The notes under the pieces are model-generated. The model did not search any database, was not told the DNA's origin, and saw only the letters and a list, made by a program, of their open reading frames with translations. Of a DNA stretch of 58,567 nt, positions 1 through 58,567 are shown one piece after another. A program made the translations under genes and the position numbers. This DNA is from a phage: sequence record PZ445423.1; one strand, 5' to 3'. Position 1 is the first letter of the stretch. Every line of letters begins with the position of its first letter.

Positions 1-1560
1 ATGGAGCTAAACCGACAACCTGATAACATGCCGCGAGTCGTCTGGAAACCACATCCAGGTTCACAGACACTCGCTCTATCCTGCCCCGCTGATATTATCC
101 TATACCACGGAACTCGCGGTCCTGGAAAAACGGACTGCCAGCTTATGCGTTTCCGTAAGAATGTTGGTGTAGGGTACGGTAAATTTTGGAAGGGTATTAT
201 ATTCGACCGTGAATATAAAAACCTTGATGACCTTGTAACTAAATCCCAGCGTTGGTTTCCTGAATTTAAAGACGGGGCTAAATTCCTTAGCTCTAAGTCT
301 GATTATAAATGGGTTTGGCCTACAGGTGAAGAGCTACTGTTCCGCGTTGCTTGTAAAGAAAAGGATTACTGGTCTTATCACGGTCACGAATACCCATTTA
401 TCGGATGGAACGAATTAACAAAATATCCGGACGGGCGTTTGTTTGAAGCTATGATGTCCTGTAACCGTTCATCTTTCTTACCAGAAGATAACCCAATTAT
501 CAATCCAGATGGTACGGTCACATATTTACCAGACATTCCTCTGGAAGTGTTTGCCACCAGTAACCCGTTTGGCGCCGGGCATAACTGGGTTAAGAAACGC
601 TTCATTGACGCTGCACCGATGGGTAAAATACTCAGGAAGACTACGCGAGTGTTTAACCCGAGGACGCAGAAAGACGAAGATGTGGTTACGACGCAATGCC
701 ATATCTTTGGTTCGTACCGTGAAAACAAAAACCTAAGTCCAAAATATATTGCAGAACTTATGTCTATCACAGACCCGAACAAGCGTGCTGCATGGTTGGG
801 CGGGAGCTGGGATATTACATCCGGTGGTATGTTCGATGACCTGTGGCGTAGCACTGTTCACAAAGTACGACCATTCCCAATTCCAGCAAGTTGGAAGATT
901 ACACGTTCTTTCGACTGGGGTTCTTCAAAACCTTTCTCTGTCGGTTGGTGGGCTATTAGTGATGGTTCGGATGTTGTGCGTGAAGACGGCACTACATTCT
1001 CCACGGTCCGCGGTGACCTGTTTAGGATTAACGAATGGTATGGGACCAACGGTAAAACAAACGAAGGTCTACATTTGCTGGACTCAGAAATTGCAAGCGG
1101 TATACTGGAGCGGGAATTGGCCTGGGGTATACACGATCGTGTAGTTCCTGGTCCTGCGGATAACTCCATTTGGGATCTGGAGAACAATAACTCCACCGCT
1201 GCAACAATGGCGAAGAAAATTCGTCTTAACGGGAAGTTATACAACGGTATACATTGGAAGCGCAGTGATAAGTCTGCTGGGTCACGTAAACGAGGCTGGC
1301 AGAAAATGCGTGAGTTCCTTAAAGCTGCACTGCGGGAAGATGCGAACGGTAAACCTTTGCTCGGTCCGCGCGAGAATCCCGCAATGTACATTTTTGATAA
1401 CTGCAACTATTTCTTTGAGCTGGTTCCAAGTCTACCTCGCGATGAAGTAGATCAGGACGACGTTGATACGGAATGTGAAGACCATATGGGTGATGAAGTT
1501 CGTTATATGGTTCTGGATCAAGCTGTTTATACAGGTGTTGGCAAAACTATCGGTATTTAA
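1..1560 (+). CDS. terL: terminase large subunit
   Basis: 519-aa ORF with Walker-A-like GTRGPGKT near the N-terminus and an acidic C-terminal nuclease-like region; first gene upstream of the portal/capsid genes. Confidence 0.8.
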   Translation: MELNRQPDNMPRVVWKPHPGSQTLALSCPADIILYHGTRGPGKTDCQLMRFRKNVGVGYGKFWKGIIFDREYKNLDDLVTKSQRWFPEFKDGAKFLSSKSDYKWVWPTGEELLFRVACKEKDYWSYHGHEYPFIGWNELTKYPDGRLFEAMMSCNRSSFLPEDNPIINPDGTVTYLPDIPLEVFATSNPFGAGHNWVKKRFIDAAPMGKILRKTTRVFNPRTQKDEDVVTTQCHIFGSYRENKNLSPKYIAELMSITDPNKRAAWLGGSWDITSGGMFDDLWRSTVHKVRPFPIPASWKITRSFDWGSSKPFSVGWWAISDGSDVVREDGTTFSTVRGDLFRINEWYGTNGKTNEGLHLLDSEIASGILERELAWGIHDRVVPGPADNSIWDLENNNSTAATMAKKIRLNGKLYNGIHWKRSDKSAGSRKRGWQKMREFLKAALREDANGKPLLGPRENPAMYIFDNCNYFFELVPSLPRDEVDQDDVDTECEDHMGDEVRYMVLDQAVYTGVGKTIGI

Positions 1561-1571
1561 CTGGAGGGTAT

Positions 1572-3068
1572 ATGGGTATTGATGCAACTCACCCGCTATA
1601 TGACAAGTGGAAGGACGCATGGGTTAAGTGCAACGACTGCTATGAGGGTGAAGATAAAATTAAGGAAGAAGGTGTTAAATATCTACCACCTTTAGCTTCC
1701 ATGATTATTGATGGGATGAATAATCCTAATGATTTGGGCTTTCAACGTTGGCTCGCTTATCGTCTGCGTGCTAACTTCCCTGACGATTATTCAAGTGCGG
1801 TTACAAACAATTTAGGTCTGCTACACCAGAAGCCTCCTACAATCCAGCTCCCACCTGAAATGGAATACATGCGGGAGCTGTGTACTGCGGACGGTGAAGA
1901 CATTATTGCTCTGCTACGTCGCATCAATGAAATGCAGTTAAAAAATGGACGTTTGGGCCTGCTGCTGGATTTGCCGAAAGGTGAGGATGTAAATAACAGA
2001 CCTTATATTAGCGTTTATGATGCTTTATCCATTATCAACTGGGGTGATGGTAAAGATGAATTGGGTAATATCAACTTGAACATGGTTGTTCTGGATGAAA
2101 GCGGTCCTGTACGTGTCAATCAGTTTGACTGGAAAGAAGAGAAGCGTTATCGCGTTCTACAATTAGGTCCAATGGACACAGATGAAGTAGCAGGTGGAGC
2201 GGTCTACTCCCAACATCTGTTTATTAACAATACCAATTATGATGAAGGGCAAATGATTGCTCCTTATTATAAAGGTAATACGCTGGATGAAATTCCTTTC
2301 CAGTTTGTCAATACAACAGATATTACCCCAGCACCGGAAGCGCCGCCATTGTTGGGTCTTGCTAACATTTGTCTAAGCATGTACCGAAGTGACGCGGATT
2401 ACCGCCAATGCTTGCATATGCAGGGTCAGGATACTTTAGTTGTTGTTGGTGGTTCCATGGAAAATGGAGATAAAGCCCCTCAGCGTATTGGTCCTGGTGC
2501 AGTCATTAACGTTTCTCAGGGGGGTGACGCTAAATATGTAGGTGTTAGCGGTGACGGTTTGTCCGAGCAACGTCTCGCACTGGCAGCGGATAAGCAGGAA
2601 GCCCAAATTAAAGCCGGGCAAATGGTAAACAATACCAAGAGTACGCAGGAATCAGGCGAAGCTATGAAAACGCGTATTGCTGCGCGTACAGCTAGTTTGA
2701 TTCGGATTGCGTATACTGGTGCGGCTGGTCTGGAAAACTTGCTGAAGGTTTGCGCTAAGTGGATGGGCGCTGATCCCGAGAAAGTTGTGGTCAAGCCTAA
2801 TCTTGAATTTACCAAGAGCATGTTTAACGGTCAGGACTTTGTTCAAATTATTACTGCACGCAACCTTAAGGCTCCGATCAGTTTGCAGTCTATTCATGGC
2901 TGGCTTGTTGATCAGGGCTTAACCACACTAAGCTTTGAAGAAGAAATGGCAATTCTTGAAGAAGAGCTTAAGAAGTGGCCTCTGCCCGATGATGCTAAAG
3001 CTGATTTAAACGCAGAGCAGCAAGTAAGCAAAGATCCTAAGGAAGACGACGCTTCCGATAAAGAATAG
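1572..3068 (+). CDS. portal protein (putative)
   Basis: 498-aa ORF directly after terL, with SD GGAGGG before the ATG and an acidic C-terminal tail; assigned by size and position. Confidence 0.55.
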   Translation: MGIDATHPLYDKWKDAWVKCNDCYEGEDKIKEEGVKYLPPLASMIIDGMNNPNDLGFQRWLAYRLRANFPDDYSSAVTNNLGLLHQKPPTIQLPPEMEYMRELCTADGEDIIALLRRINEMQLKNGRLGLLLDLPKGEDVNNRPYISVYDALSIINWGDGKDELGNINLNMVVLDESGPVRVNQFDWKEEKRYRVLQLGPMDTDEVAGGAVYSQHLFINNTNYDEGQMIAPYYKGNTLDEIPFQFVNTTDITPAPEAPPLLGLANICLSMYRSDADYRQCLHMQGQDTLVVVGGSMENGDKAPQRIGPGAVINVSQGGDAKYVGVSGDGLSEQRLALAADKQEAQIKAGQMVNNTKSTQESGEAMKTRIAARTASLIRIAYTGAAGLENLLKVCAKWMGADPEKVVVKPNLEFTKSMFNGQDFVQIITARNLKAPISLQSIHGWLVDQGLTTLSFEEEMAILEEELKKWPLPDDAKADLNAEQQVSKDPKEDDASDKE

Positions 3069-3163
3069 TTGCAACTTCCAAGTTGATTGGTTTATATTAA
3101 CGAACACGGGGCTGGGACGGCTCAGCTCCAAAAACGTCACACGGGTGACAACGGAGATAAGAA

Positions 3164-4036
3164 ATGAAAAAGAGTTCTGTAGCTATTAGTGTTGGTATGG
3201 CTTTAATTAATCCACGCGCTCGCGGTGAAGGTGATGTGGAACTGGAATACGAATATGCATCTGCGGAAGAGATCCCGGCAGAGTTTGCAACTCTTTACGC
3301 AGAGCAGGGCGGTAAATACGTTCTTGCAAAAGTTAAAGGTGTAGCCCCTGCTGATAGCGTTCGTCGTCTGGAAAGTGCATTAGCAAAAGAACGTAACGAC
3401 CATCGCCAGGTGAAGCAACAGATTAGCGCACTTGGGCGTCCGGTTGAAGAAGTCCTTGCGGACCTTGATCGTATCCCTCAACTGGAAGCTGCCGCTAACG
3501 GTAAAGGTACTCCGGAAGACATCGAAAAGATGGTTAAAGCCCGTCTTGCTCCGCTCGAGCGTCAATTGCAAACTGTAGCAGCTGAACGCGATTCCGTTAA
3601 GCAGGAAATTGAAGGCTACCGCACTCGCGAAACTAAAGCGAAGATTAAAGACGCAGTTATTGCTGCTGCATCCGGTGCTAAGCTGCGTCCGTCTGCTATC
3701 GAAGATGCGGTGACTTATGCACAGTTGCAAATGACCGTCGACGAGAACGGCAATGTGGTTACGAAAGATGGGGCTGGTGTAACTCCATACCTAACTCCAG
3801 CGGATTGGCTTAACGAGATCCTCCCGAAACGTCCTCACTGGGTTGAGGGTTCTGCTGGTGGCGGTGCGTCTGGTCCGGGCGCTGGCGGCCATCACGGTGA
3901 AGACCCATACAGTCACGACGGTTGGAACATCTCTAAGCAGATGAATCTCTGGAAAACTAATCAATCTTTAGCTAAACGCTTAGCTGAAAAGAATGGCGTA
4001 GACCCGCTGAAGCCTGTACGTCCTGCTAAGAAATAA
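3164..4036 (+). CDS. scaffolding protein (putative)
   Basis: 290-aa charged, coiled-coil-like ORF between portal and capsid genes, with a Gly-rich C-terminus; positional call. Confidence 0.45.
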   Translation: MKKSSVAISVGMALINPRARGEGDVELEYEYASAEEIPAEFATLYAEQGGKYVLAKVKGVAPADSVRRLESALAKERNDHRQVKQQISALGRPVEEVLADLDRIPQLEAAANGKGTPEDIEKMVKARLAPLERQLQTVAAERDSVKQEIEGYRTRETKAKIKDAVIAAASGAKLRPSAIEDAVTYAQLQMTVDENGNVVTKDGAGVTPYLTPADWLNEILPKRPHWVEGSAGGGASGPGAGGHHGEDPYSHDGWNISKQMNLWKTNQSLAKRLAEKNGVDPLKPVRPAKK

Positions 4037-4037
4037 G

Positions 4038-4083
4038 TTGACATCCCGACGTCCCTGATGTTAAGTTTCAACACATCAGGGAC
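4038..4083 (+). promoter_or_regulatory. TTGACA hexamer plus 11-bp perfect inverted repeat upstream of the capsid gene
   Basis: TTGACA at 4038-4043 and TTAAGT 17 nt downstream; stem GTCCCTGATGT (4051-4061) pairs with ACATCAGGGAC (4073-4083); no U-tract follows. Confidence 0.3.
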
Positions 4084-4158
4084 ACGGGTTCCTAAACAGC
4101 CTTCCACGGGGAAAGGCTACCAACAGTAAACAAATCAATCCTTTTCCTGGAGACAAGT

Positions 4159-5211
4159 ATGTCTAAATCTAAAATTATTCTGCCATTTGGTCGTGGTGAA
4201 ACTGACCTGACTCGTTTGAAGGATGTCATTGTCCCTGAGATCTTCACTGGTTATGTACAGACGCAGACCGCTAAACTTTCTGCTCTGATTCAATCCGGTG
4301 CGGTTGTAATGGACGAGCGTTTATCTGCTAACCTTGCTGGTGCAGGTCTGACTTTTAACGAGCCGTTCTATAACGACCTGAAAGATGAAGACGAAGATAT
4401 CGCTGTTGATAAAGGCGATCCGTCCAAACCGTCTAACATCACTACCGGATCTGAAGTTCAGGTTCGTATGAGTCGTTCAAAATCCTGGGGTTCTGCGGAT
4501 CTGGTATCAGCTTTGATTGGTAACGACCCAATGACCGCTATCGGTAACCGCGTGTCTACGTGGTGGGTCCGCCGTCTGCAAGCTGCATACATCGCAACCT
4601 GGAAAGGTGTATTTGCTAATGCGAAGAAATCACATAACGACGATTTGACTTTCGACATCTCTAGTTCTTCTTTTGTAAATAACCAGACCAACTTTACCGC
4701 GTCTAACTTCATCAACGCAACTGCAACGATGGGTGATGCTGCCCGCGGTCTGACTATGATTATGGTACACTCTACCGTTCGTAACCGTATGCGTCAGTTG
4801 AACCTGATCGACTTCATTCCAGATGCTCGCGGTGAAACTCAGTTTGAGTATTATCAGGGTCTGCGTATTATTGAAGACGACTCCATGCCACACGATCCGT
4901 CTGCTGGTGTGTTTGAAAGCTGGCTGTTCGGCCCGGGCGCAACTGCAATGGGTGCTGGATCACCGAAAGTTCCGACCGCTGTGGTGCGTGACGAAGCCGC
5001 TAACCAAGGCGCTGGTGAAGAAGTTCTTCACAACCGTGTTGAATGGATTCTGCATCCGGTTGGCCATGCTTGGGCTGCTGCTCAAACTGCTAAAGGTGGT
5101 CCGTCTAACGCTGCTACCACTAACAACCTGGCCCATGAAGATTCCTGGCGTCGTGCGTTCCCTGAGCGCAAGCAGCTTAAAGTTGCACGCCTGATCACTC
5201 GTGAGTATTAG
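4159..5211 (+). CDS. major capsid protein (putative)
   Basis: 350-aa ORF after the scaffold gene, SD GGAGA, followed by a strong terminator; positional call. Confidence 0.6.
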   Translation: MSKSKIILPFGRGETDLTRLKDVIVPEIFTGYVQTQTAKLSALIQSGAVVMDERLSANLAGAGLTFNEPFYNDLKDEDEDIAVDKGDPSKPSNITTGSEVQVRMSRSKSWGSADLVSALIGNDPMTAIGNRVSTWWVRRLQAAYIATWKGVFANAKKSHNDDLTFDISSSSFVNNQTNFTASNFINATATMGDAARGLTMIMVHSTVRNRMRQLNLIDFIPDARGETQFEYYQGLRIIEDDSMPHDPSAGVFESWLFGPGATAMGAGSPKVPTAVVRDEAANQGAGEEVLHNRVEWILHPVGHAWAAAQTAKGGPSNAATTNNLAHEDSWRRAFPERKQLKVARLITREY

Positions 5212-5251
5212 GGTTCCTAAGGCTTCACTCAACGCCGCGCTGTAGTATTTT

Positions 5252-5278
5252 GGGGACATCTTATGTCCCCTCTTTTTT
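5252..5278 (+). terminator. rho-independent terminator after the capsid gene
   Basis: GGGGACA-tcttA-TGTCCCC hairpin followed by TCTTTTTT. Confidence 0.75.
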
Positions 5279-5290
5279 AGGAGAACAACC

Positions 5291-5614
5291 ATGCGTTATC
5301 AACGTTATGAGCGACATGACTTGATGGAAAAATCGTTGCAGGTGGAGCCAATTTCGATTGCTCTCGATCCTGCTAAGATTGACACCACAACTTCAGAAGT
5401 AAAAACGGTTACTGTTAAAATAAACTTTGTCCCAGGCGGAACTACAAACAAAGCGTATAGCGCGTCAGTTGACGGTTCCTCTGCTACAATTAAAGACAAC
5501 GGGGACGGTACAATTACCGTGACCACAACCGAAAGCAGCGGTACTTCAAACTTGACAGTAACGTCCAAGGCAAAGGATAGTGTTACTGGTACATGTGTTA
5601 TTAATGTGACCTAA
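5291..5614 (+). CDS. Ig-like domain protein, possible capsid decoration
   Basis: 107-aa Thr/Ser/Val-rich beta-strand-like sequence (TVTVKINF, TITVTTTESSG, NLTVTSKAKDSVTGTCVINVT); SD AGGAGA. Confidence 0.4.
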   Translation: MRYQRYERHDLMEKSLQVEPISIALDPAKIDTTTSEVKTVTVKINFVPGGTTNKAYSASVDGSSATIKDNGDGTITVTTTESSGTSNLTVTSKAKDSVTGTCVINVT

Positions 5615-5630
5615 AAATAAGGATTAAACA

Positions 5631-6284
5631 ATGAAGACATTAATTGAAGCATTGTTAGAACTTGATCCGGAAAACCCGAATCATTGGACCAGCGATGGCT
5701 TACCTAAAGTAGACGCTCTGCGTTTCGCTACCGCTAACCCGTCTTTAACCCGCGACGATATTACGACTGCTGCCCCTCTATTCACCCGCGACAACCGCGT
5801 GCTGGAAGAGCCCGAGCCTGTGGAACCCGTTAAATCTGCTGATCCAGTTTTACATGAAGCAGTTAAACAGGAGAAAGCTCATGAAGAACAAAAGAAAGTC
5901 GCGGTTGCAACGATGCAAATCGAAGTTAAGATTAGCGAAGCACTGCGTGCTCTTCTGGAGCCGGAAAAAATCGGTGACGCTTCCATCTTAACCGATGAAG
6001 AACTGAAAGCGAAGCGCGAAAAGCTTAGCAATGTGGTTAAAGAGATTGCCCACACTAAGCACGCGTTGGAGCTCGCTATCGCAGACGTTCAAGCGGATCT
6101 GGATAAGATTATCGTTGAGCAGGAGCGTCGTCGTCCTAAGTCCGGTCTTACTGCAACTCAAATGTATCTTGAAGCGCAGAAAAAACGTAAACCGGAAGAC
6201 ATGCTTTCTGACCATCGCTTCCAGAACCCTATTGACGATCCGGTCGCCCGTATGGTTGCACGTAATATGATGCGTCGAGGTTAA
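5631..6284 (+). CDS. hypothetical protein in the head module
   Basis: 217-aa ORF with SD AAGGA and a charged coiled-coil-like middle region. Confidence 0.4.
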   Translation: MKTLIEALLELDPENPNHWTSDGLPKVDALRFATANPSLTRDDITTAAPLFTRDNRVLEEPEPVEPVKSADPVLHEAVKQEKAHEEQKKVAVATMQIEVKISEALRALLEPEKIGDASILTDEELKAKREKLSNVVKEIAHTKHALELAIADVQADLDKIIVEQERRRPKSGLTATQMYLEAQKKRKPEDMLSDHRFQNPIDDPVARMVARNMMRRG

Positions 6285-6422
6285 CCATGGAAATGAGCCA
6301 TAGACAACATGTGTTGTGGCTCCTCCGACGTAATAGAAAACGGCGTCAAGAAGGTGCCGTTTCTGTTCCTGAAGAAGAGCTCCCGCCGCTTATCCCTACA
6401 ACCATCGCAATGAGGAAGAAAG

Positions 6423-6929
6423 ATGGAGATTCCACTGATAGTTGAAGATGGTACTGGTGTACCGGACGCCAACAGTTATGTCACCATTGAACAAGTCCGC
6501 ATGTATGCAGCAATGCGAGGTATTGTACTTCCAAGTGAAGACGAAGATCTAAAGACAAAGATCTTTGACGCTATGGATTTTGTGGAAGGGTACAGCCAAC
6601 GCTTTAAAGGTTATAAAATTGACCCACAGCAACCGCTAAATTGGCCCCGCTACGGGGTTTTTGTGGATGGGTTCGAGCTACCCCAAAGCCCCTTACCAAA
6701 GGTGCTTATAAACGCTGTTTGCCAGCTTACAGCGGACTCAGCTACTGGCGGTCCGCTTAATGGGAAAACTACCGCATATGCAGTCAAAAGAACTAAAGTA
6801 GAAGGTCTTGAGATTGAATATGCAACTGGTAGCACAGCACAGTCAGGTCCAGCAAAAACATATGATAAAGCTATGACGTTTTTATCACCTTTGCTGGGTT
6901 ATCAAATGGGTAATAGATTGATACGGTGA
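6423..6929 (+). CDS. head-tail connector/adaptor (putative)
   Basis: 168-aa ORF between head and tail genes; positional call. Confidence 0.35.
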   Translation: MEIPLIVEDGTGVPDANSYVTIEQVRMYAAMRGIVLPSEDEDLKTKIFDAMDFVEGYSQRFKGYKIDPQQPLNWPRYGVFVDGFELPQSPLPKVLINAVCQLTADSATGGPLNGKTTAYAVKRTKVEGLEIEYATGSTAQSGPAKTYDKAMTFLSPLLGYQMGNRLIR

Positions 6930-6932
6930 TTT

Positions 6933-7313
6933 ATGAGCTTTCCTTACGAGCAGCTAGTTGAAGCTGCAAAGCAAATGATCAACGATGCTGGTGTTAACTG
7001 TACCCTTGTTGTTATGGAGCAAGGGGAAGGTCAAGATGAATGGGACGATCCGAGCGTTGAAAAACGATACCCATTCATTGGAGCTTTCCTTTCACCGAAG
7101 GAAAAGATGATTGGCGGCAGTCTTGTTTCTGCTGGTGAACTGAAAGTGTTGACTTACCCAATGACACCTCCATTGACTCGCGATAAAGCAATGACTGCAC
7201 GCATTGAGCGTGTGTCACCGGATGGGGAACTGGAAGTGTGGACCATAAATGAGTTTGTTGATACACGACCAGCTAATGTTTCTGTTCTTTACACTTTTAA
7301 GGTGACGCGATAA
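6933..7313 (+). CDS. head-tail joining protein (putative)
   Basis: 126-aa ORF packed tightly with its neighbours. Confidence 0.35.
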   Translation: MSFPYEQLVEAAKQMINDAGVNCTLVVMEQGEGQDEWDDPSVEKRYPFIGAFLSPKEKMIGGSLVSAGELKVLTYPMTPPLTRDKAMTARIERVSPDGELEVWTINEFVDTRPANVSVLYTFKVTR

Positions 7314-7720
7314 TGGGATTCGGGGCGGATATTCGACGTGCAAGTCAGAAGGTACTTGTTCAGACAAGCGAGCAGGCCAAAAAAGTCGTTGTCAAGTTCA
7401 CAGAGAACGTGATACAGGATACTCCTGTTAAGACCGGACGCACAAAAGGTGGTTGGCGGTCATCCATTGGTGCGCCGTATGCAACGGAAACTATCCGCCT
7501 CGATCCTACTGGAGAGATGGCTAAAGCTGAAGCCCGAGTTGTTGCACGCCAACTACCTAATGATAAAGACTGGACTTTTTATTTTAGCAACATGACACCA
7601 TATGCTGGCAAACTGGAATACTTAGGTTGGTCACAGCAAGCTCCGAACGGTATGGTTCGTATTAACGTAGCGAAGCTTCCAATGTTGATACGTCAAGCTA
7701 TAGCAGAAGGAAAACTATAA
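7313..7720 (+). CDS. HK97 gp10-like head-tail/tail component
   Basis: 135 aa; DTPVKTGRTKGGW resembles the PVDTGxLRxS signature of HK97 gp10-like proteins; start overlaps the upstream stop. Confidence 0.5.
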   Translation: MGFGADIRRASQKVLVQTSEQAKKVVVKFTENVIQDTPVKTGRTKGGWRSSIGAPYATETIRLDPTGEMAKAEARVVARQLPNDKDWTFYFSNMTPYAGKLEYLGWSQQAPNGMVRINVAKLPMLIRQAIAEGKL

Positions 7721-8169
7721 TGCTTGGATACGATTTCATTAATGATGCATTTAATAAGATGCTACGCGAAGCAGTTGGACCGGATATTGGTATAGCGTGG
7801 AAGAATAAGAAGTTCACACCTAAAGCCAACCAGATGTGGTTAAGGGCAATTAATGCTCCTGCTTCCACTTACGCTGCAACACTAGGTGATAACGGTCTCA
7901 ATGAAATTCCTGGCTTCTACCAAATCACAGTATATAGCCCTTTAAACACTGGAACGTCTAAGCAGAATCAAATCTTGGATTCTATTCGGAAAAAGTTTAA
8001 ACTAGGCTTGCGTATCCCGTGCCCGGATGACCACACGTTACGGATAGTCAGTTTAGACTTTTCGCAAGGTGGGCAAACTTCGCTGAACGATTTTACCAAA
8101 GGCGGGGTTGAAGATAACTGGGACGTTAACTTTATCACAATCTATTGGTCGGCTCGTGAGCCGAGGTAA
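7720..8169 (+). CDS. tail completion/terminator protein (putative)
   Basis: 149-aa ORF immediately before the putative major tail gene. Confidence 0.35.
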   Translation: MLGYDFINDAFNKMLREAVGPDIGIAWKNKKFTPKANQMWLRAINAPASTYAATLGDNGLNEIPGFYQITVYSPLNTGTSKQNQILDSIRKKFKLGLRIPCPDDHTLRIVSLDFSQGGQTSLNDFTKGGVEDNWDVNFITIYWSAREPR

Positions 8170-8183
8170 GAGAGGATCTAAAT

Positions 8184-9107
8184 ATGGCTACAGGTTCACG
8201 TTATTCGTGTTACTACGTCAAAGAAGATGTAAGCAACACTACGCCAGCGAATGCGAAGTTTACCCCGTTCCGTGTTACCAGCTCCGGTCTGGACATTAAT
8301 ATTGCAACGCTGGAATCTGAAGAACTGCGTGATGACGCAGAAACCGCAGACTTCCGTCTTGGCGCTCGAAGCGTTGAAGGTACGGTAACGGGCGAAATGT
8401 CCTTCGGTACGTTTGACGACCTCATTGCGGCAGCACTGCGCGGTGAATGGCAGGGCAACGTCCTTAAAGGCGGTATTGTTCGCCAGTCATTTACTTTTGT
8501 AGACTATAACGCAGATCTGCCATCAGGTAAATACACAATCTATCGCGGTTGTGAAGTTAACAGCATGACTTTCTCATTGTCTGCTGAAAACATGACCACA
8601 GTAGAGTTCGGTATTGTTGGTCGCTCGATGGAAATTGCGGAATCGCTCCCATCTGGTGCAACTATCAAAGAGCGTACAACTACTTCCCCGATGGACGGTT
8701 TCTCCGGTCGCTTGCTGGAAAACGACAAAGAGATCAGCGTTATTACGGAAATTGGTCTTACTGTTGAAAACGATATTGCACCGCGCTTTGTTGTTGGTTC
8801 TAAGTTCTCCATTGAACCGTCCGCTGGTCGTCGTGCGGTAACTGGTACAGCTAACGTTTACTTCCTGGATAACAAACTGCGTATGAAGTATCTGGATGAA
8901 GTGGAAACTTCAATCAAGTTTGATCTGATTGACCCAAGCAATCCGGAACAAAAATACACTGTGGAAATCCCTCGCGTGAAGTTCACTGAAGCTCCGCGTC
9001 CTATTGACGGTGAAGGGGATATCATGCTTAATATGGGCTATCGCGGATTGCTGGACCCAACAACCGCAAGTTCCATCAAAATTACCCGCGTTCTAGCGGC
9101 AGCATAA
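8184..9107 (+). CDS. major tail (tube) protein (putative)
   Basis: 307-aa ORF directly upstream of the chaperone and tape-measure genes. Confidence 0.5.
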   Translation: MATGSRYSCYYVKEDVSNTTPANAKFTPFRVTSSGLDINIATLESEELRDDAETADFRLGARSVEGTVTGEMSFGTFDDLIAAALRGEWQGNVLKGGIVRQSFTFVDYNADLPSGKYTIYRGCEVNSMTFSLSAENMTTVEFGIVGRSMEIAESLPSGATIKERTTTSPMDGFSGRLLENDKEISVITEIGLTVENDIAPRFVVGSKFSIEPSAGRRAVTGTANVYFLDNKLRMKYLDEVETSIKFDLIDPSNPEQKYTVEIPRVKFTEAPRPIDGEGDIMLNMGYRGLLDPTTASSIKITRVLAAA

Positions 9108-9116
9108 GGATAAGAG

Positions 9117-9524
9117 ATGACCGACACCAAAAAAGCCAAAGTTGCAGTAGCTAAAAGCTTCCGTGATTTTAAAACTGTGAGCCGGGCTAACGACCCGGCA
9201 AACACTAAGCCTATGAATGTGGTTATTCCTGGTGTAGGCGACACTGGCGAAAAACTCTACATTCGTAGCCGCTACTGCACAGAGTACCGTGATGCTGAAC
9301 TGAAAGCACAGCGTCAACTGTTGGCGCTTATGCAGGGTAAAGACGGTGAAGTAACGGATGCTATGAAGGAAGATATCCTTACCCGTTCACTGTGTAACCT
9401 TGTAGCAGGTTGGACTTTTGACGAGCCACCGACTGTTGACAACGTGTTTGAGTTCTTAACGGAGAACCCAACTGTCCGAGAAGATCTTAACGTATTTGCC
9501 GCCAAAGATAGTAATTTTTTCTAA
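9117..9524 (+). CDS. tail assembly chaperone (G-like)
   Basis: 135-aa ORF just upstream of the tape measure gene; ends at a TTTTTTC slippery heptamer. Confidence 0.55.
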   Translation: MTDTKKAKVAVAKSFRDFKTVSRANDPANTKPMNVVIPGVGDTGEKLYIRSRYCTEYRDAELKAQRQLLALMQGKDGEVTDAMKEDILTRSLCNLVAGWTFDEPPTVDNVFEFLTENPTVREDLNVFAAKDSNFF

Positions 9525-9922
9525 AAGCGCGCAGACAGTTAATTGATAAGAAGATCCTCCAATGGGAACTAAATAGCAAAGTCCCCGGCGGGGGATCTTC
9601 TTTATTATCACAACTGCAAAAGGTTGAGGAACAGTCTGGTAAGACGCCGCCTAAGCTTAAAGAATATCGGGAAAAGGAAATACCGATTTGCTTTGAATAC
9701 CTGTCTACTTTATTTGATGATATTTACACTGGAGGGGATTTTAGTTATACAGAATTGCACAGCTATCAGGTAACAATGGGCTTACATCTTCAACCGTACG
9801 AATGCGAAATACTGCGACAGCTATGGCTTGAAAAGCGCGTGTCTGAAGCTGAACAAAATGCTAAACTCATGGAAAGTCAAATGCAAAATCAGAATAAAGG
9901 TAGAAGGAAAAGGAGAAGATAA
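9515..9922 (+). CDS. -1 frame extension of the tail assembly chaperone (GT-like fusion if joined to 9117-9521)
   Basis: The -1 frame is open for 135 codons from 9515 to a TAA overlapping the tape-measure ATG; T_TTT_TTC heptamer at 9515-9521. Confidence 0.45.
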   Translation, partial: FFLKARRQLIDKKILQWELNSKVPGGGSSLLSQLQKVEEQSGKTPPKLKEYREKEIPICFEYLSTLFDDIYTGGDFSYTELHSYQVTMGLHLQPYECEILRQLWLEKRVSEAEQNAKLMESQMQNQNKGRRKRRR

Positions 9923-12900
9923 TGGCCGAAACTGCTTCGCTAGTAATCAGGGTTGACGCGAAAGGGATTAGCACAGCGGACTCCATGCTGCGTAACCTTG
10001 CGCGTACAGGTGACACAGCGGAGCGTTCCGCTCAACGTGTCACATCCAGCTATAAAACATTGTCTAACACATCTAACGAACTTGCAACTGTCACAAGTCG
10101 TTTGGATGCTGCAATTGTAGGAATAATCAGCGTTGACACCATTGACCGTGTTATTTCGCTATCGGACTCCTGGACTATCCTCACCAATAAACTTGAACTG
10201 GCTCGTACGGGTAATGAAACCGTTGCGGATGCGCAGCAACGTGTATTTGATATTGCCCAGCGTTCGCGTACAAGCTTAGAAGCAACTGCAACTCTATACT
10301 CCCGCCTCCAGCGTGCAATGAAGAATACTGGTATGACAGGTATGGAGCTCGGGCGCATCACTGAAACAATCAACAAAGCAATGATCGTTTCTGGTGCAAC
10401 ATCCCACGAAGCAAGTGCTGCTCTTATTCAGTTTTCGCAAGCGATGGCATCCGGTGTTTTGCGCGGGGATGAATTCCGATCTGTTGCAGAACAAGCACCA
10501 CGCTTAACTCAAATCATGTCCGATGCATTAGGTGTTACCATTGGACAATTGCGTGAGCTGGCGTACAGCGGAAAGTTGAGCGCCGATGTGGTTATCAAAT
10601 CGTTGTCTGGTGCTGCGGATACAATTGATAAAGAATTTAGCCGCACTATGCCAACGTTCAACCAGCAATGGACGGTTGCAACAAACAACTTGACTAAGTT
10701 CATGGGCGAATCCCAAAAGACTCAAGGTGCGGTTGCTGCATTGGGGCAAACGTTTGTTGCATTATCCGAAAACTTAGGAACGGTTGTAACGGTTGGTTCA
10801 GCTTTAGCCACAGTGATTACCGCCCGTATCATTACGGCAATGCTTGCTAAGACTAAAGCGTCTATAGCTGCTGCAAAAGCATCTCAGATGGAAGCTGCAC
10901 AAACTGCGGCAACTACGGCAGTGATGCAAAGCTCTATTGGCGTTACCGCACAGAAAGCGGCTGCGGATCGTGCCGCTTCGCTTGCAGCGTTACAGGTTGC
11001 TCGCGGGTCATTAGCGGTTGCTAAGGGTACGGCAGCGGAAGCGGGCGCTCGTCTTGCGCTTATCAATGCCACCCGTGCTCACTCTGCGGCAATTATGGCG
11101 GACGTGCAAGCGCGGCAAGCGCTCAATGCTGCTCTTAATGCAACTGTACCAGCCGCAAGCCGGGCAGCTACAGCAATGAGCGTGCTGCGCGGTGCTATGG
11201 GGTTAATTGGTGGTCCTGTTGGTGTAGCAATGCTGGCAGCGGGTGCAATTTACTCCTATAAAGCGTCGCTGGAAGCAGGTCGTGCGGAAAACAATCAGTT
11301 TGCGGATAGTGTTGATTCTGTACGCGAGAAACTGATGCAGATGACAGAAGCTCAGCTGGCAGCTAACGCTGTCAAAGCTAGAGCAATCCTTCCTGAGCTT
11401 GAAGAGCAACTGAAGCGGGAGCAGAACGCTCTAAAATCTGCAACAGAAACACAGAAGTTCTATGAAGCACAATTAAAACGCCGTGCCGCGTCCGGTCGTG
11501 ATACAGCTAGTGCCGAGAAGAACTTACAAATTGCAACGGATAACGTCAAGCTTGCTGCCGAGCGTGCTGAAGAAGCTCAACGCCGTTACAACAATGTCTT
11601 AGAAATGACAAGCCCTGCTATCGAGAAGATAATTCCGTTAGCTCGTCAGCTTGCTGCTGATATGAAGGCCGTTCTTAACATCAAATCCGGTCCACTTATT
11701 GACGAGAAAGTCCTTGACCGTTTTAAAGGTCAGTTAGGTGACGTTAACCGTGAGATTGACGTTAACACTGTTAAGGGTGCTGGTAATGCTCGTCAAGCTG
11801 CAATCCTTAGCGGGCTGTATCAAACTCTAGGCAAGGATGCAGACACATACGGAAGTCTAATCCGAAAAGTGGCTATGGGGCAGGACGTTAGCTCAGAGGC
11901 AACAAATGAGTCCTCAAGACAGCTTGTTAAGTATGCTCAAGAGTTGGCGGAAGCTTACGGTAAGAACTACGATCTTGAAGAAGCTGAGCGCAACCGTACT
12001 AAAGCTACAAAAGATGCAATCAAAGCGGATAACCAGAACGCTAAAGTTGTCCAGGATCTACGCAATAAACTTGAAGAAGTAACCACAGGGGTTAAGGAAA
12101 ACGCCAAAGCAAAAGCGCAAGCGGTGGCACTTAATAAGCTCAATGCGTCTGCAACAGCTGCGGAAAAAGCAGAAGTCGTTAGTCTTGCCGCTGCAATCTA
12201 CGATGCAGAAGAAGCTCAAAAGAAACTGGACGAGCGTAAGAAGAATCGTAAGTTTGCTCAGGGTCTGTTAGATGAAGGTATGACGGACTATGAAAAAATC
12301 GCGTACGAGCAAAATACAAAGATTGCAGAGCTTAATGCAAAACAGCGAGCGGATGATTTAGCTTACTATCAGCTTTACGAAGATGCTAAAACCCAAGTGC
12401 TGAAAAAAGCAAGCATGGAAAGGGAAAACCTGGATAAAGTTCTTATGAACCGAATGATATCCTTTTCTCAGGAATCGTTGGGTATTATACTGTCAGGGCT
12501 GGAAGAAGGTGTTAGTAAACAGAACTTTATTTATAAGGCAATGTTTGCCGCACAGAAAGCAATGCAAATCCCATCAATCCTTGCTAACACGGAGACAGCG
12601 GCATCAGCGGCGCTTGCGTGGGGTACACAGCAAGGCGGTGCTACAATGGGCGCGGCTATGGCAGGAATTGTTAAAGCTATGGGATATGCGTCAGCCGCTA
12701 CTGTGGGTGGCTTAGCAATTGCTGGTATGGCTCACGACGGTATTGATAATGTTCCGCGTGAAGGTACATGGTTGCTGGATAAGGGTGAACGTGTACTCAA
12801 TGCTCCGTCTAATGACAAGTTAAATCGCTTCCTGGATAGTCAGGGTTCGCAACAAGGTGGCGTGAATATGTCAGGCGGTGTTACCATTATTCAGAATATT

Positions 12901-13038
12901 ACTGTACAAGGGAACGGCGATGTAGCGCTCAAGCAAGCAATGCAGCAAGCCGCTCGTGATGGTGCAGAGCAGGGATATAACAAGGTTCTTACAGACTTTG
13001 CTTCCCGAGGAACAATTCGTAGAACTGCAATGGGGTAA
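9922..13038 (+). CDS. tail tape measure protein
   Basis: 1038-aa largely alpha-helical, Ala/Gln-rich ORF after the chaperone pair, SD AAGGAG. Confidence 0.85.
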   Translation: MAETASLVIRVDAKGISTADSMLRNLARTGDTAERSAQRVTSSYKTLSNTSNELATVTSRLDAAIVGIISVDTIDRVISLSDSWTILTNKLELARTGNETVADAQQRVFDIAQRSRTSLEATATLYSRLQRAMKNTGMTGMELGRITETINKAMIVSGATSHEASAALIQFSQAMASGVLRGDEFRSVAEQAPRLTQIMSDALGVTIGQLRELAYSGKLSADVVIKSLSGAADTIDKEFSRTMPTFNQQWTVATNNLTKFMGESQKTQGAVAALGQTFVALSENLGTVVTVGSALATVITARIITAMLAKTKASIAAAKASQMEAAQTAATTAVMQSSIGVTAQKAAADRAASLAALQVARGSLAVAKGTAAEAGARLALINATRAHSAAIMADVQARQALNAALNATVPAASRAATAMSVLRGAMGLIGGPVGVAMLAAGAIYSYKASLEAGRAENNQFADSVDSVREKLMQMTEAQLAANAVKARAILPELEEQLKREQNALKSATETQKFYEAQLKRRAASGRDTASAEKNLQIATDNVKLAAERAEEAQRRYNNVLEMTSPAIEKIIPLARQLAADMKAVLNIKSGPLIDEKVLDRFKGQLGDVNREIDVNTVKGAGNARQAAILSGLYQTLGKDADTYGSLIRKVAMGQDVSSEATNESSRQLVKYAQELAEAYGKNYDLEEAERNRTKATKDAIKADNQNAKVVQDLRNKLEEVTTGVKENAKAKAQAVALNKLNASATAAEKAEVVSLAAAIYDAEEAQKKLDERKKNRKFAQGLLDEGMTDYEKIAYEQNTKIAELNAKQRADDLAYYQLYEDAKTQVLKKASMERENLDKVLMNRMISFSQESLGIILSGLEEGVSKQNFIYKAMFAAQKAMQIPSILANTETAASAALAWGTQQGGATMGAAMAGIVKAMGYASAATVGGLAIAGMAHDGIDNVPREGTWLLDKGERVLNAPSNDKLNRFLDSQGSQQGGVNMSGGVTIIQNITVQGNGDVALKQAMQQAARDGAEQGYNKVLTDFASRGTIRRTAMG

Positions 13039-13041
13039 CAT

Positions 13042-13626
13042 ATGCTTGACTGGCCTGAGGAACTTAGACCATCTTCGATGGAGTGGTATCTGGTATCTAA
13101 CTCCGTAGAATTCACTAGCCCCTTCAATGGGGCTACACAAACTGTCTCCTATCCTGGGTCCAGATGGGAGGCAACTTTATCTTTCGACAATTTAAACGAT
13201 TGGCAATCTAGAAAATTAGAATCCACTCTGGTTAAGCTGGATGGTAAATCTGGTCGCATCATGCTTCAAGATTTTGGACGTTGGGGTAGGCCGCCTATGG
13301 GAACTCCTGTGGTTAATGGTGCAAGCAACACAGGAACTACATTGGCGACTAAAGGTTGGACACCTAACAGAAAAGTCTTATGGGAAGGGGACTATATTAC
13401 CGTGAATGGTGAGTTAAAGATGGTCACTGAGGACGCATGGAGCGATGGTGCTGGTAACGTTATCTTAAATATCGCGCCAATGCTGAGAACTATTCCCCCC
13501 AATGGTGCTAAAGTTGAAACGCAGAAACCACAAGGCGCCTTTCGCTTATCTGACAATACCAACGGCGTTAAACGTCAACCAGCTTTCAACAACTCATTTA
13601 CTTTAAAGTTTTCGGAGGCTTTCTAA
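13042..13626 (+). CDS. minor tail protein (lambda M-like position)
   Basis: 194-aa ORF directly after the tape measure gene. Confidence 0.45.
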   Translation: MLDWPEELRPSSMEWYLVSNSVEFTSPFNGATQTVSYPGSRWEATLSFDNLNDWQSRKLESTLVKLDGKSGRIMLQDFGRWGRPPMGTPVVNGASNTGTTLATKGWTPNRKVLWEGDYITVNGELKMVTEDAWSDGAGNVILNIAPMLRTIPPNGAKVETQKPQGAFRLSDNTNGVKRQPAFNNSFTLKFSEAF

Positions 13627-14210
13627 TGCTGTTCAGCCCTTTTAGTGATAGTGTTTTAACTGCCATGGACCAACCGGATGTTAAGCTTGTCCTTGCTGCG
13701 GAAATACATTTCCCTTCTGGTATAACTAGAGTTCATACAGGGACCGGAGTTGTTGTTATTGACGGTCAAACGTTTCTTGGAGTTGGAACGTTAGGGGACG
13801 TTGGCTCGGTTACTGAAGAAAACAGCACAAGTTCAAGTACCATGTCCATGACCCTTAACGGACTTGATATGAGTCTTGTTGGGGAGACATTGAACGAAGA
13901 AGTAATCGGGTGCACAGTTATATGCTACATTGCGGTATTAAATAGTCAAGGTGTTGTAACTGGTGCTAACGTTCTCTTTGAAGGGTTTATTACAGATACT
14001 GCAATGCAAGCAGGTCAACAGAACGCATTAAGTTATGTTGTTGCTAACGTATTTGAAAAATGGTCGCAGGGTTTACCTGATCGCTATACAGATGAAAGTC
14101 AACAGCGGTTACATCCAGGAGATCGCTTTTTTAGATATGTTGCACAAATGGCAGAACGTTCAATCTTTTGGGGAAGTAAGAAAGATGCACCGGGATTCTA
14201 CTATGAATAA
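13626..14210 (+). CDS. minor tail protein (lambda L-like position)
   Basis: 194-aa ORF whose start overlaps the upstream stop. Confidence 0.45.
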   Translation: MLFSPFSDSVLTAMDQPDVKLVLAAEIHFPSGITRVHTGTGVVVIDGQTFLGVGTLGDVGSVTEENSTSSSTMSMTLNGLDMSLVGETLNEEVIGCTVICYIAVLNSQGVVTGANVLFEGFITDTAMQAGQQNALSYVVANVFEKWSQGLPDRYTDESQQRLHPGDRFFRYVAQMAERSIFWGSKKDAPGFYYE

Positions 14211-14619
14211 AACTGCTGGGTGGCAGACACGCCTATTAACCACAGTAAACGAGCTAAAGGAAGTCCCTTTTGTTTGGGGGCAAAATGATTGCTGTATATT
14301 TGTCGCTAAATGTTTAGACGCACAATACGGGACTAGTATTGCGGACGGGATAATTGGCCAGTACAGCACAGAGCTTGGAAGCAAGAGATTTATGCTGGAA
14401 AAAGCCAAGAGCACGTATTTGCCTACAATGTTGGATGTATACATTACGCAGCGTGTCGATAAGAAATATGCGCAGCGCGGAGATGTGGTTACATTTAATG
14501 GTGACTTAGGTTTAACCGCTGGCGTATTATGGTCGGGTGTTGTTTGGGCTATGGGTCCAAACGGTGTTGAAACTTTTCCATTAAGTAAGATTGAAATTAC
14601 CGACATTTGGAGGATGTAA
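14203..14619 (+). CDS. tail assembly protein, NlpC/P60-like (lambda K-like position)
   Basis: 138 aa from the ATG at 14203; VWGQNDCCIFV resembles an NlpC/P60 catalytic-Cys context; the track's longer ORF (14035) overlaps the upstream gene. Confidence 0.45.
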   Translation: MNKTAGWQTRLLTTVNELKEVPFVWGQNDCCIFVAKCLDAQYGTSIADGIIGQYSTELGSKRFMLEKAKSTYLPTMLDVYITQRVDKKYAQRGDVVTFNGDLGLTAGVLWSGVVWAMGPNGVETFPLSKIEITDIWRM

Positions 14620-17583
14620 ATGCCACCAGCAATAATTGGAGCAGCAATTGCACTAGGCGCGTCCGCTGCCGCGGCTGCTAGTATTATTTCCGTTACAACC
14701 GCTTTAGTGATAGGTATGGCTGCAACCGCAGCGGGTGCTTTGCTTACCAAAACACCTAAATTTGATTTCAACGCCTTTAAAGGTCAGCAAGAACGTAAAC
14801 AAGTTTTGCGGTCCGCTGCCTCTTCAAGAGTTGTTGTTTACGGTACAACGGTTTCATCCGGTCTATTATCCTTTGCAGAGGAACAAGCTGGTGATCAGGA
14901 TGATAAAGAAATTCTAAATATGGTGCTTGTCCTTGCATCCCATAGGCTAGAAGGGATAGGGCCAATATGGCTTGGTGACGATGCTATTGAAACTTTTGGG
15001 GATTTGGTATCGTGGGAGTTTCATAACGATCGTCAAACAGTTGACCCTTATATGTTGAATAATTGTCCTTCGTGGAAGGCGGACATGATTGGTAAAGGTT
15101 TAGCATGGCTAAGACTGACCTATAAGTTCGATGCGGAAAAGTTCCCTTCTGGTTTACCTAACGTTAAAGTTTTAAAGAAAGGTAGAAGGGTGTACGACCC
15201 GCGTTCAGGGGTAGAAGTCTTTAGCGATAATGCTGCTTTAGTGATATTGGATTATTTTCGTGTGTACTTAAATCGTAAAGACTCCAGTATAAACTGGGAT
15301 CAGTTTATTGAAGCTGCCAATATTTGTGATGAAATCATAAATAACGCAGATGGTACATCTGAACGCCGCTATCGCATTAATGGCGAGTTTGAGGTTGAAG
15401 AGGCCCCGTCTAAAATACTGGATGCGATGCTGGAAGCTTGCGGCGGTGAACTGACATATATTGGAGGTAAACACGGCTTGCTTGTTGGTGCTTATTACGG
15501 CCCTGCAACAATGACGTTGGACGAAAGTTGTATTGCTGGTGATATTAAAATAGTACCGGAGACATCATATAAAGACCGTACTAACACCATCACAGGTACA
15601 TTCATCGATCCTGAGCAAAACTATACAGAAGCGGACTTCCCCTCAGTTGTGGTTAAGGAATGGGTGGAGAAAGATGGAGGGGAAATTACGCAGGATATGG
15701 AATACCGCTTTGTTGTAAGTCCGTATCAAGCCCAGCGTCTTGCAAATATTATTTTACGTCGTAAACGTGTAGGTAGAACGCTTGAAATTCCTTGTAATAT
15801 GAAGGGGTATAAATTCCGCCCAGGCATGTACTTAAAAGTATCAATCCCACAGATTGGTATGCGCGATGTTGAAATGCGTGTAACTAAATGGTCTTTTGAT
15901 CCTAAAGGAGGTGTCAACCTTACATTACGTCAGGATTTCCTGGAAATGTGGGACGATGCTATTGGTAAGCCGATGGAGCGTCCGGATCTTGTCGATCTTC
16001 CTACTGGTGGGATCCCTCAACCGCAGAATTTGCAGTATCAGGTGTTGCAGATTAGCGACGTTGTACAAGGTGTATTAACGTGGAGCAATATAGGATCTTT
16101 TTCATATAACCGTGTTGCAATTAAGCAGAACGGACAAACAATATGGACAGCACAGGTTCCCGGGCAGAACGTGCGTGTAACGGGATTATTGCGCGGCGGG
16201 TATACTGCTCACGTGCAAGCTGTAGCCTATAGCGGTGCAGTATCACCAGAAGCATATCTGGAATTTAATATCCAAGCTCCGCCACCGCCGTCCAATGTAG
16301 AAGTACAAAACGGGTATTTTGCCATAACGTTAATCCCACGTATTAAGGATTTAACTAGTGTTAGTACGCAGTTTGACTTCTGGACATCCGGTGAAACAAG
16401 ATTACCGTCTTACGCTACTGAGATTGTCGAAGCTCAAGCAACAAGAAAGGGTATGGGTACAACGTGGACAGATCAAAACCTTAAGAATGACCACACTTAT
16501 TACTGGTATGTTCGTTCAATAAATGCATTTGGTTCGTCTGCGTTTGTGGAAGTTGCTGCGGTAGTTCATGCAGAAACAGGTCAGCTAATTGACTTTGTAG
16601 AGGACACGTTATCTCAAACAGAAGCATATAAAAACCTTGTCGCGTCTGTAAAAGAAGTTGAAGATGGCGTCACGTCTCTTGAGACCACTATAGAGGAAAA
16701 TGACACCAAATATACGGAGCAAATCAACTCAGTCCAGAGCAGTGTGGGTGATGTTAAAGTCACTGTGCAGGAACAAGCTTCCGCGTTCGCAGACCTAAAC
16801 GGCAAACTGTCCGCGCAATGGGGGCAAAAAGTTCAGGTTGACAATAATGGTAATAAATATGTTGCCGGTATGCAGATGGGCGTGGAAGGCCAAGGTGGGC
16901 AATATCAGTCTTACTGGATGGTAAGCGCGGACAACTTTGCGGTTTATAATCCAGTAGCAGGAGCTGCGAGCTTAGCGTTTGTTATTAAGAACGGTCAAGT
17001 TTTTATGAGAGAAGGTTTTATTGAAAACGGTTCAATTAATAACGCTAAGATAGGTAACGTTATCCAGTCTTATAACTGGAATGGTAATGATCAAGGTTGG
17101 GCAATAGTTAAAGACGGTTGGGCGACGTTCAACAACGTTACTGTCCGTGGTACTGTATATGCAACCAACGGTGAGTTTAGAGGAACCGTGTATGCAACTA
17201 ATGGTAAATTCACTGGAACTGTTGAAGCTCAAAGGTTTATTGGTGATATTGCAAACATGCACACTGGAACGAACGTTAGTCGAACGAATAACGGTGTACT
17301 GGAAAAGGTAATGACATACACAGATTCATCCTCCTCAAGGCACGCAAGACACGTCTGTGTTATAGCAAACGTGAGAGGGAATGGTGCAGGTACGATAAAT
17401 ATTAACGGATCTGAGGGCTCTTCCCGCGTACAGGATGTAGAACGACTTATTATGCATTCTGCTGTTGTAACTGGTCCAAAGGTTACGGTAAGAATTACAG
17501 TTTCCGCTCAGAACAATAGAGGGGCGTCTATAGCCTCGCCTACTATTATTGTTTCGCACGGATCCGGTTCATTCACAGGTTAA
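14620..17583 (+). CDS. tail tip / host specificity protein (J-like central fiber)
   Basis: 987-aa ORF at the end of the tail block with SD GGAGG, a hydrophobic Ala-rich N-terminus and a beta-rich C-terminal half. Confidence 0.65.
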   Translation: MPPAIIGAAIALGASAAAAASIISVTTALVIGMAATAAGALLTKTPKFDFNAFKGQQERKQVLRSAASSRVVVYGTTVSSGLLSFAEEQAGDQDDKEILNMVLVLASHRLEGIGPIWLGDDAIETFGDLVSWEFHNDRQTVDPYMLNNCPSWKADMIGKGLAWLRLTYKFDAEKFPSGLPNVKVLKKGRRVYDPRSGVEVFSDNAALVILDYFRVYLNRKDSSINWDQFIEAANICDEIINNADGTSERRYRINGEFEVEEAPSKILDAMLEACGGELTYIGGKHGLLVGAYYGPATMTLDESCIAGDIKIVPETSYKDRTNTITGTFIDPEQNYTEADFPSVVVKEWVEKDGGEITQDMEYRFVVSPYQAQRLANIILRRKRVGRTLEIPCNMKGYKFRPGMYLKVSIPQIGMRDVEMRVTKWSFDPKGGVNLTLRQDFLEMWDDAIGKPMERPDLVDLPTGGIPQPQNLQYQVLQISDVVQGVLTWSNIGSFSYNRVAIKQNGQTIWTAQVPGQNVRVTGLLRGGYTAHVQAVAYSGAVSPEAYLEFNIQAPPPPSNVEVQNGYFAITLIPRIKDLTSVSTQFDFWTSGETRLPSYATEIVEAQATRKGMGTTWTDQNLKNDHTYYWYVRSINAFGSSAFVEVAAVVHAETGQLIDFVEDTLSQTEAYKNLVASVKEVEDGVTSLETTIEENDTKYTEQINSVQSSVGDVKVTVQEQASAFADLNGKLSAQWGQKVQVDNNGNKYVAGMQMGVEGQGGQYQSYWMVSADNFAVYNPVAGAASLAFVIKNGQVFMREGFIENGSINNAKIGNVIQSYNWNGNDQGWAIVKDGWATFNNVTVRGTVYATNGEFRGTVYATNGKFTGTVEAQRFIGDIANMHTGTNVSRTNNGVLEKVMTYTDSSSSRHARHVCVIANVRGNGAGTININGSEGSSRVQDVERLIMHSAVVTGPKVTVRITVSAQNNRGASIASPTIIVSHGSGSFTG

Positions 17584-17587
17584 ACAA

Positions 17588-17615
17588 AACCCCCGCTAAT
17601 GCGGGGTAATTTTTA
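17588..17615. terminator. bidirectional rho-independent terminator between convergent genes
   Basis: CCCCGC-taat-GCGGGG hairpin flanked by A-run (5') and T-run (3'), between the J-like gene and the - strand lipoprotein gene. Confidence 0.7.
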
Positions 17616-17846
17616 GTAATCTATAACACAGTTGGAAGGACTACCAATTCGTCGGTACTCGTGATCAATCTCATGGCACCATTGCCCGGTCATTGGAAGT
17701 TTTTCGGTATCGTAGATTAAAGAACCGTTACCGTCACGGTCTAAAGGTTTTGGAATAACACCGGAATTAGGCTTTCCTGTGTCCAAACCAGTACCGCAAG
17801 CAGATAACAGAAATGTTAATGTCAAAATTGCAATAGAACGTTTCAT
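17613..17846 (-). CDS. small outer-membrane lipoprotein, candidate receptor-blocking superinfection exclusion protein (Cor/Llp-like)
   Basis: Start at the ATG with SD AAAGGAG; signal peptide MKRSIAILTLTFLLSACG with lipobox LSAC; opposite strand, wedged between tail tip and fiber genes. Confidence 0.55.
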   Translation of the reverse strand: MKRSIAILTLTFLLSACGTGLDTGKPNSGVIPKPLDRDGNGSLIYDTEKLPMTGQWCHEIDHEYRRIGSPSNCVIDY

Positions 17847-17929
17847 CGGGACTCCTTTTAGGTTGTTGTCAAGGTTCAAGTTTAATATACTTGTTAGGTT
17901 GAGTAAGTCAATTAAATGTGGGAGAAATT

Positions 17930-19681
17930 ATGGCTACGCGCTTGCACGGTATCTTGCTGGATGGTTTGAATAAGCCAATTATTAACGCTACAGTTGCTTT
18001 GATAGCAAAAGGGAACACGATCACCGTATTGAACGGAAGCGAGGCAATATTCCGCACTGACGGATCCGGTGCGTATAATGTAACCGTACAAACAGGCCAT
18101 TATAAGGTGATCATTGGTCCGCAGGGTATTGAGCCTTATAAAGCGGGTGAAATTGTTATTTATGGTGATAGTCCTGAAGGTTCGCTCAACGGCTATTTAA
18201 TTAACTGGGCTCCGGAAGAGTTGACACCGGATGTTATTAAACAAGTCCAGCAACTTGTGGCTAACTCTGAGGAATACGCGTTACAAGCTGGTCGCTCTGC
18301 TGCGGCAGCTAAAAACGACGCAGACCGCGCAAAGACGGAAGCAGACCGTGCGGAATCTGCTGCTAACAATGCACCAGAAATCCAACCATTACCAGATGTG
18401 TGGATACCCTTTAATAATTCACTGGATATGATCACCGGATTCTCGCCGTCATACAAAAAGATTGTCATAGGTGATGATGAGATCACAATGCTAGGTGACA
18501 AGATTGTTAAGTTTAAACGCGCATCAGCCGCTACTTACATTAATAAGTCTGGCGTGTTCACAATTGCTGAAATCGATGAACCAAGATTTGAACGTGAAGG
18601 TTTATTGATTGAGGGCCAGAGAACTAACCTGCTAATCAATTCAACCAATCCGACTAAATGGAACAAGTCGTCAAATATGATCTTAGATAGATCAGGTGTA
18701 GATGATCTCGGATTTCAGTACGCAAAATTTACATTAAAACCAGAAATGGTAGGGCAAACTTCAGCGATTAACATAGTGACCGTTTCCGGCAGTAAAGGTT
18801 TTGATGTAACAGGAAATGAAAAGTATGTAACCATATCATGCAGGGCGCAAAGTGGGACTCCAAATTTAAGATGCCGATTACGATTTGAAAACTACGATGG
18901 TTCTGCTTATACATTTTTGGGTGATGCTTACCTAAATATGACAGATCTATCGATTGAAAAAACTGGCGGCGCTGCAAATCGTATTACTGCAAGGGCTGTT
19001 AAAGATAAAGCAAGCAAATGGATTTTCTTTGAGGCAACAATTAAAGCACTTGATACAGAAAATATGATCGGTGCAATGGTGCAGTATGCACCAGCAAAAG
19101 GGGGAGGTACTGGTGCAGATGATTATATTTATATTGCGACCCCTCAAGTTGAAGGCGGGGCATGTGCTTCATCCTTTATTATTACAGAAGCAACTCCAGT
19201 GACAAGGGCTAGTGATATGGTTACAATGCCAATCAAAAACAATATTTATAGCTTACCTTTCACAATACTGTGTGAGGTACATAAGAACTGGTATAAAACA
19301 CCAAACGCAGCACCTCGAGTTTTTGATACTGGCGGCCACCAAACTGGGGCGGCAATGATCCTTGGCTTTGGTTCTTCAACGGATTATGACGGATTCCCTT
19401 ATTGTGATATAGGTGGTTCAAACCGACGCGTTAATGAAAACGCTTCTCTTGAAAAAATGGTTATGGGGATGCGTGTAAAAGCAGATCAATTGACATGTGC
19501 AATAAGTAACGGACGTATATCCAGCGAAACAAAAACAACCTGGACTTACATTCAAAGCTCCGCAACTATTCGTATCGGTGGTCAGACAACGACAGGACAA
19601 GGTCATTTATTTGGCCATGTCAGAAATTTTCGAGTATGGCATAAAGCATTGACTGACCGTGAATTGAAGGAGTCTGTATGA
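17930..19681 (+). CDS. tail fiber / receptor-binding protein (putative)
   Basis: About 583 aa from the ATG at 17930 (SD GGGAGA); beta-rich N-terminus, Ala-rich coiled-coil segment, large C-terminal domain. Confidence 0.5.
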   Translation: MATRLHGILLDGLNKPIINATVALIAKGNTITVLNGSEAIFRTDGSGAYNVTVQTGHYKVIIGPQGIEPYKAGEIVIYGDSPEGSLNGYLINWAPEELTPDVIKQVQQLVANSEEYALQAGRSAAAAKNDADRAKTEADRAESAANNAPEIQPLPDVWIPFNNSLDMITGFSPSYKKIVIGDDEITMLGDKIVKFKRASAATYINKSGVFTIAEIDEPRFEREGLLIEGQRTNLLINSTNPTKWNKSSNMILDRSGVDDLGFQYAKFTLKPEMVGQTSAINIVTVSGSKGFDVTGNEKYVTISCRAQSGTPNLRCRLRFENYDGSAYTFLGDAYLNMTDLSIEKTGGAANRITARAVKDKASKWIFFEATIKALDTENMIGAMVQYAPAKGGGTGADDYIYIATPQVEGGACASSFIITEATPVTRASDMVTMPIKNNIYSLPFTILCEVHKNWYKTPNAAPRVFDTGGHQTGAAMILGFGSSTDYDGFPYCDIGGSNRRVNENASLEKMVMGMRVKADQLTCAISNGRISSETKTTWTYIQSSATIRIGGQTTTGQGHLFGHVRNFRVWHKALTDRELKESV

Positions 19682-19956
19682 AAGATATTATTTTAACATT
19701 TAAAGATAAGCAAGAATACCAAAATTTCTTGATTGGGATAAATTGGCAGGATAATGAGGAGCTTCAGGATAAGATCCTTCTGGACGAAATTGGTTACACC
19801 TATACAAACATATCCGGAAGTGAAGACGAAGAACCAGAATCAATTCGAAACGATGGTTACTTTGTTAATGTTCGTATCTTGAACTTTGACTTCAACCAGC
19901 AGATATTTGATGGATATGTGGTTACATTAGATCGACCTTTAAGAGAATGGGCGTAA
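19678..19956 (+). CDS. hypothetical protein, possible fiber assembly factor
   Basis: 92-aa ORF overlapping the upstream stop (ATGA) and lying between two fiber genes. Confidence 0.4.
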   Translation: MKDIILTFKDKQEYQNFLIGINWQDNEELQDKILLDEIGYTYTNISGSEDEEPESIRNDGYFVNVRILNFDFNQQIFDGYVVTLDRPLREWA

Positions 19957-19965
19957 GGAGCGTTT

Positions 19966-21498
19966 ATGGTAACTAAGACTATTATACCAACTGATATAAC
20001 CAAACTTAAATCTGATGTTGAAGCGATAAACGGAGAAGTATCAACATTAACGGAGGATACCTCCACGTTAAAGTCCGATGTGGGAACTCTAAAATCTGAC
20101 GTTGGCAACTTGAAAACACGAGAAATTGTGAATACAGATTGGACAGCGCAGCGACCACAGAATCAGCAGAACGATTCGTCTAGCAACTTCGGAACAGGCT
20201 ATAAATTAATCTCTCAAGGTATAGATATTGATGGAAAAACATATGCTGCGTCACTGGAAATGGTGCGGGTTAGATCTGACGGAATCATAAACGCGCGTAT
20301 TAATGTTGTTAACGCTGCTGGTGACTCAATATATTACGATTTTAATGATAATGGTGAAATTGTAGTTCCACCGAAACAAAATATTAGCTCAAGACGTTTT
20401 CGTATTGCAAATGATGGCACATCGTCAATGGATGGTCGGTTGAACATGTGGGGTGCTAGTACGCGCGCCGATGTTTTTGAATACGGCTGGAGTAGCGGTT
20501 ACGGCTTTTATATGCAGCGCAATACCGATAACTCAAGAGAGTTTCATGTAAATGGAACTATTACAGCAAATAACGTAAGTTCGGGATCCGACCGAGACTT
20601 GAAAACCGATATCGAAACTATCGCGAATGCTACCGAAAAACTGCGTAAGATATATGGATACACATATACACTTAAGTCCGACGGAATGCCTTACGCTGGT
20701 GTGATTGCACAAGAGGTTATGGAAGCGTTGCCAGAAGCGGTTGGTGGGATGACAGTTTACACTGAAGAAGATAAGGAAATAGGGACGCGTTACCTTACTG
20801 TTAACTATTCTGGTATTGTTGGTTTGCTTGTTCAGGTATGTCGTGAAGCTGGTGCGGCTGGTATCGGTGGCGCGATCGGTGGCTTAATTGGTTCCTGGAT
20901 CGGTAATGGTTGGGGTGGCAATGGTGGCTGGGGTGGTCGCGGTAACTTCGCTGGTCCGGTGGAAGTGCAAGCTTCTGTTGACACCAACGCAATTCTGCAA
21001 GCTATCAACAACGGTACTCTTCAGACCATTCAGGGTCAGAACGGTACTAACCTGACTGTTGAGCGCTCCGCTGCTTCTACCTATAACGGTATTACTCAGC
21101 AGAACACTCAAAACCTGCTGGCTTCCGTTCAGGGTTTTGCTGGTCTGAACACACAGATCCAGGGCGGCACCAGCCAAGTGCTCGCGGCTCTGTGTAACAA
21201 CGAAGCAGCTAACATTACCCGTTCCTTCCAGGCGCAGCTAGAAGCTCAGAAGTGTTGCTGCGAAACCAACCTGAACATCGAGCGTCAAGCAGAAGCTACT
21301 CGTGCGCTCCTGCGCGATCAGCACGCACAAGCGCAAGCTGTTCTGATCTGTGACCTGAAGTCCCAGTTGCAGGAAGCTCGCTTTGCAAACTCTCAGTTGG
21401 CGCAGACGGCTGGTCTTACCTGTAAGATCAATCAGGTTGAGCAGTTAGTTAACTTTAAACTGCCAACTCCTCCGACTCCTCCGACTAGCTGCTGCTAA
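19966..21498 (+). CDS. tail fiber with S74-type intramolecular chaperone domain and long low-complexity C-terminal extension
   Basis: SD AAGGAG; N-terminal LKSDVGTLKSDVGNLK repeats; GSDRDLKTDIETI...AGVIAQEVMEALPEAV matches the S74 autoproteolytic chaperone signature; ~220 more residues follow. Confidence 0.7.
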   Translation: MVTKTIIPTDITKLKSDVEAINGEVSTLTEDTSTLKSDVGTLKSDVGNLKTREIVNTDWTAQRPQNQQNDSSSNFGTGYKLISQGIDIDGKTYAASLEMVRVRSDGIINARINVVNAAGDSIYYDFNDNGEIVVPPKQNISSRRFRIANDGTSSMDGRLNMWGASTRADVFEYGWSSGYGFYMQRNTDNSREFHVNGTITANNVSSGSDRDLKTDIETIANATEKLRKIYGYTYTLKSDGMPYAGVIAQEVMEALPEAVGGMTVYTEEDKEIGTRYLTVNYSGIVGLLVQVCREAGAAGIGGAIGGLIGSWIGNGWGGNGGWGGRGNFAGPVEVQASVDTNAILQAINNGTLQTIQGQNGTNLTVERSAASTYNGITQQNTQNLLASVQGFAGLNTQIQGGTSQVLAALCNNEAANITRSFQAQLEAQKCCCETNLNIERQAEATRALLRDQHAQAQAVLICDLKSQLQEARFANSQLAQTAGLTCKINQVEQLVNFKLPTPPTPPTSCC

Positions 21499-21520
21499 TC
21501 GTTGAAGTGTGGTTAAACTA

Positions 21521-21556
21521 AAGCGCCTTTCGCTCCTCCGCTTGGGGCGCTTTTAA
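21521..21556 (+). terminator. candidate terminator/stem-loop after the fiber gene
   Basis: AGCGCC...GGCGCT stem with a 19-nt loop, followed by TTTTAAC. Confidence 0.35.
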
Positions 21557-21569
21557 CAGAGGTACTATC

Positions 21570-21938
21570 ATGAGCCACATTAAAATCGCAACGATGGGAA
21601 TGCCACGGGTCAAATTGCCTAAGGTTGCTTTACCTCGCATTAGCGTAGGTGAGCACAACCATGAACATGAGAAAGAGGAATATAAACATGCTCACTCTTA
21701 TGCTCGAGATCATGAACATATGGCAGCTATGTCAAATGTTCTTGACCGGATGGAAGAACCTCCGCATACGTGGGCGGCGTACCACGACAAGCCCGGCGGT
21801 ATGATGTCCATTGTTGAAATGGAATACCGCGAATTAATGGAGTGTAAGAAAGAAGGCGACCGCGCAGGGATCATGAAAGAGTTGACTGATCTTGCCGCAG
21901 CTTGTACTTGCGCTCTTCAAAAAATGAAAGATATGTAA
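21570..21938 (+). CDS. hypothetical His/Glu-rich protein (possibly MazG-like NTP pyrophosphatase)
   Basis: 122 aa, SD AGAGGT; EMEYRELMECKKEGD...LTDLAAA loosely resembles MazG-type EExxE helices. Confidence 0.35.
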   Translation: MSHIKIATMGMPRVKLPKVALPRISVGEHNHEHEKEEYKHAHSYARDHEHMAAMSNVLDRMEEPPHTWAAYHDKPGGMMSIVEMEYRELMECKKEGDRAGIMKELTDLAAACTCALQKMKDM

Positions 21939-21953
21939 GAATAGGAAGCCGAC

Positions 21954-22484
21954 ATGCAAAACGTAAACGCAGGAATGGGCGTAACCCAGTTCAACGGGAT
22001 GAAACCGAAAAACTCCATCAACATGGGCGGTGTTGATTGGACGTTACGTCGGGACGCTACCGATTCAACTACCATGTTCCCACACCAGAAGGTGAGCTGG
22101 CTTAATGCTGGATGTGAACCTATGGGTGATGGAAGGGTTCATTACTGTTGGATTATGGGAGTGATACCGCCTACGCCGGGCACTATCGAACGACCCGTGA
22201 ATGTGATGTATGTCGGCTTCCACCAGTTCAAGATTACAATTGCTCCAAACTCCATTAGTCAATCAGATCTTGATCGTATGCATGTTTACGTCAGCGATGG
22301 CACAGACTTCGCAGGGGATTTTATTAGTAAGTTTCTTGGTATGCAACCAGAGCAGCCTGTAGAAGCACGCGAGCATATTAGCCCGTGGCCACCCATGATT
22401 GATCAGGAAGTGCTGCAACCAAAGACCGCTCAAACGGTCCCTCAGAAACCGGAGCAGAAGGTGAAACCAAATGACGAAGAATGA
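21954..22484 (+). CDS. hypothetical protein
   Basis: 176-aa ORF with SD AGGAAG and a Pro/Gln-rich C-terminus. Confidence 0.4.
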   Translation: MQNVNAGMGVTQFNGMKPKNSINMGGVDWTLRRDATDSTTMFPHQKVSWLNAGCEPMGDGRVHYCWIMGVIPPTPGTIERPVNVMYVGFHQFKITIAPNSISQSDLDRMHVYVSDGTDFAGDFISKFLGMQPEQPVEAREHISPWPPMIDQEVLQPKTAQTVPQKPEQKVKPNDEE

Positions 22485-22755
22485 AGGTATTGATAAAGTC
22501 GTTGAAGGGCTTTCTATTCGTGCTCATGTTATAGCAGACGAAGGTCATGATCAACTTACAATTATGAAATCTGCATTCAGCGATTTTAAGTCTCTTGGAA
22601 ACTTAAGCGGGTTAATGACTGTGGTGTCGACCGGAAAATTAACCCAGCAGCAAATCAGTCTAGCTCAGCGTATTGCTGTTAAAGTTATTGCGGTACTTGG
22701 GATGATTGAAGCTGAAAAGCCCAGTTCCAAGCAGGATAACGAAAGCGACCTTTAA
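22471..22755 (+). CDS. hypothetical protein
   Basis: 94-aa ORF overlapping the upstream gene end. Confidence 0.4.
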   Translation: MTKNEGIDKVVEGLSIRAHVIADEGHDQLTIMKSAFSDFKSLGNLSGLMTVVSTGKLTQQQISLAQRIAVKVIAVLGMIEAEKPSSKQDNESDL

Positions 22756-22766
22756 GGAGGTCTACT

Positions 22767-22970
22767 ATGTGTGGTAATACTAACCGTTGCTGTCTAGGCA
22801 GTCCTGCAACACAAGTAGGTATACTTCAGGGGCAATTGGCTCAAGCAGCGTGTAATTGCAAAACTTTTCAACCAGTAGCGCCAACTCCTGTGTTTGTGAA
22901 TGCTTTTGCACCGCCTGTTTTCAATACTTTTGGCGTATACCCATACGGTGCTTTCTTTCGTATATTCTAA
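22767..22970 (+). CDS. hypothetical small Cys-rich protein
   Basis: 67 aa with 5 Cys near the N-terminus; strong SD AAGGAGG. Confidence 0.3.
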   Translation: MCGNTNRCCLGSPATQVGILQGQLAQAACNCKTFQPVAPTPVFVNAFAPPVFNTFGVYPYGAFFRIF

Positions 22971-22974
22971 GAAG

Positions 22975-23002
22975 AGAAAAAGGGGCAAACGCCTCTTTCT
23001 TT
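22975..23002. terminator. convergent-junction hairpin (candidate bidirectional terminator)
   Basis: AAAGGGGC-aaac-GCCTCTTT stem-loop between the last + strand structural ORF and the first - strand ORF. Confidence 0.4.
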
Positions 23003-23282
23003 AACGCTTATGAAAAGCTGACAGGATTGCAAGTGTTACAGCACCCAATCCAACGACGGTAGCATAAGTGAGTTGGTGTTGAACTTTAACAAAGCCATAA
23101 TAGGTGCTAGGGATGTCTACAATCCCAAACGCCATAGCAAAGCTGGTCCCAAGTAGTGCTACAGCAAGGGCGCGTAATAACGCCCTGCTCATTGCTGTAA
23201 AGCCCTTCTCATTACTATCTCCGGTCATTATAACAACAATGATTAGAAATAGCGAAACGACAACTAATAGATATTCCATCAT
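23001..23282 (-). CDS. small membrane protein
   Basis: 93 aa with three hydrophobic helices; start overlaps the upstream stop (ATGA). Confidence 0.4.
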   Translation of the reverse strand: MMEYLLVVVSLFLIIVVIMTGDSNEKGFTAMSRALLRALAVALLGTSFAMAFGIVDIPSTYYGFVKVQHQLTYATVVGLGAVTLAILSAFHKR

Positions 23283-23485
23283 TTGCGTCTCCTGTACATG
23301 TATTGATCATACGCGGTCGCAATAATAGTGACTGGCCAGCAAGCGAGTATACATAGAAGACTTACAATCTTCTCCCAACGTTTCTTATGGGATAGCGCAT
23401 AATTATAGTTATTCCAACAAAAGAAATAAGTCATTGCTGCAATAACTACACCAATTACAAAATACATAACCACATATTCATGCAT
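23279..23485 (-). CDS. small membrane protein
   Basis: 68 aa with two hydrophobic helices and a basic C-terminus (YRRRK). Confidence 0.4.
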   Translation of the reverse strand: MHEYVVMYFVIGVVIAAMTYFFCWNNYNYALSHKKRWEKIVSLLCILACWPVTIIATAYDQYMYRRRK

Positions 23486-23666
23486 CGGTAAACTCCCAAA
23501 TCAGATTATAATTATTTCCCGCTGGTACATAGCGCCCTGGACGTGGATCGAAGCTTTTCACTGAAAACTCCAGCGTTCCGGCGCTATATAGTTGCACCTT
23601 TTGTCCGTCCCACGGTCCACCTATCAATTTAAAAGTCTGTCGATAACCTTTTGCAGCTTTAGCCAT
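23478..23666 (-). CDS. hypothetical protein
   Basis: 62-aa ORF with SD AAGGAG. Confidence 0.35.
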   Translation of the reverse strand: MAKAAKGYRQTFKLIGGPWDGQKVQLYSAGTLEFSVKSFDPRPGRYVPAGNNYNLIWEFTDA

Positions 23667-23680
23667 GCTCGCTCCTTAAA

Positions 23681-23710
23681 TACCCGCGCGAACGCGGGTA
23701 TTATTTTATT
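23681..23710. terminator. GC-rich hairpin with flanking T-run
   Basis: TACCCGCG-cgaa-CGCGGGTA followed on + by TTATTTTATT; lies between two - strand ORFs, so orientation is ambiguous. Confidence 0.35.
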
Positions 23711-23915
23711 ACGCTTCCGGTGTTTCCGGTGATGGTTCATCAGGAACAACAATAACATCGGCTAAAACTTTCAACGCTTCTTGTTGCTCCGCTGTCATAT
23801 TATTCCAGTAATAGACGTGAATGTAAACTACTGGTTTGTCACCATGTTGCCACGGTTCGCGACTTACTACATCCGCAGCTAAATCGCTTGCTACGCTCTT
23901 TTCTTTACCAGCCAT
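23709..23915 (-). CDS. hypothetical acidic protein
   Basis: 68-aa ORF. Confidence 0.35.
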   Translation of the reverse strand: MAGKEKSVASDLAADVVSREPWQHGDKPVVYIHVYYWNNMTAEQQEALKVLADVIVVPDEPSPETPEA

Positions 23916-23947
23916 GCTAATGTACCCCTTTAAGGTTTTACACGCGG

Positions 23948-24241
23948 CTAACCCCCAAAAGTACCCATATGATCAAGGGTTCTAATGCGCTGCTCCAGCC
24001 AACGTGCGTTCTTTTCAAAATGTTTATTGGTACGCGCTGCTTTGCACGCATCAATAATACCTAACTCACATCCAAGCTGCGTTTGTCCCATCACGTAAGA
24101 ATTGGTTAACATGCTGGATACAAGCTCTTCACATTGTAACTTAATAGGATGGTCTTGGCATAGTTTCTTTGCTGCATCTTTTAAATCCACAGCTTGGACA
24201 CCAGGCGCTATCAGCAAAGTTACGAGTAATAAACGTTTCAT
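23948..24241 (-). CDS. secreted/periplasmic small Cys-containing protein
   Basis: 97 aa; signal peptide MKRLLLVTLLIAPGVQA then a mature domain with 4 Cys. Confidence 0.45.
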   Translation of the reverse strand: MKRLLLVTLLIAPGVQAVDLKDAAKKLCQDHPIKLQCEELVSSMLTNSYVMGQTQLGCELGIIDACKAARTNKHFEKNARWLEQRIRTLDHMGTFGG

Positions 24242-24525
24242 TATGCTTTCCCTTTACGACATAAGGCTTGAAGTTCCAGAAGCGCATCAATGTCTTCCTG
24301 TGGAGTTACACCAACGTGAATTGGATATTTAGCGCGACATTCGTTGCCGACTTCAACAGTGTGGTTAATGTAGCCGTAAACACATCCACCAATAACAGTG
24401 AAGATAAGCGCAACAATCATTGTAAGATACTTACCTTGTTTGCGTTCTTCATTTTGTTTATTAAGCTGACGGTTAAGTTCTACCGCGTCGATTTTACCTT
24501 TATTGTAATCGTCTACTAAGCTCAT
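24241..24525 (-). CDS. membrane-anchored hypothetical protein
   Basis: 94 aa from the ATG at 24525 (SD AAGAGGGG); the track ORF start at 24582 is a TTG; central TM helix LTMIVALIFTVIGGCVYGYI. Confidence 0.4.
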   Translation of the reverse strand: MSLVDDYNKGKIDAVELNRQLNKQNEERKQGKYLTMIVALIFTVIGGCVYGYINHTVEVGNECRAKYPIHVGVTPQEDIDALLELQALCRKGKA

Positions 24526-24550
24526 TTTGTATCCCCTCTTGTTGTATGCA

Positions 24551-24579
24551 TATATTAAAACAGACCCGCGAAGGGTCTG
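24551..24579 (-). terminator. rho-independent terminator after the DNA polymerase gene
   Basis: On the - strand: CAGACCC-ttcgc-GGGTCTG followed by TTTTAATATA. Confidence 0.55.
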
Positions 24580-24589
24580 CAAGTAGAAT

Positions 24590-26575
24590 TTAGGCGTATC
24601 CCATGTCTTCGAGATACTTCTCTGCTTTAGCTATATAAGCATCATAATCTATGTCGTCCGGTACTTTATCCGGTAGCGTCATGATTGGGACACCTCCCGC
24701 GCTACCAGCTACACGGTTGCCCGAGTTAGCATAGATTATTTCAGGTGTTTCTTCATTAGTGCTTAAATACCAGCGTACAACCTTACCCAAAAATTCGCCA
24801 TTCCATACCGCGCCACCTTTTACCGCACGTAAGATAATGAATTTTCTAATATCGTTGCAATTGCGTATAGTACGAGAAACAGGCGTACCGTGGGCCAAAC
24901 ATTCACATACAGCTTCCATAATGATTTCACCAGTACAGTTCTTTTGAAGACCTGTCTTTGCGAACCACCCTTTACGTTTAATTTCAACATTTCCTTCCTC
25001 GTCAGGTTCTTTTACTGCAACATAGTTATTAACGTTAGCACTGTACAGCTTGTCATAGTAGTTGGATTCCATTTCAAAACCTGTTACGGATTCCCACCAC
25101 TTGATCATATTATCAACGAAGTCCTGCATATGGTCCGGATACTTAACCACAATACCATCCGTGTTGGCTGAAATTACTTTAACACTATTTAACTCAAATG
25201 CTTCAATAAGCATCAACAGTGAAAGTTGCCCTGTTAATGTAACTTGTATCAATAATTGCGGCGCGTAAAGGACAGACCACATAGACCCTAACTTACCGAA
25301 CGATCCGTTGATTACGATCTTCAGCGTGTTGGCTGTGTTCTTGTCCCCTGAGTGCTTAGCTGCAATACGTCGGTCTACAATGCTTTTATAAACACGAAGA
25401 AACGCTGGTCCCAACTGCTCAGGATACAAGCCCTGATTAAGAATAATAGAAGGGTAATAGGACGTTACGTCAATGTCCCGCTTTTTAATACCTGGCTCTT
25501 TACCATGCCCGGCACATTCTTCAGAGCTGTGCAAACCACCAATGCCCATACGGTAGACACCGTCCGCAATCTTAATTTCAAGGCCTGTTAACGCTGGAGG
25601 TAAGCTAACACCACCGTTATCGCTAACAACAAAGCGGCAGTCCCGAACAATATCCAAAACACTATTCATCAGAGGTGTTTGAAAACGAATAAAGTCCGGT
25701 ATGTTATATGCATACTTTGTTCCAGGATAAACTTGTGGACGTTGCGGACGCACACCAGTTAACGCTTGAATTTCGTGTTTAATTACGTCTTCTGCAATCT
25801 GCGCATCAGAACGTGAACGCAGATCCACACCGTATTCTTGTGACATAATTTCACGGAGGTGCAAAGGCTCTTGCAATGCAATAAAACATTCTTCTGTCTG
25901 TACAAGGTCGTTAATACAGTACCAGCGTACAATTAACATCTGGTCCTGCGTCAACATTGTATTTGGCTTGAACGGTAAATCCTGCATACGGCGAGTATGT
26001 ACACGTCCGCCATATTGTTTCAAACCACCAGATCCAGGCAGAACTTCCATAATATCAATGTGGTTAACGTTCTGCATACGCTTAAGACGGTAACTCTTCA
26101 ATACATCCGAAGGACGCCAGTCTTCAACGATTATTTTATCGGTCGCGTCTTTAAGCTGTGCATTAGAACAGCCGTTGAGCGCAAGCGTAGCAATGGGCAT
26201 ATCGTACCCGTTACCGTTAAAGCTCACGATAAGGAAGTTTGTCATTACCCAGTTAAGTAACAAGCAATTCAAACTACAACCATGATACATTTCGAAGTAG
26301 ACAACTTTCTTAGTCCGTACTCCGCGAAACGCGATTAAGAAATAGTTTGGATAACATTCAATATCGTATACAAGCGGTTCGCGGTTAATCCATGCTTGAA
26401 TAAGTTCGTCCTGCGTATACAGGTTGTATTGGAAGTTCCGCGCTTCCTCAAGGTTAGGTAGATAATCCGGGCGCTCCCAAGTGCGCTCCGGCGGTAAACG
26501 TTTAACCTTTTCTTTCTTTGCTTTTGGCTCAGGCGGTAAGTCCTGCCAAAAGAAACCAATAGCATCTGTCCGCAT
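24590..26575 (-). CDS. DNA polymerase, family B
   Basis: Exo-like YDIECYPN; DVTSYYPSI (motif A, DxxSLYPS); KIVINGSFGKLG (motif B, KxxxNSxYG); SANTDGI (motif C, DTDS-like). Start set at the ATG overlapping the upstream stop (TAATG). Confidence 0.85.
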   Translation of the reverse strand: MRTDAIGFFWQDLPPEPKAKKEKVKRLPPERTWERPDYLPNLEEARNFQYNLYTQDELIQAWINREPLVYDIECYPNYFLIAFRGVRTKKVVYFEMYHGCSLNCLLLNWVMTNFLIVSFNGNGYDMPIATLALNGCSNAQLKDATDKIIVEDWRPSDVLKSYRLKRMQNVNHIDIMEVLPGSGGLKQYGGRVHTRRMQDLPFKPNTMLTQDQMLIVRWYCINDLVQTEECFIALQEPLHLREIMSQEYGVDLRSRSDAQIAEDVIKHEIQALTGVRPQRPQVYPGTKYAYNIPDFIRFQTPLMNSVLDIVRDCRFVVSDNGGVSLPPALTGLEIKIADGVYRMGIGGLHSSEECAGHGKEPGIKKRDIDVTSYYPSIILNQGLYPEQLGPAFLRVYKSIVDRRIAAKHSGDKNTANTLKIVINGSFGKLGSMWSVLYAPQLLIQVTLTGQLSLLMLIEAFELNSVKVISANTDGIVVKYPDHMQDFVDNMIKWWESVTGFEMESNYYDKLYSANVNNYVAVKEPDEEGNVEIKRKGWFAKTGLQKNCTGEIIMEAVCECLAHGTPVSRTIRNCNDIRKFIILRAVKGGAVWNGEFLGKVVRWYLSTNEETPEIIYANSGNRVAGSAGGVPIMTLPDKVPDDIDYDAYIAKAEKYLEDMGYA

Positions 26576-27528
26576 TAGACACGTTCTCCAATTAATACAC
26601 CGCGAAGGTTTTCCCCAAAGAATGCGCAAGGTTGCGGATATAAACTAAAGTCCGCAGTCTTAACCACATTTTCAAGCAATAGCAGGATATCAATATTGTA
26701 CACTCCCGTTATTGTGCGGTCCTGTAATACGAAGCTTGCACCTTCCGCATCGTCATAATGGGTACGCGCCAGACCGTTTTCAATATATACACGCGGTCGG
26801 TCTTCTGCGAACGGTTTAATTTTATGCAAGCCTTCAAAAAGACCTGGATCAACAGGATGTGCATTACATTGAACATTTAAAATACGACGTATATCGGGCC
26901 ACTCCGCATCAATAAGCTGTGTTCGCAACCAGCGGCCTTCCGGATAATGAAACGTTACATTGTTCTTACTAACCTGAATATGTGTCGGGTTAGCTTTAAT
27001 GCGAAGTATTTCTTTAATAGCAACAGACGGTATTATGCAGTCAATAGGGAATTGATTACCAAACCAATATTCCGCAATGGTGACGTTATTTGTAGCAAAC
27101 AGGCTACCGTTATTAATCAGAATACCGCAAGCCCACGGGCGGGACGCATCCGAGCCTACAAACGGAGCAACAGACTTCACACCGTGTACGAAGCGAGCAC
27201 CGTCTATTTCGTATAAATCACCTTCAGGGAATACGTGAGGCGTTTCCTTGTCAATGCAGCGTATAGCAACACGAAACGGTCCGGACTTAATATTAAGTTT
27301 ACCGTTAGCCATCATTGTTAACTGTACGGTTTCGTCACAGTTTGAAATAGCTTTAATCATAGGCCCAGCTTCAGGCTTGCAATCAATATCCAGCTCAATA
27401 GGGCTACCCAGTGCAATAACACCGTTAAAGCCCTGTACCTGTCCATCACGGATAAGAAAGCTGGTAAGCCCTTCTACCAGTTCCTTTTTAGCGACGGACC
27501 CTTGAACAAATTTAAGAGCGTCTAACAT
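26575..27528 (-). CDS. putative sliding clamp (beta-clamp-like processivity factor)
   Basis: 317 aa directly upstream of and coupled to the polymerase; ACGILINNGSLFATNN loosely resembles the beta-clamp LVATDGHRLA region. Confidence 0.35.
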   Translation of the reverse strand: MLDALKFVQGSVAKKELVEGLTSFLIRDGQVQGFNGVIALGSPIELDIDCKPEAGPMIKAISNCDETVQLTMMANGKLNIKSGPFRVAIRCIDKETPHVFPEGDLYEIDGARFVHGVKSVAPFVGSDASRPWACGILINNGSLFATNNVTIAEYWFGNQFPIDCIIPSVAIKEILRIKANPTHIQVSKNNVTFHYPEGRWLRTQLIDAEWPDIRRILNVQCNAHPVDPGLFEGLHKIKPFAEDRPRVYIENGLARTHYDDAEGASFVLQDRTITGVYNIDILLLLENVVKTADFSLYPQPCAFFGENLRGVLIGERV

Positions 27529-27755
27529 TAGCGATCCTCGATTGCTCTAATTGTGGTTAAATCTAATTCGCAGGTTGGAGGGTATCCATAAAGTCCCATT
27601 TGTTTTCCTTGTGCATTAAACCATGTACCTGACGGATCCTGCCACTGCTTAGGTGTCTTGTGGAGAAATACTACTCTGTTTTCACCATAATAATTAATTC
27701 TTACTCCTGTGTGAGTATATTTACGTTTACCTTTTGGTCTTCTTAAGTTAGCCAT
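27528..27755 (-). CDS. hypothetical basic protein
   Basis: 75 aa; stop/start overlaps with both neighbours. Confidence 0.35.
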   Translation of the reverse strand: MANLRRPKGKRKYTHTGVRINYYGENRVVFLHKTPKQWQDPSGTWFNAQGKQMGLYGYPPTCELDLTTIRAIEDR

Positions 27756-28675
27756 CAGAACAACTCCATTACACGATCACGGAATGTGCCGTCATGGGTG
27801 GCGTTAATGTTTGCAGCAATTACACCATACGCCCATAAGTTGAAGGCAGCACGTGATTCATAGATTGTTGATAAACGTTCGTAAGTGAAACCGTTTTGCT
27901 CAAGGTATTTAAGGACAGCATCCTGTTCAATTTCAGTTAATGTTGAAACATGCTTACCAAAATGATGGCGGTCCGGTGACTTATCTGATACGCGCATTGG
28001 TCCCCACGGAGGAGTAACCACACTTCCAAACGCTGCCGCTTGAATCCAGGAGGATGAGTCACAGCTATACCACGGATAACGCTCCATAATTGTTGTTGAC
28101 GTAATACCAAACGCATGAAGTTTAATCTTAGCACGCCCGCTACCGTCGCAAATATATTTGTCCCACATGCGGTCAAGCCAAGTTTTAAGCGTGTCCGTTG
28201 AACGCCCTACCATGCCCCCGATGGTGATGTATTCGTAGTTCTTCATGTAGTATTCAAGATAGCGGAAGTCCTCCCCGAAGTGGAAGCAGGGTAACGGTTT
28301 AGCACCGCGTGCTTCCATTTCAAGCTGGTTACGGTAGGTTTGCAACGGATCACCGATACCATCAAGCACCGATGCCATTACCGCACCATCTTCAACGCGA
28401 AGAATATCTTTGTTGCGCTTAATGTATTCACAGTATTCAACAATATCAATGTGAGCACCTAAAGAATGTGCAGAGAATGCACCGGAGTCGAGAAATACTT
28501 TAGCCCCGTCCGCACGCATCTGATCAACATACTTTTGACGCCCAACGTAGTGATATGATTCCAAAATATGGGGCAGATTGCGCGTGATATTTTTCTCATG
28601 CTCAGACAGCTTTTCATAACGCTGCTGGCCAGGCATATATCCGTTCGTGTAAACTGCTGCCATAAAAACGTTCAT
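27755..28675 (-). CDS. dpdA: DpdA-like DNA-guanine transglycosylase (TGT fold)
   Basis: 306 aa; FLDSGAFSAH matches the TGT active-site DSGGFQ region; adjacent to a full preQ0 synthesis gene set. Confidence 0.75.
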   Translation of the reverse strand: MNVFMAAVYTNGYMPGQQRYEKLSEHEKNITRNLPHILESYHYVGRQKYVDQMRADGAKVFLDSGAFSAHSLGAHIDIVEYCEYIKRNKDILRVEDGAVMASVLDGIGDPLQTYRNQLEMEARGAKPLPCFHFGEDFRYLEYYMKNYEYITIGGMVGRSTDTLKTWLDRMWDKYICDGSGRAKIKLHAFGITSTTIMERYPWYSCDSSSWIQAAAFGSVVTPPWGPMRVSDKSPDRHHFGKHVSTLTEIEQDAVLKYLEQNGFTYERLSTIYESRAAFNLWAYGVIAANINATHDGTFRDRVMELF

Positions 28676-28878
28676 TTTTGGAACGGCCCTCCAAACTGAT
28701 CAATTAGTTCTAAAGTACGCCACGTTTCATTAAATGCTTCGTCCGCTCGATGTTTAGCGTCAATAAGCTGCTGCTTTAAAACATCTGTAGGCGCATCATT
28801 CTGTATTGCAGAGCAAGCATCCGCAGTACCTGCTTTAAGCTGGTAGAATGCTGTCTCTAAGATTAGTTGTCTTGACAT
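28672..28878 (-). CDS. hypothetical protein
   Basis: 68 aa from the ATG at 28878 (SD GGAGGA); the longer track start would overlap the upstream hairpin. Confidence 0.35.
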   Translation of the reverse strand: MSRQLILETAFYQLKAGTADACSAIQNDAPTDVLKQQLIDAKHRADEAFNETWRTLELIDQFGGPFQK

Positions 28879-28890
28879 ATTTCCTCCAAT

Positions 28891-28930
28891 AACTAAAAAG
28901 CCCATACCAGTATTATGACCGATATGGGCT
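28891..28930 (-). terminator. candidate terminator/attenuator after folE
   Basis: On the - strand: AGCCCATA stem with 16-nt loop and TATGGGCT, followed by TTTTTAGTT. Confidence 0.4.
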
Positions 28931-28949
28931 TGATCTGTAAAGCTATCTA

Positions 28950-29597
28950 TTATTTACAAGCTTCGAGGAACTCCCGGCGCCAATATGCACCCATATCGGT
29001 TCCCCCCAGCCCCGCGCGTGCGGTGCATCCGCGGAACGCTTTGGTGATAGTAGAGCTGCCGCATACCTGCTTAACACCGCGCGACTCCATGCACATATGT
29101 TTGGCGTCAATATAAACACATACAGCTTTCGGGTTTAAATGCTCTTGAATAGCGTCTGCAATCTGGTTAGTAAGACGTTCCTGAACTTGCAGTCGACGAC
29201 TAAAAGCATCCACAACGCGAGACAGCTTACTAAGCCCAACAATCTTCCCATTGGGGACATAACCAACAACAGCATGACCGATGATAGGAGCCATGTGATG
29301 CTCACAATGACTGTATACAGGAATATCACGGACAATGACCATTTCATTGGTGTTTTCCGCCCCATCCTCAAAGGTTTTAAACAGACCAGCAATATCTACA
29401 TCGTAACCGCTAAACCATGTAGCATAAGCTTTAGCGACACGGTCTGGTGTCTCTGCTAATCCTGGACGTAATTCAATGCAATCTTCAATCTGAGTTAGTA
29501 AAGTATGCACCGCGCGAGCAATACGGAATTGAGTACCTTCATTATCAATAGTAAATTTTGGCATGGTTTGCAGTTTCCTTGTTGTTAATGTGGTCAT
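28950..29597 (-). CDS. folE: GTP cyclohydrolase I
   Basis: [18 protein letters not shown] and [17 protein letters not shown] match conserved FolE segments (ETPHRIAKMY, TSTCEHH in E. coli FolE as recalled). Confidence 0.9.
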
Positions 29598-29598
29598 A

Positions 29599-30120
29599 TT
29601 ACAGGCTATAGTTTACGTGACATTTCGAAGTTTCTTCGATGGTGCATTCTACAAGTTGAACACCATGTTCGTCAAGCAGTTGTGGCCCAATTACTTCAAC
29701 CATGTACGCAGCTAAGTTTTCAGCGGTCGGGTTGAATGGAAGTGACACCAGCGAACCTAAATAATCCATTTGATCCCGATGCGACATATTGTCCATAGTT
29801 GTCGTATCTACAAATTTATTTAAGCTCTCAATGAGAGGATCATGCTCCCAGTGCAGGAACTTATGGTCCCAGTTATCTTCCAGCCACTGACACAGCGTAG
29901 TTTTAACCACACTAAAATCGATCACGCGTCCCACGTTATCCAGCCCACCTTTTTCGCGAAGTGTGCCACAGCGAATAACTTTAACGTCCGTACGACCTTT
30001 CGGTGCAACCTTAAAGTGAAACTTATAATTATGACCGTGAAGGTGACGACACTTGCTTTCATGTCCTACAACACGATGACCGGCGCAAATTTCATGTGAA
30101 CGAATTACTGTATAGCTCAT
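29599..30120 (-). CDS. queD: 6-carboxy-5,6,7,8-tetrahydropterin synthase
   Basis: 173 aa with CRHLHGH (CxxxHGH zinc/catalytic motif of the QueD/PTPS family). Confidence 0.85.
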
Positions 30121-30665
30121 TTTAATACCTCTTTAGACTGTTCAATTTCTAACGCACGCTGTGCTGACGCAATAATGTCTTTCAAATCTTCTACAAGAGT
30201 CTTATGACCGCGTTCGCCAGGCTGCAACGCCTTTTTAATCAAATGTTGTAAAGCTGGGTTAGTTGTCTTCCAAGCTTCCAAGACATCATACACGTCTACG
30301 ATACATTTTACAACATTCCCATTTTGATCTTTACCATAAATAATTTTCTGATATTTATTCATGGGAATTTTAGATGGTTCGTATTTCATAAAAATTGCGG
30401 TTTTGTCAATTCGCCAATCGGGTAAATTCCCTTCAATGGCTTGCTTGGCATAATCCTCCGCAACAATATAACGCCAAGATATAACCGAATCCCGTTCTAA
30501 CGGTATTGCGTTATCGCAGGATTTTTTATACCAGTCCCATCCTTGCTTATGGTTTTTCTTAAGAGAACCGTCAGCTAATTGAACTTCAAACTGTTCGTTT
30601 TGAAGAAAAATGGGCATTCCTTTCCCATCGTGCTTGTGCCAGATTTTATTAAGATTATCTTTCAT
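30117..30665 (-). CDS. hypothetical protein embedded in the 7-deazaguanine cluster
   Basis: 182 aa from the ATG at 30665; start follows the transporter stop by a few nt and the stop overlaps the queD start; no motif recognised. Confidence 0.45.
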   Translation of the reverse strand: MKDNLNKIWHKHDGKGMPIFLQNEQFEVQLADGSLKKNHKQGWDWYKKSCDNAIPLERDSVISWRYIVAEDYAKQAIEGNLPDWRIDKTAIFMKYEPSKIPMNKYQKIIYGKDQNGNVVKCIVDVYDVLEAWKTTNPALQHLIKKALQPGERGHKTLVEDLKDIIASAQRALEIEQSKEVLK

Positions 30666-30667
30666 TT

Positions 30668-31147
30668 TTACGCTCTTGCTGTACGTGAATGAACTTCGTA
30701 AACAACCCAAAGGATAGCGGACGCTGTGAACTTACTTAAGCTCATTGCTACCATAGATCCCGGATTAACAATACCTATAATACTTAAGAACACAATGGAG
30801 TCAATCGGTACAGCTACCAAAGAGCTGATAAATACTCGTTGATGGAAAGGCTTCTTGGTGACCGTGTATACCACATAGTCCGCAAACTCACTAAGCGCAA
30901 AAGACGCAACGGATGCAACTACAACCGCAGGATCTCCGAACACCCAGCTAAGGATGCAACCAACAATCATTGCAGGGATGACGCCTTTGCCAGCGTTACG
31001 CTGTGCGTAATCACGCAGAACAAAGATAATACCTACAAAGAAAGCCATCATTGGGACTACGCCAAGTGGCGTATTAAGCATCGGAAGGTAGGAAAAGCCC
31101 AGGTTTACGAATGTAATTGCAGCCAGATAAGCAACGATAAATTTCAT
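30668..31147 (-). CDS. integral membrane protein, putative 7-deazaguanine precursor transporter (YhhQ/QueT-like)
   Basis: 159 aa, SD GGAGA, 4-5 predicted TM helices; located inside the que cluster; family call tentative. Confidence 0.45.
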   Translation of the reverse strand: MKFIVAYLAAITFVNLGFSYLPMLNTPLGVVPMMAFFVGIIFVLRDYAQRNAGKGVIPAMIVGCILSWVFGDPAVVVASVASFALSEFADYVVYTVTKKPFHQRVFISSLVAVPIDSIVFLSIIGIVNPGSMVAMSLSKFTASAILWVVYEVHSRTARA

Positions 31148-31267
31148 ACTTTTGTTCTCCAGTTTTAACAGCGATATTCGCTGGTTGTCGGGTTTAAAAG
31201 CTTTAGTAGTATAGTTGGGTTACCGCACCCTAAACAATGCGCTAGCGGTGCGGTTTTCGCGGTAAGA

Positions 31268-31990
31268 TCAAATGTGTTTGCTGTAAGCCTTATCCATAAA
31301 TTCGCTATAGCCTTTAGCGCGAAGTTTACACGCCGGGCATTCCCCGCAACCGTATCCCCAGTCATGCAGAGTACGACGGACGCCATTATAGCACGTATGG
31401 GACTGCTCAATTACTGTGGTTAAGAAACCAACCTTATCCGCCAGCTCAAACGTTTCCGCTTTGTTTAAACGCATAAGCGGAGTAACAAAATGGATATCTG
31501 TTTCATATCCAACGTTTAACGTAGCTTCAAGCAAATCTACAAACTGCTGACGGCAGTCCGGATAACCGCTATAGTCCGTTTCACAAACGCCCGTAACCAC
31601 ATATCGGGCTCCGACCTTCTGCGCGTAAGCGTGCGCGGTAGTCAGGAAAAGGGCATTACGGTTTGGCACAAAGCTTGCCGGAAGGTTGTTGTGCTGTTCA
31701 TGATACTCGTTAACATCACCTTCGTTCCCGATTAAAGCGCTATTGCCGATCTGTTTCAAAGCAGGTAATTCAAAGACAACAAACGGGACATTGTGCTCTT
31801 TACAAATTTGATTAGCACAAGCCAGCTCAATGTTATGACGTTGACCGTATGCAAAACCGATAGCGTAGACTTTGTCATAGTTATTAAGTGCAAGACCCAA
31901 ACATGTCACGCTGTCCTGGCCGCCAGACAGGACGACAACGGCGGAGTTATGATTTTTTACAGGGAATACCAGTTTATCTAATTTATTCAT
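31268..31990 (-). CDS. queC: 7-cyano-7-deazaguanine synthase
   Basis: 240 aa; PP-loop VVLSGGQDS; C-terminal Cys cluster CYNG...CGECPAC typical of QueC zinc site. Confidence 0.9.
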   Translation of the reverse strand: MNKLDKLVFPVKNHNSAVVVLSGGQDSVTCLGLALNNYDKVYAIGFAYGQRHNIELACANQICKEHNVPFVVFELPALKQIGNSALIGNEGDVNEYHEQHNNLPASFVPNRNALFLTTAHAYAQKVGARYVVTGVCETDYSGYPDCRQQFVDLLEATLNVGYETDIHFVTPLMRLNKAETFELADKVGFLTTVIEQSHTCYNGVRRTLHDWGYGCGECPACKLRAKGYSEFMDKAYSKHI

Positions 31991-31991
31991 T

Positions 31992-32180
31992 TTAGAAACC
32001 TTTAAGGCTAATATTAAGGTTAATGACTACTTGTTCAACTACAGCTTCAGAGGTTACCTGACGCTGGTGTATCTCAAGCTCCGTATGTATTTTCTTGGAT
32101 GCAGCACGACAAATAGCGTCATTCAACTCGTCTTGTAAACGTTGAATTTTCTGCATAAGGATTACAGTTTCTTCATTCAT
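31992..32180 (-). CDS. small protein, paralog of the upstream ORF
   Basis: 62 aa; shares the pattern L-x-x-L-N-x-A-I-x-x-A...H-x-E-L-[DE]-I...V-x-x-V-x-I-N with 32173-32385; stop abuts the queC start. Confidence 0.5.
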   Translation of the reverse strand: MNEETVILMQKIQRLQDELNDAICRAASKKIHTELEIHQRQVTSEAVVEQVVINLNISLKGF

Positions 32181-32385
32181 TTACTTCACCTTTAATATCA
32201 CAAGGGTTGATTGTTACGTTAGACATCACAATTGGATGATTGCGAGCTCCAATTGTGCTAACGTGATTAATATCTAATTCTACATGCACGCCCTGCATAG
32301 TAGCGTGAGCAATTGCAGAATTAAGTTTTTCTACCAGTTCAGTGATCATTTCCTGATGCTGTTTCGCTTCTTCCAAAGTGATCAT
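32173..32385 (-). CDS. small protein, paralog of the downstream ORF
   Basis: 70 aa; start overlaps the queE stop (TAATG) and stop overlaps the next ORF start. Confidence 0.5.
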   Translation of the reverse strand: MITLEEAKQHQEMITELVEKLNSAIAHATMQGVHVELDINHVSTIGARNHPIVMSNVTINPCDIKGEVNE

Positions 32386-33092
32386 TATTCCACCCCGATA
32401 TATTTGTGAACCTGAAGCTGCAACGTGTAACCGTATTTCATACAGCTTTGGACAACGGCTTGGATATTACTGTGGTTAAGGTCTTCATCCTGCTCGTCCA
32501 TTGGCTGTAAATATATCTTACCCTTGAAACCCTTCGGAGGTCTAGCGATAAATGGCGTAGCTTGATGATCTAATGCCTGAAGCGGCAAACCATCTTCCAC
32601 GTTTACACAGCACGCTTTAAGTACATATTTAAATGCATTAGCGCGGCGCAGCACAGAAGGATGAATCTTTGAGGTCTTGGGGCTACATACAATTACAGGT
32701 AACTGGGAAAAGTTCTTAGGTAAAGGCATAGACCCATTAGTTTCAATTTGCACCAAATAGCCGCGCGATAACAGTTGTTCAATAAACGGGTTAATTTGCT
32801 GACGGAACGGTTCACCCCCAGTGATAACCACAAGTGAGGTGCTATTGCCTGATTCCAGCTTACGGCTTTCGATTAAACGCATAATATCGACAATATGATA
32901 AAGACTACGACCAACAGTATAATCGGTATCACAGCCAGGGCATTGCAGATTACACCCAGCAAGACGCACAAATACAGCAGGTTGGCCGCAGAATGGACCT
33001 TCACCCTGAATGGTAGAGAATACCGAATGCACGTCTAAATACATATCGTTTTCTTTAGAACGGGACTCGGGAGCTTGTTGATTAATATTCAT
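32385..33092 (-). CDS. queE: 7-carboxy-7-deazaguanine synthase (radical SAM)
   Basis: 235 aa with CNLQCPGC cysteine motif and Gly-rich SAM region VVITGGEPF; SD AGAGGA. Confidence 0.85.
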   Translation of the reverse strand: MNINQQAPESRSKENDMYLDVHSVFSTIQGEGPFCGQPAVFVRLAGCNLQCPGCDTDYTVGRSLYHIVDIMRLIESRKLESGNSTSLVVITGGEPFRQQINPFIEQLLSRGYLVQIETNGSMPLPKNFSQLPVIVCSPKTSKIHPSVLRRANAFKYVLKACCVNVEDGLPLQALDHQATPFIARPPKGFKGKIYLQPMDEQDEDLNHSNIQAVVQSCMKYGYTLQLQVHKYIGVE

Positions 33093-33161
33093 CTTAAATC
33101 CTCTAGTGAAAAAGAAAGCGCCTCATTGGGCGCTTTCATTATAACGTGATATGTTTTGATA

Positions 33162-33965
33162 TTACAAGCCGTTCAGGGCTTCCGGTACTGGCATAGGTAC
33201 GCGACCAGTTACACCATTAAACTTCTTCCAACGTGCATACTGAGTTTTAACGGTATCTTCGTTCAGACCGTGGCGACCTGCCAGATTCAGAACATAAGAG
33301 ATTGGAGCAGGCTGACCCAGCGTAGCGCTAATCTGATCCATCAGGGCCCAGGCACGACCGCAGGAAGTTTCAGGTTGCGGACGACGAACACCATTCTGTT
33401 CAGGCATACGGTTCGCTTCTTTCGCTTTTTCACGTTCAGCTTTTTCGCGGGCTTTTTCAGCAGCCTTTTCAGCCTGTTTAGCAGCGCGGATCTTGTCTTT
33501 GAAGCCTTTGATAGACGAATCCAGTTCGTCAACCATGCTCTGAGCAGCAGTTACTGCACCGGACAGATCTTCACCTTTGGATTTTTTAACAACTGCTTTC
33601 AGCTCTTTCAGAGCATTCTTTAAATGCTTCAGCTGTTCAGAACCCTTAGATTCTGCTTCCGTGATCTGATCAACAGTGCTTTCATCGGTAATACCGGATA
33701 AAGCAAACTTCACGGTTTCAACTGCCTGAGAAAGAGCGGTAAATTTATTTTCCGCTTCAGTACGAATTTCAGCTTGTTTCTTTTCAGCGGCAGCTTTTTT
33801 CTCTGCTTCTTTTTTCTCTTTTGCTACGCGTGCAGCTTCAGCGGCAGCGGCTTTTTTAGCTTCTGCATCGTTAGCAGTAGCTTCTTTCTTTGCAGGCTTA
33901 GCAGATTTTGCAGCGGCAGCAGCGGCTGCGGCAGCAGCGGCTTTCTTATCTTCAATATTACTCAT
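33162..33965 (-). CDS. Ala/Lys-rich histone H1-like protein with a globular C-terminal domain
   Basis: About 267 aa from the ATG at 33965 (SD GGAG; track start is GTG); long AAAAAAAAAAAKSAKPAKK / KKAAAE low-complexity run. Confidence 0.5.
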   Translation of the reverse strand: MSNIEDKKAAAAAAAAAAAKSAKPAKKEATANDAEAKKAAAAEAARVAKEKKEAEKKAAAEKKQAEIRTEAENKFTALSQAVETVKFALSGITDESTVDQITEAESKGSEQLKHLKNALKELKAVVKKSKGEDLSGAVTAAQSMVDELDSSIKGFKDKIRAAKQAEKAAEKAREKAEREKAKEANRMPEQNGVRRPQPETSCGRAWALMDQISATLGQPAPISYVLNLAGRHGLNEDTVKTQYARWKKFNGVTGRVPMPVPEALNGL

Positions 33966-34092
33966 TTTCTTCACTCCGAATTATTATGGGTTCGTTTGTT
34001 ACCAACGGGGTTAAATGTACCAAAGGATTTTGTGACACGCAACCCCTTACATAAACATTTTTAAAAATATTTTTGATCAGGGTTAGAACTTA

Positions 34093-34587
34093 TTAGCTCT
34101 TCGCACCTCTGCCCGGTGTCCATGCTGCTTGCAATGCGTGTTGCTCACAAATGACCCTGGCACCGGAAATAATACCACCCTCCCGTTCAGCATCGTATTT
34201 GACACGGGCAGGTTTCCAAAGTCCTTCATCCATTGACGGAACGTATTGCCCAATTTGAGGTGAGCAAAAGCCTTGGATATCGTATTCCACACAGAATTCG
34301 GCTTGTGCTCTGATTTGGGCGTGATCCAGGATCGTTTCTGGAAGTTGCGTAAAGTAATCAGACAAAATGCGCTCAACGATTTCCCGTTCATATGGTGCAG
34401 CTCCTAAGTTTTCTGTCAGATTAATATAAAGCATTTGAAGATCAACATCTTCAAGATCTTTTAAATCGTTTACTGGTGTTACCAGTGTTGACTCTGGACA
34501 ACAGATAATTCCAAGTTGGTGTAATGTCAACCAATTGGGATGCTTTGCCAAGAGTTCAAATTTATCTGTATCAATTAGGACGTACAT
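34093..34587 (-). CDS. hypothetical acidic protein
   Basis: 164-aa ORF with SD AGGGGA. Confidence 0.4.
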   Translation of the reverse strand: MYVLIDTDKFELLAKHPNWLTLHQLGIICCPESTLVTPVNDLKDLEDVDLQMLYINLTENLGAAPYEREIVERILSDYFTQLPETILDHAQIRAQAEFCVEYDIQGFCSPQIGQYVPSMDEGLWKPARVKYDAEREGGIISGARVICEQHALQAAWTPGRGAKS

Positions 34588-34646
34588 TGCAATCCCCTAT
34601 AAATAAGTAATGCCCCAATAGTAGGGGCATTAGATGTTGAAGTCAA

Positions 34647-36623
34647 TTAGAACGGAACGTAATCCGGATCATCTACTTGCACAGGATTAACCACATTGTT
34701 CACTGTTATACCTTGCGTATTCTGTGAAACAATATCATCCCAGCTCACATCATCGTTATAGCTTGGACCTTCTGTTGTTCCATCCTGCCCGTATACTTTA
34801 ACCTGAATAGCTTCGTCGTCCTGTGGTGCTTCAAACTTACCGAAACACGTACCATCATAATCATAGTTCAATATCTCAGGCCATTTCTTATTGGTATGAA
34901 CTTTGATGTATTTCGGTGTTTTGAGCATTGCAGCAACATCAAGAGCTTCTTCAATAGTTTGTGGTAAAGGAAGATGAGTCCTTTTCTTCCACCATGCAAC
35001 CGCTTTACGACCTGCCCAGTCACCGTGAAGTAGAGCTACCCATTCGCTGAATATTTTACTACCGCAATAATAAGTCACCTTCATTGTTGGAGGTTTAGAG
35101 CTGTCATTGCGTTTAGTGTGCTTCGCATAAGTAACATGCGTAACTTTAAAGTCTTCAACTACTGGAATATCCTGCTTGATCAGGGCTTCCGTACTTGCAG
35201 CTTTCTTGAGTTTGGTCTGGAACTTAAACTCATGACCGCAAAAGCCTTCTTTAACGTAATCCGTCCCGCGTAGTCTAAATCCTTTCAGATATAATTGTTG
35301 AACTTGTTCCTGTGTAACGCTGTCCATTGGGATTGGTGCGAAGCCACCGCAATAACGAGCGGATGCATGATTATACGACCCGCATACATCGCATTCTTTA
35401 ACCGGAGCAGTACCAGCACCTTTTTCGCCAGGGCGCTTGGGCTTAACAGGGTCGTTAATAGGGCCTAAACGCCGCGTATTACCGCTGAAATCCAGTACAA
35501 GGCAGTTCTGCTTAGGGCTTGCCGCAATAGCTTGTAAGCGCCCCTCCTGCGTGGAAAGATCAAAGCCCTCCGCGTACACCGGACGCGTACCGCGACCCAG
35601 CATCTGGACCCATAGCACCGCCGACGCAGTTGGGCGGAGCATGATAATTAAGTCCAGCATTGGGTGATCAAAACCTGTGGTTAAGACGTTATTGTTAGTT
35701 AATGCTCGAAATTCACCGCGCTTGAATTTTTCAATAATCTCGTCACGTTCTTTTGCATCAAGCTTAGAGTGAATACATCCACAGCTAATACCCATATCGT
35801 TCAGCATATCGCACGCGTCTTTAGCGTGTTCAATGCCAGAACAAAATATAAGCCAGCTTTGACGGTCTTCACCACATTCAATCGCTTCCTCAAGTGCGCG
35901 GAGTGTTGCGTCATCGCGATTTACCGCACTTTGCAACTCACTCTGGATAAACTCACCGCCGCGTTTACCTACCCCGTTGAGGTCCAGTTCCATCTTAGTA
36001 CGCTTTGGCACAACCGGAAGAAGATAACCTTGCTCCAGGAACCAGTTGAAGGCTTCCGGAGTAGTTGCATCGAATGTTACCTTATCAAATAACGCATCAT
36101 CGTCTTCGTTTTCCTTGACAATTGAACCATACCCCAGTCGATAAGGTGTAGCAGTAAGGCCGATGATTTTTAAGTAAGGGTTAACTTCACGCAACGCTGC
36201 AAAGAACTTCTTATACATTGTTGCATCACGCGGACTAATAAGATGCGCTTCGTCCACAAAAATAAGATCAACTTTGCCGAACTTTTTCGGATGCTTAGCA
36301 ACGGACGCAATCCCTGCAAAGGTAATAAGATTATAGACTTCTTTACGCTTCAAACCCGCGCTGTAAATACCTGCTGGCGCTTCGGGCCAGACTTTCATTA
36401 ATTTATCATAGTTTTGTGCAATTAACTCTTTGACGTGAGTTAACATCATTACGCGCTGGTTTGGATACCATTTGTAAAGCAGATCGAGGAACCCCGCGAT
36501 AACGAGCGATTTTCCTGTCCCTGTTGGTAACAGGATCAAAGGGTTCCCCGCGTTACCCTTTTCAGCATCAAAATAGCGAAATACGCTATAAACTGCTTCC
36601 TGTTGATAATCGCGGAGTTGCAT
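34647..36623 (-). CDS. SF2 DEAD/DEAH-box helicase
   Basis: Walker A PTGTGKS, DEAH box FVDEAH, motif III-like LTATP; ~250-aa C-terminal extension with Cys pairs. Confidence 0.8.
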   Translation of the reverse strand: MQLRDYQQEAVYSVFRYFDAEKGNAGNPLILLPTGTGKSLVIAGFLDLLYKWYPNQRVMMLTHVKELIAQNYDKLMKVWPEAPAGIYSAGLKRKEVYNLITFAGIASVAKHPKKFGKVDLIFVDEAHLISPRDATMYKKFFAALREVNPYLKIIGLTATPYRLGYGSIVKENEDDDALFDKVTFDATTPEAFNWFLEQGYLLPVVPKRTKMELDLNGVGKRGGEFIQSELQSAVNRDDATLRALEEAIECGEDRQSWLIFCSGIEHAKDACDMLNDMGISCGCIHSKLDAKERDEIIEKFKRGEFRALTNNNVLTTGFDHPMLDLIIMLRPTASAVLWVQMLGRGTRPVYAEGFDLSTQEGRLQAIAASPKQNCLVLDFSGNTRRLGPINDPVKPKRPGEKGAGTAPVKECDVCGSYNHASARYCGGFAPIPMDSVTQEQVQQLYLKGFRLRGTDYVKEGFCGHEFKFQTKLKKAASTEALIKQDIPVVEDFKVTHVTYAKHTKRNDSSKPPTMKVTYYCGSKIFSEWVALLHGDWAGRKAVAWWKKRTHLPLPQTIEEALDVAAMLKTPKYIKVHTNKKWPEILNYDYDGTCFGKFEAPQDDEAIQVKVYGQDGTTEGPSYNDDVSWDDIVSQNTQGITVNNVVNPVQVDDPDYVPF

Positions 36624-36624
36624 A

Positions 36625-37533
36625 TCAATCTTTCCCGTAATAATTAGCTACTTGATAGTTTTGACAACCAACTTTCTGTCCTTGCGTATCCACTGAGGCG
36701 GAATGGAAATTGCAATACCATGTTCCATCTTCTTTTGGCTCAAGGAATTGACATGTACGGCAGTTTACTTCCGGCATAGTTTTACGCCAGCATAGTGAGG
36801 AGTGATCGCACCATTTACATTCGAAGAAAGTGGAATCTTTAAATGCACGGTCCGGAATATCTGTAGCAATAGCAATCTGCACACCACGATCAATATACAT
36901 GTCCGCGGTAACAGGATCAAACGGAATAATTTCTGCGTAAACTTCATCGTCATTCTTGTTTACAGCAAGATATAACGCTGCGCCAAGACCTAGTTTTCGC
37001 ATGTACACGTTCATCTGTACATAGTGCTCAGGTTTAGCTTCTTTGACACCTTTAGCTTTCAGCTTTTTAAAAGACTTATCGTTATGCGTCTTCATTTCGG
37101 TAAGCACAGGCATCCCAGGCTGCACGTCCGGACAACCTATAACCACACCATCGCAGGAACCGCCAAAGTGTCCGCCAGCTTCGCTGATACGAAACTGGTG
37201 TCCGTTTTCGTCCTGCTGATAGACCTGCATACCTGCCGCGAGCAGCATAGCAATAAAGCGCGCTTCTTCCAGATGTCCGCGGTTAAACAGTCGAAGCTGG
37301 CGTCCGTCAAACTCTTTGCGTGTAGCCCAGCGATATCCATAGAAAAGCTTTCGTGCGCATTGTTGACCAATAAGGGAAGCGCCTAAGTGACTGCGGTTAC
37401 CGCTTTCAGGACGATAAGCGTCTTCAATTGTGGGAATAACTACGCCAAGATATTTACGGTAAGTCCCGCCCTGATCTTTTTGCACACCATCATTGATCGC
37501 TTGAAGTGTTTTTTCTGCAATATAAATAGCCAT
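36625..37533 (-). CDS. PD-(D/E)xK nuclease with C-terminal Cys cluster (Cas4/RecB-like exonuclease)
   Basis: 302 aa, SD AAGGT; C-terminal CKWCDHSSLC...CRTC...C consistent with an Fe-S-binding Cas4-like nuclease. Confidence 0.65.
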   Translation of the reverse strand: MAIYIAEKTLQAINDGVQKDQGGTYRKYLGVVIPTIEDAYRPESGNRSHLGASLIGQQCARKLFYGYRWATRKEFDGRQLRLFNRGHLEEARFIAMLLAAGMQVYQQDENGHQFRISEAGGHFGGSCDGVVIGCPDVQPGMPVLTEMKTHNDKSFKKLKAKGVKEAKPEHYVQMNVYMRKLGLGAALYLAVNKNDDEVYAEIIPFDPVTADMYIDRGVQIAIATDIPDRAFKDSTFFECKWCDHSSLCWRKTMPEVNCRTCQFLEPKEDGTWYCNFHSASVDTQGQKVGCQNYQVANYYGKD

Positions 37534-37598
37534 TGGAATACCTTAGAAAAATAAGCCGTCTTTCGACGGCTTATGGACACTACAGAGGGAGGGTTAAC

Positions 37599-38483
37599 TT
37601 ACTGCTGCCACGGCGGGACTGCTGCTTGTGCCGGATGCGGTTCAGCTTGCTGCTGTGGCTGAGCTTGCTGCTGAGGCGCTGCTGCCTGGCCCGGCTGCGC
37701 TACCTGCTGCGCCCACGGCTGCTGAGCTGCTTCCGGTGCTACTGGCTGTTGTACCGGAGCTTGCTGCACTGGCTGCTGTGGTGCTGCGTTTTGAGCAGGA
37801 TTATCCCACGGCTGCGGTGCGGCATTCTGCCACGGTTGTGCTGCTGCGCCCTGCTGTGGTGCTGGTTGCTGCACTGGCTGCTGAACTGGTTGCTGTTGCT
37901 GCACCGGAGCTTGCTGCTGTACAGGCGCTTGCTGTTGCTGTGCAAACGGGTTAGCTGCTGGTTGCTGAGGTGCTGCGCCCGGGAAAGCTGGCTGCTGTGC
38001 TGGCGCACCTGCACCGAACGGGTTAGCTACTGCCGCTTGAGCACCCATTGCTGGAGCACCTGCTTCTTTTTCTGCATACTTAACCGGATCGTTGATGTTA
38101 GCATAACCGTTAGGCTCGTTGCTGTCTTCATAACCTTCCTGAGAACGAACTTTCAGACGCAGGTTCAGCGGAATGTTATGCAGTTGAGAAGGAGTATCCC
38201 AGCGAATTACGCCAACCGCATGGGAAAGCGCGCCCAGTTGTTCGTATGCGATACGCACAGTATCTTCGTTGTCGTTGATAACGTTGTAACGAGCAAAGAT
38301 TTTACGACCTTTAGCAAAACCATCAATGATGCTAAACGTTACCTGGATCGCCATACCGCCATTTTTGGTCGGTTTAAATTCAGATGCTTCAATTACTGCT
38401 TTATACCAACCTTTCGGCAATGCGCCGTAAGAAGGTGCTTGATAGCTGCTCGCGTCAAAGTGGAAATTAGTTGGCATAGTCAT
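37599..38483 (-). CDS. DUF669-like ssDNA-binding protein with Gln/Pro/Ala-rich tail
   Basis: 294 aa; globular N-terminal ~140 aa followed by a long low-complexity tail (QQQAPVQQQAPVQQQQPVQQ...); coupled to the ATPase gene. Confidence 0.55.
   Translation of the reverse strand: MTMPTNFHFDASSYQAPSYGALPKGWYKAVIEASEFKPTKNGGMAIQVTFSIIDGFAKGRKIFARYNVINDNEDTVRIAYEQLGALSHAVGVIRWDTPSQLHNIPLNLRLKVRSQEGYEDSNEPNGYANINDPVKYAEKEAGAPAMGAQAAVANPFGAGAPAQQPAFPGAAPQQPAANPFAQQQQAPVQQQAPVQQQQPVQQPVQQPAPQQGAAAQPWQNAAPQPWDNPAQNAAPQQPVQQAPVQQPVAPEAAQQPWAQQVAQPGQAAAPQQQAQPQQQAEPHPAQAAVPPWQQ
37610..38000. repeat. low-complexity CTGCTG/GGCTGC-type DNA repeats
   Basis: Degenerate tandem triplet repeats encoding the Q/P/A tail; the complementary strand gives a spurious 317-aa ORF. 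Confidence 0.6.
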
Positions 38484-39211
38484 TAGTTAATACCTTTCAT
38501 TTTGTTGATAACAGAACCTAAGTGTGGGACTTCAACCGCATCTAAACGTCCCGAACGATCCTTAGCGATTGTATTAAAGTCCGGTTGAGTTTGCAAGTAA
38601 CGATACGAGTTACCTTGCTGATCCTTATTTACATTCAGACGAAATACTTCGTCGAAGAAGTAAGGGAGCATTTGCCCCAATTTGGATCCAGGCATAGATG
38701 GAGCATACGCGGTAACACCGGAGACTTCATCTTTGTCTTTGCCCATTTTAGCAGACATATAAACATGTTTGCCAGGAATATCGCGAAATTTACGGATCAG
38801 ATCTTGCATCTTTTCAAGCAAAGTACCATAAGCTTGACGAGGATCTTTCGTTCCCTTTTTCGCGTTGTTTAAACATTGTTCAGCAATTTCGCTCAAGCTG
38901 TCAAGCGCAATAGAATCGAAATACTGCTGGTTAGCTGGAGTTACGCACCACTGATAAGCCGCTTCAACGTCTTCCAGACATTTCACTTCAATTACCGGAA
39001 TATCGTAAACGATGGGCAAACCCATGTTACCATAAACACGGTTAAGGTTTTCCGCTGCAATAGACAACAGACCGGATTCTGCGCTGATTAAAATTGGTTT
39101 AGGTAGTGTGGCTACAAGGCTGGTTTTACCCATACCTGCTTCACCGTAAACCAGAATTTTAACACCTGTGTCCTGCACAACTTGTGAAGACATTTTAATT
39201 TCAATGGCCAT
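38483..39211 (-). CDS. RecA-like ATPase (AAA_24 / Sak4-like recombination protein)
   Basis: 242 aa; Walker A GEAGMGKTS at the N-terminus; follows the pattern of phage Sak4-type recombinases. Confidence 0.65.
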   Translation of the reverse strand: MAIEIKMSSQVVQDTGVKILVYGEAGMGKTSLVATLPKPILISAESGLLSIAAENLNRVYGNMGLPIVYDIPVIEVKCLEDVEAAYQWCVTPANQQYFDSIALDSLSEIAEQCLNNAKKGTKDPRQAYGTLLEKMQDLIRKFRDIPGKHVYMSAKMGKDKDEVSGVTAYAPSMPGSKLGQMLPYFFDEVFRLNVNKDQQGNSYRYLQTQPDFNTIAKDRSGRLDAVEVPHLGSVINKMKGIN

Positions 39212-39276
39212 TTAACGCCTCTCTTTTAAGTTCGCGCTCATTGTAACGTAATATACTTTGAACCCTCAATTACTTT

Positions 39277-40191
39277 TTAATCTAAAGCCTGATCACTTTC
39301 ATCGCGGAAATGCATAAAGTTTGCAAAACGCGGTTTATCTTTCACGCCATGAGGGAAGTGTTTATATGAAATAGTCCGACCTTTAATTTTGTCAGGGTTA
39401 TTCCAATAATAAATCTTATCCTCTTGCGTTAGTTTACCAGGACTAACGTTGATTGTATTGCCCGTCTTAACGTCTTTACAAACCAACGTCCCGATCATAC
39501 CGTTAGGAACTTTATTTTCCTGATGTGAAGATCGTGTAGTCCTGCCCAGCTCGTTAACAGTAGCTTCATTAAGATTAGTTTCACCCTCAATAATATCAAG
39601 GACGATAGCGTCTTCCTGAATAAAGCGTTTAATACGAAGGTATCCACCTTCACGAACTGTGCCGCGCCCATGTTTATAAGGCTTGTCAGGATCACGGATA
39701 ATAATACCTTCATAACCCATATCAAGCCAGATGTTTTCCCAGTAGAGCAGCTCTTGTAAAGACTTAACCACATGCATCTCTACCACTTTCAGGTCGAACA
39801 ATTCACCCTTCGCGTGCTGTGTGGTTATAAAGTCTTTCATCATGTTGTAGCGAGCTTCATACCCCAGCTCTGCCACACTTTCCGCACACAGATCAAAGAT
39901 GTGCCATATTAGCAATGGTTCACCTTCAATTGTATTTACCGCACTGGTTGTTTTACGACACAGGTCTGGATCTGTTTCCAACCCTGCTGCAAGTTCACCG
40001 TCATAGCCCATGTACTGGGGACCGCTGAAAATTGCGCTTGTATGGCGGTTTTTAAACAGCTTTAAGCTCCGCCCTACTATTTGCCCGTCCGGATTTAAAC
40101 CGCGTACACCGTCAATTTTAGGCAGTATACAGCATGGAAACTTAATCTTTTCTTCAACCGCGTCAGTAGCTAAATGTGGTTTAAATGCCAT
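39277..40191 (-). CDS. ATP-dependent DNA ligase
   Basis: 304 aa; adenylation motif KIDGVRG (KxDGxR). Confidence 0.8.
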   Translation of the reverse strand: MAFKPHLATDAVEEKIKFPCCILPKIDGVRGLNPDGQIVGRSLKLFKNRHTSAIFSGPQYMGYDGELAAGLETDPDLCRKTTSAVNTIEGEPLLIWHIFDLCAESVAELGYEARYNMMKDFITTQHAKGELFDLKVVEMHVVKSLQELLYWENIWLDMGYEGIIIRDPDKPYKHGRGTVREGGYLRIKRFIQEDAIVLDIIEGETNLNEATVNELGRTTRSSHQENKVPNGMIGTLVCKDVKTGNTINVSPGKLTQEDKIYYWNNPDKIKGRTISYKHFPHGVKDKPRFANFMHFRDESDQALD

Positions 40192-40201
40192 TCAAATCTC
40201 C

Positions 40202-40855
40202 TTACATTTCATAGTCAAAGTCTGACCAGTCTGAGCGAGTTGTAATTGGATTTACGCCCATATCTTTACCCATAGAACGCCGCCAAACGGTTGCAGCTTT
40301 TTGAGCTTTCTCTTTCATACGAGTATTGCGACGTAAATGTCCGCTACCCTTTTTAGGTCTATTTTCCTTTTTCTTTGCTTCGGAAATAAGCTCTTTGCAT
40401 TCCTGCAAACGGATTTTGCTTCTTTCCAATCGCATAGCAGAACGCGCACGTTCATCGCAGAATCTTTGTGCTTTACTACGTTGGTCTTGCGTGCTCGTAT
40501 GACCTTTAACGTGGCGGAACTCAATAGTTAGATTATATTTACGCAATTGATCGTTCAACCATTTGAAAGCTACACCTTCCTGTTCACTTTTCCAGCTTGC
40601 TTCTTTATACACTTTAATAGCTGTTGAACAATCTGTTTGCACAATTAAATGATCGCCCGGATGGATTAATTTAGCCTTCATTCCCTCCCAAATAACATTA
40701 CAGATTGCCATTGTTTCAGCTGCATTATTATCAGGAGCTCCGCGTAACGGTCCACCGTTAGCGTTATTTCCACGGTTGCACACTACCCATCCACCGTATC
40801 CCGCGGCTTTTGTATTTGGACAAAAGCTTGCATCAGATATAATTGTTACTCTCAT
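40202..40855 (-). CDS. ribonuclease H
   Basis: About 217 aa from the ATG at 40855 (SD AGGAG); RNase H-like segments IISDASF, GYGGW, AE..AI, QTDC, FRHVKGHT. Confidence 0.75.
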   Translation of the reverse strand: MRVTIISDASFCPNTKAAGYGGWVVCNRGNNANGGPLRGAPDNNAAETMAICNVIWEGMKAKLIHPGDHLIVQTDCSTAIKVYKEASWKSEQEGVAFKWLNDQLRKYNLTIEFRHVKGHTSTQDQRSKAQRFCDERARSAMRLERSKIRLQECKELISEAKKKENRPKKGSGHLRRNTRMKEKAQKAATVWRRSMGKDMGVNPITTRSDWSDFDYEM

Positions 40856-40865
40856 AATAACTCCT

Positions 40866-40890
40866 GTTAAAAAGGGGTCTACTGACCCCT
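40866..40890 (-). terminator. intra-operon terminator/attenuator hairpin
   Basis: On the - strand: AGGGGTC-agta-GACCCCT followed by TTTTTAAC, immediately upstream of the RNase H SD. Confidence 0.55.
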
Positions 40891-40898
40891 TTAGTTTA

Positions 40899-41690
40899 TT
40901 ACAGTTTGTCTTTGAAATCTTCGATGTATTGCTCGATCGGGTACTGCTTACGCTTGAAACGATCAAACAAGATTTTAGCTGCGGTCACGTCTTCTTTATT
41001 CTCCTTATTTGCGCCAGGAGCCATAAAATCACGCCACGTGAAACCGTTCAAAGTATGCATGTTTGCAATGTGTTTATTGTAACGACTTTCCCAGTCCACA
41101 CGCGGACCTTCCATCTTGCGCAAACCGCGTCCCAACACCTGCACAAACACCCCTTGTCGATCTAACACAGCTTCCCCATCGAAAGACCCTGTGTTAAACC
41201 CTATAACGTTATCACCAAGATCTACACTATCTGCAAAGTTTTGCAACAGAGTGTCAATAACGTCATTGAATGTCGGGACCGTCACTTTACCCTGTGCAAT
41301 ACCTGCCAAATAACCGACATTTTCTTCACCGTACAACTCGATCAGTTCTTTCTTGGTCGCTTCTGCTTCTTTGTTTGCGGACAAAGCCAACATCTGTTGT
41401 TCGAACATGTGTTCCTGTTCCAGGAAGTGAGCGTAGCGCTCTTCATCCACTTTGCAGACAATCCATTTATATTCAACATCCTTACTGAAGTCCGGATATT
41501 GATCCACTTCTACTACTTCCGTAGTAAAGAACTTGCCGTTATATTGAATAACAACAGTATCGCCCGGCTGCAATTCGTCACTTTCCAGAGCACGGTAGGT
41601 ATAAAGACGACCACCTGCTTCAAACTTAACTTTGACAGTTACAACACCTTTTAACAGGGCATGATAAGCTTTCTGAAATTCTTTACGCAT
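40899..41690 (-). CDS. hypothetical protein
   Basis: 263-aa ORF with strong SD AAGAGGAA. Confidence 0.45.
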   Translation of the reverse strand: MRKEFQKAYHALLKGVVTVKVKFEAGGRLYTYRALESDELQPGDTVVIQYNGKFFTTEVVEVDQYPDFSKDVEYKWIVCKVDEERYAHFLEQEHMFEQQMLALSANKEAEATKKELIELYGEENVGYLAGIAQGKVTVPTFNDVIDTLLQNFADSVDLGDNVIGFNTGSFDGEAVLDRQGVFVQVLGRGLRKMEGPRVDWESRYNKHIANMHTLNGFTWRDFMAPGANKENKEDVTAAKILFDRFKRKQYPIEQYIEDFKDKL

Positions 41691-41731
41691 TTTAGTTTCC
41701 TCTTGGACGGATCAACCGCCCGTTAATGTGG

Positions 41732-42142
41732 TTAAGCTTTATTTGGAACAATTTCCAGTGACGCAGATCCAACTTTAGATTCAACGCACTGGTTAAAGAC
41801 TGCGGCTTGCTCCGCTGTAAGTTTACGCCAAGCCGCAACTTTCAACACAGGTTTGTTTTCCACAATCTGATCAACGTCAACACCAACTTTAATCAGATCG
41901 CCCAGGATTCCGTTAAGACTTGGAAGATCAATCTTACGATCAATCTTGTGGGTCATTTTCATAACCCCGCCAGTAATTTCAACTTTATTAGTCCCCTCAG
42001 ATGGCGCTGGGAAATAGGACTTAATAATCTTATCACGGAGTGCTCGCTCACGAGCTTGCAGTTTCTGCAATTCCGCTTTAGTTTTATACCACTCGATTAC
42101 ATCTGCTTCTGTTGCTTGTACTGCTTTATCTGCGTCGAACAT
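41732..42142 (-). CDS. hypothetical protein
   Basis: 136 aa from the ATG at 42142 (SD GAGGA); the track start at 42202 is a TTG. Confidence 0.4.
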   Translation of the reverse strand: MFDADKAVQATEADVIEWYKTKAELQKLQARERALRDKIIKSYFPAPSEGTNKVEITGGVMKMTHKIDRKIDLPSLNGILGDLIKVGVDVDQIVENKPVLKVAAWRKLTAEQAAVFNQCVESKVGSASLEIVPNKA

Positions 42143-42383
42143 TTTTCTGTCCTCTGTTGTGTTTCGATGTATGTATAGTAGCACATCCATGTGCTTAGGC
42201 AAGACTCAATTTGTATCAATTAATCTTTTTAAACGGATTAGTAATCTAGCAACCTTCCTCCATTCAGCATCCTCCATTAATGGTGAAGGCTTATACGCTT
42301 CAGGTATCGGACAAGGTATATAGGGTTCCATGTCAGATATTACTTGCTTTGATAACTTTTTCTTCCGTTTACCCATAAATAGC

Positions 42384-42968
42384 CTATTTCAAATAGCGGG
42401 AAGTCATAATTGGATGCAAAGACACTTCTTCCTCAGATGTAACCACATTGGCAGACGTTCCTGTAGACCCGAAGCCGTTAGCACCGCGCTCAGTAGTCTT
42501 AAGCTCGCCCACTTCTACCAGTTGCACGCTGGGCAGCTTGATAAGCATAGCTTGCGCAATGCGGTCACCGTGCTTAATGATATAAGGTAATTCACCATCG
42601 ATTGTAAGTTTAATCTTAACTTCACCAGTGTAGTCGCTATCAATGACGCCCACGCAGTTTGCCAGACGCACGTTATTTTTGAATCCTTGCCCACTACGGG
42701 AATAAACCATAAGCGCATATCCTTCAGGAATATCAAACGCTAACCCTGTGCGAATAACTTTATTTACACGGAAATAAAGCTGGTCGTAACCTTCCGCACG
42801 CAAATCCGCGTGAAGGTCAAAGCAAGCTGCCCCCGCACTGGCAAACGATGGCAGGATTGCGGTGTCTGTTAAGCGTTTTACCCCGAGAAGAGTTGGCGCA
42901 AAGGATGTAGCGGTTACGTTAGAATCAGTTATAGAAATAGTGTGCATGTTATTTAATACGTCCGTCAT
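42384..42968 (-). CDS. dut: dUTP diphosphatase
   Basis: 194 aa; dUTPase motifs AGAACFDL, RSGQG, GVIDSDYTGEV, GDRIAQ, RGANGFGSTG; SD AAGGTGA. Confidence 0.9.
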   Translation of the reverse strand: MTDVLNNMHTISITDSNVTATSFAPTLLGVKRLTDTAILPSFASAGAACFDLHADLRAEGYDQLYFRVNKVIRTGLAFDIPEGYALMVYSRSGQGFKNNVRLANCVGVIDSDYTGEVKIKLTIDGELPYIIKHGDRIAQAMLIKLPSVQLVEVGELKTTERGANGFGSTGTSANVVTSEEEVSLHPIMTSRYLK

Positions 42969-42977
42969 AATTTCACC

Positions 42978-43445
42978 TTATTGGATGGAGCCGCGATCAA
43001 TTAGCCATTGTTTCGCGTGCGCTTTAAAAATAATGCGGTAGTCATTAAGACTAATTTCCGCGCGGATGGAATCTTTAACTTCATACCACTGCCATTCCCC
43101 ATTACTGAAGACAACCGGATTAAGCGGTAGAACGACCTTCCATCCTTTACGTTCTATTTTATACATCAGAACTGGATATCTGCCAAGCTCTTTAGCAGAT
43201 TGGACAGTCTGCTTCCACCATGTGTTTACTTGTGGCGTAGCGTGGTTTTTTACTTCAACCGCATGGTGGCATGTATTGCTAATGTCGCAACCACCGACCG
43301 CACTTTGATTCTGGTTACGCTGAGCAATAGGTTTTTCCGGTAACTGCATCCCCAGCTCTGCGTAAATTTCGGCATAAATTGCATTAAAGAAATCACATAC
43401 TTCCCGCTCACCGCGTTGACCTTTAGCGCGAATATTTACTGCCAT
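42978..43445 (-). CDS. putative nuclease (Holliday-junction-resolvase-like)
   Basis: 155 aa from the ATG at 43445 (SD GGAGA); GQRGEREVCDFF then HHAVEVK suggests a PD-(D/E)xK-type site; low certainty. Confidence 0.3.
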   Translation of the reverse strand: MAVNIRAKGQRGEREVCDFFNAIYAEIYAELGMQLPEKPIAQRNQNQSAVGGCDISNTCHHAVEVKNHATPQVNTWWKQTVQSAKELGRYPVLMYKIERKGWKVVLPLNPVVFSNGEWQWYEVKDSIRAEISLNDYRIIFKAHAKQWLIDRGSIQ

Positions 43446-43862
43446 GTTTGTCTCCATAACTTTAATGTAAAACACTTCATAAAGAATTTTATATTGAAGT
43501 TATGTTGATCGCAAGGAACAAAAAAGCCCAGGCATAAGGATTCCTGGGCTCTCTTGATTGTCGGATAGCTTACTTTGACTGCCGTCTTCGTCTATCCTGG
43601 CCTACTTGTACAGCCTCGCCAAAGGCTGGTGACGGTTTGGTACATCTGGCGCCGTCGCGTTAAACATCGTTCACATCGTTCAGTAAGTTGCGGGTTTACC
43701 CTGTCCGCTCCAGGAAGCCCAGCGAAAGTAGTTGCTGTAAGGAGGTACAGCTACCGCTTTCAAGGGCTTGAGTTAAGCATCGTTCACTAAGTTAATGTTG
43801 TTAAATTGTTAAACCTCGTTAACTGTGGTTATCTTAAAGGATGCAGTCTTGAATGGCAAGCT

Positions 43863-44177
43863 TCAATTTTGCGCGGTTCCCTTTGCCGCTTTTGGTGCTA
43901 AAGTACCATCATTTAACATCAACTCAAAACCCGTTACTTGATCTGTTGGAACAATAGGGTAATTCATAATAGCTATGTGGATACGATGCCCTCCGTCACA
44001 TTCATCGATGTATTCATTACCCCAATAGTATAAATGTCCATCTCTTCGAATATCCATTGCCGTTGGGAAATCTACAAGAATTCTTTTAATTTCTTTTCGT
44101 CCTTCTTTATGCAGATTAGTTTCAATACGGATAAGCTCCGCATAAATTGCTTCACAGATAGTGTTTACAATACTCAT
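43863..44177 (-). CDS. hypothetical protein
   Basis: 104-aa ORF whose start overlaps the upstream stop (ATGA). Confidence 0.4.
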   Translation of the reverse strand: MSIVNTICEAIYAELIRIETNLHKEGRKEIKRILVDFPTAMDIRRDGHLYYWGNEYIDECDGGHRIHIAIMNYPIVPTDQVTGFELMLNDGTLAPKAAKGTAQN

Positions 44178-44581
44178 TTTTCATTCCTCACAATTTCATT
44201 AGCTTCTTTCCACATAGCTTCTCCGTACTTGTCAATGCAAGAGCGAGCAAAGTATCCGTCACCATAGCAGTAATTCATCATGGTGCGATACTTACCTTTA
44301 CCCTGAATGCGACGGGCATCGTCCAGACACTTAGCGGACGGCATTCTTTTACCCGAGGCAGCTTTTTGAACTTTTTCTTCTGTGGCAGCTTTTTGGTGTT
44401 TTATTTTACCGTTCATAAAGCGATAGCCGTTTTTTCTAGCAACGGAACGGGCCTCATCTTCGGTAATCATAAATACGGTATGATACCCAGGCTCCATAAT
44501 TTCCGTCTCGGTTACGCAACCATAACCAACTTTCATATAAAGATGACCGATATTCACTTCAAAGTAATGTAAGTATTTCAT
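44174..44581 (-). CDS. hypothetical protein
   Basis: 135 aa from the ATG at 44581 (SD GAGGTG); the N-terminal extension in the track lacks an SD. Confidence 0.4.
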   Translation of the reverse strand: MKYLHYFEVNIGHLYMKVGYGCVTETEIMEPGYHTVFMITEDEARSVARKNGYRFMNGKIKHQKAATEEKVQKAASGKRMPSAKCLDDARRIQGKGKYRTMMNYCYGDGYFARSCIDKYGEAMWKEANEIVRNEK

Positions 44582-45073
44582 CTTACACCTCACAGAATGT
44601 ACATAAACCAAAAATAACCAGCTACGAAAATAGCACCCGCAAATAATTTTAAAATCTCGAACATTGTTCCCTCCGTTAACTTTATGCTGTAAGTATAGCA
44701 GGACTTGCGATGTATGCAACAACTTTAGACTTGAAATGCATCTATAAAATAGCACGATTTGCCTTTACCTTTGATCCGTCTAGCTGTACTATTAACTCAT
44801 AAACAGAACGGAGGATTACAAAATGGTCATGCTGAATAAAGTATATAGCACAATGGGCGCGGATTATAAAGTTGTACGTCACCCGCGTACTGGTAAATTT
44901 GAAGCATATATCCGTCCAATGGGTGAAAGTTGGATGTATTACGGTACTTATGATGATGCTGAGCAAGCTTATAAAGAAGCGGAAAGTGCCGCGGAAGCAT
45001 CCGAAATTATGGCAAGGTACGACGTCGATGATTACTACCTTAACTAAAAATAAAGGGCCTTTCGGCCCTTTAT

Positions 45074-47416
45074 TTATTCCTCTTCTCCTAAGTTTGCCAT
45101 AATACCTTCAACATCTTGCGTAATGCGCCAAGCTGCGCCAGTGAATCCCAGTTTGATAGTCTCCTCCCGTGTTACCGGAACAAGAGCACCCATAGCAACC
45201 ATCTCTTTGATCGTAGACTCAATTGCTGCGGACAATCCGTGGTGATAGTTTTTAAACGCGGACTTACTTGCAAGACGAGTAGTAATGTCACCCCGCGTGA
45301 TAATACCTTCTTTACGCAGATCTACACGTTTAACTTTCACCCAATCTTTAGTTAGATAATTGACACAAACCTGGCACATAGTACGGATACGAGCTTCGTC
45401 ATTAGTACCAATACCCCCACTATGCCATTCCTTCATAATGATATCCTGTCCATGACGCACAAAGTCCAAGGCCCATTGAACATGATAGGTTTGCACAACC
45501 GGATTGATCCAGTTTTCTCCCACAGCTAACAGGGCGGATAGACGTAACACCTTCAGGTGCGCACGGTTCCACGGCTGACGGATTGCTTCGTCTTTGGTTG
45601 CGTTAATATTACGATCACATTCGTCGTTAAACTGATCGCATAATGCTTCCGCTTCTGGACTAAACTGCACTTCAATACTTTGATGCTTTGCCATTGCGAC
45701 TAAGGTGTGGTTAACAAGATGGCACACCATATCACGCAAATGCTGATCCATTGTAGTCTGCTGGTTCTTGTTTAAAGGTGGTCGATCACCTTCATAGCGG
45801 ACAACATGGAAACGGGATAAGAATCCATCCTCCATCATTTCACGGGTTAACGCTTCAAAAAACGTGTCCGGTGTTGTTTCGCCCATGATGCTATAGGCCA
45901 CACCTTGTTGTGCTTCCGTATTATTAGCCTTATCAGAATAAGACATACCACCAACAATAGACATCTGACCGGACTTTTGATAAACATCGGTAAGATCATT
46001 CTTGAAGCTTTGCATCGGTGAACCTGCTGGCGCCGTAGCCATTGCTTTAATAATCTTACCAAACTCACCGTTCAAGTTGATAAAAGATTGTTTGTCCGCA
46101 AAAGATTTACGCAGTGCGGAGCCGGAAGCACATCGGTCAAAAGATACAAAGCTATGAATCTGCGGAAACGGTTCCTGAAGCTGGCTAACTATATTAGATA
46201 AGCCACTGTTCAACGTTTCTTTACCAACACCAGAACGGGCAATAAGGACGAAATATCCATTAAGACCGGATTGAGGAATCTGCCAAACCTTCCCGCATAC
46301 GCCAGCCATAAATCCTAGTGCTGTCACAATAGAAATTTCTTTCACTGGTCGGACGGATGCTTTGTAGATATACTTCGCAAGCTCCCCAGCAAGTCCCGGC
46401 GGCCAGTCAATGGCGGTTGCATCAATAGACGTACTTTCTGCAACTACGGTCTGCCCCTGTGTTGTTTCAACAGTTACGGGCATTTCCGCTACCTGTTGCA
46501 TTGCACTGTGTGCCGCTTGCATACGGGCAGCATAATCCCGCGCCAGCGCCGCTACGTTTTCCTGGGCAATGCGCTCACGCTCCATGCGACCGCGACACAT
46601 ACGCAAGCAACGGTCAATATGAACATTGTTCTTATTAGCCTTCTCACGTTTGCCCAGTGCACTATAACGGAACAGACGACGACATTGCTCATTACTTTCC
46701 GTGTAAAATGCATACATAGAAATAAGGGCAAGGTCTGCTTCAGACTGGGAAGGGAAACCCATTTCAACCCATTCACCATTAAATAACCGCGCATACTTAT
46801 CGCCGTTATCTGCTTCAAGCGCACGCTGATGAATAGTTGCATCATCTTCTACCGGATCTTTTTCTACTAGTTCAATTTCATATGTCTTGCGCTGAAGATC
46901 AATTTCATTCACAAGCATAGTAAGGTAATGATCACGTTCTGCAACTGGTTTGTTGTAGACGGGATTGCCCGTGCAGATAATAAAACGCTCCTGACTATAA
47001 ACCTCAACACCATCACGTCGACGACCTTTACCAATGTTACCTCTTAACCACAGGTGAACACCCAGGCCTGAGCGACTTACTTCGGTGTAAGTATCGAACG
47101 CAGTCATGATCTGTTCGAAGCGGCGCAACTGCTCCGGCGTCGTGTGCTTCTTGGGATCCGGTTCATTGGTCGCATTCTTCACATCCAGGTCGATGCAGGT
47201 GAACGGATCTTGTGCAGTAAGCACAAAGCCAATATAAGGTTTATTGAAATGAGCGGCGCAACCTTTGGCAGCTTCAAACGTCATAAGCATATCCGGATCG
47301 GTAACGTCCGCCGCCATCAAACGTCCAATATCGTTATCCCATACGAGCGGTTTCTTGTCCGCATCGGCCACCGCCCATTGTGGGAAAGCTTTAATTTCAG
47401 CGGGAAACAGTTCCAT
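45074..47416 (-). CDS. primase/helicase (primase-polymerase-like N-terminal domain plus P-loop NTPase domain)
   Basis: 780 aa, SD AAAGGA; acidic N-terminal FTCIDLDV segment; central P-loop-like IARSGVGKETL; largest replication ORF. Confidence 0.65.
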   Translation of the reverse strand: MELFPAEIKAFPQWAVADADKKPLVWDNDIGRLMAADVTDPDMLMTFEAAKGCAAHFNKPYIGFVLTAQDPFTCIDLDVKNATNEPDPKKHTTPEQLRRFEQIMTAFDTYTEVSRSGLGVHLWLRGNIGKGRRRDGVEVYSQERFIICTGNPVYNKPVAERDHYLTMLVNEIDLQRKTYEIELVEKDPVEDDATIHQRALEADNGDKYARLFNGEWVEMGFPSQSEADLALISMYAFYTESNEQCRRLFRYSALGKREKANKNNVHIDRCLRMCRGRMERERIAQENVAALARDYAARMQAAHSAMQQVAEMPVTVETTQGQTVVAESTSIDATAIDWPPGLAGELAKYIYKASVRPVKEISIVTALGFMAGVCGKVWQIPQSGLNGYFVLIARSGVGKETLNSGLSNIVSQLQEPFPQIHSFVSFDRCASGSALRKSFADKQSFINLNGEFGKIIKAMATAPAGSPMQSFKNDLTDVYQKSGQMSIVGGMSYSDKANNTEAQQGVAYSIMGETTPDTFFEALTREMMEDGFLSRFHVVRYEGDRPPLNKNQQTTMDQHLRDMVCHLVNHTLVAMAKHQSIEVQFSPEAEALCDQFNDECDRNINATKDEAIRQPWNRAHLKVLRLSALLAVGENWINPVVQTYHVQWALDFVRHGQDIIMKEWHSGGIGTNDEARIRTMCQVCVNYLTKDWVKVKRVDLRKEGIITRGDITTRLASKSAFKNYHHGLSAAIESTIKEMVAMGALVPVTREETIKLGFTGAAWRITQDVEGIMANLGEEE

Positions 47417-47427
47417 GATTTATCCTT

Positions 47428-47643
47428 TTACTGAGAACTAACCATTGCACAACCGATGGCAGCAAATAAGTGCTTCTTAGTCTCGTTGATCACTTTCTCT
47501 GCATCCAGATAGCTCTCATAATGTCCAAGGTAAACAATAGTACCTGCAACCATAATATAAGCTGTGCGGTAATGCATATAATACCCAATGAACCATCCCT
47601 GCCCCCGAAGCTTATTTTGTCCAACTTCACTAAGTACCATCAT
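47428..47643 (-). CDS. hypothetical protein
   Basis: 71-aa ORF overlapping the upstream gene end. Confidence 0.35.
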   Translation of the reverse strand: MMVLSEVGQNKLRGQGWFIGYYMHYRTAYIMVAGTIVYLGHYESYLDAEKVINETKKHLFAAIGCAMVSSQ

Positions 47644-47843
47644 GACCTCCGACGCTTATCGCCTTGCATCTTTTCCAGGGCGGGTACTGCTAAGGAACGT
47701 TTGTAGATGTACTGGTTAGCAATTCTGATGGCGCCCGGGATGTTGTCACGTATGCGCGACATCTTAAACTTAGATATGCCATAACGGTCTTCAATTTCCG
47801 CCGCCGTTATGTAGTTCAAATCAAATTCCGATTCGTGATCCAT
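47640..47843 (-). CDS. small putative HTH DNA-binding protein
   Basis: 67 aa from the ATG at 47843 (SD GGAGGG; track start is TTG); ITAAEIEDRYGISKFKMSRIRDN looks like a helix-turn-helix. Confidence 0.35.
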   Translation of the reverse strand: MDHESEFDLNYITAAEIEDRYGISKFKMSRIRDNIPGAIRIANQYIYKRSLAVPALEKMQGDKRRRS

Positions 47844-47908
47844 AATACCCTCCGTTACAACCGTCCACACAATACACAGTAAAGTCTTACTTTGCAACTA
47901 TTTTTGCA

Positions 47909-48637
47909 TTATTGCGGAGTTGTGATAATATGGTTACCAACTTCTAACATAACGTCCTGAGGCTCCCGTCCCTGTCTTAAGCTAATGAGCCAATTATCAA
48001 TATTAGGAAGAATATTTTTAGCCTGCTCAGAATCCCTGTATAGCGCAAGGTCTACCCATTGAGCCCCAAGCTTCACACGGATAGCGGTAGCGGTTTCGTA
48101 ATGGTGCAGGGAACACGTAGGCCAGCGACCGCGATTATCCCAATCCTGGATATCCCCGCTCCGGCGCATTCTGTACCAGCGATGGGTCAATTTATCCATT
48201 TCCTTATCCGTCAGAGCGTCTCCTTTAAGCAAAGCTTGGCGCTGTATCCAGGCCTTGAGATCGGCGTTTTCCTTGCGCCCGGTTTTACCCTTATCTACTT
48301 TTACCTTCAGTGCTTCCTCATAAGGATCGTTACCCTTGCCCATGTGGTAATTGAATTTGCCCGTATAGCTACGAAGCTCTTTGGCGTCCAGCTCATGTCC
48401 CAACTTATCGCTAACCCATGCAAGGAAAGCCGCACGCTCTGCATCCAGTTTACCCGCTTTTTGTCTTACCGCTTTTTTAATTGGTTGCTCCACATCTTCG
48501 TTGAAGTAATCCTCCACCATAGCAAGCGCCTGAGCCTTAGTGGGCACGCCCCGTAACCGCGAGCACGCTTGCACGACCCAGGCAGCAAAGCACAAATCCT
48601 TAACCACAGTTTTAGATGTAATAGTTTCTTCGCTCAT
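47909..48637 (-). CDS. hypothetical protein (first gene downstream of the AT-rich control region)
   Basis: 242-aa ORF with strong SD AGGAGG. Confidence 0.45.
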   Translation of the reverse strand: MSEETITSKTVVKDLCFAAWVVQACSRLRGVPTKAQALAMVEDYFNEDVEQPIKKAVRQKAGKLDAERAAFLAWVSDKLGHELDAKELRSYTGKFNYHMGKGNDPYEEALKVKVDKGKTGRKENADLKAWIQRQALLKGDALTDKEMDKLTHRWYRMRRSGDIQDWDNRGRWPTCSLHHYETATAIRVKLGAQWVDLALYRDSEQAKNILPNIDNWLISLRQGREPQDVMLEVGNHIITTPQ

Positions 48638-48776
48638 AAATCCTCCTAGTGAACTGGTAATGTCACTATAAAACAGCTATTAGCTATTTGCAAGAATTGT
48701 TTTAATATAGTGCTTAGTGGCGTACATAGTGGGCAAAACGTGTATAGTACGCCGTTACTGGCTTTGTAAAAGTTTG

Positions 48777-48808
48777 CCACTATAAACCACTATCCCACTA
48801 TTCACTAA
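48777..48808. repeat. three direct CCACTAT repeats plus a degenerate fourth copy
   Basis: CCACTATaaaCCACTATcCCACTATTCACTAA; copies start at 48777, 48787 and 48795. Confidence 0.6.
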
Positions 48809-48911
48809 TTTTTTATTTTTACACAGAGCAAAGTTTATAAGTTTACGGTTTTCCCCTTATTACCCCGTTTTCAAACAAAGAATTAGTAGTAGTAGTGAAA
48901 ACGTGTAAATG

Positions 48912-48933
48912 CCACTATCACTACTATACTATT
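48912..48933. repeat. second CCACTAT/CACTACTATACTAT repeat cluster
   Basis: CCACTATCACTACTATACTATT. Confidence 0.5.
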
Positions 48934-49306
48934 AATTATCTGAAAAAAGTTGGGAGTATACCCCTATAAACTTATAAACTTTCAGTCAACTAACTAAAAT
49001 AAAACTAATTAAACTAATATTAATAATAACTATAAATATATATAAAATAAGGATTTATTATTATTGTATATAGTACCTATTGGTATTATGTGATGAGTTT
49101 ATAGTCACTAAATAAACTCTATAAATTTTAATAAACCTGAACGGATGCAGATCAAAAATGAGAAGTCAAGTGCTTTTGAGGGAAATTTATTGAACTATTG
49201 TGATCGGAAGGTATATCAAGCTATAATGCGCTTAATCGCGGGATATTGGAGGAGGACTTTATTGCGCGGTTAACCGGACCAGTAGGAGGGCTGGCCCGGA
49301 AGTAGT

Positions 49307-49633
49307 TTAGAGCTGTACAGGTGTGAAGTGGGCTAATGTGTCGTCGGACATAATACCAGACAGTTTTTCGGTTACCCATTCGGACCAAATACTATCCGGT
49401 TCCTGGCGGTGCACAAACCAGATTTCGGATGTGCCTTCTTTGCGCATCGGTTGCACTTCTACAAGGAACTTGTCCTGCATAAGGCGGGTGAAGCATACGC
49501 TGGTCATTGGAACCGGCTTTTCGTCTTTATTGTAATAAGGGATTAATATTTTATTTCCGAAGTTAGCAACTTCATAAACCGTTCCTTTGCGAAGACCTCT
49601 GATGTCAGTGTAAGAGCGGATGAACGTTTTCAT
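49307..49633 (-). CDS. hypothetical protein
   Basis: 108-aa ORF with SD AGGAG. Confidence 0.45.
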   Translation of the reverse strand: MKTFIRSYTDIRGLRKGTVYEVANFGNKILIPYYNKDEKPVPMTSVCFTRLMQDKFLVEVQPMRKEGTSEIWFVHRQEPDSIWSEWVTEKLSGIMSDDTLAHFTPVQL

Positions 49634-49686
49634 ATTTACTCCTAGGGCTCCCGCAGAAGCCCGTCAGTGAACAGTGTGGTTATAGA

Positions 49687-50301
49687 TTATGCGTCCAGTC
49701 CGTTGTATTTTCGCCAGGCGTAGAACTGAATGGCGACAGTTGTTCCGTTGTAAGAAGGCATTGCTGCTTTCATTTCTTTCAGCTCGGGGGTACGACCCAG
49801 CTCACTTAAAAGTTTGTCACCCATTGCCCACACTTCGGCAGTTTTTCCTTTGAGCGGCTTGCGAGCGCCATTTTTGAAATCACAGCGAGCAGCTTTTGCA
49901 TCCTGTTTTGGCGCGGCAGCTTTTGGCTCTTCAATTTTGATTTCAGAAACCTGCGTGGCAGCTTTTGCGTGTTTCATATCTTTCTCTTCCTCCTGCTCCA
50001 GAGCTTCGAGGCAGCTTTTGACAATTTCCGGATTTACCATCGGGCGCAGTACCGAGACGCTGGCAGCTGGCGCGGCGGTCGGTGCCGGGACTTTCTGCTC
50101 CGGCTGTTGCGCTTTTTTATGGTCGCGCAGCACCTGAAGCACTTCCTTTTCGATGATGTAAAAACCAATATCGTCCTGATGGATTAACTGTTCGTGTGCA
50201 TCGCGTGCAACCTGGCCCCAGCGGGTCTTAAGGGCGCGGCGTGCATTCGTTTTCATGGTGTAACGCATTTTGTCCTGTTCGCGGTGAGTTACTTTAGACA
50301 T
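49687..50301 (-). CDS. hypothetical protein with Ala/Pro/Lys-rich linker
   Basis: About 204 aa from the ATG at 50301 (SD AGGAG). Confidence 0.45.
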   Translation of the reverse strand: MSKVTHREQDKMRYTMKTNARRALKTRWGQVARDAHEQLIHQDDIGFYIIEKEVLQVLRDHKKAQQPEQKVPAPTAAPAASVSVLRPMVNPEIVKSCLEALEQEEEKDMKHAKAATQVSEIKIEEPKAAAPKQDAKAARCDFKNGARKPLKGKTAEVWAMGDKLLSELGRTPELKEMKAAMPSYNGTTVAIQFYAWRKYNGLDA

Positions 50302-50374
50302 GGTATAGCTCCTTTCGTTAATGTTAGTTTGCTTATTACTGCCCACCGTAATGATGAGCAGTGTATAAGAAAAC

Positions 50375-50625
50375 TTATTGCACGATTGCTACGAAATCGG
50401 CGGTTGCGATATCCATGCTTGCGAAAGCAACGATGCCATAGTCGGTGTCGTTCTCGGCGTTAAAAGCTTTGAGGAACTGCTGCACCGCTGCTTTATGGTT
50501 AAGAGTTACGTCGATAGCATAGTCCAGCTATAGACTTTGCGCTTGCCAAAACCTTTAACTGCAATGCGAGCGCTTTTAGTGTTGGTTGGTGCCAAAAATT
50601 TGGTGACGATAGAAGTAGCCATGAT
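50375..50625 (-). pseudogene. small gene interrupted by a frameshift (pseudogene, recoding site or sequencing error)
   Basis: ATG at 50625 with SD GAGGA opens a 38-codon frame ending ~50509; the adjacent frame continues ~49 codons to a TAA at ~50375 but has no start codon of its own. Confidence 0.4.
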
Positions 50626-50690
50626 GTAATCCTCGTTTTGTTTAAGTTGACTTATTATTGCCCAGTCAGATCAACTAGGCAAGATATAAA

Positions 50691-50903
50691 TCACTTAATT
50701 TGTACCAAATCGTATTCCTTGTAAATGTCGCTAATGTACATATCGAACTGACCCATTAAGAAGATTTCGGCCTCCTCCCAGCTTGGGGCAGATACATAAC
50801 CAGCTATTTTACCGGACGCGAGTTCCACTAATTTGAATTCCATGATGCTACCTTTAATGTGGTTAAGCAGTATTGCTTTGTTGAAGTAATAATAGCCTTG
50901 CAT
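50691..50903 (-). CDS. hypothetical small protein
   Basis: 70-aa ORF without a clear SD; an internal ATG at 50843 with a weak AAAGGT SD would give 50 aa. Confidence 0.3.
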   Translation of the reverse strand: MQGYYYFNKAILLNHIKGSIMEFKLVELASGKIAGYVSAPSWEEAEIFLMGQFDMYISDIYKEYDLVQIK

Positions 50904-51086
50904 CGTGATATTGAATAGGCCAAAAGTGCTCTTTTAGAATTGTTTTGCATCTAGTGAAAAATACGCTTGCCCTGCATGTTTAGCACTAAGGGCCTAACTA
51001 ACATCACATCATCTGGAGTATTCGCGCAGGTGTACACATACATATAAAGCTGCCAAAATATTTTTATAAAAAGATGCAAAAAGGTG

Positions 51087-51115
51087 TAGACACATGATCG
51101 GTCTAGCACTACTAT
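51087..51115 (+). promoter_or_regulatory. candidate promoter, copy 1 of a repeated element
   Basis: TAGACA, a 17-nt spacer containing CATGATCGGTCT, then TACTAT; ~48 nt upstream of the ATG at 51163. Confidence 0.4.
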
Positions 51116-51162
51116 ATACACATACCGCAAGGTGCTACAAATTAACTTAAAGGGTACACATT

Positions 51163-51447
51163 ATGTCCATCGTCACTATGTCGTTCTTCGACCATTGCAA
51201 TAACGAAAAACAAATTATCGTGAACCTGCAAAAAGGGTTTGTTGTCGCACGCAATGCTAACCGCCAATGCATCGCGCTAACCGATTTTGCTTTTCGCCTT
51301 AACGTGGACAACACCACCGCCAAAAATATCGTTCACGATACAGCGTTGGAAGCTGCTCACGCTGCGAAGGATAAAGGTATCCGCGCCGCACGCGAAATCA
51401 TGCACAAGGCGCTCGGCATCACGTTCTTCGTTGGGATTAAGGGGTAA
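51163..51447 (+). CDS. hypothetical early protein
   Basis: 94-aa ORF with SD AAAGGGT; first + strand gene after the divergent region. Confidence 0.45.
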   Translation: MSIVTMSFFDHCNNEKQIIVNLQKGFVVARNANRQCIALTDFAFRLNVDNTTAKNIVHDTALEAAHAAKDKGIRAAREIMHKALGITFFVGIKG

Positions 51448-51452
51448 CTACT

Positions 51453-51596
51453 ATGGCACGCAAATATTCGCTTACACGCGCACAACATGCTTTATTATTG
51501 CAGGTTATGCGCATGGAGTACGAAGAGACTACATGGGCGCAAGCTATGCAGACAGGGCGCGAGTTCTACGCGCAACTAATAGCACAAAATGCCTAG
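51453..51596 (+). CDS. hypothetical small protein
   Basis: 47-aa ORF (MARKYSLTRAQHALLL...) with SD AAGGGGT; below the track's size cutoff. Confidence 0.3.
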   Translation: MARKYSLTRAQHALLLQVMRMEYEETTWAQAMQTGREFYAQLIAQNA

Positions 51597-51625
51597 ACAA
51601 CATGATCGGTCTGGTGGATACTACA
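51594..51625 (+). promoter_or_regulatory. candidate promoter, copy 2 of the repeated element
   Basis: TAGACA-a-CATGATCGGTCT (exact 12-mer shared with copy 1) then GATACT; ~30 nt upstream of the ATG at 51656. Confidence 0.35.
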
Positions 51626-51655
51626 CACATCAACCAAACAACGGGGGTAAACAAA

Positions 51656-51883
51656 ATGCGTAGTTTCAAATGTGTAAGCGTAAATGCTACTGGTAACGGT
51701 CTGTTCACGGCAGGTAATGTATATGACTTCAACATGGAAAGTTATAAAGACACAACGCTTACAGGTGTAATGTTCGGTGGCGCTCGTGTCGTTCGCTGCC
51801 ATTTAAACAAGAACACGGAAAATGAATATACCCTTATCAGTCGCTACACGGGCGAGCCGTTAGCTGTGTTCCATGCAGCTTAA
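51656..51883 (+). CDS. hypothetical small protein
   Basis: 75 aa with SD GGGGGT; same frame as the track's 198-aa ORF, whose upstream part looks non-coding. Confidence 0.4.
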   Translation: MRSFKCVSVNATGNGLFTAGNVYDFNMESYKDTTLTGVMFGGARVVRCHLNKNTENEYTLISRYTGEPLAVFHAA

Positions 51884-51960
51884 GCTATAACGCACACAGC
51901 GCCGCGCTAGCGATCTAATGTACATAGGTAATGGTAATGCATTAGCTCGGGCGAAACGGG

Positions 51961-51999
51961 CGCACAGCGTCGCGCACAGCTCGCACAGCGCACACAGAC
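51961..51999. repeat. degenerate tandem CGCACAG(C) repeats in a non-coding GC-rich stretch
   Basis: CGCACAGCGTCGCGCACAGCTCGCACAGCGCACACAGAC. Confidence 0.5.
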
Positions 52000-52317
52000 C
52001 CACGCAGGCCCAGCCGCGCAACCCGACCCATCCTTTTCCAGGTACTTGGATCGCTGGGGCGTGCCCTGTCCATCCTGATAGTAAGTCCTTGTCTAAATCT
52101 CACCTGTCACATTCCTATCCACCTACATCCATGACCCCACCTACCTTCTTTTTGAATATATTGCGCTCATCCTTTCTAAATATATGGATTTTGGTAGTAA
52201 ATTCTGAGTCGTCAACGTATAATCCGTCTTGTAGCTGCTCCATAGCTACCATCTTTAAGCGGATGCAACCAATTTCTATCAATCCACACCTGTTTTTAGA
52301 GCATCAAGGAGGTATTT

Positions 52318-52581
52318 ATGTGCGACTCCAGTACAAGCGCTTCACCCAGCACCTCCAGCAATGTGGTTACAGAGGTAAATGCAATGCGATTAGGCCCATA
52401 TCGCGGGTATTATGGTCGGGCAGCATGGAATGACGCTACTCAACGTTTTGAAGGCTGGATTATCTGTCCGGAACGTGTTAAATTTCATTCCGTAAAAGAG
52501 AAAAATATCGTTCTTAATTTTCAAAAATGTGTCACTAAATATGTAGAGGAGCAAGAAGAATGTCTTATGTGTCAGCATTAG
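52318..52581 (+). CDS. hypothetical protein
   Basis: 87-aa ORF with strong SD AAGGAGGT 7 nt before the ATG. Confidence 0.45.
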   Translation: MCDSSTSASPSTSSNVVTEVNAMRLGPYRGYYGRAAWNDATQRFEGWIICPERVKFHSVKEKNIVLNFQKCVTKYVEEQEECLMCQH

Positions 52582-52925
52582 AAGCTGCTGGATGCGAAGT
52601 ATTAGATTTTGTTGAGTTTGGTTGTTATCAGGGTGAATGGCTTGCCCTGATAAGAAAAGATGGTGTATTGGGAGTTTGCGAAGGGTCTTATGGATCATGC
52701 TCTGGTTGCGATTCATTTGAAGCTGAATTTGGCTGGCATAATGAGGAAAGTCCCGATTATCAGAAACGTCTTGCTGAATTTGGTAAAAGTTACTTACCAG
52801 CTAACAGCTTTGAAGAAATGATCGTCAAACTTCAAAAGGATATTGAGAATTATGATTGGGATGACGATTATAAATCTATGTTAGAAACTGTTCGTGACTG
52901 GCAGAAAAATATAGGACAAGTATAA
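52560..52925 (+). CDS. hypothetical Cys-containing acidic protein
   Basis: 121-aa ORF with SD AGAGGAG; contains CEGSYGSCSGCDSFE. Confidence 0.45.
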   Translation: MSYVSALEAAGCEVLDFVEFGCYQGEWLALIRKDGVLGVCEGSYGSCSGCDSFEAEFGWHNEESPDYQKRLAEFGKSYLPANSFEEMIVKLQKDIENYDWDDDYKSMLETVRDWQKNIGQV

Positions 52926-52940
52926 TTATCAATCTATAAT

Positions 52941-52964
52941 GGGCTCTACGGAGCCCTTAATTAT
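52941..52964 (+). terminator. candidate terminator/attenuator
   Basis: GGGCTC-tacg-GAGCCC hairpin followed by TTAATTAT. Confidence 0.45.
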
Positions 52965-52976
52965 CTGGAGGTTGTT

Positions 52977-53279
52977 ATGCTGTATTTAGGAATGGACGAA
53001 ACTGGACACGCGATTCCTTCCGTTAACAAGGAGACGCAAGTATTTACCGACTATTACGGGTCTGCTGTCCCTGTTGAGCCCTGGGCTAACTTTATCGCTG
53101 TAGACGCAGACGGTAAAGTACATTGTTATGACGCCAAACCTTCTTGCTATGAATCTGGTAAGCAATGGATGCTTGGCGTATACGGTTTGCATGTCCGCTA
53201 CTGCGGTGAAGTTGACCTCGAAGGTATGGACTGGCGCAATACGCTAAGGGAAATTAAAGAATATCGGGTTGAAGCATGA
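52977..53279 (+). CDS. hypothetical protein
   Basis: 100-aa ORF with SD GGAGG. Confidence 0.45.
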   Translation: MLYLGMDETGHAIPSVNKETQVFTDYYGSAVPVEPWANFIAVDADGKVHCYDAKPSCYESGKQWMLGVYGLHVRYCGEVDLEGMDWRNTLREIKEYRVEA

Positions 53280-53500
53280 AAATATTCATGGTACTAGGCG
53301 TTATACTTGCCGCTTTCATTGTATTTGCAATCGTAGACTCTAGAGAAATGGAGCAGCAAAACTGTCAGCGTACTGGTAACAGTCGGGATGATGTCATTTG
53401 GCAATATATTTACGATGCAAAAGGTAATGTTATGTCAATGTATCCTCAGGTTATTACTGAGTATGAATATAAATGCAATGACCGTAACAGGTGGAGATAA
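53276..53500 (+). CDS. small membrane-anchored protein
   Basis: 74 aa; N-terminal TM helix MKIFMVLGVILAAFIVFAIV; start overlaps the upstream stop (ATGA). Confidence 0.4.
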   Translation: MKIFMVLGVILAAFIVFAIVDSREMEQQNCQRTGNSRDDVIWQYIYDAKGNVMSMYPQVITEYEYKCNDRNRWR

Positions 53501-53502
53501 TA

Positions 53503-53694
53503 ATGGATAGACTATCCGATGAGCGCGTTGCTAAGCTTGCAGAATATGACTGTGCAAGCAATGAGGAGGTTATGTCTTTAGCACAAGAGGTGAAGGAACT
53601 TCGAGCTGTAGCAAAGGACTTCCTGCGTCGTAATAAATATGGTCCTTTGTTCTATCGTGATTTGTATAACCGTTTTAAGGAGATTGTGAAATGA
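53503..53694 (+). CDS. hypothetical protein
   Basis: 63 aa from the ATG at 53503 (SD GGAGA); the track start at 53491 is a GTG. Confidence 0.4.
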   Translation: MDRLSDERVAKLAEYDCASNEEVMSLAQEVKELRAVAKDFLRRNKYGPLFYRDLYNRFKEIVK

Positions 53695-53960
53695 TTACTG
53701 CTCAAGAAGCTCGTGAATTAAGCGATAAGCTGGATATTAGCGAAGATATTGAATTTATCAGTGACAGCATTCGCGTAGCTGCTACAAAGGGATACAATAA
53801 AGTATCACTGGTGACCAAATACGGCGCTGTTGGCAATCCTGACACTCAAGACCCAACCACTATGAAGATCGCTAAATGGTTAGCCGATTCTGGTTTTACG
53901 GTGCTATATTACCCTTCCATGGACCAACGTGATAACGAGCGTACTGAGGTAGCATGGTGA
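53691..53960 (+). CDS. hypothetical protein
   Basis: 89-aa ORF with SD AAGGAG. Confidence 0.4.
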   Translation: MITAQEARELSDKLDISEDIEFISDSIRVAATKGYNKVSLVTKYGAVGNPDTQDPTTMKIAKWLADSGFTVLYYPSMDQRDNERTEVAW

Positions 53961-54027
53961 TTGAAGAAAATATCAAATATTGGAAAGGCTTTATTGACGA
54001 AATGTTGAAACCATTGGAGAAGAAATA

Positions 54028-54420
54028 ATGCTATTAGTCGTCACCGGAGGTCGAGATTTTAAGCATGTGGAGTATATTTACGCTCAATTGGATAAGCTGC
54101 ATATGCAAAGAAGGATAACCACACTTCGCCACGGTGACGCTGACGGTGTTGACCGGATTTGCGCACATTGGGCGGAGCGCAACGGTATTAAGACAGAAGC
54201 ATTCCCTGCCCCGTGGGGCAATCTTTCCTTACCAAATACCAAGATACGGTATAATGCCAAAGGTGCTTATAATGCACAAGCAGGCGCTTACCGCAACCAA
54301 TTAATGCTGGATACTGATCCTAAACCAGATCACGCTATTGTGTTTCCTGGCGGAGCTGGTACTATGGATATGTACAGACGGATTAAAGCATCCGGTATTC
54401 CTTACACTTTAGCGGGGTAA
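54028..54420 (+). CDS. SLOG/LOG-like Rossmann-fold protein (YspA/DprA-like)
   Basis: 130 aa; LLVVTGGRDF, GDADGVD and FPGGAGTMDM resemble the Gly-rich nucleotide-binding motifs of LOG/SLOG proteins (PGGxGT); SD GGAGA. Confidence 0.4.
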   Translation: MLLVVTGGRDFKHVEYIYAQLDKLHMQRRITTLRHGDADGVDRICAHWAERNGIKTEAFPAPWGNLSLPNTKIRYNAKGAYNAQAGAYRNQLMLDTDPKPDHAIVFPGGAGTMDMYRRIKASGIPYTLAG

Positions 54421-54423
54421 ATA

Positions 54424-54894
54424 ATGGCTGACGTTAAAACTATTGTTGATGCAATGGACGAGTCCAAAGACTGCCAACTGAAGAAGTCGTTTGAAGTAAA
54501 ACAGGTTACAGAGACTCAGTTAATAGCAAGATTCGCACGTCGTTGCGGCTTGGGGCGCGGGAAAGACTGGAACGGGCTTATTGTTATGCCCACATCACAG
54601 ATCCTTGTCTATGTCCGTAATGTTGTAGAAGATCTTTTGCGTCTTCAAATTGATATTGGTGACGTAGAAATTAACATGACCGCGAGCTCTACCATTGTGG
54701 TTAAATGGCAGTCGGGCGAGACACTGCGTTTGGAAGCGTGCCATTGTGCTAAGAGCTTGCACCACCTGCGAGGCTGTCATTACCAGTTCGTTGGGTTTGT
54801 ACATCCGCAAGGGTTAAGCGAGCGTACGGCGCTTGTAGCGCGTTTGCTGCTGCGTCCTTATAATAACGAGCCGGAAGTCATATACGAGGCATAA
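54424..54894 (+). CDS. hypothetical protein
   Basis: 156-aa ORF tightly following the upstream gene. Confidence 0.4.
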   Translation: MADVKTIVDAMDESKDCQLKKSFEVKQVTETQLIARFARRCGLGRGKDWNGLIVMPTSQILVYVRNVVEDLLRLQIDIGDVEINMTASSTIVVKWQSGETLRLEACHCAKSLHHLRGCHYQFVGFVHPQGLSERTALVARLLLRPYNNEPEVIYEA

Positions 54895-54895
54895 G

Positions 54896-55102
54896 ATGGA
54901 AACTCCATTAGCTAAACAAATGATAGAGCGTGCGGATCGGGACGGTTTACCGGAAGACCATGCTATGCGTCGAACTGCCCAGGTATTTGACGAAATTAGC
55001 GTTAAATACGCGATGGGTAAGAGCACGCCTAAAGGTTTATTGGGTGCTTGGGCTCGCGCTCGACGCTGCTGGTGTAACTATACCGGAGAACCTCTTGTAT
55101 GA
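54896..55102 (+). CDS. hypothetical protein
   Basis: 68-aa ORF. Confidence 0.35.
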   Translation: METPLAKQMIERADRDGLPEDHAMRRTAQVFDEISVKYAMGKSTPKGLLGAWARARRCWCNYTGEPLV

Positions 55103-55521
55103 TAAAACACGTTAAACAGCCAACGTTGAATACATGCGTTTCTGCGTGTTTGGCAATGATTCTTAATAAACCTGTTGAGAAGGTCATTGAGGAATTTCAT
55201 AGTCGTTATTATAACAACTGGGAAATCACTATCAGCGAATATTTGACTAAAAACAGCGTCATGCATCATTGTTCAGAAGGTGGTGGGCGTGAAACTTTGC
55301 ATATGGGAGGTTTGTTCCTATGCACGGTGCCAAGTCTTAATATTCCTGGCGCATTGCACCAGATTGTGATTGATATGACGGATCACAAGTTTATTGTGCA
55401 TGATCCAATTAAAGGATGGGAAGGTAAAAAGTTCTATGTTGGTCCGGATCAAGATCCTGAAGAGCCTGGAGCTTTTATCATTCATACTTGGGTCAAAGAC
55501 GTTGAAATCCTGCCTTATTAA
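55099..55521 (+). CDS. papain-like cysteine peptidase, C39-like
   Basis: 140 aa; N-terminal QPTLNTCVSACLAMIL matches the Q-x5-C-G-x-A-C-L-A-M-I catalytic-Cys signature of C39 peptidases; a downstream FIVHDP could supply the His. Confidence 0.5.
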   Translation: MIKHVKQPTLNTCVSACLAMILNKPVEKVIEEFHSRYYNNWEITISEYLTKNSVMHHCSEGGGRETLHMGGLFLCTVPSLNIPGALHQIVIDMTDHKFIVHDPIKGWEGKKFYVGPDQDPEEPGAFIIHTWVKDVEILPY

Positions 55522-55553
55522 TTTTCTTGCTATCACATAACCCTTCATTGTAT

Positions 55554-55583
55554 TGTGTACCCATCGAATAAGAGGGGTACACA
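55554..55583 (+). promoter_or_regulatory. 9-bp perfect inverted repeat enclosing the SD of the downstream gene
   Basis: TGTGTACCC-atcgaataagag-GGGTACACA ends one nt before the ATG at 55584; the SD AAGAGGGG lies in the loop and 3' arm. Confidence 0.35.
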
Positions 55584-55769
55584 ATGACCAAACTATACGC
55601 CGGATTGTTTTTATTTGCGACGTTGATGTTCGCTGGGCTTTATACCTATACAGTAGTCGAACAACCTTCCACGGTTATCCGAATCTTTGCAAGTACAGGG
55701 CTTTGCATCTGTCTTATTCTATTTGTTTTATGCATTGTTATTATCCAAGACCAAAGGAAAGTTAAATGA
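55584..55769 (+). CDS. small two-TM membrane protein
   Basis: 61 aa with two hydrophobic helices (LFLFATLMFAGLYTY and GLCICLILFVLCIVII). Confidence 0.4.
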   Translation: MTKLYAGLFLFATLMFAGLYTYTVVEQPSTVIRIFASTGLCICLILFVLCIVIIQDQRKVK

Positions 55770-56230
55770 CCACAATTGCGTTTGATGGAAAAGTATTAGC
55801 TGCGGACCGTGGCGTTATGCGCGGGGAAGCTGTGACTGCTTATAAGAAAGTTCATAGCGTGAATGGACATCGTGGACGGTTTTTACTGGGCTTGTGCGGC
55901 CTTACAGCATTTACCGATCAGGTGTTGCGTTATTTTAATAGCGCGGAAACTGTTAAGTTCCCTGATATTAAACTTTACAGCAAAGATGATGATTACGGGC
56001 AAACTTGCGGTCTTGCTGTCACTCCGGAAGGTACTTGCCATTTTATTTATAATGATGGTACTTTGAGCAAGCCCATGCTGGATGGATGGGGATCTGAGGG
56101 TAGCGGTTGTGTGTTTGCCGCTGGCGCATTAGCCGCTGGTGCAAGCGCAAGCGAAGCTATTGAGCTGGCAATTAAACACACCACATGTGCATTCCTGGGA
56201 GTTGATACAATATCATTTGAGGGTTTTTAA
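55766..56230 (+). CDS. HslV/proteasome-like Ntn-hydrolase peptidase (putative)
   Basis: 154 aa beginning MTTIAFDGKVLAADRG (cf. HslV MTTIVSVRRNG with Thr nucleophile) and GSEGSGCVFAAGA (cf. HslV GSGG region); SD AAAGGAAA. Confidence 0.45.
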   Translation: MTTIAFDGKVLAADRGVMRGEAVTAYKKVHSVNGHRGRFLLGLCGLTAFTDQVLRYFNSAETVKFPDIKLYSKDDDYGQTCGLAVTPEGTCHFIYNDGTLSKPMLDGWGSEGSGCVFAAGALAAGASASEAIELAIKHTTCAFLGVDTISFEGF

Positions 56231-56491
56231 ATGACTACATTCAGTCACCTGATCCCACCTGCTTATCATAGTAAGGTAGTTGACCACGGGACGCATGTTG
56301 TAATTGGTGGCGAAATCTTTATCACAGATAACGAGGAAATCGCCATTGCAATTATTGACAGCACTCAGCATGACTTTATGGTTATCCTGCAACACGAACC
56401 AGATAACTTCACTTTTTACTCCAGCTACGGGGTCGATAAAGGTGGAAAAAGCCTTGTTAGCTGGTACATTAGCGAGTGGTTTGACGGGTAA
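56231..56491 (+). CDS. hypothetical protein
   Basis: 86-aa ORF directly after the upstream stop. Confidence 0.4.
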   Translation: MTTFSHLIPPAYHSKVVDHGTHVVIGGEIFITDNEEIAIAIIDSTQHDFMVILQHEPDNFTFYSSYGVDKGGKSLVSWYISEWFDG

Positions 56492-56573
56492 TCTCCTTAG
56501 ATCAATTCTCCTTGCGCCGTATCAAGTTTCTCTGTTACCCTTGAGTGGTTCATGTCAAGCGGAGGAACTCGAT

Positions 56574-57011
56574 ATGGCACTTCAACCTCGTGGTATTCGT
56601 AATAACAATCCAGGCAATATTCGCTGGGGTGATAATTGGCAGGGCTTAGTTCCTGCTGATAAGCGAACCGATAAATCTTTTGCGCAATTCACGCAACCGA
56701 TTTACGGCATTCGTGCACTAGCGAAAATCCTGACAAACTACACCAAACGTGAAGGCTTACCCAATGTGGGTAAGAAAAACATCGACACTGTACGTGAAAT
56801 CATCGCTCGCTGGGCACCGCCTAACGAAAACGATACGGAAGCGTATATTCGCTCTGTTGCCAAAGCAATTGGTGTTCAACCTAACGATCCAATTAATGTC
56901 TTCGACAAGGCAATTATGTCAGGATTGGTGAAAGCAATCATTCGTCATGAAAATGGCATGATGCCCTATACCGACGACGTAATTAACCGCGCTATTGCAA
57001 TGGTACTTTAA
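56574..57011 (+). CDS. putative endolysin / cell-wall hydrolase (family unresolved)
   Basis: 145 aa from the ATG at 56574 (SD GGAGGAA), immediately upstream of the holin/spanin genes; contains RGIRNNNPGNIRWG. Confidence 0.45.
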   Translation: MALQPRGIRNNNPGNIRWGDNWQGLVPADKRTDKSFAQFTQPIYGIRALAKILTNYTKREGLPNVGKKNIDTVREIIARWAPPNENDTEAYIRSVAKAIGVQPNDPINVFDKAIMSGLVKAIIRHENGMMPYTDDVINRAIAMVL

Positions 57012-57047
57012 CTGACGGGGCGTTAGCCCCTTTTATTTGGAGGGAAC

Positions 57048-57392
57048 ATGTTCAATTCACCCAACGAACATTGGGCAGTTCTAGCGGGGTTTGCGTTTAT
57101 CTCCCTCATTGGGGGAGCTCTCGGTTATGTCATGCGTACAATAGACGCTGGTAAGAAAGTACGGGCAAGCATTGCATTTCTTGAAGGCTTATCCGCCGCT
57201 TTCTTTGGCGTTATAATGTATGCGATCTACAGGGAGTTTAACATCAGCCTTTGGTTCGCTTTTGGCCTTGCTGGCCTATTTGCTTGGGCAGGTTCACGTG
57301 CTACGCTAAAAGCCCTAACGTCGCTTATAGCTTCACGGACAGGGATCAAACTCGATTCAGGGGACTGCAAACATGAAAACGATTCTAAATAA
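57048..57392 (+). CDS. holin (putative, 3 TM)
   Basis: 114 aa with three hydrophobic helices and a charged C-terminus; between the endolysin candidate and the spanins. Confidence 0.55.
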   Translation: MFNSPNEHWAVLAGFAFISLIGGALGYVMRTIDAGKKVRASIAFLEGLSAAFFGVIMYAIYREFNISLWFAFGLAGLFAWAGSRATLKALTSLIASRTGIKLDSGDCKHENDSK

Positions 57393-57849
57393 CTTCTTCG
57401 GTTTTATAAAAACTAAACCGCGTCTGTTTATCGAGTATTTGATGATCGGCGCGGTTGTGTTTTTATGCGGGGTGGCTGCATACTTGTGGTCACAGAACGA
57501 GCTCAGCAAAACTAATTTAAATCATGCTGAGCAAAGACTAACCGTTGTAGAACGGGACAATGCAAAGCTGGGCGAAGCTGTTGTATTTCTTGCATCCCAA
57601 CGGGAGAAGGATACTGAATCCTATCGAAAATTGGCTTCAGCGATTGAAAGTGAGCAACATAACCACAGGTTGCTTCAGGACAAATTAAAAGCACTGGAGA
57701 AAAGCAATGCCGACGTCAAAGCTTATCTTAATGAGCGTGTTCCTGATGATTTGCGCAGGCTGCTCGACGGAGATACAACCTCCACCACAGTCACAGATAG
57801 TCAAGATAAAACTTCCGGCTCATCTGTTGGTAGAATGTCGGGAAGTTGA
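57373..57849 (+). CDS. inner-membrane spanin (Rz-like)
   Basis: 158 aa; N-terminal TM helix then a coiled-coil-like periplasmic domain; contains the o-spanin gene in another frame. Confidence 0.6.
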   Translation: MKTILNNFFGFIKTKPRLFIEYLMIGAVVFLCGVAAYLWSQNELSKTNLNHAEQRLTVVERDNAKLGEAVVFLASQREKDTESYRKLASAIESEQHNHRLLQDKLKALEKSNADVKAYLNERVPDDLRRLLDGDTTSTTVTDSQDKTSGSSVGRMSGS

Positions 57850-58012
57850 TAAATATCCTTTGGTTTATACAAGGGACATTATCCAACGTTTGCAGGATAC
57901 AGAAACAGCTCTGACTGAATGTAAACTGAGGGTTAAGGAAATCATACGCTATGAAGCTGAAAATGTTTCGCTTGATTTTGTAGGATCAAGCAATTATATT
58001 CAGCCTAAATAG
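57707..58012 (+). CDS. outer-membrane spanin lipoprotein (Rz1-like), embedded in the i-spanin gene
   Basis: 101 aa; signal peptide MPTSKLILMSVFLMICAGC with lipobox-like Cys, then a Pro-rich stretch EIQPPPQ. Confidence 0.65.
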   Translation: MPTSKLILMSVFLMICAGCSTEIQPPPQSQIVKIKLPAHLLVECREVDKYPLVYTRDIIQRLQDTETALTECKLRVKEIIRYEAENVSLDFVGSSNYIQPK

Positions 58013-58032
58013 CAATAAGAAAGGGGGCTTCC

Positions 58033-58567
58033 ATGAACGGGGCAAGTCAAGAGCAATATGATCGTGACTGGACGAATTACATCCAGTATGCAAATAGCTT
58101 GTCCGCTGAAGAGATGGCAATACGTGACAAAGTTGTTGCTGAGTACATGTTCGACTACAATTGGACTAACGCTTGCATGAGATGCGGGTTCAATGCTATG
58201 TTTGCACAGGAGCTTGGCCAACGCTTTGCCACGGACTGTTATGTTCGATGGAAGCTCAAGGAGATTGAAAGATCCCGTGTTCAACGTACTTCTGAGCAAG
58301 CTAACATTGAAGCAGACCTTGAGCGTCAGCATATCATTGAAGCATTAAAACGTGAAGCTCATTATACAGGACCGGGATCTTCTCAAGCTGCTAGAGTCGC
58401 CGCATTGGGCAAGCTTGCACAAATTTATGATTTGGATGCTCCCAAGAAGGCTAAGATTGATGTTACTAACAGAGGCGGCGTAATGATAGTCCCTGCTGTA
58501 GCAAATATTGACGAATGGGAAAAAACTGCATCCGAGTCTCAACAACGACTAGTTAAAGAGACTGAAG
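58033..58567 (+). CDS. possible terminase small subunit, 3'-truncated at the window edge
   Basis: Open frame from the ATG at 58033 (SD AAGGGGG) with no stop through 58567; sits just upstream of terL if the genome is circular or permuted. Confidence 0.35.
   Translation, partial: MNGASQEQYDRDWTNYIQYANSLSAEEMAIRDKVVAEYMFDYNWTNACMRCGFNAMFAQELGQRFATDCYVRWKLKEIERSRVQRTSEQANIEADLERQHIIEALKREAHYTGPGSSQAARVAALGKLAQIYDLDAPKKAKIDVTNRGGVMIVPAVANIDEWEKTASESQQRLVKETE

Follow-up and report, generated by a model that had tools for sequence, protein, structure and literature searches.

Why would a phage carry genes for two peptidase-like proteins of unrelated fold almost side by side, and do the two act together? 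The question is raised by one locus in a 58,567 nt stretch of phage DNA (hereafter the window), which an earlier note, made from the sequence, described as an early-gene cluster directed at a host or phage target. The source genome is that of a Seuratvirus (Queuovirinae) coliphage with ∼98% identity to the phages Greed and KS_A3. Phage DruSM1, for which gene deletion data are available, is 97.5% identical. We favor, with moderate confidence, a reading in which the locus holds two separate accessory peptidase genes at the end of a rightward small-gene block before the lysis cassette, one encoding a C39-like cytoplasmic endopeptidase and the other a hydrolase of the phage proteasome homolog (PPH) type.

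Three plus-strand ORFs make up the locus: one of 140 aa (55099–55521), one of 61 aa (55584–55769) and one of 154 aa (55766–56230). They match phrog_4049 (E = 2.3e-57), phrog_22841 (4.6e-45) and phrog_1040, which carries the label “peptidase HslV family” (2e-31), respectively. The packing is tight. The end of the preceding 68-aa ORF (54896–55102) overlaps the start of the 140-aa ORF in an ATGA, the end of the 61-aa ORF overlaps the start of the 154-aa ORF in the same manner, and the next ATG directly abuts the 154-aa stop, so that an 86-aa ORF (56231–56491, phrog_23528) belongs to the same run. The 68-aa ORF also has a PHROG match, as do the 156-aa ORF (54424–54894) and the YspA/SLOG protein (54028–54420; Pfam PF10686, 9.6e-18) upstream of it; all of these genes lie on the plus strand. 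Based on the PHROG matches and the large C39-like family described below, the three ORFs of the locus are genuine genes and not chance ORFs, with the coordinates and strand first proposed for them.

The 86-aa ORF is the final gene ahead of an endolysin-holin-spanin cassette, which is followed by the terminase. The peptidase genes are thus among the last before the lysis cassette, and a promoter and terminator scan gave counts not above shuffled expectation. The proposal that these are early genes is therefore not supported, and early expression is presumptive. Neither peptidase gene is part of the core virion or replication machinery, as the earlier note had stated.

The segment QPTLNTCVSACLAMIL, residues 7–22 of the 140-aa protein, holds a signature of the C39 type, Q-x5-C-x3-C-L-A-M. 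The predicted catalytic set consists of Gln7 (oxyanion), Cys13, His87 and Asp102, with spacings of 6 (Q to C), 74 (C to H) and 15 (H to D). In an alignment of 108 representatives with only 26–64% identity to the query, Q7, H87 and D102 are conserved in 108/108 and C13 in 107/108. An invariant VPSLN motif precedes the catalytic His and is a feature of this family's own relative to known C39 domains. An AlphaFold2 model (pLDDT 92.4) places Cys13 at the N-terminus of a helix (13–22) and His87 in a strand (86–92), positions in the secondary structure that suit the papain topology. When the model was searched with Foldseek, the top match was PCAT1, and the nearest structural neighbors were the C39 domains of PCAT1, ComA and LahT, not deubiquitinases.

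Sequence searches placed the protein less directly. The match to phrog_4049 is nearly full-length (residues 1–139 on profile positions 2–140 of 145), whereas Pfam Peptidase_C39 (PF03412) scored 13.7 bits against a cut-off of 22, below the curated threshold and over residues 3–24 only. Among the 108 relatives, 8 match PF03412 at E < 0.01, the best at 2.4e-6. A phmmer search and two profile searches started from the 140-aa protein found no solved C39 chain by sequence, and the link was made by fold comparison only; the NCBIfam and PADLOC libraries gave no relevant match. As the Pfam score is under the threshold, the C39 assignment rests on the fold together with the conserved catalytic residues. 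These agree, and the predicted catalytic protein is best described as a stand-alone C39-like papain-fold peptidase, in line with what the signature had first suggested. The phrog_4049 proteins, so far without a function label, can be named accordingly as stand-alone C39-like cysteine peptidases.

The family is large. In a library clustered at 50% identity, the C39-like profile found at least 1,077 cluster representatives at E ≤ 1e-3, nearly all of them ∼140 aa and stand-alone. Such genes occur in Queuovirinae, Ackermannviridae, Vequintavirinae, Stephanstirmvirinae and in Vibrio and Pseudomonas phages. Relatives are placed in early accessory regions, some in lambdoid nin regions next to NinB, NinG and DnaC, some beside DNA methylases, Mom, PAPS reductase or a Lar-domain gene, and others within small early-gene clusters. 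Lambdoid nin regions are delayed early. In Kuttervirus the gene sits between the genes for the subunits of the phage's topoisomerase II. A scan of a genome collection for bacterial copies, made with a small alignment, found only two loci, and no PPH gene lies within 10 kb of either.

These neighborhoods bear on whether the C39-like protein could be an auxiliary lysis enzyme, that is, an endopeptidase or amidase that acts on peptidoglycan once the holin lets it out. Its gene lies ∼1 kb upstream of the endolysin-holin-spanin cassette, and the DruSM1 table gives “ORF89&90 endolysin” as deletable (bioRxiv 10.1101/2024.04.14.589459), in contrast to ORF86, its own homolog. Outside Queuovirinae, however, the family is found away from lysis genes, in nin regions, a topoisomerase operon and early small-gene clusters; moreover, the 140-aa protein has no cell-wall-binding domain and its signature is of the C39 type, not CHAP or NlpC/P60. 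We consider a role in lysis highly improbable.

The 154-aa protein starts with MTTIAFDG and has GSEGSG at residues 109–114. Its predicted catalytic residues are Thr2 (Thr1 after removal of Met), Asp14, Lys28, Gly45 and Gly112-Ser113-Gly114. Across 18 aligned relatives T2, D14, G45, G112 and G114 do not vary, and at least 90% keep K28. A family profile searched against the PDB matched HslV at 9e-9, with the GSG aligned to the GSGG of HslV. The AlphaFold2 model (pLDDT 95.8) has a single helix (47–58) between the sheets where HslV has two, and HslV, 20S beta and BPH top the Foldseek list. The Pfam Proteasome score is 15.6 bits against a cut-off of 22.4; as this is below the curated threshold, the assignment rests here too on fold and catalytic residues. 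The Thr-nucleophile HslV-like fold suspected from the N-terminus and the GSEGSG segment is thus borne out, and the protein is a predicted N-terminal-nucleophile hydrolase of the HslV/proteasome-beta fold. Since helix H2 is missing, the protein fits PPH, described in 2021, and it matches the published description of that family. It is not new, as GenBank already labels it “peptidase HslV family” and it fits a published family. Most of its relatives adjoin terminase and head genes.

Both proteins score under their Pfam thresholds, and deletion of the HslV-like gene gave no phenotype (see below), as would be the case if one or both were catalytically dead scaffolds or binding proteins that keep a peptidase fold. 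Pseudoenzymes typically lose catalytic residues. The residues here are essentially invariant across very divergent relatives, however, and the nucleophile Thr directly follows Met1 in 18/18 aligned HslV-like relatives, which makes this explanation hardly credible.

The gene between the two peptidase genes encodes a small membrane protein, as originally described, with two hydrophobic segments by Kyte-Doolittle analysis; none was found in the 140-aa protein. The 61-aa gene is confined to Seuratvirus, so it is no conserved companion of the two peptidase genes. In phage PSTCR7 nothing like it lies between the peptidase genes, and in JenK1 an unrelated soluble 117-aa gene takes its place, so we discarded it as a conserved third component. 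A stable RNA hairpin is computed at 55551–55586 on the plus strand (−20.1 kcal/mol, z −3.35; 1/200 shuffles as stable). The Shine-Dalgarno sequence of the 61-aa ORF falls within it, and the A of this ORF's AUG start codon takes part in the pairing. The hairpin sequence is also present in the DruSM1 primer text.

Whether the two peptidases form a unit was assessed from their co-occurrence. No PPH gene was found within 8 kb in 58/75 of the C39-centered loci, and 78/80 of the PPH-centered loci are without a C39-like gene. As only Queuovirinae and Craquatrovirus have the two genes next to each other, the pair is not an obligate unit, and we dropped obligate pairing on the basis of these counts. 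Relatives of either peptidase are mostly found without a relative of the other, and joint action of the two is not supported. A weaker form would be a two-protease module in which a first specific cut is followed by degradation by the PPH, or in which one enzyme processes the other, with the membrane protein as an optional third part. In Seuratvirus, Nonagvirus (34–35% protein identity) and Craquatrovirus (27–39%) the PPH gene consistently follows the C39-like gene on one strand, the genes overlap by 4 bp in PSTCR7, and in IMG/VR 11 contigs have them adjacent and six more, lambdoid-like, have them 3–6 kb apart. Synteny can be inherited without being selected, though, since the three genera share their overall genome architecture; unrelated genes are inserted between the pair in Seuratvirus and JenK1; members of each family are mostly solitary; and the deletions of the two genes in DruSM1 had opposite outcomes. 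The PPH also has no propeptide that would need processing, as its sequence starts directly with Met-Thr. We therefore regard such a module as clearly unlikely, although the conserved order and the 4-bp overlaps in some genomes leave room for a functional link.

The deletion data come from Table S1 of bioRxiv 10.1101/2024.04.14.589459 and were obtained for DruSM1 in a K-12-derived host. Deletions of ORF86 and ORF87, the homologs of the C39-like gene and the 61-aa membrane protein gene, were not recovered, whereas deletion of the HslV-like ORF88 was viable, with no phenotype listed against the defense-system library (bioRxiv 10.1101/2024.04.14.589459). ORF83, ORF84 and ORF85 are the homologs of the genes at 54028–54420, 54424–54894 and 54896–55102, and their deletions altered sensitivity to AVAST type 3 and/or qatABCD (bioRxiv 10.1101/2024.04.14.589459). 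The block immediately upstream of the peptidases is thus a counter-defense block. Because the library counts deletions of the DNA polymerase and tape-measure genes as obtained (bioRxiv 10.1101/2024.04.14.589459) and is accordingly noisy, an unrecovered deletion may reflect a technical or polar effect. The KpAvs2 paper on Seuratvirus contains nothing on these genes.

The C39-like peptidase could be a counter-defense enzyme that cuts a host immune protein or strips a Gly-Gly-linked ubiquitin-like modifier from phage proteins. The phenotypes of the three genes directly upstream are consistent with this, as are the distant relatives found beside DNA methylases, Mom, PAPS reductase and a Lar-domain gene. 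On the other hand, no defense system is linked to the C39-like gene, the top structural neighbors are leader peptidases rather than deubiquitinases, and the failure to obtain the deletion in a K-12 derivative fits poorly with a pure counter-defense role. Unrecovered deletions of the C39-like and membrane protein genes together with a phenotype-free deletion of the HslV-like gene are not what is expected of dispensable anti-defense genes. We judge counter-defense possible though unlikely as the function of the C39-like enzyme. Of the anti-defense or host-takeover role that had been proposed for the peptidases, the setting next to counter-defense genes stands; the deletion outcomes speak against a dispensable anti-defense function. 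The viable, phenotype-free deletion of the HslV-like gene also narrows the possible roles of PPH.

We return to the preferred reading of two separate accessory peptidases. The 140-aa protein is a soluble, stand-alone relative of the double-glycine (C39) leader peptidases that has lost the ABC-transporter context, and it may serve in the cytoplasm of infected cells as a site-specific endopeptidase that cuts one or a few proteins after a Gly-Gly-type motif. We infer that a host protein is a likelier target than one of the phage's own, and this would point to host takeover or counter-defense; given the unrecovered deletion, the substrate could instead be a phage protein. For the 154-aa protein, removal of Met1 would expose the Thr nucleophile and give an active minimal HslV homolog of the PPH type, presumably proteolytic and dispensable in the laboratory. 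The gene of the 61-aa membrane protein is an insertion specific to this lineage that separates the peptidase genes. To our knowledge, only a few phage proteases target host proteins, and those are mechanistically informative. With its size, conserved catalytic set and unrecovered deletion, the phrog_4049 family is a well-defined target for substrate discovery.

The HslV-like protein compares with two known systems. PPH (published representative WP_042125023.1), considered to be the first truly viral member of the proteasome family, was described in 2021 from phages of Proteobacteria as compact (∼140 residues), without propeptide or insertions and with H2 missing, but with the catalytic triad kept. 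Compared by this family description, the 154-aa protein is likewise compact, without propeptide and H2, encoded by a tailed phage of Proteobacteria, and it has the equivalents of Thr1, Asp17, Lys33 and Gly47. With HslV (ClpQ) itself it shares an identical MTTI N-terminus and the equivalents of Asp17, Lys33, Gly47 and Gly-Ser-Gly, whereas it has 154 aa instead of ∼175, H2 is absent so that the alpha-beta-beta-alpha sandwich with helix pairs H1/H2 and H3/H4 is incomplete, and the annotation of the regions covered in a near-identical phage shows neither an HslU-like ATPase nor an AAA+ unfoldase.

The C39-like protein shares with the C39 domains of PCAT1, ComA and LahT150 (PF03412) the Q-x5-C-x3-C-L-A-M signature and the His and Asp-Pro motifs. 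Unlike these domains, it is free-standing at 140 aa, scores under the Pfam threshold, has its own VPSLN motif and comes without an ABC transporter; the annotation of two stretches from the near-identical phage lists none. Near the gene, no leader-peptide substrate stands out. As a candidate double-glycine leader among the small ORFs nearby we considered the VVIGG-E of the 86-aa ORF, but the family of this ORF is restricted to Seuratvirus and the flanks are not leader-like.

Cpe1, a T6SS/CDI effector, and StbD-CT, a CdiA-like toxin, set a precedent for stand-alone C39-type domains with specific host targets in the cytoplasm; they cut GyrB and ParE within HAGGK, at its Gly-Gly (PMC12136450; bioRxiv 10.64898/2026.05.07.723447). 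Both toxins and the phage protein are small C39-type domains, and the toxins act alone on particular folded proteins in the cytoplasm of bacteria. The phenotype of Cpe1 is filamentation with unsegregated nucleoids. StbD-CT, too, has a second Cys four residues on (C183/C187, corresponding to C13/C17), and its C183, H258 and D275 are spaced by 75 and 17 residues against 74 and 15 in the phage protein. A sequence relation to Cpe1 or StbD-CT is not detectable by HMMER, and the phage protein has neither a delivery domain nor an immunity gene. The longer members of the C39-like family, considered as a bridge to these toxins, proved to be other fusions and not toxin architectures. The Kuttervirus gene between the topoisomerase II subunit genes nevertheless recalls toxins that cleave GyrB and ParE and gives one lead to a substrate. 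The Kuttervirus topoisomerase II has YAGSNF at the position equivalent to the HAGGK site; for Seuratvirus, the annotation of the replication and small-gene regions covered in the near-identical phage contains no topoisomerase. By analogy, the phrog_4049 peptidases might be viral counterparts of Cpe1 and StbD-CT that cut host GyrB and ParE, the ATPase subunits of the type II topoisomerases, at this Gly-Gly of the ATP-binding motif, with the AGSN-bearing topoisomerase II of Kuttervirus replacing the host enzymes, a speculative and very unlikely scheme in our estimate. If true, such cleavage of GyrB and ParE would shut down host chromosome topology.

The closest phages of the window belong to the genus Seuratvirus (subfamily Queuovirinae). 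Region 54900–56500 is 96–98% identical to Escherichia phages Greed, KS_A3, KS_S4, Dru_SM1 and SA80RD, and CAjan and Seurat match it at ~98% identity over 87% of its length. Terminase and virion genes occupy 1 to ~22.5 kb (plus strand), replication and 7-deazaguanine modification genes ~24.5 to 50.4 kb (minus strand), and from ~51 kb a plus-strand block of small genes ends in the lysis cassette, with endolysin (to 57011), holin (57048–57392) and spanins (57373–58012). The genes for a C39-like protein (140 aa, 55099–55521), a membrane protein (61 aa, 55584–55769) and an HslV-like protein (154 aa, 55766–56230), all on the plus strand, form the end of this block, immediately before the lysis genes. 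An ORF check placed all three where the earlier note had located them, with the motifs it quoted, and PHROG matches identify each as a conserved gene family. Their packing is tight: ATGA overlaps occur at 55099 and at 55766, and at 56230/56231 a TAA meets an ATG directly.

The 140-aa protein matches phrog_4049 (2.3e-57), to which PHROG gives no function. Pfam Peptidase_C39 aligned to residues 3–24 only (E 0.058, under threshold), and PDB sequence searches gave zero matches. The AlphaFold2 model (pLDDT 92.4, 13 homologues in the alignment) had PCAT1 as its top Foldseek match. Searching 1.84 billion cluster representatives with a profile gave 1,077 relatives at E<=1e-3, nearly all of ~140 aa and stand-alone. 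Among 108 relatives with 26–64% identity to the query, Gln7, His87 and Asp102-Pro103 were kept in all 108 and Cys13 in 107. In the model, the Cys lies at a helix N-terminus, the His in a strand and the Asp right after the next strand, a predicted placement that is as papain topology demands, and the signature Q-x5-C-x3-C-L-A-M is of C39 type. Since the structure match agrees with the conservation of the catalytic columns, we take the 140-aa protein to be a C39-like peptidase by predicted fold and active site, as the earlier note had proposed. As to membership in C39 proper, it misses the Pfam threshold and has no ABC exporter association. The C39-like assignment lifts phrog_4049 from the rank of a “hypothetical protein” family and makes it a new branch, of stand-alone proteins, within a kind of peptidase that is already known.

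For the 154-aa protein, a match to phrog_1040, “peptidase HslV family”, was found at 2e-31. A profile built from 18 homologues matched HslV chains at 9e-9 as well as BPH and 20S beta subunits, and aligned its GSG to the GSGG of HslV. Thr2, Asp14, Gly45, Gly112 and Gly114 are invariant among its relatives and Lys28 almost so. The model (pLDDT 95.8) had HslV, archaeal and eukaryotic beta subunits and BPH as first structural matches; it shows a single helix (47–58) where HslV has two. The HslV-like reading is thus correct, but it was previously known and annotated: the GenBank name of the homologue in CAjan, Seurat, the KS_ phages and Dru_SM1 is “peptidase HslV family” or “putative protease”. With the active-site residues of both families conserved to this degree, it is highly improbable that one or both proteins are pseudoenzymes.

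The order of C39-like gene followed by the HslV-like gene (PPH, phage proteasome homolog) recurs in two further genera. In Nonagvirus JenK1 an unrelated soluble 117-aa gene separates the two, and in Craquatrovirus PSTCR7 they overlap by 4 bp with no gene between. In every case, Seuratvirus included, the lysis genes follow shortly after the pair; that the C39-like protein is an auxiliary lysis enzyme is nonetheless very unlikely. In lambdoid contigs its gene is found in the nin region, adjoining NinG (28 loci), NinB (21) or an IstB/DnaC-like loader (15). In other settings its neighbours are DNA methylases, a pentapeptide protein, Mom and PAPS reductase, or it sits amid small early genes, as in Stephanstirmvirinae, Vequintavirinae, Samunavirus and Enhodamvirus. 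PPH was downstream on the same strand at 17 of 75 C39-like-centred IMG/VR loci (11 adjacent, 6 at 3–6 kb), and a C39-like gene was present at only 2 of 80 PPH-centred loci, a biased sample of the best-scoring PPH matches found via the N-terminal pattern. Outside Queuovirinae, PPH relatives mostly adjoin small or large terminase, portal and head genes (IMG/VR loci L082–L161), and from this placement a role tied to packaging or head assembly is possible. We conclude that each is an accessory gene in its own right and that one group of related siphoviruses carries the two together. The data allow a functional link between them but do not require it, and a joint two-protease module appears improbable. 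The earlier interpretation is supported in part: the folds and the accessory nature of both genes stand, while early timing, joint action and an anti-defence role are no more than possible.

The 61-aa protein has two hydrophobic segments. Its family, phrog_22841, was seen only in Seuratvirus, and it is a lineage-specific insertion. A stable plus-strand RNA hairpin at 55551–55586 (12-bp stem, -20.1 kcal/mol, z -3.35) sequesters the Shine-Dalgarno of this ORF and also takes the first base of the AUG start codon into its pairing; the same sequence is present in DruSM1 primer text. It may serve to regulate how much of this possibly toxic membrane protein is translated.

Downstream, an 86-aa ORF (56231–56491, plus strand) belongs to phrog_23528, seen only in Seuratvirus; it begins MTTF, contains ...VVIGG-E... 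and gave otherwise only a chance-level NCBIfam match. The endolysin ORF as mechanically called (56304–57011, plus strand) begins at a TTG that falls within the 86-aa ORF. The true start is likely the ATG at 56575, preceded by GGAGG, giving the 145-aa endolysin annotated in CAjan; the DruSM1 annotation has a longer, 645-bp version. The spanin genes (57373–58012, plus strand) appear to be in an overlapped arrangement, with a Rz-like protein of 158 aa (57373–57849) and, in another frame, 57707–58012, encoding a product whose N-terminus contains a Cys and resembles that of a lipoprotein.

Ojima et al. set out to delete every ORF of DruSM1, a phage with 97.5% identity to the window at the peptidase region, and tested the mutants against a defence-system library (bioRxiv 10.1101/2024.04.14.589459). 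We mapped their Table S1 onto the window by product names and primer sequences. Deletions were obtained for ORF83 (54028–54420, SLOG protein), ORF84 (54424–54894, 156 aa) and ORF85 (54896–55102, 68 aa), sensitising the phage to AVAST type 3, to AVAST type 3 and qatABCD, and to qatABCD, respectively. Thus 54028–55102 (plus strand), encoding the YspA/SLOG protein and the 156-aa and 68-aa ORFs directly upstream of the C39-like gene, is an experimentally supported counter-defence island. A counter-defence role for the C39-like protein itself is possible, though unlikely. Deletions of ORF86 (55099–55521, C39-like) and ORF87 (55584–55769, 61 aa) were not obtained, and that of ORF88 (55766–56230, HslV-like) was, with no defence phenotype listed. 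The table also enters deletions of the DNA polymerase, the tape-measure protein, the processivity factor and “ORF89&90 endolysin” as obtained, a surprising outcome for genes of this kind (bioRxiv 10.1101/2024.04.14.589459). The essentiality calls are therefore noisy, which limits the weight of the ORF86 and ORF87 results, and polar or technical effects can also make a deletion fail.

A consensus scan for promoters and terminators gave counts no higher than chance. The peptidase genes lie downstream of the divergent region near 50.4–51.3 kb and upstream of the lysis and packaging genes, a position compatible with early or middle transcription reading towards late genes. In the best-supported reading, the 140-aa protein would be an active cysteine endopeptidase of the double-glycine type that works site-specifically in the cytoplasm, and the 154-aa protein an active Thr1 hydrolase, dispensable under laboratory conditions.

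One lead to a substrate comes from the Kuttervirus Salmonella phage SeF6a (L162, 1565–5251), where the phrog_4049 gene lies between two phage type II topoisomerase subunit genes and overlaps both, as in all six Ackermannviridae contigs retrieved (L010–L013, L020 and L076). Lambdoid phages depend on host gyrase. Because of this dependence, because the operon placement comes from a single lineage and because the Seuratvirus regions examined carry no annotated topoisomerase, we consider a topoisomerase target unlikely. The Kuttervirus topoisomerase has YAGSNF where GyrB has HAGGKF, the site cleaved by the interbacterial C39 toxins Cpe1 and StbD-CT (PMC12136450; bioRxiv 10.64898/2026.05.07.723447), and StbD-CT shares with the 140-aa protein a second Cys four residues past the nucleophile.
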